A stretch of DNA of 64,000 bases from a virus (lineage: Duplodnaviria; Caudoviricetes): the IMG/VR virus record IMGVR_UViG_3300015050_001283, positions 7,966 through 71,965 of that record; one strand, 5' to 3'. The position numbers and the translations under genes were made by a program. Shown here in pieces: positions 1 through 64,000 of this stretch. Every line of letters starts with the position of its first letter. Within the stretch, counting starts at the first letter, position 1. The notes below the pieces were generated by a model that did not search any database, was not told the DNA's origin, and worked only from the letters and a program-made list of their open reading frames with translations.

Positions 1-456
1 GGCGATCAGAGTGTGGATGGCGACAATCATCTTCGCTTTCTCGTCTTCGGGGATGTCCATAGCCCGAACGATCGGCTCAAGCTTCTTGAGTTCAGTCACG
101 GTGCTTGAACCCACCAAATGCGAGAGCGCGAACCGCAGCTTTGCGCGTTCCATCACGGCTCGCTCGACGAGCTCCGGCACCTTCAGCGCCAGCACGTGGT
201 CCTGGATGCTGCCATCATCGCTGGTCTTGGCGGCGACACCGAAGTTCTCGCCACACTTCACGACCAGATCCCGGTAGAATTCCTGCCCACGTGACGCCTG
301 CGCCGCCGTGCTCATCCAAGCGGCAATCCTTTTTGCGACCGCCTCAGCCAGCGCCGTGTCCATCTCGCGGTTTGAAGTCTCTGCGTCGGTCCAGCATTGA
401 GCGGCGAGCTGCCGCGCTTCCTGCATCCAGTGTTCGGGTTTATCGAGGTCGGGCAT
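1..456 (-). CDS. Hypothetical phage protein, 3'-truncated by the window edge (MPDLDKPEHWMQEARQLAAQCWTDAETSNREMDTALAEAVAKRIAAWM...)
   Basis: Translated by hand: ATG at 456 and an open frame to base 1. It is absent from the ORF track because it has no stop codon inside the window. Confidence 0.7.
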   Translation of the reverse strand, partial: MPDLDKPEHWMQEARQLAAQCWTDAETSNREMDTALAEAVAKRIAAWMSTAAQASRGQEFYRDLVVKCGENFGVAAKTSDDGSIQDHVLALKVPELVERAVMERAKLRFALSHLVGSSTVTELKKLEPIVRAMDIPEDEKAKMIVAIHTLIA

Positions 457-495
457 AGTCGCACGCTGCCCCACCGTGCCCCATGGGGTCAAGAC

Positions 496-1065
496 CTATC
501 CGGCGGTGAGCCATCCCCGGTGCAGATGCCCGTGATAGTGATGCGGGTCTTCCGGCGGCAGCGACGCAATCGACCCCGCACCAGCCACGCACGTAAGTTC
601 ACCCCTCGACGGGTAGCCCTTGTCGACGTGCACCAGCCCGGTCCGCGGATCTCCGCGCCGACACCAACAGGTATGCTCCCCGTCGTCAGGGCTCCCGCAA
701 TTACCGGCCCGGCTGTCCGGCGACCAGTGCACGCCATTCGGCAGCACGACCATCAGGGTGATTCCGTCGGCCATCGGGATGTCGTCGTGCAGCCAGTAGG
801 CGTCGAACATCGCGCCAGGCGGCAATTCGGACGCCACCAATTCCCGGCCATCCGGCAATCGATACGGTGGGCTGACGCCAGCGACCGACCAACCCTCGAT
901 CGCATGAACGGCATCCCATCCCTCCTTCTCGGTCGCAAAAGGCCCGAGCACCTGCTCCCGGTCCTCCCCGTCCCGCCAGAACCGCATGTGCGCGAGCCAG
1001 CCTTCTCCCTTCGTGCACCAGAAGCACTTCACCGGCGCGTAAGGTTTATGACCGACGAGAGGCAT
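496..1065 (-). CDS. Conserved phage hypothetical protein, Cys/His/Trp-rich (possible metal binding)
   Basis: 189-aa ORF with LPPGAMFDAYW...DSRAGNC...HTCWC...TCVAGAGSI...YHGHL, a motif set I recognise from phage hypothetical proteins. Confidence 0.7.
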   Translation of the reverse strand: MPLVGHKPYAPVKCFWCTKGEGWLAHMRFWRDGEDREQVLGPFATEKEGWDAVHAIEGWSVAGVSPPYRLPDGRELVASELPPGAMFDAYWLHDDIPMADGITLMVVLPNGVHWSPDSRAGNCGSPDDGEHTCWCRRGDPRTGLVHVDKGYPSRGELTCVAGAGSIASLPPEDPHHYHGHLHRGWLTAG

Positions 1066-1171
1066 GGTCGATACCGTGCTGCCGACAAAATCGGCGCCAC
1101 CGGAGAATCATTTTCCACTTGGGAATTTTCGGCGGCGGCATCGCCCAGGCCACAACGAGTGGTATCCACAT
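1046..1171 (-). CDS. Possible small hypothetical protein (MWIPLVVAWAMPPPK...)
   Basis: 3' part of track ORF 1046..1297; its stop overlaps the start of the next gene. Confidence 0.3.
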   Translation of the reverse strand: MWIPLVVAWAMPPPKIPKWKMILRWRRFCRQHGIDHASRRS

Positions 1172-1323
1172 GCCGTCAATCAGGCATCCGCCGGACCCCG
1201 TGTCAGTATTTTTTCCTTGCCGAAGGTAGGTCAGATCCCCATCAGTCGCCTCAGTTCTTTTTCGTTCGTCTCCGCCGCTACCGGTGACGTCAGCCAATTT
1301 CCGTTCGGGGTCAGCCCCACTTT

Positions 1324-1370
1324 GAAGCCCGGTCCCCTTGTAGCGAGGGAGCCGGGCTTCGTTCTTTTTT
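1324..1370 (+). terminator. Intrinsic terminator-like hairpin immediately upstream of tRNA-Phe
   Basis: GAAGCCCGG-TCCC...GGGA-G-CCGGGCTTC stem followed by GTTCTTTTTT. Confidence 0.6.
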
Positions 1371-1374
1371 CAAC

Positions 1375-1451
1375 GGTGAGGTAGCTCAGCTGGTAGAGCG
1401 GGGCACTGAAAATGCCTAGGTCGATGGTTCGACTCCATCCCTTCACCACCA
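1375..1451 (+). tRNA. trnF: tRNA-Phe (anticodon GAA) with encoded CCA
   Basis: Cloverleaf: acceptor GGTGAGG/CTTCACC (one extra C after the T stem), D arm GCTC-AGCTGGTA-GAGC, anticodon arm GGGCA-CTGAAAA-TGCCT, T arm GATGG-TTCGACT-CCATC, then ACCA. Confidence 0.92.
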
Positions 1452-1455
1452 TCTT

Positions 1456-1537
1456 GAGGAGACGGCAGTTCGATTCTGCTCAGGCCGCGGCCCAACGCGC
1501 GGCCCGTCGTTCAACGGGACAGGACACCTCTTTACAA
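1456..1537 (+). ncRNA. Circularly permuted tRNA-like module (3' half precedes 5' half; acceptor stem closed by a loop)
   Basis: GAGG-AGAC-[GGCAG TTCGATT CTGCT]-CAGGCCGCG-loop-CGCGGCCCG-TC-[GTTC AACGGGACA GGAC]-A-CCTC-TTTACAA; the acceptor and anticodon-stem strands pair across the two halves. Confidence 0.65.
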
Positions 1538-1539
1538 TT

Positions 1540-1640
1540 CACGCGCGGATCTCTTGCGGTCCGGACGAGCGTGCACCCAGACAGCGGGTTCTCCCCGGCG
1601 GCTGTTATCGCGCAAGCGAGTGCCGGTGGCCAATTTTTCA
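1540..1640 (+). ncRNA. Structured 3' extension of the tRNA-like module
   Basis: Nested stems CACGC/GCGTG with CGGATC/GGTCCG; ACAGC/GCTGT with GGG-TTCT-CCC; TCGC-GCAA-GCGA GNRA hairpin; ends at a T-run. Confidence 0.4.
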
Positions 1641-1705
1641 CTGTGTCCAATTCATCCCTCATCAACCTCCCTCCCGACCTCCACCTTCAAGCCCGGCTTG
1701 AGGCA

Positions 1706-1912
1706 ATGTCGAAGCTCGCCCGGGAGGAAGCCGCCACCCACCAGAAATCGGCCGATGACACCCCCAGGCACGTCGCCACGCGCTGCACTTTCCAGATCCT
1801 CGCCAACAACGCCAAGCTGGACGAGCACGAGCTCGAACTCCTGGCCCACGCTGTCGGCGCCGGCTACACCATCTCGGTCTCCCCGTCCCTCTACGAGCGG
1901 ATCTTTCCGTAA
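1706..1912 (+). CDS. Small hypothetical protein (MSKLAREEAATH...)
   Basis: 3' part of track ORF 1412..1912; ATG at 1706 is preceded by GAGG; the upstream part overlaps RNA genes. Confidence 0.5.
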   Translation: MSKLAREEAATHQKSADDTPRHVATRCTFQILANNAKLDEHELELLAHAVGAGYTISVSPSLYERIFP

Positions 1913-1957
1913 CCCACTCTCGGCCAACAATAAACTTCGGTCGTCGCTCAACGACCT

Positions 1958-2461
1958 ATGACAAGCTTCGGTCAAACCCTCCTGCGTCAATACCTCGCGC
2001 GCCTCCTCCCATTCGAGGTGCACGAGAACTTCCGCCCACCCTGGCTTGACGGGCTGGAGCTGGATTTCTGGTATCCGACCCTGAACGTCGCGTTCGAATT
2101 CCAAGGGGGGCAGCACTACGTCCCCCGCGATGGTGATCGGGCCGGCCTCCACACCCAGCGGGCGAACGACCGGCGCAAGCGCCAGATACTGGAATCCCGC
2201 GGCGTCCTCCTTATTCGAATCGACGCCATCCACCTGTGGGCCAGCGCCCTCCGCGGCCGGATCAAGGCAGTGGCCATACACCACCTTCGAACAGTGCCCG
2301 TCGCCGCCATTCGAAACTCCGAGTTCCGCCCCCTCGATCGCCAAGCCCGTGAATACCGCCTGGCGCTCCGCACCCGCTTCAACTGCCCGACCGCGCACCG
2401 CCGCGGTGGCCAACCCCGTCGGGACGCCACCCGGGCCAGATTCCCCCTTTCCAAAACGTAA
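1958..2461 (+). CDS. PD-(D/E)XK endonuclease, DUF559/Vsr-like, with Arg-rich C-terminus
   Basis: LELDFWYPTLNVAFEFQGGQHY...NDRRKRQILESRGVLLIRI motif. Confidence 0.78.
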   Translation: MTSFGQTLLRQYLARLLPFEVHENFRPPWLDGLELDFWYPTLNVAFEFQGGQHYVPRDGDRAGLHTQRANDRRKRQILESRGVLLIRIDAIHLWASALRGRIKAVAIHHLRTVPVAAIRNSEFRPLDRQAREYRLALRTRFNCPTAHRRGGQPRRDATRARFPLSKT

Positions 2462-3330
2462 CCCTCAACCACCGCCGTCCGGCGATGTAATCAGCGCCCC
2501 GCGCACCGGACACCTCGATCTCAGCACCGCCGCGCAGGCGTGTCCGGGTCGAACTCCCCCGTTGCCTCCGCTGGGCCGAAACCCAGCCGCGCTTCTGAAG
2601 GGGAGACCGGCGCCCGCCTTGACGAAACCTCAGACCCAGCGGGCTTAATCTTCGGGGGGATCTTCCCCCGGGTGATAACCGGCGGACAACATCCTGGCCA
2701 TTCGATAACCGGAGGATGCCGCCCTGTGACCGCGAACCCCGTATCCACGGGCGCCGCGCTCTCCTGCAAAACCCTCTTTCTGGGGGTGAACTGTGCCCGC
2801 TCGCCCCGCGCCTCCACAGCGCCAAGTCGGCCTTCGGCCTCGCGCAAGCACAACCCGCCCGACCCCGGAAGCTACCCGCGTATTGACGCTGAACTCGTCC
2901 GGCAAGCGTGCCCGCCAGTGCCCGAATGTTCCACGTAGAAAGGTCCCCCGAAAACGTGCCATCCATCCCTCGCGGCGGCAATTCCCCCTCTGAACGCAGC
3001 CAAACTGCCAGCCTGCGGCCCTACGCGCGCACGAGACCAAAAGTTCAGAGGGTGGGGTTATATGAAGGGGAAGGGGCACCCCCCTGGCCCCCGGAAGCCC
3101 CCCTCATCGCTCTGGCTGCCTCTCCCGGCTGTGACTTAATACGCATTTTGTCACGGACTGAAATCAAGCCTTTGACCTTGTGCCACTTGCGACAGCTGAC
3201 CCGCTCCGATTGCGACCATTTGCAGCGGGAAGAGGTCAGTTGCCAGTGACGGAAACGGCCCAGAATCATGCCATCTTGACTCTTTTACTCAAGATGCTGT
3301 GTAATCGCTTCTCGCTCAACCCCTTCCGTG
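2462..3330. other. Long non-coding, stem-rich region (candidate ncRNA, origin or packaging/terminal region)
   Basis: Only low-complexity shadow ORFs; several strong stems and G/C tracts. Confidence 0.45.
3276..3305 (+). promoter_or_regulatory. Sigma70-like promoter for the early region
   Basis: TTGACT-N18-TGTAAT upstream of the co-directional plus-strand gene run. Confidence 0.55.
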
Positions 3331-3412
3331 TGTCTTGTCTCCCAAGTGGGCAAACAAGGGAAGAGGGATGCGCTGCACTGGGTGCGCTGTGCGTCAGCCG
3401 TCCGTCTGGGGT

Positions 3413-3676
3413 ATGAACTCCAGCAACGATTCATTACCCGCGACGGCTCCGACTGTCGCGTTGCCTCCTCCCTCATATCCGGCCTGCTTTGCGGGTCTGG
3501 CGCTCGATGATGTCAACTACCGGCTCCGGCACGGTCTGGCTACGAAGGCGGACGCCGCGCAGCTGGTCGACTGGTGGAATCGGAGCGGGAAGAGGGTGAC
3601 GACCGCCACCCTGACAGAGCGGGCGGTGACGCTTGCGGGCCGTGAGATGGTCTCCCCTTGGATTTGCATCAGCTGA
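3413..3676 (+). CDS. Hypothetical early protein
   Basis: Internal ATG of track ORF 3335..3676; first ORF after the promoter. Confidence 0.55.
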   Translation: MNSSNDSLPATAPTVALPPPSYPACFAGLALDDVNYRLRHGLATKADAAQLVDWWNRSGKRVTTATLTERAVTLAGREMVSPWICIS

Positions 3677-3688
3677 CCACCTGCCGCC

Positions 3689-4108
3689 ATGAACATTCAG
3701 CAACAGATTGACGCGGTCGGGCTGGTGCCGGTGCTCCGCAACGCTGCCGCCGAGAAATGCGCGCAGGAACTCGCCGCGGTGATTCACGACAAAGCCGCCC
3801 GGCAAGCGGTCTTTGAGGCGTTCGCCAAGGCGCACCCGGACTTGAAAGCATGGGAGGCGCAAGCGCTCCGGGGCCGGGCTTTCTGCATTGCCAATGCCGC
3901 CCAGCGGGCCGCGGCTGCCAAGCCTTCCCACGTCGAGTGGGTGGGCGAGATTTACAGCGAGCTGGAGGCGCTGGGGCCGTGCACCCGGTCCGACGCGCAG
4001 GGCATTGCCGACGGTCAGCAGTTCGTGCTGGCTCAGCAGTGGGGGCTGGGCGCGACGGCGAAAGATGCCGCGGCGGCGGTCCTGAAGGCGGCGACGGTCA
4101 AGCCGTGA
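3689..4108 (+). CDS. Hypothetical early protein
   Basis: 139-aa ORF with protein-like composition in a co-directional run. Confidence 0.7.
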   Translation: MNIQQQIDAVGLVPVLRNAAAEKCAQELAAVIHDKAARQAVFEAFAKAHPDLKAWEAQALRGRAFCIANAAQRAAAAKPSHVEWVGEIYSELEALGPCTRSDAQGIADGQQFVLAQQWGLGATAKDAAAAVLKAATVKP

Positions 4109-4148
4109 GCTCTACGCGCTCCCGCTAAGCGGTGGCGCACTACAGCCC

Positions 4149-4916
4149 ATGACACCACGTCTAAAAGTTTTAGTTGCCTGCGAGTTCTCCGGGATTGTCC
4201 GGGAGGCTTTCAACCGGCTCGGCCACGACGCCACGTCGTGCGACCTGCTGCCGACGGAAATCCCCGGCGACCATATGCAGCACGACGCGCTGGACGTGCT
4301 GGAGTCCGAGGACTGGGATTTATTGATTGCCCACCCGCCTTGCACCTACCTCACAAATTCCGGCGTGCGCTGGCTGTATGGCAAGAAGGGCGGGAGCAAG
4401 GTGATTGATCCGGCGCGCTGGCAGCTGATGCTGGACGGGTGCGCGTTCTTCGCCCGGTTCTACAATTCCGGCGTGCCGCGGGTGGCGGTTGAAAATCCCG
4501 TGATGCACGGGCACGCGGTGGCGGAGCTCAAGCGGCTGGGGGTGCCGGCCTTCAGTCAGTCGGTCCAGCCTTACCAGTTCGGCCACTTGGAGACAAAGCG
4601 CACCTGTCTGTGGCTGCGCGGTCTGCCGGGTCTGGTCGAAACCGAGAACGTCGAAAAGGCCATGCGGAAGCTTCCGAAGAGCCAAACCAATCTTGTGCAC
4701 CTCGCGAGCCCCGGCCCTGACCGCTGGCTGATGCGCTCCCGCACGTATCCCGGCATTGCCGAGGCGATGGCCCATCAATGGGGCGGGCACGTCACGCACA
4801 AAACTTTCCCGGTGCTGAAGCCTGACGCACTAAGTCCGGACCTGTCCGGTACAACGCCCGCGCCTCTCGCACTGGGAACCCCTGTCAGTTCAACCCAAAC
4901 CCATAAAAACAAATGA
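4149..4916 (+). CDS. DNA cytosine-C5 methyltransferase-like protein (phage family)
   Basis: VLVACEFSG (motif I-like), DLLIAHPPC (catalytic PC), AVENP (motif VI-like), QPYQFGH...KRTCLW. Confidence 0.82.
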   Translation: MTPRLKVLVACEFSGIVREAFNRLGHDATSCDLLPTEIPGDHMQHDALDVLESEDWDLLIAHPPCTYLTNSGVRWLYGKKGGSKVIDPARWQLMLDGCAFFARFYNSGVPRVAVENPVMHGHAVAELKRLGVPAFSQSVQPYQFGHLETKRTCLWLRGLPGLVETENVEKAMRKLPKSQTNLVHLASPGPDRWLMRSRTYPGIAEAMAHQWGGHVTHKTFPVLKPDALSPDLSGTTPAPLALGTPVSSTQTHKNK

Positions 4917-5239
4917 ATACGAAATGGACGAAAGCCGAAAACGTGGCGCTAGTCGCTGCATACCTCGGAATGATGGCCAAGCACAACGCCGGCCAGAAAT
5001 TCAACAAGGCGCAAATCCGCCGGGATCTGATCGGGACCGATTCCGCAAAGGGTCCGCTTTTCTGCCGTTCTAACGGCTCAATCGAGTTTAAGCTGATGAA
5101 CGTCAGCGGATGCCTCAAGGCATTGGGCCGGCATACGCTGCCCGGCTATCAGGCTGCCATGAACTATCAAAGCGACCTGATGGCGACGGTCTGCGAAGCG
5201 CTGGACATCAAAAAGGAGAACGGAAGCGCCGCCGCCTGA
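4913..5239 (+). CDS. Stand-alone helical domain resembling the N-terminus of HNH/DUF3883 restriction endonucleases
   Basis: W...E....V..Y..M....GQKFNKA...R....RSNGSIEFKLMNVS..L..LG....PGY....NYQ pattern; no nuclease motif. Confidence 0.6.
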   Translation: MNTKWTKAENVALVAAYLGMMAKHNAGQKFNKAQIRRDLIGTDSAKGPLFCRSNGSIEFKLMNVSGCLKALGRHTLPGYQAAMNYQSDLMATVCEALDIKKENGSAAA

Positions 5240-5367
5240 TCGGCGCTGGCCTTGGCCCACCTTCTCCGGAGCTGATCCGGGGCGGGTGGTCTTAGTCCGG
5301 TGCATCCTGGCCAACACCTGGCCCCCGATTTTCAGCCGTTCGTTTAACCGTCAACCCCCTCCAGCAA

Positions 5368-5685
5368 ATGACATCTATTCACAGCCTCATCGAAGGCAAA
5401 ATGCGCTCCGGTTCGGAGCTGTCCAAGGAAGACAAAGCCCACGTTTTGCGCGCCTACGTGCACCGGTTCACGAAGGACCACCGGCCCCAATGGGCCGCGC
5501 ATATCACACAGCCGGGCGGCGCGAGTTACCCGGTGCAATTCGAGTCTGACGCCGACTGGCTGGCCAACACCCGCTTTGCGGTGACGGATTCCGGCCGGCT
5601 CGACCATCGTTTTACGGACTGCTACAGCTCGCCGACGTGGCCGGACAATCCGGAACTCCGCAAGGCGTCCACCTCCGAAACCTAA
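5368..5685 (+). CDS. Conserved phage hypothetical protein
   Basis: 105 aa; VLRAYVHRFTKDHRPQWA...QFESDADWLANTRF...SSPTWP. Confidence 0.75.
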   Translation: MTSIHSLIEGKMRSGSELSKEDKAHVLRAYVHRFTKDHRPQWAAHITQPGGASYPVQFESDADWLANTRFAVTDSGRLDHRFTDCYSSPTWPDNPELRKASTSET

Positions 5686-5768
5686 ATTTCCGTTGCTGGA
5701 CTGCTCCGCCGCTTGCCCTTGTTTTTTGGTCAGGGTGGGCGGCGGAGACAGCCGGCGGATTCCCTCTT

Positions 5769-5966
5769 ATGATCTTACGCCCTGAAACCGTCCAAATGCG
5801 TGGCGGCATTATCTCCGTAAACGGCGCGCCCTTTCTCCGGATGGCCAACACGGCACAGGCTGGCGTTTTCCTGCTCCGTCTGGGCTTCCGTGGTCACGAG
5901 GAAAACAACACCTGGCACTTTTGGAAGCCGGCGGACAAGACGCCCGCCCCCACCCCTTCAACATGA
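5769..5966 (+). CDS. Small hypothetical protein
   Basis: ATG directly after a long intergenic hairpin; ATGA overlap with the next gene. Confidence 0.55.
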   Translation: MILRPETVQMRGGIISVNGAPFLRMANTAQAGVFLLRLGFRGHEENNTWHFWKPADKTPAPTPST

Positions 5967-6154
5967 AACCGACACGCCGAGAGATCCCGCACCGCTCCGA
6001 GTTCCAGACTTCCGAAGGGCACCGCCTGGCGGTCGCTGAATGGCGCCACCGGCAAGCGGTGCGGGCTTGGCGCTGGTTCTGGTTCCGCGTGTTCCTGTGC
6101 GTCTGCTCCTTCCCGATCTGCGCCCTGTGGCTCTACGCCTGCGCCTACTGCTAA
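5963..6154 (+). CDS. Small membrane protein
   Basis: C-terminal hydrophobic/aromatic segment WFWFRVFLCVCSFPICALWLYACAYC. Confidence 0.55.
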   Translation: MKPTRREIPHRSEFQTSEGHRLAVAEWRHRQAVRAWRWFWFRVFLCVCSFPICALWLYACAYC

Positions 6155-6185
6155 CTTTTCAGCCCATCGTTTAACGTATCCAGCA

Positions 6186-6512
6186 ATGAAAATTAAGCCT
6201 ATTCAATTCGTCATTACGAAGAGCGGCCAGAGTGCCGCCCTTCTCGAAGTCCTCGCCGTGGACAAGCTCCCGATCCGTCTGCATATCAAATCCGACAGCC
6301 ACCCCAGCCAGTCGCACGCCTATATTGAAACATGGGACGAAACCGCGAAGAAGTGGCACGACCTCGGCGCCGTTCCCTTTCAGGCGATGAAGACGCCGCA
6401 CGGGCTGGCCTACGTTCCCCGCGAGGTTGTCGCGGCTGACTTCAAGCAGGACCGCGCCGAACTGCTCCGCATCGCGGGCGCCATCCTCAACTTGCCGGAG
6501 CGCCTGACATGA
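6186..6512 (+). CDS. Hypothetical protein
   Basis: 108-aa ORF translationally coupled to the next gene. Confidence 0.7.
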   Translation: MKIKPIQFVITKSGQSAALLEVLAVDKLPIRLHIKSDSHPSQSHAYIETWDETAKKWHDLGAVPFQAMKTPHGLAYVPREVVAADFKQDRAELLRIAGAILNLPERLT

Positions 6513-7048
6513 ATAAAAACGCCGTCCATTTCTCCAGCGCCTCCGATGAGTGGCGCACACCGCCGGACCTATTCGCCGCGCTCGACAAGGAATTTTCCTT
6601 TAACCTCGACGCCGCCAGCGATGACGCAAACGCGCTTTGCGTGCGTCACTTCACAGCCCAGCAGGACGCGCTCGCCCAAGACTGGAAAGCCGCGGCCATT
6701 CAGAAACCCACGGGCAACCAGATTCACAACCCCGGCGCGGTGTGGCTTAATCCGCCATACTCGCGCGGCCTCCAGGCTCGATTCCTTCAGAAAGCCCGCG
6801 ACGAATCCGCCAAATTCCGCGGCCCGGTTGTCTGCTGTCTCATCCCAGCGCGTCCGGATACCCTGATATGGCACAAGACAATTTTCCCGTGCGCCTCGGA
6901 AATTCGATTCCTCAAGGGCCGGGTGCGCTTTGTCGGCGCGCCTGCCTCCGCTCCCTTCCCTTCTGCCGTCGTCATCTTCGGACAGGACAACACGCGCCAG
7001 AAGGTCGGCGGCTGGGACTGGAAGAGCGGCCAACCCTTTAACCCCTGA
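6509..7048 (+). CDS. dam: Phage DNA N6-adenine methyltransferase (Dam family)
   Basis: DEWRTP..F..L..EF.F.LDAA, VWLNPPY (motif IV), LIPARPDT..WH, EIRFLKGRVRF, APFPSAVVIF. Confidence 0.9.
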   Translation: MNKNAVHFSSASDEWRTPPDLFAALDKEFSFNLDAASDDANALCVRHFTAQQDALAQDWKAAAIQKPTGNQIHNPGAVWLNPPYSRGLQARFLQKARDESAKFRGPVVCCLIPARPDTLIWHKTIFPCASEIRFLKGRVRFVGAPASAPFPSAVVIFGQDNTRQKVGGWDWKSGQPFNP

Positions 7049-7059
7049 TTTTTTAACCC

Positions 7060-8772
7060 ATGAACACAGCAACGACAGACACAGACGCGGAGCCCACGGG
7101 CGCCGCTACCTACTCCCCCGAGGATAATAAATTGCGCCTGTATATCGGGCGCGTTCCCCGTGACGAATACGAGAAGCTGCGCGCGGAGGGCTGGAAAGCC
7201 CTTTACAAGCAGCGCGAAGCCGGCGGCGGCGACTTCGTGGCCACCTGGACCCCGGAGCGGCGCGACACCGCGCTAAAGTATTCCGGCGGCTTCATCGCTG
7301 ACGAAGACATGGGACCGGCGGAACGTGCGGCGGACCGCGCCGAGCGTTTCAGCGGCTACCGTGACAAGCGGGAAGGCGAGGCCGTCGGCCATGCTGACCG
7401 CTTCGACGCCGGCCCGCAGGCGCACGGCTACCAGTCCGAAGCCCGCGCCGAGCGCGCCGCCAAGCGGCACGACCGGATTGCCGACAGGGCCGGCGACCAG
7501 TGGGGCAAAGCCGAGTATTGGCAGCGCCGCACCTCCGGCGTGATTTCTCACGCGCTGCACCTCTCATCCCCCGGCGTCCGGATGGGCCGGATCAAGACCA
7601 TCGAGGCCGAGCTGCGCGGCGTGGAGAAAACCCGCGCCGAATGGGCGGAGAAGTGGCGCGCCTGGCAGAAGGTTGCCGCCATGACTGACGCCGCCGAGCA
7701 GACCAAGCGCGCCGAAATCCTTTCGGGCTACGGCTACAGCTCGCACGAATACACGCACCCGCACAATGGGCGCAAAGGGAGCCTGTGGAGTTTCCTACGC
7801 GAAGACGCGGCCGACCGTATCACCGGCGCCGAGGCTTGCACGCTGTATTTCCCAGCGCATCACAACCCGGACGCCCCCGAATGGGAGCAGGGCCGGCTGG
7901 CTGACTGGGTGAACCACTACAAACTGCGGCTTGCCTACGAAAACCAGATGATTGAGGCGGCAGGCGGTCGCGCGGCTTTCGTCGAAATGGAGGTCGGCGG
8001 ATGGATTGGCGAACGCCAGATCCGGAAGGTCAACAAGTCCAACGCAACCGGGCGCGTCGTCTCGGTCACCCTCAAGTGCAAGGGCAGCCGCTACGATAGC
8101 AGCGCCGCGGGCTTCTGCCTCATCCCCTACAACATCGAGCGGCTTCCTTCGGATGCCTACCGGGCGCCCACGGCCGAGGATTTGGCCGCGCTGGATGCGG
8201 AGAAGAAGAGCGAGAAAGCCACGGCGCCCAAAAAAGCCCCGTGCCCGCTCATCAATCCGACGGACGCCGACGCCGAGCGCCTGCAAGAGCTGCTGAACGC
8301 GCACCATCCCGCCTACGTGGGCGACAGCTCGCCGCGCACCGTGTCCCGGTGCACCCAGGCTGCCTATTCGGCCAACAGTGGCGGCAGTTATTCGCGCTGC
8401 GAAACGGTCGAAATCACCGGCGGCGGCTTCCTCATCTCAAACAACTACATGAGCAAGGGCAGCCGCTTCCCCTCCGTCGTCAAGGTGCGGATGCACGGCC
8501 GGCGCGTCATGGTCTTAACCGACAAGCCGCAAAAGCCATTCCCGGCCGCGCTGTGGAATGACCCGCGCCCGGCGGTGCGTGCCCAGTGCATCAAACAAAA
8601 GGCCGAATTGCTGGCCGCGGTGCGCTCCGGTTCGTCCTATGACTGGACCGAGAAACAGAAGGAACTGATCCGCGCTGCGGATTCCGTCGGGCTCGTGGAT
8701 TGGCGCAGTATGAGCCAATACGCGCTGACCGAGGAAGGCGCGCGCGTCCTGCTCGAAACCGTCAAAGCCTGA
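7060..8772 (+). CDS. DUF3560-domain protein
   Basis: 570 aa; ATYSPEDNKLRLY, ADRAERFSGYRDKR, GHADRF...HGYQSEARAER...KAEYWQRR. Confidence 0.75.
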   Translation: MNTATTDTDAEPTGAATYSPEDNKLRLYIGRVPRDEYEKLRAEGWKALYKQREAGGGDFVATWTPERRDTALKYSGGFIADEDMGPAERAADRAERFSGYRDKREGEAVGHADRFDAGPQAHGYQSEARAERAAKRHDRIADRAGDQWGKAEYWQRRTSGVISHALHLSSPGVRMGRIKTIEAELRGVEKTRAEWAEKWRAWQKVAAMTDAAEQTKRAEILSGYGYSSHEYTHPHNGRKGSLWSFLREDAADRITGAEACTLYFPAHHNPDAPEWEQGRLADWVNHYKLRLAYENQMIEAAGGRAAFVEMEVGGWIGERQIRKVNKSNATGRVVSVTLKCKGSRYDSSAAGFCLIPYNIERLPSDAYRAPTAEDLAALDAEKKSEKATAPKKAPCPLINPTDADAERLQELLNAHHPAYVGDSSPRTVSRCTQAAYSANSGGSYSRCETVEITGGGFLISNNYMSKGSRFPSVVKVRMHGRRVMVLTDKPQKPFPAALWNDPRPAVRAQCIKQKAELLAAVRSGSSYDWTEKQKELIRAADSVGLVDWRSMSQYALTEEGARVLLETVKA

Positions 8773-8776
8773 CACC

Positions 8777-9412
8777 GTGAACGGCGACACCTTCAACCGG
8801 CTGCACGGGCTCCGCATGGAGAACGATGCAGCCGGCTACCGGCAAGAAGAGATGCGGCCCCGCTTCGCCAAGCTGGCCGCACGCCATGAGACCGGAGACG
8901 CGCCGCGCGCGGTGTCGGCCTTTCAGCTGTTCCAGACTCCGCCGCCGCTGGCCGCTCGGCTGGTGGCGGCGCTGGGTCTGGCGCCTGGGGCGCGGGTCGG
9001 GGAGTTCTCGGCGGGACTCGGCCGCATCCTCGACGCCCTCCAGCCCTACAAGCCGGCCGAGGTCGTGGCGATCGAGGTGGCCCCGCAGTGCGCGGCCGAG
9101 CTCTTCCGCCAGAACCGGCCCGGCGTTACTTTACTGCAAAGGGATTTCCTGACGGTGACACCGGAGGAAATCGGCCTTTTCGATGCCGTCGCCATCAATC
9201 CCCCGTTCCATATGCGGGCCGATGTCCGACACATTTTGCACGCCCGCAAGTTTCTACGGCCCGGCGGTAAACTCGCGGCCCTCTGTTTCGACACCCCCCA
9301 GCGTAAGAAAGCGCTCGCCGGGCTGGCTGCCAGCTGGGAGCCCATCCCGGCCGGGACATTCGGCAAGGAAGGAACGAACGTCCCCACGGTGCTCTGCACC
9401 TTCACCCCATGA
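8777..9412 (+). CDS. SAM-dependent N6-adenine-type DNA methyltransferase
   Basis: QLFQTP...EFSAGLGRIL (motif I), DFL, AINPPF (motif IV); GTG start directly after DUF3560. Confidence 0.85.
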   Translation: MNGDTFNRLHGLRMENDAAGYRQEEMRPRFAKLAARHETGDAPRAVSAFQLFQTPPPLAARLVAALGLAPGARVGEFSAGLGRILDALQPYKPAEVVAIEVAPQCAAELFRQNRPGVTLLQRDFLTVTPEEIGLFDAVAINPPFHMRADVRHILHARKFLRPGGKLAALCFDTPQRKKALAGLAASWEPIPAGTFGKEGTNVPTVLCTFTP

Positions 9413-9918
9413 TCCTCCGAGACCTACGCGAAGCCGTTGCCAATCTGGCCCACCTGCACCCGCTCACAGAGACGGGAATTGAGGGGCTGGCGCCGATGTT
9501 CGGCTATGTCGTGGCCGAGACCTATGACATGACCGGCGTTGCCGATGAACTCGAAGAGGCATTGAAGGACAAAGCCAACGCCGAGACCGAGATCGACGAA
9601 CTGGGCACACAGATCGACACACTAAACGACGAACTCACGGACGCGCAAAACCTGCTCGCCGAGGTGAAGAACGAAGACGACAAGGGCGCAACGATTCTCA
9701 GCTACAAGAAGCGGATGGAGGATGCCGAGGAACGCGCCAAGCGCTGGGGCGACGCCTACAACGAGATGCAGCGCGAGCTGTCCGCCCTCCGCAAACGGAA
9801 AGGACTGATGGCAGGCTATTATGCACAAGCCAACGATGTTATGGCCTACCTGCATAACCAGCAGCAGAAAGATCCGTCTGTCCGCGCGCTGCTGGAAAAG
9901 ATCCACGCCGCCAAATAA
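9409..9918 (+). CDS. Coiled-coil hypothetical protein
   Basis: Heptad-rich acidic and basic helices. Confidence 0.7.
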   Translation: MILRDLREAVANLAHLHPLTETGIEGLAPMFGYVVAETYDMTGVADELEEALKDKANAETEIDELGTQIDTLNDELTDAQNLLAEVKNEDDKGATILSYKKRMEDAEERAKRWGDAYNEMQRELSALRKRKGLMAGYYAQANDVMAYLHNQQQKDPSVRALLEKIHAAK

Positions 9919-9944
9919 CTTTTCAGCCAACCGTTACCATTACC

Positions 9945-10217
9945 ATGAGCAAAATCAAAGCACCCTCGGGCTATCGCCCTTTCAAAGTCGGCGACGTGAT
10001 TGCAGCCGGCGATGTCGGCTTCGAGCGCCAAGAGGCGCACGCCAAGCTCATCGAGTCGGCGCCGGACTTGCTGCGCGCGGTCCGCCATGCCAAAGCGTTC
10101 TTCGACAGCTTGCCGAAGGGTAGTCTCGGCGCCATCAGCTGCGACATCGGCGCCCTCAACGAGTTCTACCTCGCCGGGAATCCCCTCCTGAAGAAGCTGG
10201 AAATCTTCGGTGACTAA
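9945..10217 (+). CDS. Hypothetical protein with a common phage 'A.LI.SAPDLL' motif
   Basis: HAKLIESAPDLLRAV. Confidence 0.7.
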   Translation: MSKIKAPSGYRPFKVGDVIAAGDVGFERQEAHAKLIESAPDLLRAVRHAKAFFDSLPKGSLGAISCDIGALNEFYLAGNPLLKKLEIFGD

Positions 10218-10227
10218 AGATCAGGGC

Positions 10228-10264
10228 TTGACCCGCGAAAGCGGGTCTGCCCCACTCTGCCCCA
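10228..10264 (+). promoter_or_regulatory. Putative promoter with a tandem TCTGCCCCAC operator-like repeat
   Basis: TTGACC-N17-CCCACT; overlaps an ACCCGC-GAAA-GCGGGT hairpin and a 19-bp sequence repeated at 41184. Confidence 0.45.
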
Positions 10265-10273
10265 TCGCGCACC

Positions 10274-10552
10274 ATGTTTCTCCTTCCCTTCTTCCAAATC
10301 TCGGCGATGGCCGCAAAGATTGCTGAGCAGCAGGCGCTCCAGCGGCAGAAGCTCGGACTGCCACCGCCGCCACCCCCTCCGCCTAAAACGCCGGAGGAAA
10401 TTGCCAAGGAAAAGCGCGAGGATCGGGTGGTCGTGTCCGGCATTGTCCTCATCTGCCTGCTCGAATGCGCGGTGTTCGTCGCGCCGTTCGCCATGCTAAT
10501 TTACGTCGCCATCAAACTAACCTTCGCCTCCAAGGGCATCAAGTGGCCATGA
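10274..10552 (+). CDS. Small membrane protein with a polyproline linker
   Basis: LPPPPPPPPK followed by a C-terminal hydrophobic helix. Confidence 0.65.
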   Translation: MFLLPFFQISAMAAKIAEQQALQRQKLGLPPPPPPPPKTPEEIAKEKREDRVVVSGIVLICLLECAVFVAPFAMLIYVAIKLTFASKGIKWP

Positions 10553-10612
10553 CCCAAGCTCACGCCTCCTACTTCCAACGTCACAAGGCAATCCCGCCAA
10601 CCTTTCCCATCC

Positions 10613-11407
10613 ATGAACAACACCTCGACACTCGCCTGGCACGACCTGCAATGGTGCCTTCGCCGCGCCCCTCGCCCGCTCCTCGAACTGCTGAAGCGCC
10701 ACGGTTCATCCGTTATGGTGGCCGGCGGATACATCCGCTCGTGCATCAGCAATGAGCACATCAATGACATCGATGTGTTCACATCGTCGGAAGCGCAATC
10801 CAAGGCCATGGCTTTGGAGCTGGTCGAGGGCGACGAGAAGCGCGTGAAGCGCACGCCGAATTGCTTCTTCGTTCTCGGCTTCCGGACCCACATCCAATTC
10901 ATCCACCGCTGGACGTTCACGGACCCGGCTGCCTGCATCCTGTCGTTCGACTTCACGATCGCGCGCGCCGCTTTCTGGTGGGAGAAGAAGATGGAGCCGG
11001 CGCCCACCGACGAGAACCCGAAGGCGGAGCGTGACGACGGCGCCTGGAAGACTGCCGCGGACCCCCGTTTCTACCAAGACCTGGCTGCCAAGCGCCTGAT
11101 CTACTGCTCGCCGGTCCGCATCGAGGAAGCCGGCGGCTCGATGCTGCGCGTCCTCAAGTTCTACCAGCGCGGCTACCGCATCCCGCTCGACTCGATGGGC
11201 AAGGTCGTTGCCCGGCTGGTCGATGCCGTCGACATGGGGAAGATCGAAAGCCATGTCGCGTTCGGCGACACGCGCGAAGAGGCCATGGGCAAGGTGCTGT
11301 CCGGCCTGCTCCGCGAGGTTGACCCGCTGCTGGACCCCACGCACGCCGCCCACCTTCCGTCAGGCGAGGATGAATCCACGCCGCCCACCCCCGATGCCCA
11401 ATCCTGA
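10613..11407 (+). CDS. Nucleotidyltransferase of the poly(A) polymerase/CCA-adding (class II) head type
   Basis: VAGGYIRS...NDIDVF (GG + DxD), IQFI, SFDFTIARAAF, SMLRVLKFYQRGY. Confidence 0.8.
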   Translation: MNNTSTLAWHDLQWCLRRAPRPLLELLKRHGSSVMVAGGYIRSCISNEHINDIDVFTSSEAQSKAMALELVEGDEKRVKRTPNCFFVLGFRTHIQFIHRWTFTDPAACILSFDFTIARAAFWWEKKMEPAPTDENPKAERDDGAWKTAADPRFYQDLAAKRLIYCSPVRIEEAGGSMLRVLKFYQRGYRIPLDSMGKVVARLVDAVDMGKIESHVAFGDTREEAMGKVLSGLLREVDPLLDPTHAAHLPSGEDESTPPTPDAQS

Positions 11408-11642
11408 TCCAGTCCAGCCGGAGAGTCGACTGCTGGTCAAGCAGCTGATGAACCACAACACCACCGCCACGCACTCCAAGTGCGACGAGTGGGTCGAGCA
11501 CAAGACCAAGGGCAAGTATCGCTCGATGCTGGCCGTGGTCGAAGGTGACCCGGCGGACGTGGAGTATCGGCGCCAGATCCTGACCGAACTCACGGCCATC
11601 CTACGCGATGGTGATCTCATCAAACTGGAGGAAGTAGCATGA
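11394..11642 (+). CDS. Hypothetical protein
   Basis: Internal ATG of track ORF 11208..11642; coupled to its neighbours. Confidence 0.5.
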   Translation: MPNPDPVQPESRLLVKQLMNHNTTATHSKCDEWVEHKTKGKYRSMLAVVEGDPADVEYRRQILTELTAILRDGDLIKLEEVA

Positions 11643-12283
11643 AAACCTATCGATTGACCAACGAAGAACTCGAATCCCTGCTGGATGCGTCCAAACCCGT
11701 GCCGTATATGATTTTCGGCGGACAGCCTCCGCCCTCTGCGCGTGAGCACGCCGTGCGCCTATGGCGCCACGTTGCGGATCGCGTGGGCTGCAAGCTCGAC
11801 ACCATCACGAGCGCCGGCACTGGAGACATGCATGACTTTTCGGCCGAGCCAGCCGACGTTCCCCCGCCCAAGCCGGGGCCGACCAAAGCCGAAAAGAATC
11901 GGCTGCTTGCGACAGCTGCGGGCTGGCAGAACAGGCTGGCCACCCTGGAGAGTCCGGTCGAGCGGTGCGGCATGAGGCTGCCAAACTCTTTTGGCCACCC
12001 CATCGAAGCGTGGTGGCACGAGACCAACGAAGAGCATCGCGGTGTCTATGCCATGCCGCCCGACTTCTTCGACACTGTGACAGGCTTGCACCACTGCGCG
12101 CGACTGCGGGCGGTCCTGAGCCGCGAGCAGCGCGGTGATTTCATCAGCTGGCTGAACGTGAGTCTGAACGATCGCAACCGTGCCGATCCCAAGTGGCTTG
12201 GCCCCACCCCCTTTGATCTCGTCAATGCAGATGCGCCGACTCAGGCGGAGGCTCTGCTCATCACCCTCAAGCTCCTTCCATGA
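11639..12283 (+). CDS. Two-domain hypothetical protein
   Basis: 214 aa; Pro-rich linker (PPPKPGP) separates two globular segments. Confidence 0.7.
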   Translation: MKTYRLTNEELESLLDASKPVPYMIFGGQPPPSAREHAVRLWRHVADRVGCKLDTITSAGTGDMHDFSAEPADVPPPKPGPTKAEKNRLLATAAGWQNRLATLESPVERCGMRLPNSFGHPIEAWWHETNEEHRGVYAMPPDFFDTVTGLHHCARLRAVLSREQRGDFISWLNVSLNDRNRADPKWLGPTPFDLVNADAPTQAEALLITLKLLP

Positions 12284-13053
12284 CCGACACATCCACCCTC
12301 CCCCGCGGCGTTTGCATCGTCCTGTTTTGCGCCGGCACCTTCGCAGTCAGCCAGCGCCTCGACAAGTTGCGCCATCCCCGGATGTGGCAGTTCCCTGGCG
12401 GACACGTTGAACCCGGCGAAGATCCACTCGCCGCAGCCCAGCGTGAGCTGCGCGAGGAGACCGGGCTCGACCTGCCGGCGGATCGCTTCGAGCTCATCGG
12501 CGTGGCCGGTCCGCTCGTCGGCTACACCGGCAACCAATACATGGGCTACCGCTACGGCGTGGTGCTGACCGTCGGCGAGGAGCCGCAGCAGTCCGAGCCG
12601 GACAAGCACACGCCGTGGAATTGGGTGCCGTGCGAGCAGGTGCTCGAACTCGAAATGCTCCAGGCCACCAAGGAGTTCGCGCTGGCGTTCGCCTTCCGCA
12701 AGACGGACCACGATCGCGGCCGGCTTGCCCAATGGAAGGTCGAGATGCTGGCTGTCGAGTCGCAATGGAGCTGCCAAGAGGTCGGCAAATTGCTCGGCGT
12801 CACACTCGGCGACCATATCCGCCCGCACATCGAGCCCAAACTGCGCGCGCTGATCCTCGACCGCGACCGCGGCAAGCAGATCGTCAAGGCCGCGCTGGAA
12901 AAGATGGAGCGTTACATCAATCGCCAAGGTCCGACCCGCATGGCCGGCAAATCCTTCGGCGATGGCTCATACAGCAACCCGCAGAAGGGGATGCACTATC
13001 CGCAGGTGCAGTCCGTCATGGATCAGATGCGGGACCACATCCGCCGGCCATGA
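12280..13053 (+). CDS. Nudix hydrolase with a C-terminal extension
   Basis: Intact Nudix box GGHVEPGEDPLAAAQRELREETGL. Confidence 0.9.
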   Translation: MTDTSTLPRGVCIVLFCAGTFAVSQRLDKLRHPRMWQFPGGHVEPGEDPLAAAQRELREETGLDLPADRFELIGVAGPLVGYTGNQYMGYRYGVVLTVGEEPQQSEPDKHTPWNWVPCEQVLELEMLQATKEFALAFAFRKTDHDRGRLAQWKVEMLAVESQWSCQEVGKLLGVTLGDHIRPHIEPKLRALILDRDRGKQIVKAALEKMERYINRQGPTRMAGKSFGDGSYSNPQKGMHYPQVQSVMDQMRDHIRRP

Positions 13054-13601
13054 GCGAGAGCAACCGACTACTCTACACTTGGGACGACACCCCCACTGGG
13101 CGGACTCGCCATCTCTTCGAGCTGCCGAGCAATAAGCCGGTGTGCGGAAAGCCGGTGGTGCGCGCGCGCGTCCGTCGCCATGTCCGGAAATACCTCAACT
13201 GCGTTCAATGCACTTTGGCCGCGCACGAACTAAACAAATCCCTCGCCTGCGCCAGTGACCAAGCGGCCGAGTGGGATCTTCCCCAGCCAGCCCAGATCCC
13301 GATGCCTCCGGCGCCGCCTCCGTCGCTCTTTGATAAAGTCACGGAGGGTTTCAATTACCAAGAAATGTTTGCCAAGATGGGCGAAGATCCGGTGCGCCTG
13401 CTGTGCGACGACCGGAACGGCGAGCTGATGGTCATGCTCGCTGTCGATGGGGACATGCACCTCGCTGTCTATCCGGCATCGCAGACCCAGCTCCAGCCTG
13501 GATTCCGCGCGCGGACTTATGGCGGCGGCGGCAGGCATGAACGGGTCCGAAAGGCGCTGATGATCCTCGCCGTGGCCATGCTCGAAGACGCGAAACTCTA
13601 A
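13050..13601 (+). CDS. Hypothetical protein with an N-terminal His/Cys zinc-finger-like segment
   Basis: ATG at 13050 (ATGA overlap); H...PVCGK...NCVQC. Confidence 0.6.
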   Translation: MSESNRLLYTWDDTPTGRTRHLFELPSNKPVCGKPVVRARVRRHVRKYLNCVQCTLAAHELNKSLACASDQAAEWDLPQPAQIPMPPAPPPSLFDKVTEGFNYQEMFAKMGEDPVRLLCDDRNGELMVMLAVDGDMHLAVYPASQTQLQPGFRARTYGGGGRHERVRKALMILAVAMLEDAKL

Positions 13602-13602
13602 G

Positions 13603-13821
13603 ATGAAAGCCGCGCCTTACACCATCATCACCGCCTATCATCAGGAGATTAAACACTGGTCTCTCGGCGGAGCACAGCGCGCGCTGCTGATGGCGTTCAT
13701 CTACTGTCTCAAGCTGCGGATGGATGGCATCAACCCGTCCTCGATCCTCGGCGAGTCGCGCGCGGAGGCCAACAAGAAGCGCACCAAAGATCCGATGAAC
13801 GCTTTCGACCCCGTGATTTAA
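13603..13821 (+). CDS. Small hypothetical protein
   Basis: 72 aa, tightly packed between neighbours. Confidence 0.6.
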   Translation: MKAAPYTIITAYHQEIKHWSLGGAQRALLMAFIYCLKLRMDGINPSSILGESRAEANKKRTKDPMNAFDPVI

Positions 13822-13822
13822 C

Positions 13823-14215
13823 ATGATCGACTACACCAAAGCCGCCCACGCCATTGCCATCCGCCTGCGCCCCATCAGCGCCACGCTCTGCACGTCCGTG
13901 GTGCGTCAGAAAAACCAACAGCGGAAGCTGGAGAAGATTGTCTTGGAGGAACTGTTGGTCGCACATCAGCGAGAGGGGGACGATCCTGTCGCCGATGCGC
14001 TGAAGCTGTGCCACTTGCTCCGCGATCGCGCGGCACAGATGACCAAGCAGGAGTTCCACGCCTGCCTGGCGCGGGCTATCGGCTGCGATCCGTCGTATGC
14101 GGAGAACGTCCGCATCCACTTTCAGAACAACCCAGCCGCGTTCCTCGCGCACCGGACACCCCAAACCCAATCCATCGAGTTGCTGAAGTTCATCTTCTCG
14201 ATGCCCGAACGATGA
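13823..14215 (+). CDS. Hypothetical protein
   Basis: 130-aa helical ORF, tightly packed. Confidence 0.65.
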   Translation: MIDYTKAAHAIAIRLRPISATLCTSVVRQKNQQRKLEKIVLEELLVAHQREGDDPVADALKLCHLLRDRAAQMTKQEFHACLARAIGCDPSYAENVRIHFQNNPAAFLAHRTPQTQSIELLKFIFSMPER

Positions 14216-14376
14216 ACATCACCATCTACATCCTCGCCGGCGCATTTGTTGGCGCCTTCATCGCCACCACCGTCATCTGCATCCCCCTGCTGAGGGAGCG
14301 GAACAAGATCGACCGTCAGATCGCTGAGCACCTTCGGGTTTTGTCCGAGTGGTGCCAGCAAAACTGGACCCGCTGA
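14212..14376 (+). CDS. Small membrane protein
   Basis: N-terminal transmembrane helix MNITIYILAGAFVGAFIATTVICIPLL. Confidence 0.6.
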   Translation: MNITIYILAGAFVGAFIATTVICIPLLRERNKIDRQIAEHLRVLSEWCQQNWTR

Positions 14377-14684
14377 TGCCTGACGAGCAGCCACAGTCCC
14401 AGATCGACCACGCCGCAGCGCACGCCATTGCTCGGCGCGAGATGCTGCTGCGGAGCGAGCGTAGGCAGCTCCAAGCTATTGCCGACTATCACGTCAACGT
14501 CGGGCCGTATGCACTTCAGCTCCAGTTCATCCTGCGGGAAACCGAGCGGCACCCCGAACTCCTGACCGATAATGCGCGCAAGGTCATCGCGTTCCTCCGT
14601 GAGCGCATCACTGACCACCATGTGTGCTGCTTCGGCATGGACCCATCGTGGCCGACGAGCCCCAAAGCCGACAAGGATCTCTGA
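14376..14684 (+). CDS. Hypothetical protein
   Basis: TGATG overlaps at both ends. Confidence 0.6.
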   Translation: MPDEQPQSQIDHAAAHAIARREMLLRSERRQLQAIADYHVNVGPYALQLQFILRETERHPELLTDNARKVIAFLRERITDHHVCCFGMDPSWPTSPKADKDL

Positions 14685-15751
14685 TGGTCGCGATGTCTCC
14701 AACAATCAAAAAGAACCAGCGCACCGGCCACTACGACGTGCTCGTGCCCGTGCCTGGCGGCGTCAAGCGCGGTAAGCATAAGTGGATCTCGACCGGCGAG
14801 ACCTCGCGCCATCGCGCCGAGACCGTCGTGTCCGAGGCCGGCGTCGACCGGCTGGTGCTGCTGGCCAACGCCGGCGCCCTGACTGCCGACGCCATCAGCG
14901 TAGTCACCACCGGTCGGCGCTTCACCGCGGCCGACATCATCGAGGCATGGGAAAAGGACTCGGTGATGGACGTGTCGGCCGGCACCGTGACCACCTACAA
15001 GACCCTGCTCGTGGCATTCTTCGAGGGCGAAGGCGCCATGCGGAAGCCGCTGCCGGCACTGAAGCGGCACCATCTCGACGCCTACATCAACGACCCAGCG
15101 TGCAAGGCCAGCACCCGGCACACCCGGCTGGCCGCGCTTCGCTCCCTGTGGCAATTCGCGCAGGCCAACTCCTACATCTCCGGCAATCTGGCCCAGACAA
15201 TCCGCGTTCGTCACAACAACATGACGCACGTGCAGCAGGAGAAGGAGGCGGCGATCCCTGTTACCCCCGACGAATACCAGACGCTGCTCACCAGCACCAA
15301 GCTCACGAAGTTCTGGCGCCGCGCCGTCATCCTCGGCTACTGGCTGGGCATCCGCATCGGCGACGTGGCCAGGATGCAGGTCGAATCCATAGGCCCCGAT
15401 TGGGTCATCATCTGGACCAACAAGCGCGGCAAGAGGGTAAGACTTCCATTGTCCGACCCCCTCATTGGACACCCGGATCTCTGTCAGGTGCTGGCGGAAC
15501 TCCGCGCCGAGACGCCAGCCGGCTACTGCTTCCCTGAGCAGAACGAAATGATCTGCGGGCCGAAGCGCCACCACCTTTCGATGCAGGCAATCCGCCTGCT
15601 TGAACAGCACGGCATCGAGTTCAAGTCCTTCCACTCGCTCCGCAGTTCAGCCATCAATCGCTGGGATGCTGCCGGCAAGACGCTGCTGGAGATCGGCACG
15701 CTGGTCGGACACTCCGACGAGGAGACAACCAAGGGATACATCCATGACTGA
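14684..15751 (+). CDS. int: Tyrosine recombinase/integrase
   Basis: Catalytic set: GIRIGD (R), KRGK (K), FHSLR (HxxR), VGHS (H), KGY (Y); SAM-like core-binding domain. Confidence 0.9.
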   Translation: MVAMSPTIKKNQRTGHYDVLVPVPGGVKRGKHKWISTGETSRHRAETVVSEAGVDRLVLLANAGALTADAISVVTTGRRFTAADIIEAWEKDSVMDVSAGTVTTYKTLLVAFFEGEGAMRKPLPALKRHHLDAYINDPACKASTRHTRLAALRSLWQFAQANSYISGNLAQTIRVRHNNMTHVQQEKEAAIPVTPDEYQTLLTSTKLTKFWRRAVILGYWLGIRIGDVARMQVESIGPDWVIIWTNKRGKRVRLPLSDPLIGHPDLCQVLAELRAETPAGYCFPEQNEMICGPKRHHLSMQAIRLLEQHGIEFKSFHSLRSSAINRWDAAGKTLLEIGTLVGHSDEETTKGYIHD

Positions 15752-16211
15752 AGTTATCGCACAGCCTATCACGGTGAAGATCGAAAACCGTTTGATTCAT
15801 CGAATCGGAATCAGGGAGTGGGGTATGCCATCGCTTTGTGTCCCCGGTAAAATCTGGCGGAGCGAAAAGAACGGGACGATCTCGTGCATGGTGCCCCACC
15901 AAGACCCCAGTAAGGTGGCTATTGAGACGCACCCTCTGGTCATCACGACAGATGGCTTTGCATCGTGGATACCGGACCACTGGCGCGCGGCCCTTTGGGA
16001 ATACTGCCAGGCATGGCCGTCGAGCGGAATGGAGTATGGTCCATTCTTGGCGTTGACCGAGGAACAGCGGTGCGACTTTCTCCGTGCTCGGGCGAAGCAA
16101 CTGGTGGCGTCGGATAACATCGGATGTCGCCACATCGCCCACGACATCGGGATGTTCGCGGCCCTCGATTATCAGATCATCGAGCCACGTCAGGAGGCGA
16201 TACCCAAATGA
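15744..16211 (+). CDS. Hypothetical protein
   Basis: ATG at 15744 overlapping the recombinase stop. Confidence 0.55.
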   Translation: MTEVIAQPITVKIENRLIHRIGIREWGMPSLCVPGKIWRSEKNGTISCMVPHQDPSKVAIETHPLVITTDGFASWIPDHWRAALWEYCQAWPSSGMEYGPFLALTEEQRCDFLRARAKQLVASDNIGCRHIAHDIGMFAALDYQIIEPRQEAIPK

Positions 16212-16561
16212 GCGACAAACTATTCGTCCGCGACATCATCGAGCAGATCGCCAAGCTCGATCCAACCCTGCCGACCAACATCGTCCGCATCGAGACGGGT
16301 TCCTTTCAGGACATGACCCGCGTGCACCTGAAGGACGACCGCATGGATGACGATGAGGAGCTGGGCTCCGAGATCATCGAGAAGAAACGGCGTGTCCAAG
16401 AACTGGACAGGGATGTTAAGGCGCTCGAATACAAGCTGACCGAAAAGCGAGAGGTCTACGCCAAGGAAGCGCTCGCTCACTCGACCAAGATGGCGCTGCT
16501 GACCGAGCGCCTTCGCAAGATCCGCGAACAGTCGCGTCAACGCGAACTCCCCTTACCATGA
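16208..16561 (+). CDS. Coiled-coil hypothetical protein
   Basis: ATG at 16208; heptad-rich C-terminal half. Confidence 0.65.
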   Translation: MSDKLFVRDIIEQIAKLDPTLPTNIVRIETGSFQDMTRVHLKDDRMDDDEELGSEIIEKKRRVQELDRDVKALEYKLTEKREVYAKEALAHSTKMALLTERLRKIREQSRQRELPLP

Positions 16562-17001
16562 TCCGCCGCCAACACGTCATCCTGGGCATCGTCGCCCACT
16601 GTTACACCACGCCCAACGCCTTGGGTGTCATCATCATTTCGGAGGACAACGGCAGAGCCGATGATGTCGTTCGTGATCTCACCGACCTGATGCCGTTGGT
16701 CAACAAGCTGACGCAGCCGGTCCGGGTTGAGATCAAATCGGTAAAGCGTGAAGGCAGATCATCCGTGGTCGAGCTGTTCATCACCCAAGGAAAGATCGGG
16801 TTCATATCCAAGATCCTCATAATGAAGCCGGCGCGCGGCGATCGCATGGATCAGGTCCGCGGCAGTGAGCCCACGGTGGTGTATGCTGACCGGCTCGTCA
16901 GCCACGAGCACATGGAGATCATCGCCGCTCAGATCGGGCGCCGACCCGGAATCAACGAGGGCATCCAGCTCTGGGATGAACCGAGCTTCTACCATCGGTG
17001 A
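16558..17001 (+). CDS. Hypothetical protein
   Basis: 147 aa, coupled on both sides. Confidence 0.6.
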   Translation: MIRRQHVILGIVAHCYTTPNALGVIIISEDNGRADDVVRDLTDLMPLVNKLTQPVRVEIKSVKREGRSSVVELFITQGKIGFISKILIMKPARGDRMDQVRGSEPTVVYADRLVSHEHMEIIAAQIGRRPGINEGIQLWDEPSFYHR

Positions 17002-17618
17002 ATAAGGAGCTACATTCCACCGGCGAACTCGAATACCGCCTGCTCTACAGCATGGTGGTTGCCGGGAAGTCAGCGGACTTCGCGCAGAAGAAGATGTATG
17101 CGTTTCTCCCGCTGTCGCCGAACCTTCAATCGCCGTTCGCCTACGTCCGGGAACTCATCGCGCTCAAGATGCTGCGCTGGCATCTGGTCAAAGCGAAGAC
17201 CGGCAACTACGACAAGCTGGCCAAGGGTTTCGCCGAGGTCGCCGGCGCCACCATCGATCTTCGCACCGTGGATGCGCCCACCCTCCAGGGTTTCCACGGC
17301 ATCGGCCCCAAGACCGCGCGCTTCTTCCTGATGTGGACCCGGCCAGACGCCTACCATGCGGCGCTCGATACCCACGTCCTCAAGTGGTTGCAGATGCTGG
17401 GCTACCCGGACATTCCGCGCAGCACCCCCAGCGGCCCCACATATGCGAGACTCGAAAAAATTTTTATCGACGAATCGATTGCCCGTGGAATGACACCGGT
17501 CGATCTCGATTCTAAAATCTGGCGCTACTGTCGGGACGCCCGCATCGGGTGGACCAAGCACATGGCGCTGGCCAGTTGGCCCGAGGAACTGTGGCCGCGA
17601 AGCGTTATCAAGCCATGA
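16998..17618 (+). CDS. HhH-GPD DNA glycosylase, Ogg-like, without an Fe-S cluster
   Basis: HhH LQGFHGIGPKTARFFL (catalytic Lys) and ALDTHVLKWL (catalytic Asp). Confidence 0.8.
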   Translation: MNKELHSTGELEYRLLYSMVVAGKSADFAQKKMYAFLPLSPNLQSPFAYVRELIALKMLRWHLVKAKTGNYDKLAKGFAEVAGATIDLRTVDAPTLQGFHGIGPKTARFFLMWTRPDAYHAALDTHVLKWLQMLGYPDIPRSTPSGPTYARLEKIFIDESIARGMTPVDLDSKIWRYCRDARIGWTKHMALASWPEELWPRSVIKP

Positions 17619-18166
17619 AAAACAAAGACAAATGGAAGCTGTTGGCCGACGAGATTAAAACCCACGAGCAACGCCTGCTCGCTGCCTTCCTGCTGGGGAA
17701 GCAACGGCCTACGGTTCTGTGGGTTGGTGTCACTCTCCAAGAGTGGACGGTCACTGACGTTTACTCTTCTCAAGAGAGCGTGTGGGATGAACCGCAGCCC
17801 ACGAATATGCAGCTGACCAGGCTCCAAGAGAAGCGCGACCGGATTGCGGCGCTGACCGAGGCCGATCCGATGAAGGTGTTCATCAGCCTGAAAAACAACA
17901 CGGCAACCACGGGACTGCCGTGGGCGCGCCTCGCTGACCACTCGTATGGGTATTACGATGTCAAGGAAGAGGCTGAGGTGTTCAGCAAGAAGTGGCACGC
18001 TGACCACGACCCGAGGCCGGGTCATCAGCCTTGCGATTACTGCGGCAAGCAGGTGGCAGATGCCTCTATTTTCCGAGCCACCATCTGGAGAAACGGAGGG
18101 CAGGAGCAGCGCAAATTCTGTAACGGAACCTGCGCGAGCCACGATCAGATGGCGTCGGAAGGATAG
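17615..18166 (+). CDS. Hypothetical protein with a C-terminal TRASH/MYM-like zinc finger
   Basis: CDYCGK...KFCNGTC; ATG at 17615. Confidence 0.7.
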   Translation: MKNKDKWKLLADEIKTHEQRLLAAFLLGKQRPTVLWVGVTLQEWTVTDVYSSQESVWDEPQPTNMQLTRLQEKRDRIAALTEADPMKVFISLKNNTATTGLPWARLADHSYGYYDVKEEAEVFSKKWHADHDPRPGHQPCDYCGKQVADASIFRATIWRNGGQEQRKFCNGTCASHDQMASEG

Positions 18167-18373
18167 TCAGTCCATCTTCCGCAGCGTCATCGCCAGCCGA
18201 GCCCGGCGCCCCATCTTCCCCGACTGCTTAGCGGCGCCTTCCAGTTTGCCGAAGGGAATCCGCTTCCCCGCTGGCACGTGGAGTTCACGATGAAGGGCAC
18301 CTTTATGTTTCGAGATGCCGGTGTCGGCGATCCAGTTCGAGTTTTTGTTACGCTTATCGGCGAGTGAACTCAT
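18167..18373 (-). CDS. Small basic conserved phage protein
   Basis: NWIADTGISKHKGALHRELHVPAGKRIP..KL..AA...GKMGRRARLAMTLRKM pattern. Confidence 0.75.
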   Translation of the reverse strand: MSSLADKRNKNSNWIADTGISKHKGALHRELHVPAGKRIPFGKLEGAAKQSGKMGRRARLAMTLRKMD

Positions 18374-18423
18374 GGTAAGTATCGAGACCTTGACTCGGAG
18401 TTGAAGTTTATCAGGCTGAGGTT

Positions 18424-19110
18424 ATGGCCAACATTAAGTGGAAGGAGATACCAGGATACGAAGGACTGTATGAGGTGTCGAGCGCGGGAGCGGTTCGCAG
18501 GAACGCGCGCGCCAAGCACAGCAAACAGGGCATCAGTTCCACCCCGAGGCACGGCTCCCCCAATGCCAAGGGATACATGAGCATCGGCCTGAGCCGGGAC
18601 GGTGACGAACGAAAGCGCCTCGTTCACTGCTTAGTCTTGCTGGCGTTTGTCGGGCCAGCGCCGAAGGGAATGGAGGGCGCCCATCTCGATGGTGTTCGGT
18701 CTAACAATCGGTTGACCAACCTCATCTGGGCCACTCCGAAAGTGAATTGCTCCCACAAAAAGAAGCACGGCACTCAGCAATTCGGGGAGAAGGTCACGCG
18801 GTCCAAACTGACTGAGGCACAGGTCCGCACCTTGCCCAGCCTGCGCCGTTCCGGGATGACTTGGAAGGAGATCGCCACCCACCTTGGCGTAAAGACCACC
18901 ACGATTACGGGTATATCGACCGGCAGAAATTGGGCGCACCTCAAGCGGGTCAAGGCGCAGCTCGCCAAGATGCGTGTCGGCAAGGGCCGTCGGTTTACCG
19001 CGACGAAAACAGCATCCCGCTCCCGTTCATCCGCCGGCGCATCGCGTCCTCACTCCTCGATGTCGAAGACATCTGCCGCTCAAAGTAACGCTGCGTCTCC
19101 GTCGGCTTGA
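18424..19110 (+). CDS. NUMOD4-HNH homing endonuclease with a C-terminal HTH (mobile gene)
   Basis: WKEIPGYEGLYEVSSAG (NUMOD4); VHCLVLLAF...AHLDGVRSNNRLTNL (HNH); KLTEAQV...KEIATHLGV (HTH). Confidence 0.9.
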   Translation: MANIKWKEIPGYEGLYEVSSAGAVRRNARAKHSKQGISSTPRHGSPNAKGYMSIGLSRDGDERKRLVHCLVLLAFVGPAPKGMEGAHLDGVRSNNRLTNLIWATPKVNCSHKKKHGTQQFGEKVTRSKLTEAQVRTLPSLRRSGMTWKEIATHLGVKTTTITGISTGRNWAHLKRVKAQLAKMRVGKGRRFTATKTASRSRSSAGASRPHSSMSKTSAAQSNAASPSA

Positions 19111-22100
19111 TGAGGGACGTGAAGGAATCGTAACGCCGGATAGCCTCTTGGGTATCCGCGCGCCCGTCATCATCCATCACGGTGTAGAGCTGGGCCAGCT
19201 GTGCCGTAGTAGGCTTGAAGCGAAACACCTCTAACGGGTTTCTCGATTGCCAGCTGGCGAGCACCCGCTTGGCAGCCTCCTTCTCCCGATCGACAGGGGA
19301 GATCCGTGGGTCGTCGGCGACCTGTTCGCGCGCCGCATTCAGCGCCTTCCGATAGTTGTCGAGGAACCCGAGCCGGTCATTGGCCATGGCTGACAGGCTC
19401 ATCTCCCGGGTCCACACCGTCATCGGCGTCGGGGCATTGGCGGTGCCGCCACCGGATGCGCGCACCTCGATGCCCACCTCCCGACCGGCAGAGCGCAGCC
19501 AGTTCTGCGCGTTGATGCGCTGAACCAGCCGGCTCTCCGCGTTGTCGAGGCCGAGCAAATTGTTGGTGATGTCGATGCTGTGCAGCACGCCGTTGCCACC
19601 CATCGAGCTGAACGCCTGCCGGCCAACCGATGCCCAGGTGGCGTCGCCGCCTTGGGTGATGAGGTTGCGGAGGGACTGGCTCATCGAAAGGAACTGGCTC
19701 ATGGCGAACACCCGCTGGTCCAGCGAGAACCCGCGCTGCCCAGATGACGGGTCAATCTGCCCGACCAACTGGCCGGCGAGGTCGGCGCCCAACCCGTAGA
19801 CGTTGCCGGCGCGCGCGCTGCGTTCGAGGAGGGCCAGCGCATTGTCGGTCGGCGAGTCCTTGCCGGCGATGAACCCAAGCGCCGGCCCGACCAGCGGGAT
19901 GGCATTGAGCGCATCGATTGAGCGGAGGTTCGACTTCTTGCCCAGCAGCTTGTCGTCATACTGGTCGAGCAGCAGGGAGAAGGCGATGCCCATGGGCAGG
20001 TTCCACAGGGCCAGCGTGCCCAGCCCCTTGGCCATGGCCTTCAGGCTGCGCTGGCCGTCGGCCGTGTTCAGCCCTTGGTGCACGTTGTGCATCATCCAGA
20101 GCGGCCACCGCAGGAGCGGCATACCGATCTTCAGGAGGGGATTGGTCTGGAGAACCGAAGGGGTCGTGTTGATCGAGGCCGCGCCGTCGAGTTCGTTGGC
20201 GGTCATCTGCGCGATACGCAGCACCTGATCGCGGGTCAGCAGGCGGTCACCCTTGGCGGCAGCCGGCGCCGCCTGGCGGATGACGTCCTCCAGATTGCCG
20301 ATGCCATACTCGATGGACTTGTCCCGGAAGTAATCGAGGACGCCCTTGTCGAAGCGGCCGATCTTCAGCTGCTTGTCGGTGAACCGGAAGCTCGGGTCGT
20401 GCAGCGCATCGGGGTGGTTGCTGAAATGGGTGAGCCCGTTGCGGACGATCTTCTCATACATCTGCACGGACGCCAAGGTGTTGGCCTGCGCGGCAATCTG
20501 GCTGATGGAATTGAGGACGCCGAAACCCGGGATGAGGGCGAGCCGCGGGAACTCCTGCGTGCCATCGCCGATGCCCACCTTCACGCCCTTGCGCTGGATG
20601 GAACGTAGCGCGCGCAGTGGCTTGATGAGGAAGCGGTCGGTCTTTGAACTCTGGAATTTGCCGCGGTGCCCGATGTCCGCCAGCACCGTGCCCCACGGCA
20701 GGTTGCGGAACACCTGACCCTCGACCGAGCCCACGTCCTTGGCATACTCCGAACTCCGCATCACATGGATGTTCAGGTTTTCGAGGAAGCTGCCGAGCGT
20801 CGTCTCCAGCAGGTTGGCATACGCCCGTGCCGACGCCGAAATGGTCATCGGCCCCAGGCTCCGCATCGCGAACGGACGCTGCGACAGGGACAGCAAGTTG
20901 TAGGCGCCGACCTTCGGGTTGTCGACCAGCTGCCCGGTCATGGCGTTCATCACCTCCATGCCACCGCGCAGGTCAGCGAACGGGCCGGCGGTGTTGCCAA
21001 CCCCGAACAGCCCGCGGATCTTGGACTGCATCTCCAGCACCCCGGAGTAGCGGTCGGACGCTGCCTCCAGCTGCTTGTAATCCAGGCCACGGGCCGCTGC
21101 CTCGGCGGCGCGCGCCCCCTTGGTCGTGCCCTTGAGGCTGTCGAACTCCGCCTTGCGCGCAGCCAGCACGCCCTTCAGCTCGTTGACGGTCTGCACCATG
21201 CGGTCGCCGTTGCGGCCGAAGGCACCATGGAACGCCAGCATACCGAGCAGGCGCTGCGATGAGGTCGGGTCGAAGGACTGGAACTGCACGTGCTCCGGCG
21301 GGAGCAGGTCGTTCATGCGCGCGTCCATCAGGGTGTGAGGCTTCGGCCCCATCGGGTCGAACAGGTCGCGCACTTGCTGGGATTCGTAGGCGAGCTTCGC
21401 CTCCATGCCGAACAGCCGGTCAATCTGACCGAGGATGTTGCCGCGGAAGTCGGCCAGCGGATCGGCTGCCGTCTCCTCGTTGACTTGGAGCTGCCGCCCC
21501 TTCGCCAGATTGTCGATGAACTGGAGGACGTCCCCGCCGGCCGTCGTCCACGCCTGCTGGACTTCGAGCTGCGGGATGGGGTCGCCGGCCCAGCTGAAGA
21601 TCTCGCTGCCGGGCTTGTTGATGAACGGCACCAGCCAGCGATCGAGGATGCCCGGCGTAAAGTATTGCTTCAGCGTGGCGCTGAGCGCCTGGCTGTTCTT
21701 CGGGTCCAGATCCTCCGGGGTCAGGCCGTCGAAGGTCGTGGCGCGGACCACGCTGCGGCGTGCCGTGCCGTCCTCGCCGGTCTCTTCCTTGAGCTGGAGC
21801 TTCCATCCGGCCTGCTCCATGTCACGGACAATGGTCTGCAACACATCGGCCCGCAGGCTGCGCGGCGTGGTCAGCCAGCCTTGGGCGACCGCCTGCCGGA
21901 GCGCATTGCTGATGCGTGGGTCTTTCACGAAGACGCCGTATTGCTCGGCGATCTTCAGCATCAGCTCGCTGTTCTCTTTCGTGCGGCGCAACAGCGTGGC
22001 GAACTTCTCGTTGAAGTCCTCCGCCGGCGGCTTGGTCAGGAGCTGCCGCGCCATACGGGTCGCTTCCCGGATGGCGTGCTGCTCGTCCAACCCCGGGTTG

Positions 22101-25100
22101 ACGTTGAGGAAATACATCACCGGGTCGTAGACCTGGCCCAGCATCTGCCCGTGGTCGGTGATGCCGGTCGACTCCTCGACATCGGTCAGCGCCTTGGTCC
22201 ACCAGCCGGCCGCGGCGCTCACCTCTTCGCGGTGACTGCGGTTGATGAACTCGAACTGCTGAAGCATTTGCGCGATGCGCGCGCCGGAGCTGTGGCCCGC
22301 GGCCTTCGCCTCGGCGCCCAGCGGCTGCACCATCTTGTCGAGCATCGAGACCCAGCCGGCCGGATACTTCTTCTGCACGTCGAGCATGGCCAGCTCCATG
22401 GTCTGGCGCTTGACGGTCTCGAAATGGCGGGTGCCCTTGCGGTCGGCGTTCGCGCGCAGCCACTCCATGTTGTTGGTGAGGTCGCGCTTGATCTGGTCGC
22501 TGTCCTTGGCGGACCCGTCGGGGTTGAAGCTGAGGGTGCGACGTTCGGAGGTGAATGCCCCGCTGTCGCCGGGAACCATGGCCGTAAACTTGGCGCCTTC
22601 CACCGGATACCATTCCGAGTAGGCGCCGCCGGCGGTCTGCTGCATCTGGTTCACCTGCTCGGCCGTGATCGGGATGGCCTTCTCCAGCAGGGCGACCCGC
22701 TCCTCCGCGATCTGCACCCGGTTCTGCATGGTCTGGAGGGCGCGACGCCGCTTCAGGTAGCCGACGCGGATGCGCTCCGCCAATCCCTTGGCCGACGCGC
22801 GCTCATCCATCTGCCGAACCATGCGGCTGATCTGGTCGGCACTGGCCGAGCGGATCTCGTCGAGCTGCTTGTGAATCTCCCGGAATTTCGTGGTGTCGCG
22901 CAGCCAGCCCAGCTGGATCTGGTCGACCTGCTCGATGTTCGAGCGCGCCAGCGCCGCGATCGCCACGGCGAGCGGCCGGTTCTCGGCCATGGCCCGCAGC
23001 TGCGGGTTCATCTCCGCGTTGTCGCGGATGGCTTTCACGACCTCGGCGTTGGTCATGTCCGCCAGCGGCAGGTCGAGCTCGGCCAGTGCACGCACCGAAT
23101 CGAAGATGGGTAGCGTGCCGTCGACCGCCTGCTTCAGCACCCGCTGGTAGGCTTCGGGCATCGGGTCGGTCTCCAGCAAACCCTCCGCCTGCTGGATGGC
23201 TTCGTAAAGCCGGCCGTGGGTGTGGGCCGTGCTCAAGCCGCGGCGCATCGAGCGCACCAAATCGGTGGCCATCTTCCGCAGCTTGGCCCGCAAGGTGTCC
23301 TCGTGCAGCGAGGCGTTCCGGAGGTCCGACTCCAGCTTGTTCATCTCCTTGGCCTGATCGACCATCGCCTGCGCGGAGTCGTCGATCTGCTTCTTGGAGC
23401 GCGCGAGTTCGCGCAGCTGCCGGAGGTGCATCTTCTCCACGAGGATGCGGGCATTGAGCCCGGCCAAGTCGTTCATCGGCTTGGTCATCCGCGCGCCGCC
23501 GATGCGCGCGCTCTGGGTGCCCGGGACGCGCCGCTCCTGGTCAGCAAGCAGTAACACCGGGTCATCGCCGCGGCCGACCAGCTTCCAGAATTGTTCCCAT
23601 GGCGTCTTCGGCGCCAGCTCCGCGTGCAGCTTCCGGCCCAGAGCCAAGGTCTCGTGGACGGCTGCCGAGTCGATACGCGCGCGCGCCTCCGGGTCCGGGA
23701 TGTTCTGGTCGGACGGCGCATCGCTCTGCCGGAACTCGACGTTCCAACGCATGGCATCCGGGGAAATGGGTTCGACCCAAGGCTGCCGCATCGACTGGTC
23801 GAGCGGGTCGAAGAAGTCGGCCACGCTGCCGGGGGTGTCCTTGGCGCCGTGGAACTTGCGGACCTGTTCGGTCATCGGCACCGTGAGGAACCGGTCCATC
23901 AGGCTGGACAGCCGGTAGTCGAAGTCGCCGCCGGTCTCCCGCCGCAGCTGGTTCTCGAACCAGTCCAGGGCAAGCTGAGCGTTCGGCTCCGCGCCGAATC
24001 CGCGCTGCACGGCCATCGCGGTGCGGTAATACAAGTCCTTGATCCAGCGAACAATCGCCTGCGCCAGCGATTGGCTGTCGGCGACGCCGGCGTCCGCCAG
24101 TTTCTGGGCCATGGTCTCGGCCAGCAGGTCGGCCGCTGAGGTCGTCGGCGCCGCGGCCATGCCGTTGCGCTCGGCGGTCTGCTGGGCTTTGGCCTGAAGC
24201 TCGACCATCGAGGCGTCGACTGCCCGCAGCACCAGCCCCTTGGCGACGGGGTTCAACCGCATCGTCAGGGACTCGGCCGCTTCGTGGAGGAGGGTGACGA
24301 GGTTGCCGAGGTTAGCCTTCTGGACGTCATCGAGGCTGATCGCCACATGCCACGGCGAGTAGGCTACGCCCACAGCCTGCGCCAATTCAGCCAGGCGGGC
24401 TTCCCGCTGGGCAATGCGGGCCGTCAGCTCCGCGCGCATCGAGCCCTGCGCCTGCGGCAGCTGTGCCTTCAGCTGCTCGATCTGCTGGATGATGGGTTCC
24501 CGTGCGGCTTGGGCAAAAAATTCCTTGGCGAAAACGTCGACCTTCATGCCGAGGTTTTGCAGGTTCGCGGCCACAGCTTGGAACACGCTGGCGCGGTCGG
24601 CGGACTGGACGGTCGCCTGCTGGGAGCGGCGCAAATGGTTGGCGTCATCGAGCGGCACCTCGCCGGTCTGCCCCTGCTCCCGGCCGGCCACCAAATCCAG
24701 CTCGCCGTAGAGCGCCTTCAGTTCGGTGGTGATCTTGTTGCGCTCGGCCTGATCCTTGGCCCGCAGGTAGTCGTTGCCCAGCTGATCGATACGCCGGGTG
24801 ATGTCGGCTTCCCGGTTGCGGGCGATGGCCGGCTGCGCGGTCATGGCCGGCGGGCGGATCTGCTGGCCCTGCGTCTTCTCGGTCGAGCCCCACGCTTGGT
24901 CAAAGCCCTTGGCGTCGGCGAACGTCTGGAAGATCTTGCCCGGGTCGCCGGAGAAATGGACCACGGCGATCGGCTGGTAGCCGGCGGCGATGACATCCTG
25001 GACCGTCGCCGGGTGGTTGCCGCCTGCCTCGACGGCGCGCCGGCCCGCGCGGCTCACGCCCATCCGCTGGACAGCCGCCTCGTTGAAGGTGGTCTTGCCG

Positions 25101-27373
25101 CTGGTGGTCAGCGTCTTCTGGGGAAGGGTCAGACCGGCGACCACGACCCGGCCGTCCGGCCCCTGCATCGCCAAGGCGACGCGGGTCAGACTGCGGTTGC
25201 CGCTCTTGTCGGAGCGCGGTCCGCTCTCCAAGCTGGTGGTCAGCACGCGGTTCCACTGGTCAGGCAGCAGGCTCTGGAATTGTTCGTTGGTCCGGAAGTC
25301 GACGGACGGCGCACCCTCGATCACCGGCCCGTGCTCGAACACCATCTGCGGCGCGGGCTCCGCGGTCGGCTTCGCGATGATGGGCTCCGGCGGCACGATC
25401 GGCACAGACTCCGCGACCGGCCCGCCGGACACCTGGCCGGGCGGCATCCCGCCGTGCCGGTTCTTAATGTCCTCGCTGGCCTGCCAAATGGCCTTGTATT
25501 CGGGGGTGCCAAATTTCTCCGGCCCGAGCGCCGTCATCTGGCTCTGAAGCTCATTGTAGCGCGCGAGATCCGCGGCGACATCGGGCACCGTCGGGGGCTG
25601 CGCGGTCACTGGGGGGGTAACTGGCGCAACTGGTTCTGGTTCCAACGCTGGAGCCTGCGCGGTAAGGCGCGGATCAAGAAGGGGTGTTTCCGGTGTAAGT
25701 GATTGCGGCTCTACGCCGGAAGCCTGCGGATCAACAACACCGTCACCGACCATCGCGCGGCCAAGCAACTCAGCATCCCGCCGGGTGGCTTCGACCTCGC
25801 TGGCGGCATTTGGCACCGGGGCGCCGGCCATTGCAAACGCTTGGCGGCGGGTCTCGGCTTCGGCGCGGGCTTCCGCGGTGTCGCCCATCATCTGCCGGCC
25901 CAGCACTTCGGCCGGCACACCGGGCGCCGCGGCCTGTGCGACAGCCGCAAGCTCGTCGGGGGGCACGGCTGAGGGCGGCAACGGTGCCTGCGCCTGGAGC
26001 AGCTGGAACTCGGTTTCCTCGTCGGCGGACCGCGCGCGCGCGCCGAGCTCCGCCAGCCGCACCCATTTCTCCTCGTTGGGCATGGCGGCAACCGCCCGCA
26101 CGATGTCGGCATTGCTGCGGACCGGGCCGGCCGGCGCCGGTTCGACGATGGGAACGGTGGCCGCGGGCGGCGCGGCGACTGGCGGCGGCGCAACAGGGGG
26201 CGCTGCCGGCACCCCGGGCGCGTTGGGTTCGATAAAGATGGCAGGTGCAGCCACGGCGCCGCCGGCCGCGCCGGCAATGCCCGCCTCGCGGAAGCGCCGC
26301 AGATCGGCGTCGGTGAAGGTCAGGGGATCTTTCCCTTCCTTCAGGTTGCGGGCCACCACGTTGACGCCTTCCTGGAAATACTCGGTTGCGCCTTCGGTTG
26401 CCACGACGCCGGCCGCTTCGAGCAGCTTCTTGGCGCGGTCGGCCAAATACATCTTGCCCAGCTCTTTGGCTTGGGAGGCGGCAACCCCTGGGAATAGCCG
26501 GCCGAGCACCATGGTCGGCAATGCGCTGTCCGGGATGGCCGAAATCAACCCGAGGGCCAGCGCCGTGGGCCGGTCGCCGCCCTCGCTGTAAACGTCGCCG
26601 GCGTTCAGCAGATAACTGTTCGTGAGGTTGGCCGCGGCGAGCCCGCGCTTGGCGCCGATCGACATGGCCTGCCGGCCAACGACGTCAGCGATTTCCTTGG
26701 AGCCTGATTTCAGCGCCTGCTCCAGCCCGACCTCGGTCGCCTCTTTGAGCAGACCCTTGGTGGCAAGCTCCTCGGCGATGCCCTTACGGACCAGCTGCCG
26801 GATGGCGCTCTTCACGATGCTGCGCGCGACCAATCCCTCGGCGGCGCCGGCCACAGTGCCGGGGCCAGGCGCCACGGCGGAGCCCGCCAGCGCGCCGGCT
26901 CCGGCCACCACGCCGGCTTCGGCGATCGATGGGGCAACCTGTCCCACCTTGCTCATCGCGTAGCGGAGCGCGTCGCGGCTGAGCACCTTGCTGACGCCCT
27001 TCCGGCCGGGCGCAATGTCTTCGAGGGTCGGCACCGTTGGCGCGTTCGCCGCGGCATCCTCATCGAATGAAGCCGCCTTGTTGCGGAGATAGTCGCTGCC
27101 GGTTACCAAGCTGGCGCCGCCGAGCGCCGTGCTGGCCAGCCCTTGGAGGCCGCTCTTGAACGCACGGCTGAACTCCCCGGGCAGGCTGGGAGCATCGGCG
27201 TCGCGCACCTGCGACCACAGTTCGCCGAGTTCGGGGTCGGCATCGAAGAGCTGGGGCGCCTCCTGCTGGATGATCGGCCCAAGTTCCCGGACGATGAAAT
27301 CGTCTGGCCGATCATCAGACGCGCCCTGCTGGGCCAACGCCTGCCGGTATGCGTCGATAATCTTCGAGGGCAT
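18995..27373 (-). CDS. Giant internal virion/DNA-ejection protein (2792 aa)
   Basis: Last of four Ala/Gln-rich ORFs after the nozzle and fibre genes; Cys-free; N-terminal Gly/Ala hydrophobic stretch. Confidence 0.8.
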   Translation of the reverse strand: MPSKIIDAYRQALAQQGASDDRPDDFIVRELGPIIQQEAPQLFDADPELGELWSQVRDADAPSLPGEFSRAFKSGLQGLASTALGGASLVTGSDYLRNKAASFDEDAAANAPTVPTLEDIAPGRKGVSKVLSRDALRYAMSKVGQVAPSIAEAGVVAGAGALAGSAVAPGPGTVAGAAEGLVARSIVKSAIRQLVRKGIAEELATKGLLKEATEVGLEQALKSGSKEIADVVGRQAMSIGAKRGLAAANLTNSYLLNAGDVYSEGGDRPTALALGLISAIPDSALPTMVLGRLFPGVAASQAKELGKMYLADRAKKLLEAAGVVATEGATEYFQEGVNVVARNLKEGKDPLTFTDADLRRFREAGIAGAAGGAVAAPAIFIEPNAPGVPAAPPVAPPPVAAPPAATVPIVEPAPAGPVRSNADIVRAVAAMPNEEKWVRLAELGARARSADEETEFQLLQAQAPLPPSAVPPDELAAVAQAAAPGVPAEVLGRQMMGDTAEARAEAETRRQAFAMAGAPVPNAASEVEATRRDAELLGRAMVGDGVVDPQASGVEPQSLTPETPLLDPRLTAQAPALEPEPVAPVTPPVTAQPPTVPDVAADLARYNELQSQMTALGPEKFGTPEYKAIWQASEDIKNRHGGMPPGQVSGGPVAESVPIVPPEPIIAKPTAEPAPQMVFEHGPVIEGAPSVDFRTNEQFQSLLPDQWNRVLTTSLESGPRSDKSGNRSLTRVALAMQGPDGRVVVAGLTLPQKTLTTSGKTTFNEAAVQRMGVSRAGRRAVEAGGNHPATVQDVIAAGYQPIAVVHFSGDPGKIFQTFADAKGFDQAWGSTEKTQGQQIRPPAMTAQPAIARNREADITRRIDQLGNDYLRAKDQAERNKITTELKALYGELDLVAGREQGQTGEVPLDDANHLRRSQQATVQSADRASVFQAVAANLQNLGMKVDVFAKEFFAQAAREPIIQQIEQLKAQLPQAQGSMRAELTARIAQREARLAELAQAVGVAYSPWHVAISLDDVQKANLGNLVTLLHEAAESLTMRLNPVAKGLVLRAVDASMVELQAKAQQTAERNGMAAAPTTSAADLLAETMAQKLADAGVADSQSLAQAIVRWIKDLYYRTAMAVQRGFGAEPNAQLALDWFENQLRRETGGDFDYRLSSLMDRFLTVPMTEQVRKFHGAKDTPGSVADFFDPLDQSMRQPWVEPISPDAMRWNVEFRQSDAPSDQNIPDPEARARIDSAAVHETLALGRKLHAELAPKTPWEQFWKLVGRGDDPVLLLADQERRVPGTQSARIGGARMTKPMNDLAGLNARILVEKMHLRQLRELARSKKQIDDSAQAMVDQAKEMNKLESDLRNASLHEDTLRAKLRKMATDLVRSMRRGLSTAHTHGRLYEAIQQAEGLLETDPMPEAYQRVLKQAVDGTLPIFDSVRALAELDLPLADMTNAEVVKAIRDNAEMNPQLRAMAENRPLAVAIAALARSNIEQVDQIQLGWLRDTTKFREIHKQLDEIRSASADQISRMVRQMDERASAKGLAERIRVGYLKRRRALQTMQNRVQIAEERVALLEKAIPITAEQVNQMQQTAGGAYSEWYPVEGAKFTAMVPGDSGAFTSERRTLSFNPDGSAKDSDQIKRDLTNNMEWLRANADRKGTRHFETVKRQTMELAMLDVQKKYPAGWVSMLDKMVQPLGAEAKAAGHSSGARIAQMLQQFEFINRSHREEVSAAAGWWTKALTDVEESTGITDHGQMLGQVYDPVMYFLNVNPGLDEQHAIREATRMARQLLTKPPAEDFNEKFATLLRRTKENSELMLKIAEQYGVFVKDPRISNALRQAVAQGWLTTPRSLRADVLQTIVRDMEQAGWKLQLKEETGEDGTARRSVVRATTFDGLTPEDLDPKNSQALSATLKQYFTPGILDRWLVPFINKPGSEIFSWAGDPIPQLEVQQAWTTAGGDVLQFIDNLAKGRQLQVNEETAADPLADFRGNILGQIDRLFGMEAKLAYESQQVRDLFDPMGPKPHTLMDARMNDLLPPEHVQFQSFDPTSSQRLLGMLAFHGAFGRNGDRMVQTVNELKGVLAARKAEFDSLKGTTKGARAAEAAARGLDYKQLEAASDRYSGVLEMQSKIRGLFGVGNTAGPFADLRGGMEVMNAMTGQLVDNPKVGAYNLLSLSQRPFAMRSLGPMTISASARAYANLLETTLGSFLENLNIHVMRSSEYAKDVGSVEGQVFRNLPWGTVLADIGHRGKFQSSKTDRFLIKPLRALRSIQRKGVKVGIGDGTQEFPRLALIPGFGVLNSISQIAAQANTLASVQMYEKIVRNGLTHFSNHPDALHDPSFRFTDKQLKIGRFDKGVLDYFRDKSIEYGIGNLEDVIRQAAPAAAKGDRLLTRDQVLRIAQMTANELDGAASINTTPSVLQTNPLLKIGMPLLRWPLWMMHNVHQGLNTADGQRSLKAMAKGLGTLALWNLPMGIAFSLLLDQYDDKLLGKKSNLRSIDALNAIPLVGPALGFIAGKDSPTDNALALLERSARAGNVYGLGADLAGQLVGQIDPSSGQRGFSLDQRVFAMSQFLSMSQSLRNLITQGGDATWASVGRQAFSSMGGNGVLHSIDITNNLLGLDNAESRLVQRINAQNWLRSAGREVGIEVRASGGGTANAPTPMTVWTREMSLSAMANDRLGFLDNYRKALNAAREQVADDPRISPVDREKEAAKRVLASWQSRNPLEVFRFKPTTAQLAQLYTVMDDDGRADTQEAIRRYDSFTSLIKPTETQRYFERQMSSTSRSEDAMRRRMNGSGMLFSSR

Positions 27374-27381
27374 CGACTACC

Positions 27382-28872
27382 TCACTGCCGCCACCAGTTG
27401 TCGGGTTGGCCTGCGAATTCGAGGGGGGTGCTGCCGGCCGGAGTGGAGATCGTTGGGGCGGTCACGCCAGCAGGAAGGCCGAGCATCGCCCGGCGCTTCG
27501 CTTCCAGCTCACGCTGCACAGCCTGCTGCTTGATGAGCAGGTTGCTGAGGAGCTTCGCCTGGGCGGACCCGTCAAGCATCACCGACTGCGGGTCAGCCAA
27601 GAGATCCGTCACCTTTTGGGAGCGCGGGGTGGTGCGCGACAGTTCGTCAGGCACCAGCAGCGACTGGGAGCCGCCACCGCGGACACGGGCGATCTGCTGG
27701 TTCACGTTGTTCAGCTCGTCCATCGCCAAATTATAGGGGTCCGCCAGTGCCCGGTTCTGGGCGCTGCGGTTGCTGGCACCGATGCTCTCGTTCTCGCGCG
27801 CGATGATCGGATCGCTGGTCGGGTTCGCGAGGAGCGGTGCACGGGCCGGGCCGGCAGCCGATGCAGCGGCGGCAGCTTGCGCGCCTTCGGGCGGCTGCCC
27901 GGTGGCAGCACGGACGGCAGCGGTCAGCGCGGCGGTGCGCTGCTCGGGGGTGGCAGCCGCTCCGCGGCCGGCCGGCGCCGCTGCGGCAACCGGTTCCGCC
28001 AGCACCGAAGCCTTCGGCGCGACGCCAAAGGTTCTGGTCAGGTCGGACTGCTGCTGGCGGATGTTGTTCAGTCGCGCATTGAGAATCTGATACTGGATCT
28101 TGGCGTCCTCCTTGTCCTGAAGCCAGCGCTGGAGGGCCATGCTTTGCGCCTCCGAGGTGGCTTGGCCAACCATGGCTTGGATTTCCTGCTGGGAAGGCGC
28201 CTTGCCGCCCTTCGCATCGCGGGCCAAGGCCAGCGCACGATTGAGGACGGTCTGCTGGTCGACGGTCGGCTGGCTTTCGCCGAGCTTCGCCTCAAGAGAG
28301 GCGAGCTGCTGGCGCACCTGCTGGCCTTCGACGGTAAGCGCATCGATCGAGGCCGCAGCGTTGCCGGGCTGCTCAAGCTGGAGCTTCGCCGCGCTGGCCT
28401 TGATCTGGGAAAGCGCGCTCTTCGCCGCTTCGATGGCCTGCGGGTTGTTCATCATGTCCCGGGCCAGGAGCGGACGACCGTCCGGCCCGGGAGTCGTGAG
28501 AAGTTCGGTGTAGATCTTGTCGAGGCCACGACGTTGCGCTTCGGCAAACGCCGCGGCCACGGCCTTCGGGTCGTTCATGGCGCCCGGCGCCAAGATCCCC
28601 TCGTGGACCAGCGCCGCCGCGGCAGCCATCTGGCTGCTGAAAATCAGGTTGTCTCGCTCGGCCGCACGCGCCGCCCCGACATCGGCAAGCTGGTCCGCGC
28701 GCCGGCGTCCATAGACCTGCTGGTCGTAATCGCGCGCCGATTGAACATCCTGAAGCTGGTTGCCACGGCGACGCGCCTCGTCTTCGAGCGAGAGCTTGCG
28801 ATTCGCATAATCGCGCGCGCCCCCGGCGATTGCCTCGCCGAGCATCGTCAGACCATTTTGCTGGGTGGCCAT
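27382..28872 (-). CDS. Internal virion/ejection protein
   Basis: 496 aa, Ala/Gln-rich, helical, Cys-free; position in the cluster. Confidence 0.75.
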   Translation of the reverse strand: MATQQNGLTMLGEAIAGGARDYANRKLSLEDEARRRGNQLQDVQSARDYDQQVYGRRRADQLADVGAARAAERDNLIFSSQMAAAAALVHEGILAPGAMNDPKAVAAAFAEAQRRGLDKIYTELLTTPGPDGRPLLARDMMNNPQAIEAAKSALSQIKASAAKLQLEQPGNAAASIDALTVEGQQVRQQLASLEAKLGESQPTVDQQTVLNRALALARDAKGGKAPSQQEIQAMVGQATSEAQSMALQRWLQDKEDAKIQYQILNARLNNIRQQQSDLTRTFGVAPKASVLAEPVAAAAPAGRGAAATPEQRTAALTAAVRAATGQPPEGAQAAAAASAAGPARAPLLANPTSDPIIARENESIGASNRSAQNRALADPYNLAMDELNNVNQQIARVRGGGSQSLLVPDELSRTTPRSQKVTDLLADPQSVMLDGSAQAKLLSNLLIKQQAVQRELEAKRRAMLGLPAGVTAPTISTPAGSTPLEFAGQPDNWWRQ

Positions 28873-30107
28873 CAGTAGTAGGGGCCGACGCCGGTCGCCT
28901 TCGGATAGGCGTTCGGGTCACCGTATTGGTAAGGGTTTGGCGTTGCCGCTTTCGGCGTCTGCCACCACTTGTTGGCGTTGCCGATCGAGATGGCTGCACC
29001 CGTGAGGTTCGCGCCGAAGCCGGCGAGATCGTTGCCGCTGTTGTCGGCCTGCACGGGGTTGTAGGTGGCGGTCGGCGCCTGAGAATTGGAAGCCCACCAG
29101 TTGAGCGCGTTCTGGGTGCGGAGCAGGCCGGCGTTCCGCTGGTCGTCGATGTTCCGCGTGGTCGTGATGAACTGGTTCTGGAGCTGCGGAAGGCTGAGGG
29201 CAGCTTGCAGGGTCCGGCCGTAGTCGGCGTTGGTCAGCTGCTGACGCTGGTCGGCCAGCGCACCGGCAATCGAGTAACCCTGATTGGCGCCGAAGCCGCC
29301 GATGTCGCGGGTGTCGGTCGCATTGGCGACCCGCGCAGCCCCGACGGCGTTGGCGCCGCGCTGGCGCGCATCGACGGTCGCACGGGTGGCGGCGTTGATG
29401 TCACCGGTCGAACCGCCCACATATCCCTGCTGGGCGCGGTCGGCGTCGAGCTGGTCGAGGGTGCGCTCCAACCCGAGATTGACGGCGGTAACCTGCCCCT
29501 CGGCATCCGCAAGACGTGCATCGCTCAGCGGCTGCTGGGCGGCGGTGAGCTTGGCCAGTGCCTGGTCGAGCGCCGCGGTCTTTGAGACGGCGGCGGCATC
29601 CGCCGTGCCGAGTTCCGTCTGGAGCTGCTGACCGGAAGTCGCGCGCGCGATAATCTGACGCGCCAAATCGTAGTCGCCCTGAGCGATCGCCTGCTGTGCG
29701 CGCGCAATCTCGGCGCGATTAGAGTCGTTGGCGACGTCGGCCAGCAAACCGGGAAGCGCCTGTTGGAGAAGCCCCTGCTCAAGCGGAAGCGCTTCGGTGT
29801 CGGCGGTGTTCTCGTAACCGGCGGCATCAAGCGCGGCAATGGCGTCAGCATCGCCGGCGTTGGCGCGCGCGATGAGAGCATCCAGCTCCTCCTGCGGCAG
29901 ACCGGGAGGGGGGGCGGTGGTGACCTGCGGGTTCTGCGGGTTCACACGGCCGGTGTCGAACACGTCATCCGGGATCTCGTCCCAGTTGTTCACGCCGGCC
30001 GAATACTGCACGGAGTCGACCCATTTGTTGAAGGCGTCGTTCTGCTCCGGGGTGCCCACTTGGCGCCCCAGCTGCCGATAAACTGTGAGTAGACGATCGT
30101 AGGTCAT
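28872..30107 (-). CDS. Internal virion/ejection protein
   Basis: 411 aa, Ala/Gln/Asn-rich, Cys-free; position in the cluster. Confidence 0.75.
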   Translation of the reverse strand: MTYDRLLTVYRQLGRQVGTPEQNDAFNKWVDSVQYSAGVNNWDEIPDDVFDTGRVNPQNPQVTTAPPPGLPQEELDALIARANAGDADAIAALDAAGYENTADTEALPLEQGLLQQALPGLLADVANDSNRAEIARAQQAIAQGDYDLARQIIARATSGQQLQTELGTADAAAVSKTAALDQALAKLTAAQQPLSDARLADAEGQVTAVNLGLERTLDQLDADRAQQGYVGGSTGDINAATRATVDARQRGANAVGAARVANATDTRDIGGFGANQGYSIAGALADQRQQLTNADYGRTLQAALSLPQLQNQFITTTRNIDDQRNAGLLRTQNALNWWASNSQAPTATYNPVQADNSGNDLAGFGANLTGAAISIGNANKWWQTPKAATPNPYQYGDPNAYPKATGVGPYY

Positions 30108-30595
30108 CAGAAGATCCCCAGCGGGTCGAAGAAGCTGCGGTCTTTACCGCCTATTCCAAGCGGGTTGCCGATCAAAATGTCCTTGGTGCGGCTGTTACCG
30201 CCACCGCCTCCGGCGGCAGCGGGCGCGGCAGCGACCGGAGACCCATAGGTGCCAAAAGACGGGACGCGGCTGAGGGTGTTCGCTGGCATGTTCGTGCCCT
30301 TCTTGCGCCACGTGGGTTGCGCGCCGGGCACCTTGAAGTTTGCCGTGGCCCAGAGCGGAAGCCGCGCATTGATGGGCGGACCGGCCGGGATGACACCGGC
30401 CGCGGCACCCTGCGGATTCACACCGCGGCTCATCAGGTAGCTCTGCCAGGCGGAATTATTCTGCTGGGCTTGGAGTTCGGCATTCGTTGCCTGCGCGGCT
30501 TTCGCGTCCTTCGATGCTTTGTTGGCGCCATAGAGCGACGCGCCGACACCTGCGACGGCGGCTCCAGCTGCGACTGCGCCCCAGATCTCAGCTAT
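30107..30595 (-). CDS. Small ejection protein (P22 gp7/T7 gp14-like role), probably starting at a non-canonical ATA
   Basis: The frame of track ORF 30107..30433 stays open upstream as (I/M)AEIWGAVAAGAAVAGVGASLYGANKASKDAKAAQ..., a typical ejection-protein N-terminus; no ATG, GTG or TTG upstream of that hydrophobic N-terminus before an in-frame TGA. Confidence 0.65.
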   Translation of the reverse strand: MAEIWGAVAAGAAVAGVGASLYGANKASKDAKAAQATNAELQAQQNNSAWQSYLMSRGVNPQGAAAGVIPAGPPINARLPLWATANFKVPGAQPTWRKKGTNMPANTLSRVPSFGTYGSPVAAAPAAAGGGGGNSRTKDILIGNPLGIGGKDRSFFDPLGIF

Positions 30596-31133
30596 GGGAT
30601 TGAACGACTTCTGCCTTCACGGCTGCGCCCTCCTGATTGGTGGTTAAATAGTTCCAGTGAAAGCCGCCGGCTTGCCCGAACCGTCCGACGAGGGCCAAGC
30701 GAAGTGACTTGCGATCCACTCCGGTATCGCGCGCCGCCTCGATCTGGGTCTGGTAAACCTTCTTGGTTTCCACGCACTCGAAAGGATTCGTCCACCGCCG
30801 CACCTGCCCCTTACGCACATTGGCGTAAGCGTTCTTCAGGTCGCGGTTCTGCGTCTGGACGGCATCGGTCACGAAGCGGCAGTTGTCCGGCGAGTAGCCG
30901 AGATTGTTGTCGCGCCGATCGATTTCGAGACCCTTCGCCCAGCCGTTCGCCAGCGCCCACTTCGCGAACGCCGGCCAGTAATGCCACTCGTCGCACACGG
31001 TGATGCCTCGGTCGGCGTAGCGCGCCTGGTAGCGATTGCCCAGCTTGCAGCGCGTCAGCATATCCTGCCACGCCTGATAGAGCTTGGGGTGTTTCGCGAC
31101 CTTGAACGGCGCAGGATAAAAATTTCGGCTCAT
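30588..31133 (-). CDS. HNH homing endonuclease with a C-terminal NUMOD1-like DNA-binding domain (mobile gene)
   Basis: LYQAWQDMLTRC...YADRGITVCDEW...EIDRRDNNLGYSPDNCRF; CVETKKVY.T..EAARDTG. Confidence 0.88.
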   Translation of the reverse strand: MSRNFYPAPFKVAKHPKLYQAWQDMLTRCKLGNRYQARYADRGITVCDEWHYWPAFAKWALANGWAKGLEIDRRDNNLGYSPDNCRFVTDAVQTQNRDLKNAYANVRKGQVRRWTNPFECVETKKVYQTQIEAARDTGVDRKSLRLALVGRFGQAGGFHWNYLTTNQEGAAVKAEVVQSHS

Positions 31134-31137
31134 GGGG

Positions 31138-31731
31138 TTATTCCATCTCGAAGTGCGTGACCCAGACCATGCGACCGCCCTCGGCCGTGGTGCCAAATCC
31201 GTTCTTCGGACAGCGTGCGTGAAACAGGGGGGCTCTGAAAACGACTGCGCGATTGAAGACGCCGCGCACAAAATCAAGCTGCTCCCATTCCTTCTCGCCG
31301 CCCTTCACCATGTCCCGCTTGAGGACATCGAAGCGCTTCTTCGATCGCATCTCCTGGAAGGTGGGCATCTCGGTCAGGCCGGACTTGCGGTGGCGGTAGA
31401 AGCCCGTGCCGCTCGGCTCCTTGTGTTCGGACAGATACGCCACGCAGGTCCACGAGCCGGACTCGCGGTCGGAGTGAACGTAAGCTTTTTCGGTCTCCTT
31501 GTTGGTGACCCGGAAAAACATGCTGTTGGGGTAAACCGGGCGCCCCATCGCCAGCGTCAGGGAGTGCAGCATCAGGCTGTGCTTGCCCCAGAAATTCATG
31601 CCCTCGTAGACAGAGGAGCCGACTTCGCCCTTGTTGGGACGCCATGTCCCAAAGCCTGATTGCAATGCAGACGTGCGGACTTCACCGATGAGCGGGCAGA
31701 AGTCGTCGAAAATCTTTACGGTATTGAGCAT
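31138..31731 (-). CDS. 2OG-Fe(II) oxygenase-like protein (DUF6445-like)
   Basis: IFDDF, VHSD (HxD), CVAYLS...SGTGFY, FNRAVVFRAPLFH (distal His), GFG...GRMVWV. Confidence 0.8.
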   Translation of the reverse strand: MLNTVKIFDDFCPLIGEVRTSALQSGFGTWRPNKGEVGSSVYEGMNFWGKHSLMLHSLTLAMGRPVYPNSMFFRVTNKETEKAYVHSDRESGSWTCVAYLSEHKEPSGTGFYRHRKSGLTEMPTFQEMRSKKRFDVLKRDMVKGGEKEWEQLDFVRGVFNRAVVFRAPLFHARCPKNGFGTTAEGGRMVWVTHFEME

Positions 31732-31789
31732 TGGCGGCGCTTTATTGCCGCTGTCATTACCGCTGGCCCCGGGAATTGTAAAGGAATTA

Positions 31790-32185
31790 CTAGGGAGCCG
31801 GCGGGGACGACTCTTTGATGACAGGCGCCAAGTCGGCCAGCAGCGACGGCTGCCCCGAAATGCCCTTGTCGCGCTGGAGTTTGGCGCGCGCCACCTGTTC
31901 GAGCTTCACCTCCGGCGCGTCCTTGTCCTTCAGCTCCTCGATCTGCTTGGTCCAATCGGAAACCGCCTTGGCGTTTTCCATCGTCACCTGCTGGCCTGGC
32001 AGCACGCCGAGGGTCTGACTGATGATTCCGCGTGCGGTTTCGTAAGCCCTCACCGCGTCGCCCACGGCCATGATGTTTTGGGCCATGAGCCATGCGGTGT
32101 CGGCATCGACATCCTTGATGAGACCTAGCGCTTTGTGGAGCGCCAGTAGCTTGCGATTGGTAAGCACCATTCCGCGATGGTGCAT
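31790..32185 (-). CDS. Hypothetical helical protein in the tail region
   Basis: 131 aa, located between the fibre and oxygenase genes. Confidence 0.6.
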   Translation of the reverse strand: MHHRGMVLTNRKLLALHKALGLIKDVDADTAWLMAQNIMAVGDAVRAYETARGIISQTLGVLPGQQVTMENAKAVSDWTKQIEELKDKDAPEVKLEQVARAKLQRDKGISGQPSLLADLAPVIKESSPPAP

Positions 32186-32205
32186 CGTGCCCCACTCCCT
32201 GTCAA

Positions 32206-33462
32206 TCAGATGTTCACGCAGGACACAGTGAGATCCACGACGTTTACCATGTCAGCCGGCAGCGCGCTCTTTAGGCGGCATCCGAATTCGATGTAGTCGC
32301 CACCGGCCAAACCGCCTGGCGAAACACCGCCGCTAATGTTGAGTGACCCCGAGCCTGAAGCGGCTGTGACACGGACGTCGAAAGGAGTAACCTGAACGGT
32401 GGCACCGCCGTTAATCCGATAAATGATCGCAAGATCAATGTATCCACCAACGGGCACAGGCGTGCAGCCCCCGTTCTCGATGCAGGTGAATTGCGCGTCC
32501 GACTGCCCGAAACGGTTGGTGATGTCGGCCAATCCGCTGGCGTTCGTCCACCCGTAAAATGTGACCATCCACACCTCGATCGGCGTGATGTCCATGTTAT
32601 TCCAGCCCGGTCCGCCGTTGTCGTCAGTCGCGTGCTGCCACGTCACGGCTTGCATGACCTTTGCTGGGTCGGCCGGGTTGTAGAATGCTGAGTCCGTGGC
32701 GATGAACGAAGCCTCCAGATAACCGCGGATCACCACGTCGTTGAACTCGGCATTGCCAGCCTCATCGATGAGCCAGCCATCGACCCCGGGATTGTAGTTT
32801 CCGCTCTGGGCCGTGCCAGTGATGCTGAGGTTCGAGCCGTTCCACACGAACTTATCGTTGAGCGAAAACCGGCCGGTGTCGTCGACGTAGAAAGGCGTCG
32901 TGGCGCCGGAGTAGATGCCGTCCCCGATGTAGACCTTGCCGTTGGCGGCATCGACTACGAGGGTGTCCGCCAGTCGCACCACATCGTCGATGGCATCGGC
33001 CACGAACATCACCTTCTTGGTCGTGCCGGAGTAGATCTGGAACTTGTCCGCCTGGAAGGTCACCTCCGAGATGTTCACACCCGGCCCGGTCGAACTCGTG
33101 ATGTTCATGCCGGTCACCACGTCGCCGGCGGTGACCGTCAGGGTATATTTCCCTGAGAGATTCCCGAACCCGTCGGACACGATCTCCGCCAGCTCCACGA
33201 TCGAGGCCGTCACTCCGTCGACCGTGACCGTAAGATTGAGCAGGCCGGTGTTATTCTGGTTGATGACCGTCGCCGACTCCTCGTTGGTCTCGGAGACGGC
33301 AGCCACCAGCACCCCATACCAGCGATCGATTTCCGACTGATACTGCTCCATCTCCGGGAACCGCTCGACGACTGCATCCGGGACGCGAGGCATCCGCGGC
33401 GGCAGATTCATTGTGTCCGGCGCCGGCGCCGGCGCTGAACTTTTGTCTTCCAGCGAGGGCAT
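32206..33462 (-). CDS. Tail fibre/needle protein with a DUF1983-like domain
   Basis: N-terminal coiled coil, then SGKYTLTVTAGDVVTGMNI...FQADKFQI; beta-rich C-terminus. Confidence 0.7.
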   Translation of the reverse strand: MPSLEDKSSAPAPAPDTMNLPPRMPRVPDAVVERFPEMEQYQSEIDRWYGVLVAAVSETNEESATVINQNNTGLLNLTVTVDGVTASIVELAEIVSDGFGNLSGKYTLTVTAGDVVTGMNITSSTGPGVNISEVTFQADKFQIYSGTTKKVMFVADAIDDVVRLADTLVVDAANGKVYIGDGIYSGATTPFYVDDTGRFSLNDKFVWNGSNLSITGTAQSGNYNPGVDGWLIDEAGNAEFNDVVIRGYLEASFIATDSAFYNPADPAKVMQAVTWQHATDDNGGPGWNNMDITPIEVWMVTFYGWTNASGLADITNRFGQSDAQFTCIENGGCTPVPVGGYIDLAIIYRINGGATVQVTPFDVRVTAASGSGSLNISGGVSPGGLAGGDYIEFGCRLKSALPADMVNVVDLTVSCVNI

Positions 33463-35633
33463 CAGACGGTGGACCGCGTGACACCCGCGGCCTTGATGAG
33501 TTCGACTTCAAAGCAGCGCGCGGAAAGCCGGACATCCACGTCACGTTGGTCGACTACCCGGATCTCGTCCTGAAAGTAGATCGCCTGAAAGGCCAGCGTG
33601 ATGAAGTTGTCTCCAGCCGGAGAGGGCAGGTTCTCGACCGGGGTGAGCAGCACGGTCAGTGCGGCGCTCGGGTTGTGCGTCGAGCGCAGCTGCACTTCCA
33701 TCTCCACATCCGGCGACGGACTGCTGAGGATCGGCGTATAATTGGTGATGAGCTTTTCATTCATCTGGTCGCCGAATTGAATCAGGCCGCTGACCATGAA
33801 CGGCTCGGCGACAACACCGTCGCGCAGCCAGGTGAGGATGGGCTCGATGGCTTCCGACGTGAGGCCGTAGGTGAAGACGTTCCCGGCAATGCCGAGCACA
33901 AACCAGTTGTCCAGCGAGCTCGGACGCTTGGCGTAAACTGCCGCATCGATAACCGAGTCCATCTCCGACACCTTCTTGTTCTCGTAATCGAGGCACATCG
34001 TGGTGCCCGGCCGACAGAACCAGATCTGCTTGGTCAATGGATTGTCGACGGCGAACGGCTCATCTTCCACCGTAAGGCCGGTGAAGAAAAGGTTCCGCGC
34101 GTTGTCGCAGAGCTTGTAGAACTCGGGGTAGGACTGCCCATCGAAGGCGAAGAACCGCCCACCGCGGCCGGGATAAATATGGAACTCCCCGTTCACCGGG
34201 ATGATGACATCGCCGTTGATCGGCACGTTGTTGCACACCTCGATCTTCGGGCGAAACCCAAACGGCTTGTCGACGGTTCCGACGTAGCGGCCGACGTAGA
34301 TGCCCTTTTCCCGGTAGATGATGAGCTGCGTCCCAAGCGGGAGCATCCCGATGATCTCGCTGGCGTCGCCCTGGAGCAGCGACTTGCCGACCAGCGTGCT
34401 GACATCGCGGAAGCGGGTCACCTGCACGGTGCGCGGATAGGAGAGGGCGCCATTCGTCGAAACCGCCAGCGTGATCTGATTGCCGGCAACCGCGGTGACG
34501 AGGATGCCGTTTGGATTGGCGCTGTCCCCACCCAGGATGCCGCCGTTCGCACCGCCATTGATGACCGCCACGTAGGTCTCGTTGGCGACAAAAGCCTCGG
34601 TCTCGAAAGGAAGGGTGAGCGTGGCGCTCGCAGCCGCCATGTAGACGTTGAACCGTGGCGCCCAGCGCGTGGGCTGGCCAAATTCCGACCACGCCACCTC
34701 GTAGGGAAACCGGTTCAGGATGTCTTCGGGCGGCGTCCCATACGGATCGGAGGCCGGGATGACACCGCTCTCGAACACCTTCGCATGGTAGGCGTTGCCG
34801 TCGGACCAGATGAGGGCGATGTCGTTGATGTCTTCGAGGACGACTGCCTGATTCACGGACGCCGGGACCAGCACGCGGCCGACGCCGGCGTCCACCTTCT
34901 TCACCCAGATCCAGAAAGTCGGAGGCGCCACCGGCCCGGTCGGCAACGTGGCAGTGACGTCTGCCGCGCCGGTGGTGACGTCGAACTGGTCCTGATCGTC
35001 GGCCAGCAGCACCGCGAAATCAGCGGCTTTCGCCTGCGTGCCGCCGGCCACGTAGGTGGAGTAGCCGTTCATCCACTTGTCGAGCTGGTCGGCTTGGATC
35101 TCGGTCACATCGCCAAGGAAAAGGAACCCGTTGAATTCGGTGATGCGGCCACAGCGGGCGATGCCCACCTCTCGCATCTCGTAGTTGGGCACCACGGCGT
35201 CCCACTCCTGCCGGAACACCTGCGGGAGATCCACGGCGTTATTGAGAATCAGGTAGCCGTTGATGACATTGACCTGCCAGCGCTTGCCGTTCGCCGCATA
35301 GCCACTGCCGATGACATCCCAGACCAGCGTGTCGGGGTTGAAGCGCTTGATCTTGGTGCGGCTGGCGCCGACGATGACGCGATCGCCGTTCGGCCGCACG
35401 CACTCCGCCAGGCGGAGCAGGGTCTCGGCGCCATCGAACACCGACTGGTTGTCCGAACCATCCGCATCGGGCTTGAATTTGATCCACCCCTCCTGCCGGA
35501 TCAGCTGGTCGGTCGACCGCCGCCAATTCACCAATCGGGTGAAGTCGGCCGGCCCCACGTTTTCCAAAGAAACGGCGGGTTGGGTGACGAGGTTGCCCCC
35601 GTCTACGATGCGGACTGGAATGTTGCGGCTCAC
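33462..35633 (-). CDS. Tail nozzle/tubular protein B (P22 gp10-like beta-propeller)
   Basis: 723 aa of beta-rich repeats; NGYLILNNAVD, FNGFLFLGD, VAWSEFGQP, LIIYREKGIY; upstream of the ejection genes. Confidence 0.72.
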   Translation of the reverse strand: MSRNIPVRIVDGGNLVTQPAVSLENVGPADFTRLVNWRRSTDQLIRQEGWIKFKPDADGSDNQSVFDGAETLLRLAECVRPNGDRVIVGASRTKIKRFNPDTLVWDVIGSGYAANGKRWQVNVINGYLILNNAVDLPQVFRQEWDAVVPNYEMREVGIARCGRITEFNGFLFLGDVTEIQADQLDKWMNGYSTYVAGGTQAKAADFAVLLADDQDQFDVTTGAADVTATLPTGPVAPPTFWIWVKKVDAGVGRVLVPASVNQAVVLEDINDIALIWSDGNAYHAKVFESGVIPASDPYGTPPEDILNRFPYEVAWSEFGQPTRWAPRFNVYMAAASATLTLPFETEAFVANETYVAVINGGANGGILGGDSANPNGILVTAVAGNQITLAVSTNGALSYPRTVQVTRFRDVSTLVGKSLLQGDASEIIGMLPLGTQLIIYREKGIYVGRYVGTVDKPFGFRPKIEVCNNVPINGDVIIPVNGEFHIYPGRGGRFFAFDGQSYPEFYKLCDNARNLFFTGLTVEDEPFAVDNPLTKQIWFCRPGTTMCLDYENKKVSEMDSVIDAAVYAKRPSSLDNWFVLGIAGNVFTYGLTSEAIEPILTWLRDGVVAEPFMVSGLIQFGDQMNEKLITNYTPILSSPSPDVEMEVQLRSTHNPSAALTVLLTPVENLPSPAGDNFITLAFQAIYFQDEIRVVDQRDVDVRLSARCFEVELIKAAGVTRSTV

Positions 35634-35672
35634 GCTTGGAAGGCTGGGGCGGTTCCTGGGGCCGCAGGAAAG

Positions 35673-35924
35673 TTATTCGATGGGTTCGATGGTGACTTTG
35701 TATTTCTTGCCACCCACGAAAAGGGATTTGGCGTCGGCCGTGAGGTTCTGGAGGACGACCGAACCTTGGCCCTGCACAGAATCGAAGATACTTTTCTCAA
35801 GGTCGGCATCCTTGGCCAGTCGCTCGGACTGGAGGCGCACCGAACGGTTCACCGGCGCCCCCGCGGCAACCGCCGTGTCTGCGGTCTGCGGACAGAAGAC
35901 TTCGAGAACGAGTGAATTGGCCAT
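35673..35924 (-). CDS. Small hypothetical protein, possibly a virion component
   Basis: 83-aa beta-rich ORF in the late operon. Confidence 0.6.
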   Translation of the reverse strand: MANSLVLEVFCPQTADTAVAAGAPVNRSVRLQSERLAKDADLEKSIFDSVQGQGSVVLQNLTADAKSLFVGGKKYKVTIEPIE

Positions 35925-35942
35925 GCGGGAGCGATAGTCCCC

Positions 35943-36335
35943 TTAATACCGTATGTCCAGAATGAAGCAGATGACGGCCCGCCACTTAGCCCAGCGGCTT
36001 GGCCAATGGTAAGCCGGCCATCCGAGATCCGGATCGTCGGTCTCCTTGGCCCAGCAGCCCTTGCGATAGGGCTGGGCGGTCAACGCTGAGAAAGGGACGT
36101 AGCATCCGCACCCGACGTGCTCATATCCCGGGAGGCTGGGACGGCATCGACGGGTCTCCCGGTCGTAGACCGGACAGCGGTAGCACCCGTAGCGGATTCG
36201 CGCGCGCCAGACATCTCGCGGAACGGGTCCGCTGAGGATGGCCAACAGCAGGCCGAGCCAGGGAACTTCAGCCCCTTCGCCATGTGTCTGGCGAATGACT
36301 GCAATCCACTGCTCAATCCGTTTTCGCCACCTCAT
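35943..36335 (-). CDS. Cys/Trp-rich hypothetical protein (possible metal binding)
   Basis: CYRCPVY...C...GCGC...GCW; ATG at 36335. Confidence 0.6.
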   Translation of the reverse strand: MRWRKRIEQWIAVIRQTHGEGAEVPWLGLLLAILSGPVPRDVWRARIRYGCYRCPVYDRETRRCRPSLPGYEHVGCGCYVPFSALTAQPYRKGCWAKETDDPDLGWPAYHWPSRWAKWRAVICFILDIRY

Positions 36336-36645
36336 CGGGGACGTTCTTGACGACGGCCACCAGCGCATCCTCGCTGATGAGGCCGAGCTTCTGATCGCCG
36401 CACACGACCTTCATCACGATCAGGCCGTTGGCCATCACGATGTCGCCGGGAGCCACGACCTTGCAGTCCGGACCCTTGGAGACGACTTCCCATTCCATGA
36501 TGGGGTTACCCTCCTCGTTTTGCATCGTGGAGGATGCTGGCAGGAAGAGCTTGCCGACCATCTTCAGGCCGGACGAATCGTCGACCTTGAGCGCATCGAG
36601 CGCGCGGAGTAACACTTTGCTGCCAACAGCGTGGTAAGTTTTCAT
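36313..36645 (-). CDS. groES: GroES/Cpn10-like co-chaperonin
   Basis: YHAVGSKVLL...GKLFLP...EVVSKGPD...VAPGDIV...LISEDALVAVV; ATG at 36645. Confidence 0.82.
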   Translation of the reverse strand: MKTYHAVGSKVLLRALDALKVDDSSGLKMVGKLFLPASSTMQNEEGNPIMEWEVVSKGPDCKVVAPGDIVMANGLIVMKVVCGDQKLGLISEDALVAVVKNVPDEVAKTD

Positions 36646-37592
36646 AAATCCTTGAGGGGGGTTCCGGTATAAAATTCGTGCTCGGGGATCTGGACGATCG
36701 GGAATTTCTCGCCGGCCAAGATGCGCGCGCGCAGGCCGGAGATCCCTTCCTCGCCAAAATAGTTCGGGTGCCAGCCGTTGCCGGAGCGCGCGGCATGGAG
36801 GACGGCGTGCGATTTGTCGTTCGGGCTGACGCCGTAGTCGCTCCGCTTCATAATCGGCAGCTGGGCGTGCAGCTCCTCCGATTCGTAGGTCATCATGGAC
36901 CGGACGTAGCGAAAGCTGTAACCCTTCTTCGAGAGCATGATTCCGCAGATGCAGTCCTCGAAGCTCAGGCCGTCGCACCAAGCCTCCGGCCATCCGTTGA
37001 TGTCGAGGAACGCCTGAACTGGCGCCACCAAGCTGCATCCGTAGAGCCAGTTGCCGGCGCAGTCGACGCCTTGGTCATCGGAGCCATGCCCGAAACGGTT
37101 GTCATGTCCGCCTGGATGATCGGTGAAGCCGACGACATTGCCGTTCTCGACCACGAGATCCTTGACCTTCCGGTAGGCGCCGAGCGTCACCGTCTTCTGG
37201 TCGCCGGCCATCGCCTCGCGCACCTGCTTCAGCCAGCCGGGCAGCAGGACCGAGACGTCATCGACGAAAGCAATCCAGCCATCTGGCGCCAGGCAGACCG
37301 CGGTGTTGCGCGCGTTCGACGCGGCGAACCAGTCTTCCTTGGTCAGCTTGTGTTCCCCCTGCCACACCGTGGGTTTCGGCGGAGTGCAGTAACATGCGCC
37401 ACCGCCGGCGACAATCCGCTCGGACCCGTGCGCGATGTCGTCAACGCACTCCGTCCGGTTCTTGGCCCAGAAGTCCACGACCACCACACGGATCTTCGTA
37501 TAGTCGCCGCCGGTTTCCCGATTGAGGCTGTCGAAAAACCATTTGATAGCCGGATTTTTACGGCTGGTGAAATAGGCGATCGTCAGGTGCAT
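36642..37592 (-). CDS. GT-A fold glycosyltransferase (GT2-like)
   Basis: VVVVDF, SNARNTAV, IAFVDD (DxD-like), INGWPE...GLSFEDC (ED catalytic-base motif). Confidence 0.82.
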   Translation of the reverse strand: MHLTIAYFTSRKNPAIKWFFDSLNRETGGDYTKIRVVVVDFWAKNRTECVDDIAHGSERIVAGGGACYCTPPKPTVWQGEHKLTKEDWFAASNARNTAVCLAPDGWIAFVDDVSVLLPGWLKQVREAMAGDQKTVTLGAYRKVKDLVVENGNVVGFTDHPGGHDNRFGHGSDDQGVDCAGNWLYGCSLVAPVQAFLDINGWPEAWCDGLSFEDCICGIMLSKKGYSFRYVRSMMTYESEELHAQLPIMKRSDYGVSPNDKSHAVLHAARSGNGWHPNYFGEEGISGLRARILAGEKFPIVQIPEHEFYTGTPLKDL

Positions 37593-38320
37593 CAGCGAAT
37601 GCGCGGCCAGTTCGAGGCGATTTGCTCATTCGGGATTGCCAGCATGTCGAAAGAGGTGCGCCACGGAAATGCTTCGAGAACGTAGAGCGGATCGTCGCAG
37701 ACCTCGCCGTGCATGGTGCACAATTTGTAGCCGGCGGCGTAGATCCAATCGATCATCGACTCACAGCTCTCACCCAGTTTCCTGGGGAGGAACGACAGCT
37801 CGATCATCACCGGGGGCCGGTGCTTGGCCAGCACGCCGGCCATGCCGCGCAGCGCGTGGAACTCGTAGCCGTCGACGTCCAGCTTAATGAAGTCGATCTG
37901 GGGAAGGGATGCAGCGTAGGAGTCGAGGGTCGTCGTCTCCATGTCGAAAGGCCCGGTGTCCTCCAATGCAATGTCCATCTTCGCAATCCGGGGGTCAGCC
38001 AAGGTGTGGGCGCCAAGGATCTGGACGCCGCGCACCACACCTTTGCGGTCGGAGACAGCCAGATTATTGAGCACGACGTTCCGGTTGGTGCCGAAATTGG
38101 CATACAGCCGTTTGAAGACGGCCGGCACCGGCTCGAAGGCGTGGACCGTGCCGGCGCCGTGCATCAGCCAGTGATTGGTGAAGCCGCCCTCGTTCGTCCC
38201 GATGTCGATGGCAACGAAGCCCGGCTTCATTTTCGTGAGCACCGCGTTCAGGAAGCTGAGATCCGAGCGCAGCAACGCGACGTTGACGATCTGGCGAATC
38301 TGTTCGTGTGGGGTGCTCAT
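37592..38320 (-). CDS. FkbM-family SAM methyltransferase
   Basis: AIDIGTNEG, VHAFEP, LAVSD, TTLD, IDFIKLDVDGYE. Confidence 0.9.
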   Translation of the reverse strand: MSTPHEQIRQIVNVALLRSDLSFLNAVLTKMKPGFVAIDIGTNEGGFTNHWLMHGAGTVHAFEPVPAVFKRLYANFGTNRNVVLNNLAVSDRKGVVRGVQILGAHTLADPRIAKMDIALEDTGPFDMETTTLDSYAASLPQIDFIKLDVDGYEFHALRGMAGVLAKHRPPVMIELSFLPRKLGESCESMIDWIYAAGYKLCTMHGEVCDDPLYVLEAFPWRTSFDMLAIPNEQIASNWPRIR

Positions 38321-38928
38321 TTGCGGACCCTCTGAAACCACGCACCACCGTCGCGTTTGTAGAGTTCCACGAAGCCCATCGACAGCAGCTTCTGGACGGA
38401 TTCCAGCACCGCTCCACCCGCCCACTTCAGGTCGTCGAGGTAGGCGAAGCCGCCAAGGATGACGTTCGGGGCATAGCGCTCGATGTCGCGGATAGCCTGG
38501 GGACCGTGATTGCCGTCCGAAATAAGCAGGCCGATGTCTTCCGGCGGCGTTACCTCGTCGGAGCGCGCGCGCTTCACCTCGACCCATTCGGGGCCAATCC
38601 CGTTGTCGTTAAGTGAGCGGAGAAAGCCGCGGTAAACTGCGTCGTGTTTCTCCTGATCGTTCCACCACTTGGCGTCCTCGCCGGTTTGCCCCTCGACGGA
38701 TGCCACCGCCAGCCATGGATCGATGGCGAGCACGCGGCCGGAGCCGACAGCACGATGGGCCATCGCCGCCGCGATTGTGTCGCGGCCACCAAACACGCCG
38801 ATGACAACCGACAGTTTCGGCCGCAACGCCAGCACGACTGCCGCAGTATCGGCTGCCCGCTGGTCAGTGCACCAGCCGTGCAGCGTAGGATTTACCCGGG
38901 CAATTGTGGTGAAGAGTTCGACGCTCAT
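38317..38928 (-). CDS. Class I SAM methyltransferase (Methyltransf_24-like)
   Basis: VIGVFGG.., VLAIDPW, LLISDGNH...DI...GG...LDD. Confidence 0.82.
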   Translation of the reverse strand: MSVELFTTIARVNPTLHGWCTDQRAADTAAVVLALRPKLSVVIGVFGGRDTIAAAMAHRAVGSGRVLAIDPWLAVASVEGQTGEDAKWWNDQEKHDAVYRGFLRSLNDNGIGPEWVEVKRARSDEVTPPEDIGLLISDGNHGPQAIRDIERYAPNVILGGFAYLDDLKWAGGAVLESVQKLLSMGFVELYKRDGGAWFQRVRK

Positions 38929-39296
38929 GCGGTGGTAATGGGTGGTGTGGGGGCAGGTTCCAGTTTGATGCCTTCGGCCTCAAGCGTTTTCTTGGCGAGT
39001 TCGCGCGCGCCTTTGCCATTTTGGGCGATGGCTTTCAGGGCATCGGTGAAGCGAGTGAGCGGGGCGACTCTCTCGCGCGCCTGCTTCAGCTCGTCATTGG
39101 CGGTCTGGAGATCCGCCTGGGCGCGCTTCGTGGCTTGCTGGGCCGTGGCGGTGGCCTGCTGGGCAGAGGAGATGATCGAGTCGACGGTTTCGAGCTGCTT
39201 GGCGAGCTGCACAGCGAGTTCACCGCCGGGAAGCCGGCTGTGAGCCGTCGCTGTATTGATGAGCGAGCGGACTTTCTTCGGGTCGTAGGTGTCCAT
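38925..39296 (-). CDS. Coiled-coil hypothetical protein
   Basis: AQQATATAQQAT heptads. Confidence 0.7.
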   Translation of the reverse strand: MDTYDPKKVRSLINTATAHSRLPGGELAVQLAKQLETVDSIISSAQQATATAQQATKRAQADLQTANDELKQARERVAPLTRFTDALKAIAQNGKGARELAKKTLEAEGIKLEPAPTPPITTA

Positions 39297-39308
39297 GGGC
39301 GGGGGCGG

Positions 39309-39776
39309 TTACTGTTGAGGCGGCGGGGGAGGCGGTTCCCGATGCTTGGCGGCTTCGGCGAAATCGGCGGCGGAGATCCACATCGTCCCGTCGTAGCGGC
39401 AGTGTTTCGACAGCCGGTGTTCGAGGTATTCGAGTGGGTATTCCTTCAAGCGATCGTGGGCAGCGGCGTATTCGGTCAGCATCCCATTCGTGCCAATGAG
39501 ATCCTTCGCCGCCTGTTCGATGTCGGCCTCCTCAGCTTCCGGCGTCACTTCCGCGAGCACCTTCAGCATCCCGTCCGGTGCCCTCTCGAACTTCAGGCGC
39601 CACAGCAGGTCGATCTTCGTCTCGTCCAGCAGCAGGGTTCCCCCGTTGTTCATCGCTGCCATCCACAGCGTCCGCTGGAGTTGGAGGGATTTGTAGTGCA
39701 GGTTCGCCGCTGCTTGTTCCAGCAGCGCTATCTGTTGCAGCTTGTCGCCGGGCAGCTTGTCGGTTGGGGAGGTCAT
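39309..39776 (-). CDS. Hypothetical protein
   Basis: 155-aa ORF with protein-like composition. Confidence 0.7.
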   Translation of the reverse strand: MTSPTDKLPGDKLQQIALLEQAAANLHYKSLQLQRTLWMAAMNNGGTLLLDETKIDLLWRLKFERAPDGMLKVLAEVTPEAEEADIEQAAKDLIGTNGMLTEYAAAHDRLKEYPLEYLEHRLSKHCRYDGTMWISAADFAEAAKHREPPPPPPQQ

Positions 39777-39954
39777 CCAGGATGATGGGTTGTTTGAGAA
39801 GAAGTTTTTGGCGATACTTGCGGGAGCCTTTCTTTGGCTCGAAGCCGATCAGCATCTGCCGGCCGTCAGCCAGATTCTTGATGATCTCCTTAATCCGGCC
39901 GGTCTTGTATGCCTTGGACTCGAAGATGGTGGCGATGTGAATGTCCTTTGCCAT
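39532..39954 (-). CDS. Basic hypothetical protein; its C-terminal part overlaps the next gene by 245 nt
   Basis: First ~60 aa look globular; ATG is coupled to the upstream stop. Confidence 0.5.
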   Translation of the reverse strand: MAKDIHIATIFESKAYKTGRIKEIIKNLADGRQMLIGFEPKKGSRKYRQKLLLKQPIILDDLPNRQAARRQAATDSAAGTSSGEPALQIPPTPADAVDGSDEQRGNPAAGRDEDRPAVAPEVREGTGRDAEGARGSDAGS

Positions 39955-40109
39955 CAGGACTTCTTCTTGGCTTTGGGGGGCATGACCAAAATGCCGGCGC
40001 CGCGCGCCTGCTTGAGCACTTCGTTCACGATGTAAGCCGCAGAGCGTTTCTGCGCCTTGCTCTGTGCGGTGATGGGAACCGAATTGTCGGCATCGATACG
40101 AATTTGCAT
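39954..40109 (-). CDS. Small ribbon-helix-helix (Arc/CopG-like) DNA-binding protein
   Basis: MQIRIDADN...ITAQSKAQKRSAAYIVNEVLKQ: beta-strand plus two helices. Confidence 0.5.
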   Translation of the reverse strand: MQIRIDADNSVPITAQSKAQKRSAAYIVNEVLKQARGAGILVMPPKAKKKS

Positions 40110-40167
40110 CGGGTAATGAGTATTGGAAAACCTACTGGTGCAGGATGGGGTGCGATGGGGCAAGCAT

Positions 40168-40791
40168 TTAATCAGCGTGCGGAAGGGCGGCTGGGCGCTG
40201 TTGGGTGACTTGAGACATGAAGCGGATGATTTTCTCCTGATACACGCGGCCGATCTTCTCCCACGGCATCGAGGCGAAATAGGCGCCGGAGGCTCCGCTC
40301 TCCGCTTCCGGGAAGATGAGCGGGTGCTTTGAGCGCCAGCCCGCTGGCTCATCCAGCAGACCTTTGAGCGAGTCCCGGGTCGCGCAGCTTCCCCAATACT
40401 TGGCCAGCGAACTCGGCGTCAGCTCCCAAGTCGGGTGTTTCCGGCGATACTCCCTGGCCCGAATGATGATCTCATTGGAGGTGATGTTCGGCGTCACCGC
40501 CATGATGGCAGTCAGCGACACGGCGATCGAGCGCGCCATCGGCTTGGTCATGCCTTCGCGCGGGATTGAGCAGCAGCCACAGAGCGCATCGAACAGCGCA
40601 TCACGTTGCTTTCTACTACCGGTCGCGATGAGCGGCGTGTGCTCCAGTGCAAACCCGGTGAGCTTGCCCTGTGAGGTGGCGTGCTCCCGGTCTATAATGT
40701 TCGCCACGACCTGCTCCTGATCGGAAGACAGGATGCCGAGCTCGGCTTGGATTGTCGCCGCGAGGCGTTCTCCGAATGAAGGTTCAGCCAT
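40168..40791 (-). CDS. Hypothetical protein resembling the C-terminal domain of phage replication-initiator proteins
   Basis: RDALFDALC.C...RAREYRRKHP.W.LTPSSLAKYW pattern. Confidence 0.5.
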   Translation of the reverse strand: MAEPSFGERLAATIQAELGILSSDQEQVVANIIDREHATSQGKLTGFALEHTPLIATGSRKQRDALFDALCGCCSIPREGMTKPMARSIAVSLTAIMAVTPNITSNEIIIRAREYRRKHPTWELTPSSLAKYWGSCATRDSLKGLLDEPAGWRSKHPLIFPEAESGASGAYFASMPWEKIGRVYQEKIIRFMSQVTQQRPAALPHAD

Positions 40792-41134
40792 GTTGATTCT
40801 TTCTGCTTTGGAAAAAGTCGCGGTGCAATGGATGCTCTCGCGTCCATTTCTCGGCGTAAAACCGCACCACGTCGTTATTGATTTTGAGAGGATGTCCGTC
40901 GCCGTCGACGCTCGTCGAGCGGATTGCGATGTCGTGATCGAAACGAATCGTGTGCATGATGCCGTCAGCCGAGTAACGCTTGAATCCAGCCTCGATCAGC
41001 AGCTGCGCGCGCTCACAGAATTTCGCATAGACCTTCGGGTTCTTCGAGTGGAACTCGATAAACATCGCCTCCAGTCGTCCCGGATTTATCGGCGGTGTCG
41101 GCTTGAAATCTAATTCGGGTTGAGCCGGATGCAC
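40784..41134 (-). CDS. Conserved phage hypothetical protein
   Basis: F.EFH..NP.VY..F...A...GFKRYSA..I...IRF...KINN....FYA...P....FF..R; GTG start. Confidence 0.75.
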   Translation of the reverse strand: MHPAQPELDFKPTPPINPGRLEAMFIEFHSKNPKVYAKFCERAQLLIEAGFKRYSADGIMHTIRFDHDIAIRSTSVDGDGHPLKINNDVVRFYAEKWTREHPLHRDFFQSRKNQHG

Positions 41135-41204
41135 ACACGCATAAATGCCGTGAAATAAACTCTGTCAATAATCTCTTGCTAAATCTGCCCCACTCTGCCC
41201 CACT
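41135..41204. promoter_or_regulatory. Divergent promoter region with a tandem TCTGCCCCAC repeat
   Basis: AT-rich; rightward TTGCTA-N17-CCCACT; leftward TTGACA (complement of tgtcaa at 41163-41168); genes diverge here. Confidence 0.55.
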
Positions 41205-41216
41205 TTGTTTCTCGTG

Positions 41217-41645
41217 ATGAAGTTCGCTCTATATCTCCTGCTCGTGCTGCGCGCTTTCGGCGCCACCGATGCACAGATCATCCAGGCTCTGGAGATGACG
41301 GAAGCCAGCTATGGAAAGATCGGCCGCGCCGGTGAGGTGCTTCCTTCGCAGCTATCGCCGGCCACGGTTCACGATCACGGGCTGGACCCGCTGAACAATC
41401 TTCGGTGGTTGAAAAGGCAGCTGGCACGCAAAGGGATTCCGGCGTCGCCCTTTAATCTCGCACTTTGCTGGAATGCCGGTCTGACCGGTGCCACCACTGG
41501 CAAAGCTCCAGTGTCTTCTTATGAGTATGCGCGCCGAATGGTCGCAAACCTCGAACTCCTTACCCTCACGGGTGACGGCCGGCAGCTGTATCGTCCCTCT
41601 ATGACGGCGAGGCAGCCGGTCGTCTTTATTCTTCAACCCAACTAA
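41217..41645 (+). CDS. Lysozyme-like/SLT-type transglycosylase with an N-terminal signal or anchor
   Basis: MKFALYLLLVLRAFGA leader; LEMTEAS (putative catalytic Glu), SQL, LALCWNAG (resembles ALAAYNAG), YARR. Confidence 0.6.
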   Translation: MKFALYLLLVLRAFGATDAQIIQALEMTEASYGKIGRAGEVLPSQLSPATVHDHGLDPLNNLRWLKRQLARKGIPASPFNLALCWNAGLTGATTGKAPVSSYEYARRMVANLELLTLTGDGRQLYRPSMTARQPVVFILQPN

Positions 41646-41651
41646 ACCACC

Positions 41652-42137
41652 ATGGCCAAAATCGAAGTCAGTCAGGTCGCCGAGATCTGCAAGAAACACA
41701 AGATCGACCCCGTTACCCTCCGCGAGATCGTCGAGGAGATGAACGAGATCACCGCCCCCGCGGCCGATGAGGACATCAAGCCGCCGGCGCCGAAGAAGCA
41801 GTTCGTCATCGTCATCTCCGACATGGAAGGCAAGCTGCCGAAGAAGGATCTCACCGGCTGGGTCGTGCAGATCCCGGAGGACGCCAGCCCGTTCTCCACC
41901 ACGGACCGCATCTTCAAGGGCGCCTATGATTTCAACGCCTCCAAGAAGGGCCGGCTCTTGCCGGTGAAGTCGGTCGGCGAAGCCCTGGAGTCGGCTTCCG
42001 CCAAATACTTCAAGGAGTCGGAACTCTGGGTGAAGACCAAGCTCCCGGTCGCGGTTGTCGTCACCGACAACGTACTGCCGAAAGACGAGTTCAAGACCGA
42101 GAAGGTCGACAAACGGCGGCGGGATGACGGAGCATGA
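41652..42137 (+). CDS. Hypothetical protein
   Basis: 161 aa with strong codon bias. Confidence 0.8.
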   Translation: MAKIEVSQVAEICKKHKIDPVTLREIVEEMNEITAPAADEDIKPPAPKKQFVIVISDMEGKLPKKDLTGWVVQIPEDASPFSTTDRIFKGAYDFNASKKGRLLPVKSVGEALESASAKYFKESELWVKTKLPVAVVVTDNVLPKDEFKTEKVDKRRRDDGA

Positions 42138-42424
42138 GCGCCTACAAACTGCTCCCCGTCGCACTGCGCGCCCTTGAAATTGAGCGCGAGACGTATGGCC
42201 CCGATAAAGGGCAATACAAAGCGAAGGTGTCATTCGATGGCCCGAACGGGCGTATTGACCTGACGCTTCCGCACGAACTCTCGCTCAAGTTCCTCCAAGC
42301 CTCGTCGGAGATCTTGGCCGAGGTTTCCGCGGATGTCGCGCGCCGGATGCACGGCGATGTCATGTCATCCATCCAACAGGCAAAAGCTCTCCCCTGCGCA
42401 GCCACTCCCATTCCGATCACTTAA
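42134..42424 (+). CDS. Hypothetical protein
   Basis: 96 aa, coupled to both neighbours. Confidence 0.65.
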   Translation: MSAYKLLPVALRALEIERETYGPDKGQYKAKVSFDGPNGRIDLTLPHELSLKFLQASSEILAEVSADVARRMHGDVMSSIQQAKALPCAATPIPIT

Positions 42425-43318
42425 ATGAGCGTCGAACACCTCAACCTCCAGCCGGGTCTCCATCACGACATCCCGGAATCCGCCTACCACAAAGACCTGC
42501 TGATGGCGCAGCCGACGCTCAGCAGGTCCGAGGCGGTCATGCTCCTCGAAGAGTCGCCGCTTCACCTGTGGTGCGCTCACCCCCGCCTCGGCGCCAAGAC
42601 GTTCACCGAACCCACCAAGAAGCTGGACTTCGGGACTGCGGCCCACTCCATGGTGCTCGGCAGCGGCCAGGAGATTGTCGTTGTCGATGCCGACAACTGG
42701 CAGACCAAAGCGGCGCGTGAGCAGCGGGACTCAATCCGGGAGGCCGGCAAGACCCCCATCCTCGCCCACGACAAAGAACGGGCGGACGCGCTCCACAAGG
42801 CGTTCTTCATGCGCTTGAAGGAATTCAACCTGCTGGAGAAGTTCGAGGCCGGCAAAAGCGAGGTCACGATCCTCACTGATGAGGGCGCCGGCGTCTTCTG
42901 CCGTGTCCGTCTCGACCGTCTCCATATCGACGAGCAAGCCGGCATGGTCTACATCTTCGACCCGAAGTTCTGCGAATCGGCGAATCCGTCCAGCCTGCCC
43001 AAGCAGGTCATCAACATGGGCTACGTCGTGCAGGAGGCTTATTACACGCAGGCTTTACAGCGTGTGCGGCCAGACCTCAGCGGCCGAATTAAATTCATTT
43101 ACCTCTTCATCGAGGATCACTTCCCGTTTTCCATGACGCCGGTCGAACTCAACGGGGAGTTCAAGCTCATCGGTGTCAGCAAAGTCTGCCGGGCGATCGA
43201 CGCCTGGAAGAAGTGTTTGGCCGACGGCCGGTGGCCCGGCTACACTAAGGAACTCCTCACCCTCGAACCGCCCGCATGGGCTCTCAACGCCGAGATGGGT
43301 GCAACCCCCGTCCGATAA
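42425..43318 (+). CDS. PD-(D/E)XK exonuclease, DUF3799/RecE(ExoVIII)-like
   Basis: YH....LSRS, FGTAAHSMVL, CRVRLDRL, IFDPK, Y..Q.AYY. Confidence 0.85.
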   Translation: MSVEHLNLQPGLHHDIPESAYHKDLLMAQPTLSRSEAVMLLEESPLHLWCAHPRLGAKTFTEPTKKLDFGTAAHSMVLGSGQEIVVVDADNWQTKAAREQRDSIREAGKTPILAHDKERADALHKAFFMRLKEFNLLEKFEAGKSEVTILTDEGAGVFCRVRLDRLHIDEQAGMVYIFDPKFCESANPSSLPKQVINMGYVVQEAYYTQALQRVRPDLSGRIKFIYLFIEDHFPFSMTPVELNGEFKLIGVSKVCRAIDAWKKCLADGRWPGYTKELLTLEPPAWALNAEMGATPVR

Positions 43319-43322
43319 TACT

Positions 43323-44774
43323 ATGAACCGCCTCAACGAAATCGACGTCCGCAATTTCAAACGGGTTCGCCGCGCGCATCTTGTGCTCGATGGCAACACC
43401 CTCGTCATCACTGGTGATAATGAAGAAGGAAAGAGTTCCTTTCTCGATGGCATCACCGCCCTTTTCGGTGGCGCCAACAAGTCGCCGAAGACGCCGATCC
43501 GCAAAGGCGCCAAGGAAGCCACCGTCATCGGCCGGCTCACGACCAAGGACGGCCGGAAGCTGAAAGCCACGCTGACCTTCGGGCTGCCGAACAGTCGCCG
43601 TATCGTGGTTGTCGACGATGAGAGCGGTAAGCCGTTGTCTTCTCCGCAGGCGTTGCTTGACGCCTTCTGGGATGAAACGAGTTTCGACCCGTCCCTCTTC
43701 CTCGCCAGCGAGGAGAAGGACCAGCTTGCCATGCTCAAGAAGATGGCTGGCCTGGACTTCACGGCATCCGATGCCGAGCACGCCAAGTTCTTCACCGAGC
43801 GCACTGTCGTCAACCGCGAGGTGGAACGCCTCCGCGGCGTGCTTTCCTCGCAGACGGCCTACCCGGACGCACCGGCCGAGGAAGTCACCAGCGCCTCGAT
43901 TCTGTCCCAGATCGACGTCGCCGATCGTCACAATCGCGAGATCCAGCAGCTCGACAGCGCCGTCCAGATCCGCTCCGGCACCTTAGAGCGCCACAACAGC
44001 AGCCTCCAGCTGGCTCAATCCACGGTCGAGGATCTGAAGCGCAAGCTCATCGAAGCCGAGGCGCAGGTCGTCACCTGCCAGCAGGCCGTCCAGGGCGCGC
44101 AGCTATCGCTCGATGAAGCCAAAACGGCGCGCAACGCCAAGACCCTCATCGACACGACGCCGCTCCGCGCGCAACTCACCGATGCGGAGAGCACCAACGC
44201 CAAGGTCCGCGCCAACACCGCGCGCGCCAAGACCGCGCAGGATCTCAAGGTCAAGACCACGGAATCCGAGAAGCTGACGCAGCGCTTGGAGGCTATCGTC
44301 GAGGCGAAGGAGGAGAAGATCCGCAACGCCAAGTTCCCGGTCGACGGCCTGTCGCTTACCGAAACCGGCGTCATGTTCGAGGGTCTGCCGCTGGAGCAGG
44401 CTTCCGACAGCCGGAAGATCGCCATCGGCGTGGAGATGGCCGCGGCCATGAATCCCGACAAGCCGCTGATGCTGGTTCGTCACGGCAATCTCTTCACCGG
44501 AAAGAACTTTGCTATCCTCGAAGAGATCGCCACGAAGCGTAACCTGACGGTGATCGTCGAGATCGCCGGCGAGAAGCGCGCGGACAGCCGCCTGCACTTC
44601 CAAGACGGAATCGGCGACGATGGTTCGGGCATCGCCACCGAGCCCGAACCGGCCGTTGAATCCACTCCCGCCCCCGAGGCTCCGGCTGCCGCGGCCCCCG
44701 CGCCGGCCGAAGCCCCCAAACCCGCCAAGAAAAACACCCAACAGGATGATCTTCTCGATCTTCCTCCCTCCTGA
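43323..44774 (+). CDS. SMC/Rad50-like AAA ATPase with a coiled coil
   Basis: I.VRNFKRV...ITGDNEEGKSSFLD (Walker A), long coiled coil, degenerate signature ASDSRKI; ATG at 43323. Confidence 0.85.
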   Translation: MNRLNEIDVRNFKRVRRAHLVLDGNTLVITGDNEEGKSSFLDGITALFGGANKSPKTPIRKGAKEATVIGRLTTKDGRKLKATLTFGLPNSRRIVVVDDESGKPLSSPQALLDAFWDETSFDPSLFLASEEKDQLAMLKKMAGLDFTASDAEHAKFFTERTVVNREVERLRGVLSSQTAYPDAPAEEVTSASILSQIDVADRHNREIQQLDSAVQIRSGTLERHNSSLQLAQSTVEDLKRKLIEAEAQVVTCQQAVQGAQLSLDEAKTARNAKTLIDTTPLRAQLTDAESTNAKVRANTARAKTAQDLKVKTTESEKLTQRLEAIVEAKEEKIRNAKFPVDGLSLTETGVMFEGLPLEQASDSRKIAIGVEMAAAMNPDKPLMLVRHGNLFTGKNFAILEEIATKRNLTVIVEIAGEKRADSRLHFQDGIGDDGSGIATEPEPAVESTPAPEAPAAAAPAPAEAPKPAKKNTQQDDLLDLPPS

Positions 44775-45820
44775 TGTCCGAACGCACCTTCACCGTCACT
44801 GACGCAAAGCGGGAACAAGTCCCGCTGAACGTCGCACTCGTCGGGCCGACCGGCTCCGGCAAGACCGGCAGCGGTCTCGAACTCGCCACCGGCTTCCAAG
44901 ACGTGTCCGGCGGCGACATCGGCGTCATCGATAGCGAAGCGCGCCGCGCGCTGGCTTACGCCGACGCTCCGATGTTCAGCGAACCCACCAGGCGCTTCAA
45001 GTTCAAGCACCTCGACTTCAAGGCGCCGTTCGGTCCGCACGACTACATGGCTGCCGCCCAGCACCTCGTCGATAACGGCTGCAAGCACATCATCGTCGAT
45101 AGCACCTCCCATATGTGGGAGGGGCCGGGCGGCGTGCACGCGATGCACGATCAGGAAGTCGAGCGCCTGATGCGCGCATGGCGCACGGATTCCGTCGAGA
45201 AGGTCAACTTCCCGGCGTGGAACCTGCCGAAGCGCGCGCAGACCGATTTCGTCAACTGGATGAAGCAGCAGCCCATCAACTGGATCTTCTGCTTCCGCGC
45301 CAAGGAGAAGATGAAAATGGTCAACAACAAGCCGGTCGAACAGGGCTGGCAGGCCATCGGCGGCGAGGATCTGATCTACGAGATGACGCTCGCCTGCCTG
45401 CTGCTCCCGCAGTGCGACGGCCAACCCATCTGGAACAAGACCGAGGAGAAAGGCGTCAAGGCACTGGCGCAGCACTTCCGGCCGATGTTCGCCAACAACC
45501 CGCGCTTGTCCGCCGCGGTCGGCCGCGACCTCGCCGTCTGGGCCAAAGGCGCCCCTCCGGCTGCCGGGTCTGCGCCTGGCGCCACCACGACCACCAGCAA
45601 GAAGGCTGACGCCATTCCGCCGCGGCCGATGACCGAGGCGATCAAGAAGTCGTTGCTCGACGCAACGAAGGACTTGGAGCTGGAAGCCGCACAAGCCAAG
45701 AAGACGGAGCTGATGGAGAAGTATTTCGGCACCCGCAAATGGTCCGAGATCTGCGCCAAGCCCGATCCGGAACTCGATCCCATGCTGGTAAAGATGAAGG
45801 CCACTGAGAGCCTTCCGTGA
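44774..45820 (+). CDS. AAA_24/Sak4-like ATPase (single-strand annealing recombinase candidate)
   Basis: ALVGPTGSGKT (Walker A), VIDSE, IIVDSTSH.WEG.GG. Confidence 0.85.
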   Translation: MSERTFTVTDAKREQVPLNVALVGPTGSGKTGSGLELATGFQDVSGGDIGVIDSEARRALAYADAPMFSEPTRRFKFKHLDFKAPFGPHDYMAAAQHLVDNGCKHIIVDSTSHMWEGPGGVHAMHDQEVERLMRAWRTDSVEKVNFPAWNLPKRAQTDFVNWMKQQPINWIFCFRAKEKMKMVNNKPVEQGWQAIGGEDLIYEMTLACLLLPQCDGQPIWNKTEEKGVKALAQHFRPMFANNPRLSAAVGRDLAVWAKGAPPAAGSAPGATTTTSKKADAIPPRPMTEAIKKSLLDATKDLELEAAQAKKTELMEKYFGTRKWSEICAKPDPELDPMLVKMKATESLP

Positions 45821-46020
45821 TTCCCTGTCGCCCAGATTGTCTCAACTGCATGACCCGGTGGCCCTCCGGCTGCCGGGTCTGCGCGGAACCGACCCTCCTG
45901 CCACCGCCGGCCGGTTCCCAAGCGAATGATGGTGGCACCAACCTCTGCACCCTCGCCCATGGCCACGAATCCGCCCACCACACCTGCACCCGCAAAGACC
46001 CCCCGCAAGCCGCGGGCTGA
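45817..46020 (+). CDS. Possible small Cys-rich protein
   Basis: CRPDCLNC...CRVC; GTGA overlap with the ATPase stop. Confidence 0.35.
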   Translation: MIPCRPDCLNCMTRWPSGCRVCAEPTLLPPPAGSQANDGGTNLCTLAHGHESAHHTCTRKDPPQAAG

Positions 46021-46366
46021 CGCCGGCAAGAAACGCGGCGCCAAATTCGAGTATTACGTCCTCAACGGCACCACGCCGTGCCGTATCGACCGGTCGCGCC
46101 TGCTGGACAAGCGCCCGCTGCTAGTCCCCTGCCGGCCCGGCGAAGCGCTGGAGATCATCGGCCAAGGCGCCGCCCGTGGACCGAAGGGGCGCATGGAAAC
46201 GATGGTTGCGCGCACGCTGGACGTCGTGAAGCGGGTCGGTGGCACGACCATCTTCGAGAAGACGGAGACCATGAAGGCTGCCTTGGCGCCCTACGCCGGC
46301 CTATCCGGCAGCTGGACCCTCGGTAAACGCAAGATTGCCGCCCCCAGCACCGGGACCGAAGGGTGA
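45959..46366 (+). CDS. Basic hypothetical protein (AT-hook-like N-terminus KTPRKPRADAGKKRG)
   Basis: Track ORF 45926..46366; the internal ATG is preferred. Confidence 0.6.
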   Translation: MATNPPTTPAPAKTPRKPRADAGKKRGAKFEYYVLNGTTPCRIDRSRLLDKRPLLVPCRPGEALEIIGQGAARGPKGRMETMVARTLDVVKRVGGTTIFEKTETMKAALAPYAGLSGSWTLGKRKIAAPSTGTEG

Positions 46367-46671
46367 TCTACCAGTGCCTCATGGATGACGGCCAAGACCT
46401 GCCGGTCGACGCCGACAGCGCTGCCGACGCCATCCAGGCGGCGCTTGAGCGGAACCGTGGGCACCGCGTTCGCGAGTGCTACAAGGGCTCACGGACCAAG
46501 AAAGGTGCGGGATACGTCGAATATGAGGTGCCACGGCACGATCCGTTGCCCGTTAAGCCCATCCTCGGTGCCGTTCAGGCCATCCAGGAGGCGATGTTCG
46601 ATGACCGCGCATTGCGCGCGGAGTCCGCCGCGGCCCGCGAACGGACGAACCCGCAGCCGGATGACGACTGA
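46363..46671 (+). CDS. Hypothetical protein
   Basis: 102 aa, GTGA overlap with the previous gene. Confidence 0.65.
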   Translation: MIYQCLMDDGQDLPVDADSAADAIQAALERNRGHRVRECYKGSRTKKGAGYVEYEVPRHDPLPVKPILGAVQAIQEAMFDDRALRAESAAARERTNPQPDDD

Positions 46672-46783
46672 AATTTATGTTTGACGAACCGGGCGACATC
46701 GTGCGACAGTGTGGCTCAAGAGGGAACAACCCCGGGAAATGAGCCCCCGGGGAGCTCTGGCCGAGCGACGATCCTCACAGTGC

Positions 46784-46813
46784 GGGCCGGGAGGGGGAAA
46801 CCCTTCCCGGCCC
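46784..46813. terminator. Strong hairpin at the convergence of the recombination and lysis units
   Basis: GGGCCGGGAGGG-GGAAA-CCCT(T)CCCGGCCC, 12 bp with one bulge. Confidence 0.55.
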
Positions 46814-46820
46814 TCATCGT

Positions 46821-46910
46821 TTATGAGCCTCGGCCGAGCCAAAATAAAATTACCACCACGATCACGAACGCGGCCACGAGGATCTTGCCGGTCGTGGAGA
46901 GCAACCTCAC
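46821..46910 (-). CDS. 29-aa single-transmembrane peptide
   Basis: GTG start overlapping the upstream TGA; VRLLSTTGKILVAAFVIVVVILFWLGRGS. Confidence 0.5.
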   Translation of the reverse strand: MRLLSTTGKILVAAFVIVVVILFWLGRGS

Positions 46911-47245
46911 GAGGGAGTGTCGCCCAGCTGGGCGTCGATCTTGGCGATCGCGCGCCTGGCGTAAGCCTTCGTGTGCATACCGACTGATTCCCGCTCTACC
47001 ATGTCCGCCCACATGGCACGCTCCAGACCAGCCATCCGGTGGGCGATGCCCTTGAATTCCTTCCGGATCTCCACGCCGTCTTCCTTGATGGCCGAGACCA
47101 GTTTCGCGCCGAGCGCGATCAGCTTCATCGACACCAGCATGAAGAAGCCGGTGATGATGCCCAACGGGCCGTAGACGTAAAGTGCAGCCGGATTGGCCAT
47201 AACAGCGTCAGCTGCTTGGGCGAGGAGGAGAGCGAGATGATTCAC
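46907..47245 (-). CDS. Membrane protein in the lysis cassette (holin, antiholin or i-spanin candidate)
   Basis: One transmembrane helix followed by a coiled coil. Confidence 0.6.
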   Translation of the reverse strand: MNHLALLLAQAADAVMANPAALYVYGPLGIITGFFMLVSMKLIALGAKLVSAIKEDGVEIRKEFKGIAHRMAGLERAMWADMVERESVGMHTKAYARRAIAKIDAQLGDTPS

Positions 47246-47502
47246 GGTTTGACTGACTTGATAGCGGCGGTGACGGCGGCTTCAACCACAGAGGCGCTGG
47301 GATCGTTGCTCAATCCCTTGGACTCCAACTTCCGATAGGTGGGGTCATCTTTTTTACCTGCCTCGATGGTAAACGGCGCGACGGCCTGCGTCGTCCCGAA
47401 TGACATGGACGTGTATTTCGTCTGCCCTTCCTGATATGAGCGGTAGGAGCAGCCGGACAGCGCTAGAAGCGCGAGGAGTATGATAGCGATGCGGGTTTTC
47501 AT
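47242..47502 (-). CDS. Lipoprotein (o-spanin candidate)
   Basis: MKTRIAIILLALLALSG|C lipobox; ATG at 47502. Confidence 0.75.
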   Translation of the reverse strand: MKTRIAIILLALLALSGCSYRSYQEGQTKYTSMSFGTTQAVAPFTIEAGKKDDPTYRKLESKGLSNDPSASVVEAAVTAAIKSVKP

Positions 47503-47510
47503 GGTGAAAA

Positions 47511-47906
47511 TCAGGCGGCTTTCCAGTGGCTGCCGCCGAACCACTGGACGAGGTTGTAGACGACGGTGCGCTGGTCGGCGCGGGCGCCTGACAGCTCCAT
47601 CGCCTCGCGCAGCACGCGATCGGCAAGCTCCCGGGTGAAGGACACTGCGCCGTTCTTGCCGGCGAGGGTGTAGAGGTAGTCGTGCACGACGCTGGCGTAG
47701 AGGATGCACGGATCTTCCGGGTCGATGTAGCGCCAGGCAAACCGCGGGATGGACGCGAAGTCCGTCTTGAAGCCGGCCGGCACAGTGATGCGGCCGAAGA
47801 GGTTCGAGTCGTAGACGAAATCCTGCGTCAGCATATAGACCTGCCGGCCCTTCACCTCGGATGGCGGCAGGATATCGACCCGGAGGCGTGTGAGGAAATC
47901 ACTCAT
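47511..47906 (-). CDS. DUF1353 family protein
   Basis: TVPAGFKTDFASIP...ASVVHDYLY...ADRVLREAM. Confidence 0.85.
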   Translation of the reverse strand: MSDFLTRLRVDILPPSEVKGRQVYMLTQDFVYDSNLFGRITVPAGFKTDFASIPRFAWRYIDPEDPCILYASVVHDYLYTLAGKNGAVSFTRELADRVLREAMELSGARADQRTVVYNLVQWFGGSHWKAA

Positions 47907-48253
47907 GCCTTCAGTGGCCCCTTGAAATCGCTCTTCGTGGCGTAGGCCAAGATCGCCACGATGAATGGATTGAGCACTTTGGTCCAGAGAGCGGCGTATT
48001 GATGCCAGCTCATGGCGACCAGCGACGCACTGTCGAGCTGGTTGAAGACGTCCCAGAATGCGGAGAAGCTGGCGGACAATCCAAACAGGATGGCGATCGC
48101 ATAGGCGCGCGCGTTGGATTGGGCATCCTGGGCGACGCCGTTGATGACATTGACGACGATCGGCCGGAAATCGGTGGCGAGCCTGCGCGTCACAATCAAG
48201 GCCGTGAGCATCACGACCAAAGGCCAGATAAACTGTGACGGATCGAATTCCAT
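47903..48253 (-). CDS. Multi-transmembrane holin-like protein
   Basis: 116 aa with three hydrophobic helices, at the head of the lysis cassette. Confidence 0.6.
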   Translation of the reverse strand: MEFDPSQFIWPLVVMLTALIVTRRLATDFRPIVVNVINGVAQDAQSNARAYAIAILFGLSASFSAFWDVFNQLDSASLVAMSWHQYAALWTKVLNPFIVAILAYATKSDFKGPLKA

Positions 48254-49509
48254 TATGCGGCTACGGCTCCGCGAATACCGACGATGGCCCAGCCAGCAGC
48301 AGTGTATTCCAGTTCAACCGCGTCACCCACGTTGGTAAAGGTGATGGTCGTGAATCCGATTTTAGTTGTCGGAGTGAGCACGCCAGAGCCGCCATCAACG
48401 GAATGAATAACGCTCTTTCGCTGACCGGCCACGCCATCCGCAAGAGTCAATGCCTGAGCAACCCCAGTGCTGGTGTAGTTGGTTGATCCCGTTGTAACGT
48501 TCACGGCTCCAGCGCCGGAGAGGAGTTGGGGAGCGGTGATGAGTGCGCCTGCAATGGTAACCATCCCTCGATTGCTAACAGCAAACTGAGATCCAAGAGC
48601 GGTCGTCCCGAGATTCATCAATCGCTGCACCCCTGAGCCGATCGCCGTCTCCGTTCTGATTAAACTGAAGTCATCATTCGCCGCCGTGCCGGAGGCTTGG
48701 TTGTAGGTGGGGGTGATGGATAAAAAACCATTGGTCCCACTGGTAGCAGTATCTGCACTCGCCAGCGTAATGGAGTAATAATTTTTCCCGGCAAGCGAAG
48801 TTCCGGTAATCGTAGCCTCGAAAAACGGAGCCGTTACACGATTCAGGGTAATTTGGGATACAGCGGAAGAAGCCCCTGTTCCAATGAGCCTTAGTGCGCG
48901 GGGTGTGCCGCTACCAGCAGAAGTGGTCCTAACGATACCCACGTTCCCGCTCCACAATGCCTCCAACCGTTCATAATCCGTCGTCTGATTCACCGTGTTG
49001 TAGACTTGTAAGCCTGCGGCGCCGGTGCTGGTGATTACGATCGGCTGTGCGTTGCTGAAGGTGTTTACCCCGGTCCATGCGTTGGTGCCGCCAAGCGCCG
49101 CAACAGTGCCAGAGGTGGGCAGCGTCACATTGGTCGAACCAGTGACTGTGAAGGTGGTCGAGAAAGCGCCGGAGGTTACAAGGTTTCCCCCAAGGGTAAT
49201 GGTGCTCGACCCGTTATTGACGCCGGTTCCGCCGTAGGTGCCAGTGACTACCGTGCCATTCCAAGTGCCGCTCACCACCGTTCCGGTCCGGGTGATGTTG
49301 TCCTGCACGCCCGTCGGCAGTGTCGTGAGGATGGTCGGCACTCCGCTGCTGTCGGTTGCGAGGATGGCGTTATTCTGCTTGGAAAAGATCGTGGAAATCC
49401 AGGCGTTGTCGCTGGAGTTCTTGCGATCAATCTTGATGTCGCCTGGCGCAGCGAATGCCAAGGATGCGATGAAGAGGAATGACAGGATGATTCGATTAAG
49501 CGTTTTCAT
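48253..49509 (-). CDS. Tail fibre-like protein with an N-terminal Sec signal peptide
   Basis: MKTLNRIILSFLFIASLAFA|A; fibre repeat GTWNGT...YGGTGVNNGSSTITLGGNL.TSGAF.TT.TVTG.TNVTLPTSGT; Thr/Gly-rich. Confidence 0.75.
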   Translation of the reverse strand: MKTLNRIILSFLFIASLAFAAPGDIKIDRKNSSDNAWISTIFSKQNNAILATDSSGVPTILTTLPTGVQDNITRTGTVVSGTWNGTVVTGTYGGTGVNNGSSTITLGGNLVTSGAFSTTFTVTGSTNVTLPTSGTVAALGGTNAWTGVNTFSNAQPIVITSTGAAGLQVYNTVNQTTDYERLEALWSGNVGIVRTTSAGSGTPRALRLIGTGASSAVSQITLNRVTAPFFEATITGTSLAGKNYYSITLASADTATSGTNGFLSITPTYNQASGTAANDDFSLIRTETAIGSGVQRLMNLGTTALGSQFAVSNRGMVTIAGALITAPQLLSGAGAVNVTTGSTNYTSTGVAQALTLADGVAGQRKSVIHSVDGGSGVLTPTTKIGFTTITFTNVGDAVELEYTAAGWAIVGIRGAVAA

Positions 49510-49527
49510 TTTCTGAATTTTGTGATG

Positions 49528-51612
49528 CTAGTTCGTCTGATAAATGATTGTGCCTATAATGTAAGTGGTGGCTGCCAATGCCGACGGGACGATCTGGGCC
49601 GATGTCTGCCCACTGCCATTCTGATAGACCCTGGCCTTGGTTAATGTTTGGATGGCTGCAATGCCGACCTGGGTATAGCTGGCACTAAGAGTAATGCCCG
49701 TGTAGTTAGAAACACTTCCTGAATAGAACCCGTTTGTCAGGCTTTGCGCGGCATAAGGCAATCCGCCAACCTGAACTCCGCCGGCCATGCCCGCATCCTT
49801 GGCTGAGATTGCGACGTAGAATTGAGCAGTTACCACCCGACCAATTCGCGTGAACGTTCCAACCTGAATAGTGTATGTGTTTACGTTGGTGCCGGCGTCC
49901 CCTTCGATCGTCGGAACCCATGTCCCTTGTTCATACCAATTCGGGATGTTCTGCTGACCAGCGGCCGCGAAGTTGTTTGCGAGCCCATTGAGTTGATTAG
50001 CTGAAAAAGTATTGGATGACGCGGTAAACGTGTGGGCCGCTTCTTTCTGAATTGCGATCTGCGTCTTTCCGGTGGGAGCTACGAATTTCGTGAGAAAAAT
50101 AGCCACGTTATCCGAAGTCCCTGCATTGAAATCCAAAGCGTTGGCGCTACCGGGAACACCCGCCCCGCAGTCAGAAAAGACGCAGTTATTAAACTGTAAA
50201 CCTGAAACCGTGAAAACCTCGACGCCGATTCCTGACACGCTACCGCTCCGATCGAATGTCACACCATCAATCAAAATGTTATAGCACTTGTTTGATGGAG
50301 CTGTGTAGCCGATCAAAGAGGAATCGCTTGTCTGCGAAAATACGCAGTCCTTTACGATCACGCCTTTTGCCCCAATGAGTTCGATTCCCCTTGTTCCGTT
50401 ATTTGCTCTGACACCAGAAATCAGGACGTTGTGATTATTGGACGCATCTGTTAATGCAACGTTCGTTGTATTGATGAACGATACGGCAATTGTAGAGAAC
50501 GTGTTTATCTGAAGGTTTCTAAACGTGAAGTTAGTTGCCGCTGCCGTTAGCGTCGCACTGTTGAAATAGACGGACACCACCCCGTTATTGCCTCCAATAT
50601 CCGAGAAAATACTGTCTTCCACCGTGATATTTCTGATGACGTGGAAGGCTTGTGAATCGGGTTCGACGTCGATTGCTCCAGGCATCGTCGATTTGGTGCA
50701 TCGTTTAAATAGACAGTTGGACACGCTTAGTCCGTCGCTATCGATCACGCTGATACCATTTCGATTATCTTTGTTCACCCCATCGAACACACAGTTATCT
50801 ATTACGGTATTGATGTTGTGCCTTTCGATTCCCGCCGAGGGACTGGACCCAAGATACAGTCCGTCCCCCCTGAATCCGAGAAACTCAACCCGACGAATTG
50901 CAGCATTTCTGACTCCAGAAAGTGAAACGAGGTGCGTGTGCTCTTCAAACCCAGCACTGGCCACCTGCCCATCTATTGTTATCTCACTGATGGATAAATT
51001 TTCCACATAGGTGGAAGCCGAACCAGAATCAGCAAAAAGTGTCCCATAGCTCGCTCCGGTTATTGAATTTTGCACTAGCACGGTGCTTCCAATTCCTTCG
51101 CCAAACAGATTCACGTTACTTCCGAGCGTGATGGTGTTGGTCAAATATCTACCCCTTGGTATGTATACGCCTGCACCACCAGCGGCGACTGCCACGCTTA
51201 CGGATGATTGAATCGACGTGGTGTCGTTCGTGATGCCATCGCCTTTAGCCCCAAACCACCTGACGTTAATATCGTTTGTGGTGACAACTCTGAGCCACCT
51301 ACCTACTCCAGCCGTGGGCTGTATGATGGTGCCTCCATTGTCCGCGGCAACTGATGCTGAATTGTAGACAAAGTATCCCTGCCCACCGTCGCCGGCGGCA
51401 TAGTATCCCGTGACATAGACCTGAGTGCCGTTCGGTGTGGCGCTATTCGAAACGATCACGGCTTTCAAAGCCGCGATCGTGGTGACTTGGAATGGCGCCG
51501 ACGTTAAGCTGCCGGTGACCACGTTGGTCCCGACCGCGCGCTGGAGCGCTTCCTTCTGGGCGAACGCCGGAAGCGCGAGAGCGAATGCGAGGATGAGATG
51601 TAGGAGCTTCAT
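49528..51612 (-). CDS. Tailspike/depolymerase (pectate-lyase-3 beta-helix) with an N-terminal Sec signal peptide
   Basis: ATG at 51612, MKLLHLILAFALALPAFA|Q; TIAALKA...GYYAAGDGGQG...DNGGTII head-binding-like domain; NVRWFGAKGDGITNDT..I; beta-helix repeats. Confidence 0.85.
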   Translation of the reverse strand: MKLLHLILAFALALPAFAQKEALQRAVGTNVVTGSLTSAPFQVTTIAALKAVIVSNSATPNGTQVYVTGYYAAGDGGQGYFVYNSASVAADNGGTIIQPTAGVGRWLRVVTTNDINVRWFGAKGDGITNDTTSIQSSVSVAVAAGGAGVYIPRGRYLTNTITLGSNVNLFGEGIGSTVLVQNSITGASYGTLFADSGSASTYVENLSISEITIDGQVASAGFEEHTHLVSLSGVRNAAIRRVEFLGFRGDGLYLGSSPSAGIERHNINTVIDNCVFDGVNKDNRNGISVIDSDGLSVSNCLFKRCTKSTMPGAIDVEPDSQAFHVIRNITVEDSIFSDIGGNNGVVSVYFNSATLTAAATNFTFRNLQINTFSTIAVSFINTTNVALTDASNNHNVLISGVRANNGTRGIELIGAKGVIVKDCVFSQTSDSSLIGYTAPSNKCYNILIDGVTFDRSGSVSGIGVEVFTVSGLQFNNCVFSDCGAGVPGSANALDFNAGTSDNVAIFLTKFVAPTGKTQIAIQKEAAHTFTASSNTFSANQLNGLANNFAAAGQQNIPNWYEQGTWVPTIEGDAGTNVNTYTIQVGTFTRIGRVVTAQFYVAISAKDAGMAGGVQVGGLPYAAQSLTNGFYSGSVSNYTGITLSASYTQVGIAAIQTLTKARVYQNGSGQTSAQIVPSALAATTYIIGTIIYQTN

Positions 51613-51616
51613 AAAA

Positions 51617-52078
51617 TTAACCGCCGGAGCCGGCCTGATACCAGACCTTCTGGTTGGCAGCTGAGTAGTCGGTAGGACGCTGGATGCCGTTGGCGGTGTC
51701 CGTGGCATCGGTCCCCGCCTGGAGGACAGTGACCCGGTAAAGCGCGGTCGCGGTCTCGAACCAGAGCATGATCGTCGGGACGGAAGCGCCGATCGTTGGC
51801 ACCGCGGCCAATTCAGCCCAGCTGTGCACCGAGTTGTTGATCGGCACGAGGCCGCTACCACCGCCATACGCCTCGAAGAATTCGACGATGTTGTTGTTCA
51901 GGGCCGCGAGGATCTGCGCTTCGCTGCACAGGCACTGCCCGACGTTGACGAGCTGACCGCTGAATGTGGGCATGAGAAGATTGAAGGTTACAGCCAGGTT
52001 ATTGTTGATCTTTGCGAGAAGCTGGAGCTTCCCGTCGGGTGGGCAAAGGCAGGTAGGTGTGATGTCGATGGAGGGCAT
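51617..52078 (-). CDS. Small virion adaptor-like protein with two CxC motifs and a C-terminal module shared with the adaptor gene
   Basis: ATG at 52078 just after the upstream TAA; GTDAT...GIQRPTDY...KVW. Confidence 0.65.
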   Translation of the reverse strand: MPSIDITPTCLCPPDGKLQLLAKINNNLAVTFNLLMPTFSGQLVNVGQCLCSEAQILAALNNNIVEFFEAYGGGSGLVPINNSVHSWAELAAVPTIGASVPTIMLWFETATALYRVTVLQAGTDATDTANGIQRPTDYSAANQKVWYQAGSGG

Positions 52079-52079
52079 G

Positions 52080-53027
52080 TTAGGCGACGATGATCCAAAC
52101 CTTGGTGTTGGTGGGGTCCGAGTAGTCGTTAGGGCGCTGGATTCCCGGAGCCGTGGCATCGGTCCCCGTTTGCAGCAGCCACGTCTGAATGTTGCCGCCG
52201 ATGTAGACGCGCACAGCGTATGGAACCGACAGGGAGGCCGTGGGGATGGCGGAGAGCGCGGTGACGTCGCCGTCGACGCCTTCGAGCTTGGTGACCAGCC
52301 GGAGGAACGGGATGTCCTGCGCGCCGAAATCGGCCAACGTCGGCGGCAGAGGCGTCACATCGACGTATTCCTGATCGGGCTTCTCGGCGTCCAACTTCTC
52401 CTGGAAGTCGCGGAAGAGCGCCGTCCGCAGCCGGCGGTATTCACCCCATTGCTCGGCCGCGGCTGCCGGGTTTTTGTCGATCAGGCTGTAGATCTTGCTG
52501 AGAATGTAGGCCGCGAACGCTTCGGCTGCGTCTTCCGGGAACGGCACGTTGTCGCCGTCGGCGAAGTTGCTCTTGATGCCCTCCCAAACGAGCAGCAGGT
52601 AGGTCTCATCGTTGATGAGCGGATGAACGAGGAACTGGTCGCCGTATGGGGCGATGGTGTAGAGGTAGGAACGCTCATCACAACGACCGCAGATCAGCCG
52701 CTCACGCCCCATCCAATTCACGAAATCGAGGCGGTTGCGCCGACAGTTCGGATCGACGACCTCCCCGTCGACGATGGCCGACGAGATAATGTAGAACGCC
52801 TCCGGTATGGCGCCGGCCGGCAGCGCGCCGAGCATCGCTCTCGTGGTGACGGTCAAATCCGCCGCCTGGTAGATGGTCGTGTGGCCCTTCCGGTAGCCGC
52901 GGATGTAGCGCTGAAGGTCGGCCGCGCAGTTTTTCGCGGCACGAGCCTTGAGGGCTTCGGTGCCGCGACGGTTCGCATTGACGGTCAGCATCTCGTCAAT
53001 GATGTCCTTGAAATCAGCCCATGTCAT
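52080..53027 (-). CDS. Head-tail adaptor/tubular protein A with an extra C-terminal module
   Basis: Helical N-terminus, EDAAEAFAAYIL...AAEQWGEY (adaptor-like helices); two genes downstream of the capsid gene. Confidence 0.6.
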   Translation of the reverse strand: MTWADFKDIIDEMLTVNANRRGTEALKARAAKNCAADLQRYIRGYRKGHTTIYQAADLTVTTRAMLGALPAGAIPEAFYIISSAIVDGEVVDPNCRRNRLDFVNWMGRERLICGRCDERSYLYTIAPYGDQFLVHPLINDETYLLLVWEGIKSNFADGDNVPFPEDAAEAFAAYILSKIYSLIDKNPAAAAEQWGEYRRLRTALFRDFQEKLDAEKPDQEYVDVTPLPPTLADFGAQDIPFLRLVTKLEGVDGDVTALSAIPTASLSVPYAVRVYIGGNIQTWLLQTGTDATAPGIQRPNDYSDPTNTKVWIIVA

Positions 53028-53461
53028 TTGCCACCCCGTTTGCGCCGGATGGCCGGCTGTTCGAGCAGCGCTTCGTGAGGCGGCGTCGCTTCACCAGTGA
53101 GCAACGTCACCGCGGTAATCATGCCCGTGCTATTTGGATCGGTGCGGGCGGTATGGTTTACCGCAGGATTTGCATTTGCCGGCTGGCTCTGGCTGGGATT
53201 TCGCCGCGAGACGGTTGAGCTTGTCGAGCTCCCGCTCCCCTTTTTTTTTAAGCTGTCGTATCGATCGAAGGTGATTTCGTCGACGCCCGGGACTTGGCCG
53301 GCAGCGATTCCCGAGGCCAGGGCGCTGGCGGCGACTTCATCAGCCACCGCCAGAACCCCAAGCCAGGAACCGCCCCTTTGGCCCACAGGCTCAAAGTCGG
53401 AAAACGCGAAGCCGCCCGTTGAATACGAGCGGCTTGCGTTAGTTGTGATAAAGTAGCGCAT
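53024..53461 (-). CDS. Putative minor head/decoration protein
   Basis: Directly after the capsid gene; globular N-terminus and basic disordered tail. Confidence 0.5.
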   Translation of the reverse strand: MRYFITTNASRSYSTGGFAFSDFEPVGQRGGSWLGVLAVADEVAASALASGIAAGQVPGVDEITFDRYDSLKKKGSGSSTSSTVSRRNPSQSQPANANPAVNHTARTDPNSTGMITAVTLLTGEATPPHEALLEQPAIRRKRGGK

Positions 53462-53499
53462 CGGCGGCTACCTAGTTGGGGGGCTGAACTACCAGTCGA

Positions 53500-55209
53500 T
53501 TACGACTGGGGCACCGTGCAGTCCGGGATGGTGACGCGCGGGCAGCCGGACCGGAAGTTGTGGTAGATCAGGTGGCGCTCGGGGCGGTCCACCAGGATGG
53601 TCCACGTCTCGGAGCGGAGCTGATACTTCCGCACGTTCGGCGTGATGACGCACTGCCACAGTTCGAGGTCGGTGTTGTCCCGCGGCGTCTGGTTGTCCTT
53701 CGACTTGGAGCCGGCGACGCCCTTGGAGACGTCGGACCAGTCGATGAACCACAGGTTGTTGGCGCGGGTGCCCGCATCCCAGCCGACCCACTTCGTGCTG
53801 AAGGCGTCGACGAGATCGTTGAAGTAGTCGTCCACGAAGACGGCCCACTGGCAGCCGGCTTCCTTGACATCGTAGATGTCGTAGGTGAACAGCACCCAGT
53901 TGTCGTGGGTGATCTTCTGGTTCGCCTGGAAGAACTTCGTGATGTTCACACCGTATTTCGCGGTGTAATACTTGGTCATCGTCTCGAAGATGTAACCGGC
54001 CGTGTAGCGGTCGGTCATCGAGTCGATCACCGGCACGCGGTCGCCGGTAGCCTCGCGGAAGCGGCGGAGCAGGTAGATGCGGCTGAAGATGTCGTCGAGG
54101 TCGAGGCGGTTGCCCTGCATGTCGATGACGCGATTGCAGTCCGCCAGCATCGTGAAGATGCCAAGCGCGCTGGCCTTGTAGGCGAGCGGGCAATCGTTGT
54201 TCACGAGGTCATAGACGAGGGGCAGATTCCGCCAGTTGGCGGTCGTCTGGTTGTCCACGTCGATGGCCTGGCCGAAGAACGCGCTGTTCATCGCGGCGAG
54301 GTCGTAGCGGGAGCGCATCTGCTTCTGCTGCTCGGCGATCGACTGGAACTTGAAGCCCTTGAGGTAGTCGTTGACCTTGCCCTTCAGGATCTGGTCGAGG
54401 ACTTCCTCGTAAGCCTGCTCGCGGCAGAAGGACTGGCGGGTCGTCTGGAGCCAGTTGACGATGATCCGGCGGTTGAGGTCGGACGGCTGGTTCTGGCAGT
54501 AGGACTCGTAGTCCGAGATGCTGTTGGCGCCGTTCTCCGCCATGCCGAACACCGGATGGTAGTTGGCCTTCTCGGTCGGCGTGAGGAGCGCCCAGTTGGT
54601 GTCCGAGACGTTCGGATAGACCGTGACGGTCGCCTTTTTGGCGCCGCCGCCATCGGCGTTCACCGCGCGGATGACGGTGTAGACGTTGGTCAGCGCGGTC
54701 TTGTTGGCCACGTTGTCCCAGGTCTTGACGATGAGCGTGCTGCCGGGGACGAAATAGCGCTCGATGGCGTCGAGGTCGGTCTGGAACGCGGAGTTGCCGA
54801 GACCGAGGGTGAAGTTCCAGGCGGAAACCGGGATGTCGCCGGTGCCGGCGTCGGCCGGCGGCGTGCCGGCGATGATCGTCCAGTAGTTGGCGTTGATGTA
54901 GCCGCGCTGCGTGCGCTGGATGAAGGGCATCACGATCGACTGCTCGTCCACCTTGTCGATCATCAGCTTGCCCTTGACGTCCTTGATCGAGCTGTTGAGG
55001 AGCGTCATCAGCGAGCGCTCGGGAACGCCGAGCATCTTCGCTTCGGCGGCGTCGAGGATCGCCTTCGTGAGATAAATTTCCTTGTTGCCGAGGTCCACGA
55101 TGTCGCTCGGCGTCATGCCGGTGATCGTGGGGCGGGTGAGGGTGCAGCCGCAGGCGCTGTCGACTTTGATCGTGCGACCAACGCAGGGAGGATTCAGGAT
55201 GTCAGCCAT
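53500..55209 (-). CDS. Major capsid protein (large, 569 aa)
   Basis: Follows portal and scaffold; strongest codon bias in the window; TTRQSFC...LYDL...VIDM...WFIDWSDV pattern; preceded by a long leader. Confidence 0.75.
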   Translation of the reverse strand: MADILNPPCVGRTIKVDSACGCTLTRPTITGMTPSDIVDLGNKEIYLTKAILDAAEAKMLGVPERSLMTLLNSSIKDVKGKLMIDKVDEQSIVMPFIQRTQRGYINANYWTIIAGTPPADAGTGDIPVSAWNFTLGLGNSAFQTDLDAIERYFVPGSTLIVKTWDNVANKTALTNVYTVIRAVNADGGGAKKATVTVYPNVSDTNWALLTPTEKANYHPVFGMAENGANSISDYESYCQNQPSDLNRRIIVNWLQTTRQSFCREQAYEEVLDQILKGKVNDYLKGFKFQSIAEQQKQMRSRYDLAAMNSAFFGQAIDVDNQTTANWRNLPLVYDLVNNDCPLAYKASALGIFTMLADCNRVIDMQGNRLDLDDIFSRIYLLRRFREATGDRVPVIDSMTDRYTAGYIFETMTKYYTAKYGVNITKFFQANQKITHDNWVLFTYDIYDVKEAGCQWAVFVDDYFNDLVDAFSTKWVGWDAGTRANNLWFIDWSDVSKGVAGSKSKDNQTPRDNTDLELWQCVITPNVRKYQLRSETWTILVDRPERHLIYHNFRSGCPRVTIPDCTVPQS

Positions 55210-55325
55210 GGAAGTGGGTTGTTGAGGACGTTTTGGTTACGCCCGCAAGTATATCAGCCTCAACCTCCAGAAGTATGATTACCGAAAAAAACGCCCCTTT
55301 TCCTGTGTGACCCCAGAAATCAGCG

Positions 55326-55351
55326 ATTGTCGGGAATGTGCACCCGACAAT
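55326..55351. repeat. 9-bp perfect inverted repeat in the capsid leader
   Basis: ATTGTCGGG-N8-CCCGACAAT followed by GTTTTT on the plus strand; a further TTGTCG copy allows an alternative pairing. Confidence 0.6.
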
Positions 55352-55378
55352 GTTTTTGTCGCCCTACTTCTCAAACTA

Positions 55379-56566
55379 CTACCGGCCGCGCAGTCGCCGC
55401 GCCAGCTCGTAGGTCGCGCCGTCGATGCGTTCGGTGTTGGGATGCTCGGCCACTTCCATCGCTTCCCGCGGCGAACTCACCCGCAGGAAACCGGTGCCAG
55501 GCATCCCATGACGACCCGGCTTAAAGATTTCCCACTGAAGGAATTGCTGAGAACCAGACTGGTCGGTGAACTTCACCGGCATCGAGCCGTTCGGCACCTT
55601 GAAGTGCTGCGGCTGGAAGGTGCTGCCGTCGGCCGCGCCGAGCTTCAGCTGTTCGTTCGTCACGCGCGCGACCGCCGACTGCCAGTCGTTGATGCCGAGC
55701 GACACCAGCCAGCCATCTTTGTCTTCGACGAGCCCGCACGGGAACACGACGTAGGGCTTCCAACCTTCAACATAGCGCGGATCGACGCGATGGCCGTCCT
55801 CTTCGCTGCCGGACATGACCGGAAATTCCGAGATCTCCAGCGGGCGGAACGGCGGTTTCGCCTCGAACGTGTAGGCCGCGGCGTAGTAGCGCACAAAGTG
55901 CGGCGCGATTTCCGTCGGCAGTGAGCTGTGGAAAATCGACAGGTAGCGATCGCCGATCAGGATCGGCGGCGTGCCGCCGCGCACGACACCCCAATGCCAG
56001 TGCGGGCCAGGTGACCGAAGCTCCTCGACGATCTTCTCTCCCTCGACGCGCAGCACCACGTGTTCAGGTGAACCGGCGTAGACGCAATAAAGCTGCTTCG
56101 CGTGCTCGAAGAACATCCAGTTCTTTTCCTTGCCGATGCCGTTGTTCTGGCCGTGGCGCGGCTGCCATTCGTCGACAACCTGCCACCGGCCGTTGCTGGC
56201 GAGCTTCAGCTCGGCATATTTCATCACGCAGGTGTAATCCACGCCGGGCCGGTAGCCTTGCATCATCGTGTAGCTGATGTGGGGCTTGCCGCGGAACATG
56301 AACAGCCGAGCATCCTCGAAATGTTCGGTGCCGGTCGCAGCCGAAAACTTCAGGTGCTGGCTCTTGCCGATCGGCTCAAACTTCTCATTGAGCTGAACGA
56401 TGGCAGTGCCGCATCGCCCTTCCGCATCCATGCGGTGGAATCGATACGTGAGCCACAGCTTGCCGCGGTAGCGCAGCAGGCCGCAATTCCAGTGGCGGGG
56501 GGACGGCAGGAGACCACGCGACGAAATCGGCGTGGCCTCCACCTGTGTGAAGAGCGATGGCTTCAC
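55379..56566 (-). CDS. Five-bladed beta-propeller glycoside hydrolase/phosphorylase (GH130/DUF377-like) with a C-terminal extension
   Basis: NCGLL, FEDARLF, EKNWMFF, RGGTPPI, YYAAAYTFE, VVFPCGL...SLGINDW. Confidence 0.8.
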   Translation of the reverse strand: MKPSLFTQVEATPISSRGLLPSPRHWNCGLLRYRGKLWLTYRFHRMDAEGRCGTAIVQLNEKFEPIGKSQHLKFSAATGTEHFEDARLFMFRGKPHISYTMMQGYRPGVDYTCVMKYAELKLASNGRWQVVDEWQPRHGQNNGIGKEKNWMFFEHAKQLYCVYAGSPEHVVLRVEGEKIVEELRSPGPHWHWGVVRGGTPPILIGDRYLSIFHSSLPTEIAPHFVRYYAAAYTFEAKPPFRPLEISEFPVMSGSEEDGHRVDPRYVEGWKPYVVFPCGLVEDKDGWLVSLGINDWQSAVARVTNEQLKLGAADGSTFQPQHFKVPNGSMPVKFTDQSGSQQFLQWEIFKPGRHGMPGTGFLRVSSPREAMEVAEHPNTERIDGATYELARRLRGR

Positions 56567-56569
56567 CGC

Positions 56570-57979
56570 TTATTCAGCTGCGAGGAGACCGGCGGCGAGA
56601 TTCTTGGTCGCCGAATCGACGCCAGGATTTCCGCCGCCACCACCAGTGCCGCCGCCAGGCACGGGCGACGGCCGGAGGGCCGGAGATCCCGGGGCCGGCG
56701 GCGGGGTGGCCGGCGGAACCTGCGGCGCGACCGGCGCGGGCCGGTTGCGGACGTAACCACGCCGCTTGAGGTCTTCCTGTTTGACGCGAATCGTCTCCTT
56801 CAGGGTGAGCGGAACATGGGCCAGCGCGCGCTTTTCCAGCTCGGCGTTGGTGAAGGTCCAGAACTCGTGGCGGCGCGTCGGCTCGATGGTGTTCCACTCC
56901 TCGCGGGTGACGAACCACTTGCCATTGCGCTGGAGCTGCGCGCCGCCGGTGTTCTTGAAGTTTTCGCAGAGCTCGGAGACCATCTTGGTCAGGCGGGTGT
57001 GCTGCTCGTTGTTGTCGTCGAACTCGACCAACGGCTTGCCGGACGTCGGGTGTTTGGTCGAGAGGCGCTTGAATTCCTTCAAGTCGTCGGCGACGATCGA
57101 AAAGATGGTGTGCGCGGTTTCGAGTTCGTCGGCGAACTCCGCCTTGATCTCTTCGGTGAGCCCACCTTTCTCCTTGATGAGCTTGGTGATGTCCTCCGGC
57201 AGCGCTTCGCGCGCCAGCTGATTGTAGGTATCGAGGGCGAACTTCTCGATCTTCGGTGTTTCGTCGCGCTCGAAGAGCTGGTGCTCCAGCTGGCTGACGC
57301 GGGCATCCACCGGGCCGCGCGCGCGCTCCGCGATGCGATGTTCCTCGATTTCGCGGGTTTCCGTGCGTGACATCGTGGGCCGATGGTCGGCCAGGAACTT
57401 CTTGTAGGCCGGATCGTTATCTTCGATGCCCGGGTTCTCCTCCAAGAATTTGGTGTGCGCTTTGATGAAGCCCTTCACCTTGTCGCCCAGCCCCTTGTAT
57501 TTGGCCGGGTTGAATTTCTCGGCGTAGCGGGCATCTTCGAGCATCTGCTTCTCGTTTTCGACGAGACCCTTCTCGAAGTCCTCGTCGCTCTGCGGCGGCG
57601 TGGCAGCCACGGGCGGCGCCGGCGGCGGGGCCGGTTGGGCAATCGGCAGATCGGGCCGCTTCGGCGGCGCGGGCCGGCGCGCGCGGATGCCGGGTTCCGG
57701 CGGGGTCGCGGGCGGCGTGTCACCAGCCTTCGGCGTCTTCGGCTCGCCGGGCTTGGGTTCGCCGGCTTTCGGCGCGGCAGGTGCGCCCGGCGCCGCCGGC
57801 GGCGGGGTGCCGCCCTCCGGCTCGCCATCGGTCTCATCGAAGAGACGCTTCATCAGGCTCGAATGAGCCGGATGACGCTCAACCGGCGGCGCGGCCGGGG
57901 GAGTCGGGTTCGAGGGAGCAGCCGGCGTGGAAGCCGGAACAGCGGCGGGAGCCGCGGGTTGGGCAGGGGGCGGTGTCAT
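56570..57979 (-). CDS. Scaffolding protein (putative)
   Basis: Pro/Ala-rich termini and a charged helical core; between portal and capsid. Confidence 0.65.
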   Translation of the reverse strand: MTPPPAQPAAPAAVPASTPAAPSNPTPPAAPPVERHPAHSSLMKRLFDETDGEPEGGTPPPAAPGAPAAPKAGEPKPGEPKTPKAGDTPPATPPEPGIRARRPAPPKRPDLPIAQPAPPPAPPVAATPPQSDEDFEKGLVENEKQMLEDARYAEKFNPAKYKGLGDKVKGFIKAHTKFLEENPGIEDNDPAYKKFLADHRPTMSRTETREIEEHRIAERARGPVDARVSQLEHQLFERDETPKIEKFALDTYNQLAREALPEDITKLIKEKGGLTEEIKAEFADELETAHTIFSIVADDLKEFKRLSTKHPTSGKPLVEFDDNNEQHTRLTKMVSELCENFKNTGGAQLQRNGKWFVTREEWNTIEPTRRHEFWTFTNAELEKRALAHVPLTLKETIRVKQEDLKRRGYVRNRPAPVAPQVPPATPPPAPGSPALRPSPVPGGGTGGGGGNPGVDSATKNLAAGLLAAE

Positions 57980-57988
57980 AAAAAGGGC

Positions 57989-60493
57989 TTATGCGGGCGC
58001 AGGCTCGGCGAGCAGGGCGGCACCACCGGGCGGGGCCGGAGGCGGCGGACCGCCGGCGCCAGATCCGGGATTCGGCGGAGGCGGAGGTGAACCCGGGGGC
58101 GGCGTGGCGCTCGCCGGCGCTTGGGCGCCGAGGAGCTTGCTGAGAATCTGTTCGAGACGCTGGATGCGGCCGGCCATCTGCTCGATCACCTGGGTGGCCT
58201 GTTCTTTCTGCGCCTGCTGCTGCTCCGGCGGCTGACCCTGCTGCGGGATGGCATCGTCTTCACCATCCGCCATCGAGAGCTGGAAGTTCCAAGGCGCGCC
58301 GGACATGCGGATAACGAGGTTCGCGGCGTCGTAGATGTTCTTCATGCCCATCTTCTGCGCGACGCCCGGGATCTTCAGCAGCGACTGCAACAGCTGCATG
58401 ACGACCGTGGCGCCCTGCGTGTTGAGCACGCGCTCCGCGCCGTCGCGGTCGTCGAAATAGTAGTCGTAAACGAGGCTGCGGAGATTGCCCATGATCGGGG
58501 TCTTCACCGGAATGACCTGCTCGTCCTTCATATCCGCATCGACATTGCTCTCCGGGGCGATCGTGAAGCCAGCCGCCTTGAGCGTGCGCTTCGTATATTT
58601 GCCTTCGACCGGAACGCGGAAGGTCTCGCTGGCGCAGCCGACCAGCGACTCGTAAAGCATCTGCTTGGTGGCGGCGACTTGCTCGCGCGGCCCCTGCTGG
58701 CGGAACGCGCTGATGGACTGAACAGAGGTGCTGATTTCCTGCACCTCGCGCGCGGCCACCTCGCGGGGATTCGGCTGGCCGAGTTCGTTCGGGCTGAGAA
58801 TCAGCAGGCGGTCGGCGAGATTGAGCAGTTGGGCCAGCGACTTGTAGCCGGCTTCCACCACGTTCGAGACTTGGCTCTGGACGATGGCGAAGGCGGCGCG
58901 CGGATCGGTGATTCCGAGATCGCGGAGTTTCGTCGCCGAATACACCAGCACCTTGGGGTCCACCCACCAGTTGGCGTTCATGGCGTTCGCCTCGATTTCC
59001 TTGCGGATCGGCTCCTCCAGGGAGTCCTTGTCGATGAGCCAGAGCTGCACCAAGCTCGACCGGATCTGCATCAGCATGTGGCTGATAATGTTCGAGGCTT
59101 GGTCCTGATAGCCGAGGAGCGCCATGCCGATCGACTGATTGTCGACGCGGTTGTCGTTCCAGTTGATCGCGCCGTAGGCCGCGGGGATGGACGGCATGAA
59201 CTCGGCGTGGATGACCGTGTAGTCGCCGGCGACCGTCAGGCGGACCCAGACGTCGGCATCGTAGTCGCCGATGCCCTCAACCTTCGGGTTGATGCGCTCG
59301 AAATACTCGGTGATGAGGACGCCGTTGTCGCGGCACGCCGAACTGTAGAATCCGATGCGCGCCTCCCGATCGTTGTAAAGCGCAGGCGCCGCTTCAGATG
59401 CACCGGGCCAGGTAAGAACCTTGGGATCGAAATAATAGCCGAAGAAAAGATTGTTCTGACTGACGAGATTAAGCCAGCCGCTCGACGAGCAGATGTGGTC
59501 AACGTTGAAATAGTCGCCGGAGCTGTCGAGGAGAACGCCGTAACGGTTGATTCCCCAGTAGCCCATGTAGGCCGGACCGGTGTCGGAATTGACGTTGGCA
59601 AACGGCGCGCTCATGTCGCGGAACACGCGGTTCGGATTCGGGTTCACGAGGTCGAGACCTTCGCGCACCACGTAACTCTCGATTTCCTCCGTCTCCTGGC
59701 CGGTGTTGGTCACCTTGAAGCGCCACGATGTCTTGCGGTCCCATGCGGCGCGCGGGAACTTGATCGACTGGCCGTAAAGGATCATGTCCCGACGGCACTG
59801 GCTGTCGAGGTGGCGGTAGTTGTAGGCTTCCGCGATGATGTCTACCCGCTGGGTCAGGGCATCGCCGCGGAGCTGGGCCACTGCATCGGAGCTGCGCGGA
59901 TTGTATTTGTAGAGCGGGTAAAGGTTCGACCATAGCGCATCGATGCCGGCGTGGATGCGGGTGACGTAGGACCGCATCAGGTCGACTTGGAAATCGCAGA
60001 TGCGCGGGACGTCCACGTCGCCGATCCCGTTTGCTTCGGGGATTTTCTTGAAGAATTTCCGGACCGACTCACTCGGTTCGTTCGGCGTGCATCCATTGGA
60101 TGAGCAAAGTGCGCCAAATAACGCTGTCTTGTTGGTGATCTTGCCGGTCGCCCACATCATCAGCGGAATCGTGTCGCGCTGGATCGGCGCCGCATCCCAA
60201 GCCAAGTCCACCGCCTGACACGGCCGGCTGTTCTTGGCGTTGTTGGCGATGCCCTCGAAGACTCGGCTGCGGATCTTGTCCTCGAAGCGCTGCCGGATGG
60301 TAGCGTTTGCGTCGCACCGCTTTTTCTTCTCGCCGAAATCGCCGGCGTCCTTGCAGCCGTGCTTGGTGTAGAACTCCTGCGACTCGTTGTCGGTGCAGTT
60401 GATCGGCGGATTCGGCAGACCCTTCGACGTGAAGATCTCCCGCAGCCTGGCGCGTGAGCACCCTTTCTTTTCGAGGACTTTCAGGGAGTGCAT
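57989..60493 (-). CDS. Portal protein (putative)
   Basis: 834 aa downstream of terminase; NPREVAAREVQ (TATE-like), Gln/Pro-rich C-terminus. Confidence 0.7.
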   Translation of the reverse strand: MHSLKVLEKKGCSRARLREIFTSKGLPNPPINCTDNESQEFYTKHGCKDAGDFGEKKKRCDANATIRQRFEDKIRSRVFEGIANNAKNSRPCQAVDLAWDAAPIQRDTIPLMMWATGKITNKTALFGALCSSNGCTPNEPSESVRKFFKKIPEANGIGDVDVPRICDFQVDLMRSYVTRIHAGIDALWSNLYPLYKYNPRSSDAVAQLRGDALTQRVDIIAEAYNYRHLDSQCRRDMILYGQSIKFPRAAWDRKTSWRFKVTNTGQETEEIESYVVREGLDLVNPNPNRVFRDMSAPFANVNSDTGPAYMGYWGINRYGVLLDSSGDYFNVDHICSSSGWLNLVSQNNLFFGYYFDPKVLTWPGASEAAPALYNDREARIGFYSSACRDNGVLITEYFERINPKVEGIGDYDADVWVRLTVAGDYTVIHAEFMPSIPAAYGAINWNDNRVDNQSIGMALLGYQDQASNIISHMLMQIRSSLVQLWLIDKDSLEEPIRKEIEANAMNANWWVDPKVLVYSATKLRDLGITDPRAAFAIVQSQVSNVVEAGYKSLAQLLNLADRLLILSPNELGQPNPREVAAREVQEISTSVQSISAFRQQGPREQVAATKQMLYESLVGCASETFRVPVEGKYTKRTLKAAGFTIAPESNVDADMKDEQVIPVKTPIMGNLRSLVYDYYFDDRDGAERVLNTQGATVVMQLLQSLLKIPGVAQKMGMKNIYDAANLVIRMSGAPWNFQLSMADGEDDAIPQQGQPPEQQQAQKEQATQVIEQMAGRIQRLEQILSKLLGAQAPASATPPPGSPPPPPNPGSGAGGPPPPAPPGGAALLAEPAPA

Positions 60494-60858
60494 GGCTTTT
60501 GGCTCAGGTCAGGGAATGGATTGCGGATGACGTCGTTGGTCATTTCACCACAGCACCGCAGTTCCAGACAGGTGAGCAAGAGCGCGATAGGAAGCGCGAC
60601 TGCCCGGCTGCGGTGGATGCGATTGGTGCGCTCATAATTCAAAAGGTAGTCGTGCGGCATCAGCACCGATGAAGCCAGCTCCGCGGGACTGATCTGAAGA
60701 AAAGCGCAGAGCCGGGTGAAACGCTCCCATGTCCAACGCTCGACCAGCAGGAGCTTTGAGTAGTGGACATCGATGAGTAGCGTGGAAGGAGTTTGAAGTC
60801 GGCTGCCCTGATTGGGAAGGTCAGGGACGTAGCCAAATTTCTTGGAGATGCGCGGCAT
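60481..60858 (-). CDS. Hypothetical protein with a possible XRE-like HTH
   Basis: RLCAFLQISPAELAS...LLNYER pattern. Confidence 0.45.
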   Translation of the reverse strand: MPRISKKFGYVPDLPNQGSRLQTPSTLLIDVHYSKLLLVERWTWERFTRLCAFLQISPAELASSVLMPHDYLLNYERTNRIHRSRAVALPIALLLTCLELRCCGEMTNDVIRNPFPDLSQKPCTP

Positions 60859-60861
60859 CGA

Positions 60862-61185
60862 TCAACCGCCGACCGGACCGCTTTGGCCGGCGCTGTCGAT
60901 CGGGGCGGCGCTGCTGCCGTTGCTCTGCTCGCGGCCGGAACCTTCGGCTTCCGCGCCACCTTCGCCATCGGCGGCGATCTTGCCGTCTTCCTCGTCCTCG
61001 TATTTCTCATCGACCTTCGGCAGTTCTTCCGGAGTCGAGACGACTTCCTCGATGCGAAGATTCGCGTTGTTCTCGTCTTTGTCCTTGATGGTCAGACACG
61101 CATAAACCCGCTGGCCGGGCTGCATGTCGACGAGGAGGTCAGCGACCTCGGGATTCTTCTTCAAGTCGATGGGGACAATTTGCAT
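60862..61185 (-). CDS. Acidic hypothetical protein
   Basis: 107 aa with an Asp/Glu-rich tail. Confidence 0.65.
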   Translation of the reverse strand: MQIVPIDLKKNPEVADLLVDMQPGQRVYACLTIKDKDENNANLRIEEVVSTPEELPKVDEKYEDEEDGKIAADGEGGAEAEGSGREQSNGSSAAPIDSAGQSGPVGG

Positions 61186-61237
61186 AAAAAAGTGGGTTAA
61201 GACCGTATTGCGCGATGTTTGGCTTTGGTCAAGACAA

Positions 61238-62839
61238 TCAAGCCGCTTGAGTTCGGACGCCGGCCAGAAACTGCGTGGAGGTGCGCGCCGGGATGAGGGC
61301 CGTCGGCATCAGCGCCGCCATCAGCCAAGGGTAGGAGGTGGCGTCCCATGTGTGGCCGTGGTCGCTCGGCTTCTTCGGCGTCATCGCGGCCTCTGGGTCG
61401 AACGGTTCGCCAGGCTTCTGGCCCTTCGAGGTAAGCTGGAGAAACATCTGGTGCACACGGGGGCAGCCTGAACTCACGATCACGTTGTCCTGATTGAGCA
61501 TCTGCTGGCCGATGTTGACGCGCGCGACCACCGATCCGGCCGGCTTGGGGCACTGCTTGATCTTCCCCAGCGGCTCCAAGTTGTATTTCACGCGGTTCGC
61601 CTCGTAGATCTTCTCGATCTCCAGCACGTCGAAGCTGCCCTGCGCGGCGCGGAACTGGTTGAACGCCGAGTTATCCGAGATCCAGAGCTGCTGCATCGCC
61701 TGCGGGGTGCCTTTGACGCGCTCCCGCCAGAACTTCACGCGCCGCATCACCATCGGGATGAAGTCCGGGTAGTTGATCCGCTTCCGCAGGGTGACCAATT
61801 CGTCGAAGATCACCCAGCGCATCCGGTCCTCGATCATCATGTATTGCTGGAAGACGAACGCATTGTTCACCGAACCCGGGTCGAGGCCGATGATGATCGG
61901 GTGATATGGGTTCGGGAGGATGCGCTCGTTTTTCTTCGGCTTTCCTTCCTCGTCCACCGGCCGCATGTGGATCGCCGGGTTGTAGATCTCGCGGAAGATG
62001 CCGTCACCCGTCGGCTTGTCGACCCACTCGCCGCTGACCATGCGGGCGTGTTCGGTCGGGTCGTTCTTGTAGATCTTCTCCAGCGACTCGATGTAGCCGG
62101 CCGTCAGGTTCTTTCGGTTCTCCTCGACCGGGAAGTAGATGTTCGAGAACTCCTTGTCCCATTCGCCGGTCTCCTCGTCGAACGCCTCCTCAAACCATTT
62201 CTTGTAAACCCAGTGTGTTGGCCCCTCGGGATTGCAGGCGCCGACAAACTGCTGGACGTCATCGACGAACGGCCGGCGACCGATCTGCGCGGCGACCGAT
62301 GAGAAATAAATCTCGGAGTCCATCGACGTCATTTCGTCGGCGAAGACGAACGACGGCTCGTAGCCGCGGATGCGGTCGCGCAACTGGTTGGCGTGCGGCG
62401 CCGAGATGACGACGACCATCGACCAGCCGCCATACTGGTTTTGAATCCAGATGAACTCGTTGTGCTGCGGGTCCATCTTGACCTCGGTGTAATTCAGGCC
62501 GAGACCCTGCGCCCACTCGGGCAACACCCAGGATTGCAGCTTGTCCCATGCGCCGCCCTTGTTGGCCATGGATTTCACGCGGACGAGGATCAGCGCCAGC
62601 GCGTTCCGGTTGTCGTAGCAGTGCTTCACCAGCTTGTGCAGCGAGCCGACGGTTTTGCCGGAGCCCTTCTCCGACCACGACAGGATGTAGCGCGCCTCGT
62701 CGAAAAACAGTTTGATCTGCGCCGGCGTCAGGCTCGGCATGAAATCGCCGTCGCCCTTTCCTTTCGGCGGAGGGAGCGGCGGCGGTGGGCGAATCATCTC
62801 CCCCAGCAGCTCGAAGGCATCTTTCGGGAGCTTCGCCAT
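61238..62839 (-). CDS. terL: Terminase large subunit
   Basis: EKGSGKT (Walker A), IRGYE...FADE (Walker B), ACNP (coupling motif), IGLDPG (RuvC-like), HTWDATSY. Confidence 0.92.
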   Translation of the reverse strand: MAKLPKDAFELLGEMIRPPPPLPPPKGKGDGDFMPSLTPAQIKLFFDEARYILSWSEKGSGKTVGSLHKLVKHCYDNRNALALILVRVKSMANKGGAWDKLQSWVLPEWAQGLGLNYTEVKMDPQHNEFIWIQNQYGGWSMVVVISAPHANQLRDRIRGYEPSFVFADEMTSMDSEIYFSSVAAQIGRRPFVDDVQQFVGACNPEGPTHWVYKKWFEEAFDEETGEWDKEFSNIYFPVEENRKNLTAGYIESLEKIYKNDPTEHARMVSGEWVDKPTGDGIFREIYNPAIHMRPVDEEGKPKKNERILPNPYHPIIIGLDPGSVNNAFVFQQYMMIEDRMRWVIFDELVTLRKRINYPDFIPMVMRRVKFWRERVKGTPQAMQQLWISDNSAFNQFRAAQGSFDVLEIEKIYEANRVKYNLEPLGKIKQCPKPAGSVVARVNIGQQMLNQDNVIVSSGCPRVHQMFLQLTSKGQKPGEPFDPEAAMTPKKPSDHGHTWDATSYPWLMAALMPTALIPARTSTQFLAGVRTQAA

Positions 62840-62841
62840 GG

Positions 62842-63852
62842 TCAGCCCTTTCTTTTCGGCGACTTCGCCGCCTCACGGGTGTGCCACTTGGGCTTGCCCT
62901 GCTTCGGCTTGTCGCCGTCGCCGGATGCTGCCTTGAGCATCATCACCATGGCCTTCGTGCCTTCCATCATCGTGTTGTAGCCCTTGCCGGCTTCCTTCAC
63001 CATTTCGGTGTAGCACTTGTAGAACCACGCGCGCTCCTCGTGACTGAGACGCGACAGCTTCTTTTCGGGGTTCGCAGGGTCGACGATCTCCGCCTCGATG
63101 TAGTCGTCCTTCATCCGCTGGGCCACCTCCATCATCTCGACGAGCTGGAGGAAATACATCCGGTGCGTCGTCTGGAGGCTGACCGACAGGAAATGGCCGT
63201 TGGACTGGGCCAAGCCGTCGAGCTTACGGAGGCGTTCGAGAGTTTTATCCTGGATGCCGAGCGCCTTCAGCCCTTCGAGCAGGATCTTCGCATCCTGTTC
63301 GGCGATACCGAGCGCCAGATTGACGGAGGCCGGCGACGGGATGGAATCGGGCTGGGTGTCCGGCGACCTGTCCATGAGTTCCGCCTCCGTCGGCGCGGCA
63401 ACGGGCGGCGACTTCGGGGTCATGCCACCCCACAAGGCGTTCAGCTCGACGTCATCGGTGATCCACCATCTAACATTTTGTTGACTGCAATCTAAGGCGC
63501 GGGCGGCGAGCTCGATGTTTCCGTTGGATTCTCGGAGGGCGATAGCGACTTCCGTTTTCGTAAGACGCTTGCTTCCTGCCTTGTGGACCGATGGAGGAAC
63601 TTGGCCCCCAGCTTGAGCTTGATCGCGTGCACCCGGCGGGTCGTCTCGTTTTCCCTCAACTCGATCAGGCGGCGACCCATCTGGCCGCGGAGCGTCCGGA
63701 CTGTTTCCCGCTTCCACTCCCCCTCGTGGCTCGCTTTGACCCAAGCTGAGTAGGCTTTCACTGCCTGCTGCCACAGCTGACTGACCCGGCGTGGGGTCGG
63801 CACCTCGACGGCCTGGGCTTCCCTCAGCCTCTTCTGGAGATCCTGATACCAT
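62842..63852 (-). CDS. Terminase small subunit-like protein with a Fis-type HTH; true start uncertain
   Basis: EVAIALRESNGNIELAARALDCSQQNVRWW; directly upstream of terL. Confidence 0.6.
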   Translation of the reverse strand: MVSGSPEEAEGSPGRRGADPTPGQSAVAAGSESLLSLGQSEPRGGVEAGNSPDAPRPDGSPPDRVEGKRDDPPGARDQAQAGGQVPPSVHKAGSKRLTKTEVAIALRESNGNIELAARALDCSQQNVRWWITDDVELNALWGGMTPKSPPVAAPTEAELMDRSPDTQPDSIPSPASVNLALGIAEQDAKILLEGLKALGIQDKTLERLRKLDGLAQSNGHFLSVSLQTTHRMYFLQLVEMMEVAQRMKDDYIEAEIVDPANPEKKLSRLSHEERAWFYKCYTEMVKEAGKGYNTMMEGTKAMVMMLKAASGDGDKPKQGKPKWHTREAAKSPKRKG

Positions 63853-64000
63853 TTGTCGTTAGCCGCTAGGCGACCGATCTCGTGGCGACTGAGGGCGATT
63901 GGGGAGATTCGCTGGAGAAGTTCCTCTGTGATTCGAGGGTCCGCATCAGTTTCACCAGCGGGAGGAATTCGCTCTCCCACTTCGGGTGGTTGCGGAGGTA
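63492..64000 (-). CDS. Helical hypothetical ORF entering from beyond the window
   Basis: Frame is open to base 64000; WYQDLQKRLREA...LWQQAVKAYSAW looks globular. Confidence 0.45.
   Translation of the reverse strand, partial: PPQPPEVGERIPPAGETDADPRITEELLQRISPIALSRHEIGRLAANDKWYQDLQKRLREAQAVEVPTPRRVSQLWQQAVKAYSAWVKASHEGEWKRETVRTLRGQMGRRLIELRENETTRRVHAIKLKLGAKFLHRSTRQEASVLRKRKSLSPSENPTETSSSPPAP

What the first reader, a model, noticed from the sequence alone, without database searches (positions are those of the whole stretch)
1452..1640. Circularly permuted tRNA mimic fused behind tRNA-Phe
Seen in sequence: 4 nt after the tRNA-Phe CCA comes a tRNA 3' half (GAGG, AGAC, T arm GGCAG-TTCGATT-CTGCT, CAGGCCG). 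A 5' half follows (CGGCCCG, TC, D arm GTTC-AACGGGACA-GGAC, A, CCTC, TTTACAA). The halves pair with each other: the acceptor stem extends to 9 positions with one A-C mismatch (1481-1489/1498-1506) and is closed by an 8-nt loop, and the anticodon stem is CCTC/GAGG. The cloverleaf is therefore opened at the anticodon loop. A stem-rich extension of about 100 nt with a GCAA tetraloop follows. Known precedent: T-arm-before-D-arm topology occurs in YrlA-type bacterial Y RNAs, in permuted tRNAs of Cyanidioschyzon and Thermofilum, and in two-piece tmRNA. None fits fully: I see no Ro60-binding stem or Ro60 gene in the window, no G3:U70 pair and no tag frame. Inference: it may be a phage tRNA decoy already 'cut' in the anticodon (against anticodon nucleases or tRNA-sensing defences), or a two-piece aminoacylatable RNA. 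A potential G-1:C73 pair resembles the tRNA-His identity element.
Basis: partly seen in the sequence, partly recalled or inferred. Interest (0 to 1): 0.82.

Follow-up and report, generated by a model that had tools for sequence, protein, structure and literature searches.

The report
Permuted tRNA mimic behind phage tRNA-Phe
Four bases after its only tRNA gene, this 72-kb phage carries a complete tRNA shape written back to front (amino-acid end sealed, anticodon end open); the shape is real, but it is a singleton missing from the closest relative, so it may be a working tRNA look-alike or a recombination scar.

Summary
Window 1456-1530 (+) reads clamp strand, 4-nt variable loop, T arm, sealed 9-bp acceptor hairpin, U8-C9, D arm, A26, clamp strand. 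All tRNA elbow nucleotides are present. A strict descriptor finds it once in the window and never in 300 shuffles. Re-joined in silico, ARAGORN calls it a tRNA.

It is not a member of YrlA, two-piece tmRNA or permuted-tRNA genes. There is no Rfam hit, no Ro60 gene, no Ro60 motif, no G3:U70 and no tag.

New context: tRNA-Phe, the mimic and its tail form a ~270-nt cassette. The cassette sits between a conserved terminator and an 89-aa gene, just upstream of a homing-endonuclease-like gene. The closest relative (94% identical flanks) lacks the whole cassette. Two other relatives carry normal-order tRNA-shaped RNAs without anticodon loops after the same terminator. One of them shares the acceptor 8-mer.

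Best reading (0.5): a non-decoding tRNA mimic with YrlA topology, a circular permutation of that local RNA family, released by tRNA processing and acting as a decoy or adaptor for a tRNA-binding protein. Main rival (0.33): a functionless rearrangement scar.

No homologue was found anywhere, so covariation cannot be tested. The scan has noted permuted tRNA mimics in other phages before.

The parts
1324..1370 (+). Conserved terminator-like hairpin (GAAGCCCGG ... CCGGGCUUC) plus U-run; left border of the variable slot
   Evidence: Conserved in L045, L046, L047, L056 and L059, with compensatory changes in L046 and L056.
1375..1451 (+). Genuine tRNA-Phe(GAA) with encoded CCA; the only tRNA of the phage
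   Evidence: ARAGORN; Rfam tRNA 63 bits; no other tRNA in the remaining 8 kb of the record.
1452..1455 (+). 4-nt linker UCUU between the CCA and the mimic
1456..1463 (+). Clamp strand GAGG (anticodon-stem 3' strand equivalent) plus 4-nt variable loop AGAC
   Evidence: Pairs with CCUC 1527-1530. The AGNC variable loop is shared with L046 X (AGUC).
1464..1480 (+). T arm GGCAG-UUCGAUU-CUGCU
1481..1506 (+). Sealed acceptor hairpin: 9 pairs, one A-C mismatch (1482/1505), 8-nt loop GCCCAACG
1507..1526 (+). U8-C9, D arm GUUC-AACGGGACA-GGAC, A26
1527..1537 (+). Clamp strand CCUC followed by UUUACAA (fits an anticodon-loop pattern but is not closed)
1540..1573 (+). 34-nt irregular hairpin H1 (5 bp, 1x5 internal loop, 6 bp, hexaloop). 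Similar in size to the 35-36-nt arms of the relatives' tRNA-shaped RNAs. Contains GACGAGCG, one mismatch from the YrlA motif.
   Evidence: the relaxed motif is not significant, P about 0.2.
1587..1626 (-). Motif M: hairpin with CGAUAACA in the loop, followed by GAACC. It lies on the minus strand here and on the plus strand in L047/L048/L049. Function unknown.
   Evidence: The stem covaries: CCGGC/GCCGG, CCGGG/CCCGG, CCGGGU/ACCCGG, CUCAG/CUGAG.
1366..1372 (+). Left copy of the 7-nt direct repeat TTTTTCA flanking the cassette
1634..1640 (+). Right copy of the 7-nt direct repeat TTTTTCA
1643..1912 (+). 89-aa gene of unknown function (GTG start); right border of the slot
   Evidence: N-terminus SSLINLPPD is conserved in L045 and L046; 90% identical homologue in L045.
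1958..2461 (+). 167-aa homing-endonuclease-like gene (P0001), PD-(D/E)XK-type motif ELDF...EFQGGQH
   Evidence: PHROG hits to homing, intron-encoded and HNH endonuclease families. Large family: 2148 representatives at E<=1e-10.

Best explanation
The element is a non-decoding tRNA mimic with the topology of YrlA-type Y RNAs. It has a full tRNA elbow (T and D arms), an acceptor helix sealed by a loop, and a chain opened where the anticodon loop would be, held by a 4-bp clamp.

It is most likely a circular permutation of a local family of tRNA-shaped RNAs that lack an anticodon loop. Related phages carry these RNAs after the same terminator.

Together with tRNA-Phe it forms a ~270-nt accessory cassette. 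The cassette lies in the early region, near a CBASS-inhibitor homologue (Acb3) and methyltransferase genes, directly after a conserved terminator and about 300 nt upstream of a free-standing homing-endonuclease-like gene.

Inferred mechanism (none of it shown):
- The cassette is transcribed by read-through of the terminator.
- RNase P and 3' trimming release tRNA-Phe, which leaves the mimic with a UCUU 5' end.
- With its 7(+2)-bp acceptor helix the mimic may itself be cut by RNase P in the loop, as Mycobacterium smegmatis YrlA is.
- It then acts through its tRNA shape as a decoy or adaptor for a tRNA-binding protein. Candidates are a host Ro60/Rsr-type protein or a tRNA-targeting defence enzyme.
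For: - Anatomy is beyond chance, and every tertiary-contact nucleotide is intact: U8, A14, G18, G19, A21, G53, U54, U55, C56, A58, C61.
- It cannot decode. The chain is open and the clamp has only 4 pairs.
- In L046 the same slot holds a normal-order tRNA-shaped RNA (L046:287-382). Its anticodon arm is a closed 36-nt hairpin, and its fold z-score is -3.3.
- That L046 RNA shares with the mimic the 5' acceptor 8-mer CGGCCCGU, a 4-nt AGNC variable loop, a 9-nt D loop and the T loop UUCGA(G/U)U. The D and T stems differ by 5 double compensatory changes and no disruption.
- L047 has a similar RNA (1273-1363) after the same conserved terminator. Its arm holds two exact copies of the YrlA Ro60 motif GNCGAAN0-1G (P about 0.0015 by shuffling; motif from PMC4201824).
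- Published precedent: most YrlA RNAs are described as circularly permuted tRNAs with closed acceptor stems. M. smegmatis YrlA, which has a 7-bp stem, is cut by RNase P and receives CCA in vivo.
- Context: an Acb3 homologue lies about 4 kb away, and homing-endonuclease-linked tRNA loci are known anti-defence loci in T-even phages (PMC13096335).
Against: - The element is a singleton. The single-sequence covariance model R1 hits only itself in the window and 14 related loci.
- Pattern scans were empty in IMG/VR, in 185,579 species genomes and in JGI metagenomes. GenBank phages gave only tRNA-Phe matches.
- The closest relative, with 94% identical flanks, lacks the whole cassette. The cassette is therefore dispensable and recent, or recently lost.
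- No partner protein was found. There is no TROVE gene, and no RNA-binding or repair family among 95 ORFs.
- There is no strict Ro60 motif in the element, and no long basal helix is possible because tRNA-Phe lies 4 nt upstream.
- There is an A-C mismatch in the acceptor helix.
- No transcript data exist.
- Homology to the L046 RNA rests mainly on one 8-mer and on loop patterns.
Confidence: 0.5

Rival explanations
1. Functionless rearrangement scar. A tRNA or tRNA-like gene in this slot was tandemly duplicated, for example through break repair driven by the neighbouring homing endonuclease. Collapse or recapture of the middle piece then left '3' half - spacer - 5' half'. The halves pair simply because they come from the same gene.
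For: - The slot is hypervariable next to a homing-endonuclease-like gene: empty in L045, a different cargo in L046.
- The cassette is bounded by a 7-nt direct repeat TTTTTCA, typical of microhomology-mediated events.
- SegB-dependent tandem amplification of a tRNA segment, with microhomology at the unit borders, is documented (PMC13096335).
- The element is a singleton with no conservation.
- It has an A-C mismatch and only a 4-bp clamp.
- UUUACAA fits an anticodon-loop pattern, as expected if a real loop was cut at its 3' edge.
Against: - Both break points fall exactly at the base of the anticodon stem.
- All elbow nucleotides and all D, T and clamp pairs are intact.
- The spacer has no CCA, although tRNA-Phe here and tRNA-Cys and the tRNA-shaped RNAs in the relatives all encode CCA. 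The spacer instead adds two pairs that seal the helix.
- No source tRNA with the same D arm or the same T-arm-plus-acceptor sequence exists in 185,579 species genomes.
- A scar and a function are not exclusive: YrlA itself is thought to descend from tRNA.
Confidence: 0.33
2. Two-piece chargeable RNA. RNase P cuts in the sealing loop, the 3' end is trimmed and CCA is added. The two pieces stay paired and are aminoacylated, so the RNA acts like a two-piece tmRNA or a donor for a tRNA-dependent transferase.
For: - A 7-bp acceptor helix stacked on a 5-bp T stem is the RNase P determinant.
- M. smegmatis YrlA undergoes exactly this cleavage and CCA addition.
- The gene order matches permuted ssrA (established knowledge: Keiler et al. 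2000, from memory).
Against: - No tmRNA is called by ARAGORN or Rfam.
- The pair is G3-C70, not G3:U70, and position 73 is C, not A.
- There is no tag frame. Two frames stay open through the region into the next gene.
- The D arm is a full tRNA D arm, unlike tmRNA.
- Nothing points to any synthetase identity set.
Confidence: 0.05
3. Integration-site relic. The 3' half is an attP/attR-type tRNA fragment left by a tyrosine integrase, and the following '5' half' is a hairpin that merely looks like one.
For: - The phage has an integrase-family gene.
- tRNA 3' halves that start at the anticodon stem are typical att cores (established knowledge: Williams 2002, from memory).
Against: - The integrase gene lies 13 kb away (window 14684-15751).
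- The 5' half has a complete D arm with A14, G18, G19 and A21 plus the matching clamp strand, which is far beyond chance.
- The flanks share no core sequence consistent with attL/attR (my inspection).
Confidence: 0.04
4. True permuted tRNA-Val gene. The ends are joined at RNA level by an RNA ligase via a circular intermediate, and the sealing loop is then removed, giving a working tRNA-Val(UAC) as in Cyanidioschyzon.
For: The re-joined sequence is called tRNA-Val(UAC) by ARAGORN, and the loop has U33 and A37.
Against: - The leader is tRNA-Phe's CCA plus UCUU, and the leader and trailer are not complementary beyond the 4-bp clamp, so no bulge-helix-bulge can form. No splicing endonuclease is expected in bacteria.
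- No RNA ligase or RtcB was found among the phage ORFs.
- The anticodon stem has 4 pairs, position 73 is C rather than the A73 of bacterial tRNA-Val (from memory), and the variable loop has 4 nt.
Confidence: 0.03

Closest known systems
YrlA-type bacterial and mycobacteriophage Y RNAs (Rfam RF02553; Chen et al. 2014, PMC4201824; Wang et al. 2018, doi 10.1101/312249)
   Same: - Identical order: 4-bp inner stem strand, short variable loop, T arm, loop-closed acceptor-like helix, 2 nt, D arm, stem strand.
- tRNA elbow nucleotides are kept.
- Like M. smegmatis YrlA, it has a 7-bp acceptor helix that could be an RNase P substrate.
- Some Y RNAs are encoded next to tRNAs.
   Different: - No basal Ro60-binding helix; tRNA-Phe lies 4 nt upstream.
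- No GNCGAAN0-1G motif.
- No Ro60/TROVE gene in the genome.
- No Rfam match even at E<=10.
- Its D and T stem sequences are not the conserved YrlA ones.
Normal-order tRNA-shaped RNAs without an anticodon loop in related phages (L046:287-382 and L047:1273-1363; I found no description of them)
   Same: - Same genomic position, after the conserved terminator and upstream of the homing-endonuclease-like gene.
- Same acceptor 8-mer (L046).
- Same variable-loop and T-loop pattern.
- An irregular hairpin of about 35 nt accompanies the tRNA body.
   Different: Those RNAs have an open acceptor end with an encoded CCA and a closed arm. This one is the reverse. The L047 RNA carries two Ro60-type motifs; this one carries none.
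Permuted tRNA genes of Cyanidioschyzon merolae and two-piece (permuted) tmRNA of alphaproteobacteria
   Same: The 3' half is encoded upstream of the 5' half, with a short linker between the acceptor strands.
   Different: There are no signals for circularisation, no complete anticodon arm, no alanine identity and no tag reading frame.
Homing-endonuclease-linked tRNA loci of T-even phages (SegB; PMC2330249, PMC13096335)
   Same: tRNA genes sit beside a free-standing homing-endonuclease-like gene, the content varies between relatives, and the borders show microhomology.
   Different: The nuclease family differs (PD-(D/E)XK-like here, GIY-YIG for SegB). No amplification is seen here, and no defence target is known.

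Membership tests
YrlA (RF02553) | T arm, then loop-closed acceptor-like helix, then D arm, with tRNA elbow nucleotides | tested here: met
YrlA (RF02553) | Basal helix formed by the 5' and 3' ends, with GNCGAAN0-1G near the 5' end (Ro60 site) | tested here: not met
   Only a 4-bp clamp. The 5' flank is tRNA-Phe plus 4 nt. No strict motif in 1452-1642; one relaxed match, P about 0.2.
YrlA (RF02553) | Encoded within about 4 kb of, and on the same strand as, a Ro60/Rsr (TROVE) gene | tested here: not met
   No TROVE match in the 71,965-nt, 98%-complete record in a six-frame search. None among 95 ORFs.
YrlA (RF02553) | Scores with the Rfam covariance model | tested here: not met
   No hit on 1452-1640 at E<=10. 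The only YrlA hit (17.6 bits, gathering 69) lies on the tRNA-Phe D arm.
YrlA (RF02553) | Bound by Ro60; modified by TruB and DusA | not testable with these tools
   Needs immunoprecipitation and modification mapping.
Two-piece tmRNA (alpha_tmRNA and related) | G3:U70, A73-CCA acceptor end, and a tag reading frame with a resume codon | tested here: not met
   G3-C70, C73, no CCA after position 73. No tmRNA by ARAGORN or Rfam at E<=10. No short tag frame.
Permuted tRNA genes (Cyanidioschyzon type) | 3' half upstream of the 5' half, joined at the acceptor ends by a linker | tested here: met
Permuted tRNA genes (Cyanidioschyzon type) | Leader and trailer form a bulge-helix-bulge for circularisation; the mature product has a full anticodon arm | tested here: not met
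   The leader is CCA-UCUU of tRNA-Phe and is not complementary to the trailer. The stem has only 4 pairs.
Handle RNAs of this scan's earlier notes (closing helix + NN + ACAGCAA beside a Ro60-like gene) | 7-bp closing helix followed by (UU)ACAGCAA | tested here: not met
   After CCUC comes UUUACAAUUC, which shares only UUACA. No 7-bp canonical helix. The family definition comes from unchecked notes.
tRNA (RF00005) | Contiguous cloverleaf with an anticodon loop | tested here: not met
   Not called in native order by ARAGORN or Rfam. Called only after in-silico re-joining.

The most novel reading that the evidence does not exclude
Phages of this group keep a swappable slot next to a homing endonuclease. 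The slot holds Ro60-independent tRNA mimics, and the normal-order and circularly permuted forms interconvert through tandem duplication. The permuted form would be cut by RNase P into a two-piece tRNA look-alike that soaks up or misleads a host tRNA-targeting defence nuclease or tRNA-sensing immune protein. It would thus be a new class of RNA anti-defence factor delivered together with a spare tRNA.
Probability: 0.12. Interest if true: 0.8.

Novelty: new variant of a known kind. Interest (0 to 1): 0.45.

Why it matters
If the RNA is made and stable, it would be a YrlA-shaped tRNA mimic with no Ro60 module and no Ro60 gene, co-transcribed with a real tRNA in a phage's anti-defence region. That would separate the 'tRNA mimic' part of Y RNAs from Ro60. 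It would also point to tRNA-binding host factors or defence enzymes as the targets.

The pair formed by this element and the normal-order RNA of L046, in the same slot and with the same acceptor stem, would also be a rare natural snapshot of how a permuted tRNA mimic arises from a tRNA-shaped gene. The adjacent homing-endonuclease-like gene offers a plausible motor for that change.

If it is only a scar, it is still a useful caution: break repair at homing-endonuclease-linked tRNA loci can produce perfect-looking permuted tRNAs.

Tried and rejected
- **Homologues by exact or degenerate DNA patterns.** All came back empty or with chance hits only: viral contigs, genome contigs (84, 85), metagenome contigs (86; 87 gave one unrelated hit, L057).
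- **BLAST against GenBank phages.** It found only tRNA-Phe or generic T-arm matches.
- **Relatives through the terminase or the upstream ORF.** No relatives in IMG/VR or GenBank.
- **Covariance model R1.** It finds nothing but itself. The relatives' full records are not held, so I could not scan them.
- **Partner protein.** No TROVE gene. Pfam on 95 ORFs and on 20 neighbours gave nothing related to RNA. The 570-aa DUF3560 protein is unrelated to the 567-aa L047 protein and to any solved structure.
- **Ro60 motif in the element.** Not significant.
- **'ACAGCAA handle' from earlier notes.** Not present.
- **attL/attR reading of the two junctions.** No shared core.
- **Group I intron or riboswitch identity for the relatives' long leader RNA.** No Rfam hit.
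- **Promoter scan of 900-2300.** No sigma-70-like site.
- **GCCAATTT as a repeated signal.** Not above chance.

Full report
**1. What the DNA is**

The window is bases 7966-71965 of a 71,965-nt IMG/VR virus record. CheckV rates it 98% complete, and it has 62% G+C. Its terminase has only distant matches to known phages. It encodes several DNA methyltransferases, an integrase-family protein (window 14684-15751) and a homologue of the CBASS inhibitor Acb3 (record 4574-5218, minus strand).

tRNA-Phe(GAA) at 1375-1451 is genuine (63 bits). It is the only tRNA of the phage. ARAGORN's 'tRNA-Gln' at 2034-2112 lies inside a protein gene and Rfam does not detect it.

**2. The observation**

In order they are:
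- GAGG, then AGAC
- a T arm with a UUCGAUU loop
- a 9-bp acceptor helix closed by GCCCAACG
- UC
- a D arm with an AACGGGACA loop
- A, then CCUC
- UUUACAA

The nucleotides that build the tRNA elbow and core are all there: U8, A14, G18, G19, A21, G53-C61, U54, U55, C56, A58.

A strict descriptor of a permuted cloverleaf hits only 1456-1530 in the window, and gives no hit in 300 dinucleotide shuffles. Joining the halves in silico gives a sequence that ARAGORN calls tRNA-Val(UAC). The cloverleaf lies within 3 kcal/mol of the MFE.

**3. Known families**

- Rfam at E<=10 gives no YrlA, tmRNA or partial tRNA hit on the element.
- ARAGORN finds no tmRNA.
- The genome has no TROVE/Ro60 gene, and no RNA ligase, RtcB or other RNA-handling family among 95 ORFs.
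- The YrlA Ro60 motif GNCGAAN0-1G (PMC4201824) is absent. The single near-match, GACGAGCG in hairpin 1540-1573, is not significant.
- The topology itself is published. Wang et al. describe most YrlA RNAs as circularly permuted tRNAs with closed acceptor stems. M. smegmatis YrlA, which has a 7-bp stem, is cut by RNase P and receives CCA in vivo.

**4. Relatives, the main new result**

The gene at 1958-2461 (P0001) has homologues on metagenome contigs, and I fetched their surroundings.

*Closest relative, L045 (95% protein identity).* Window 1238-1367 aligns to L045 5556-5682, and window 1652-1998 aligns to L045 5695-6041 at 94%. L045 therefore lacks everything from tRNA-Phe to position 1642. 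The block is a ~270-nt cassette. It lies between a conserved terminator hairpin (1324-1370) and the GTG start (1643) of an 89-aa gene whose N-terminus is conserved. A 7-nt direct repeat, TTTTTCA, flanks the cassette.

*L046 (73%).* The same slot holds a different cargo. A 96-nt tRNA-shaped RNA (287-382) comes first. It has a closed 36-nt hairpin instead of an anticodon arm and an encoded CCA end, and its fold z-score is -3.3. A tRNA-Cys follows it.

That RNA shares with the permuted element:
- the 5' acceptor 8-mer CGGCCCGU
- an AGNC variable loop
- a 9-nt D loop
- the T loop UUCGA(G/U)U

Their D and T stems differ by five double compensatory changes with no broken pair.

*L047 (61%).* It has a 91-nt RNA of the same design after the same conserved terminator. 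Its arm contains two exact GNCGAAN0-1G motifs (P about 0.0015).

So this phage group keeps tRNA-shaped RNAs without anticodon loops after that terminator. The window's element looks like the circular permutation of one of them. Hairpin 1540-1573 may be the displaced arm.

**5. The neighbour gene**

P0001 has the motif ELDF...EFQGGQH. It matches PHROG families annotated as homing, intron-encoded and HNH endonucleases. It belongs to a very large family.

Free-standing homing endonucleases sit in phage tRNA clusters. They drive co-conversion and, under defence pressure, tandem amplification of tRNA segments with microhomology at the borders (PMC2330249, PMC13096335). This explains the variability of the slot. 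It also offers a route to a permutation (tandem duplication followed by collapse), and equally a route to a meaningless scar.

**6. No homologue of the permuted element itself**

- A single-sequence covariance model finds only the element in the window and 14 related loci.
- Pattern scans of IMG/VR, 185,579 species genomes and JGI metagenomes are empty.
- GenBank phages match only tRNA-Phe.

Conservation and covariation of the permuted form therefore cannot be assessed. No source tRNA was found either.

**7. Weighing**

For function:
- The elbow and all stems are intact.
- The break points fall exactly at the base of the anticodon stem.
- The linker lacks the CCA that every neighbouring tRNA or tRNA-like gene encodes, and instead adds two sealing pairs.
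- Family-level compensatory change is seen against the L046 RNA.
- The cassette is placed with a real tRNA in an early region that also holds an Acb3 homologue and methyltransferase genes.

Against function:
- It is a singleton and is absent from the sister phage.
- It has no partner protein and no Ro60 motif.
- It has an A-C mismatch.
- It shows microhomology borders next to a recombination-prone nuclease gene.
- Part of the 3' tail (1587-1626) matches a conserved hairpin motif on the opposite strand.

I put a working tRNA mimic at 0.5 and a scar at 0.33. The two-piece chargeable RNA, the att relic and the true permuted tRNA-Val share about 0.12. The remainder covers an assembly artefact, which I could not test.

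**8. Novelty**

The topology is known from YrlA, and this scan has already noted permuted tRNA mimics in other phages (unchecked notes that I used only as leads).

What is different here:
- no Ro60 context at all
- fusion 4 nt behind a tRNA
- the cassette and homing-endonuclease setting
- a normal-order counterpart in the same slot of a relative

I rate it a new variant of a known kind, of moderate interest, limited by the lack of any conservation or expression evidence.

Noticed in passing
window 2034-2112: ARAGORN's 'tRNA-Gln(CTG)' is almost certainly false. It lies inside the conserved core (ELDFWYP...EFQGGQHY) of the homing-endonuclease-like ORF 1958-2461, and Rfam does not detect it.
   Followed up: yes
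window 1587-1626 (minus strand); L047:1185-1235, L048:5595-5640, L049:4600-4650 (plus strand): Motif M is a hairpin whose stem covaries: CCGGC/GCCGG, CCGGG/CCCGG, CCGGGU/ACCCGG, CUCAG/CUGAG. Its loop carries the invariant CGAUAACA, and GAACC follows the stem. It occurs once per genome. In the relatives it lies just after the terminator and ahead of the non-coding RNAs; here it is in the opposite orientation. It could be a promoter or a recombination site. Unexplained.
   Followed up: partly
L047:1364-1548, L048:5740-5960, L049:4700-4950, L056:125-340, L059:2720-2935: A conserved structured leader of about 200-250 nt lies directly upstream of the homing-endonuclease-like gene in five relatives. 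Its conserved blocks are GGUGCAAUUCCG..., GCGACAAAGA..., and GGGGUUAGGGGG or GGGGUAGGGGG near the start codon. It has no Rfam match and no match in GenBank phages. It is absent from this window.
   Followed up: partly
L046:287-382 and L047:1273-1363: These are normal-order tRNA-shaped RNAs with an encoded CCA end and a 35-36-nt closed hairpin in place of the anticodon arm. The L047 arm has two exact GNCGAAN0-1G (YrlA Ro60-type) motifs. ARAGORN misses the first and miscalls the second as tRNA-Arg.
   Followed up: partly
window 1296-1370; L045, L046, L047, L056, L059: The small hairpin GGGG-UCAG-CCCC plus the terminator hairpin GAAGCCCGG...CCGGGCUUC is conserved across distant relatives, with compensatory changes. 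No plus-strand gene precedes it here. It may be the 3' end of a small RNA, or an attenuator of the rightward early operon.
   Followed up: no
record G000:C1:4574-5218 (minus strand; outside the window, L044): Strong match to the CBASS inhibitor family Acb3 (Pfam PF25187, E = 4e-43) in the leftward early gene cluster, about 4 kb from the cassette.
   Followed up: no
window 14684-15751 and the 300-nt gap 15752-16046: Integrase-family gene. The six-frame hit reports one TGA in the extended frame. It is followed by a non-coding gap that could hold attP. It is unrelated to the tRNA-like element, which lies 13 kb away.
   Followed up: no
window 18995-27373 (minus strand): A 2792-aa ORF stands at the head of the structural module. 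Its size suggests a virion-packaged giant protein, possibly an N4-type virion RNA polymerase or an ejection protein. I did not examine it.
   Followed up: no
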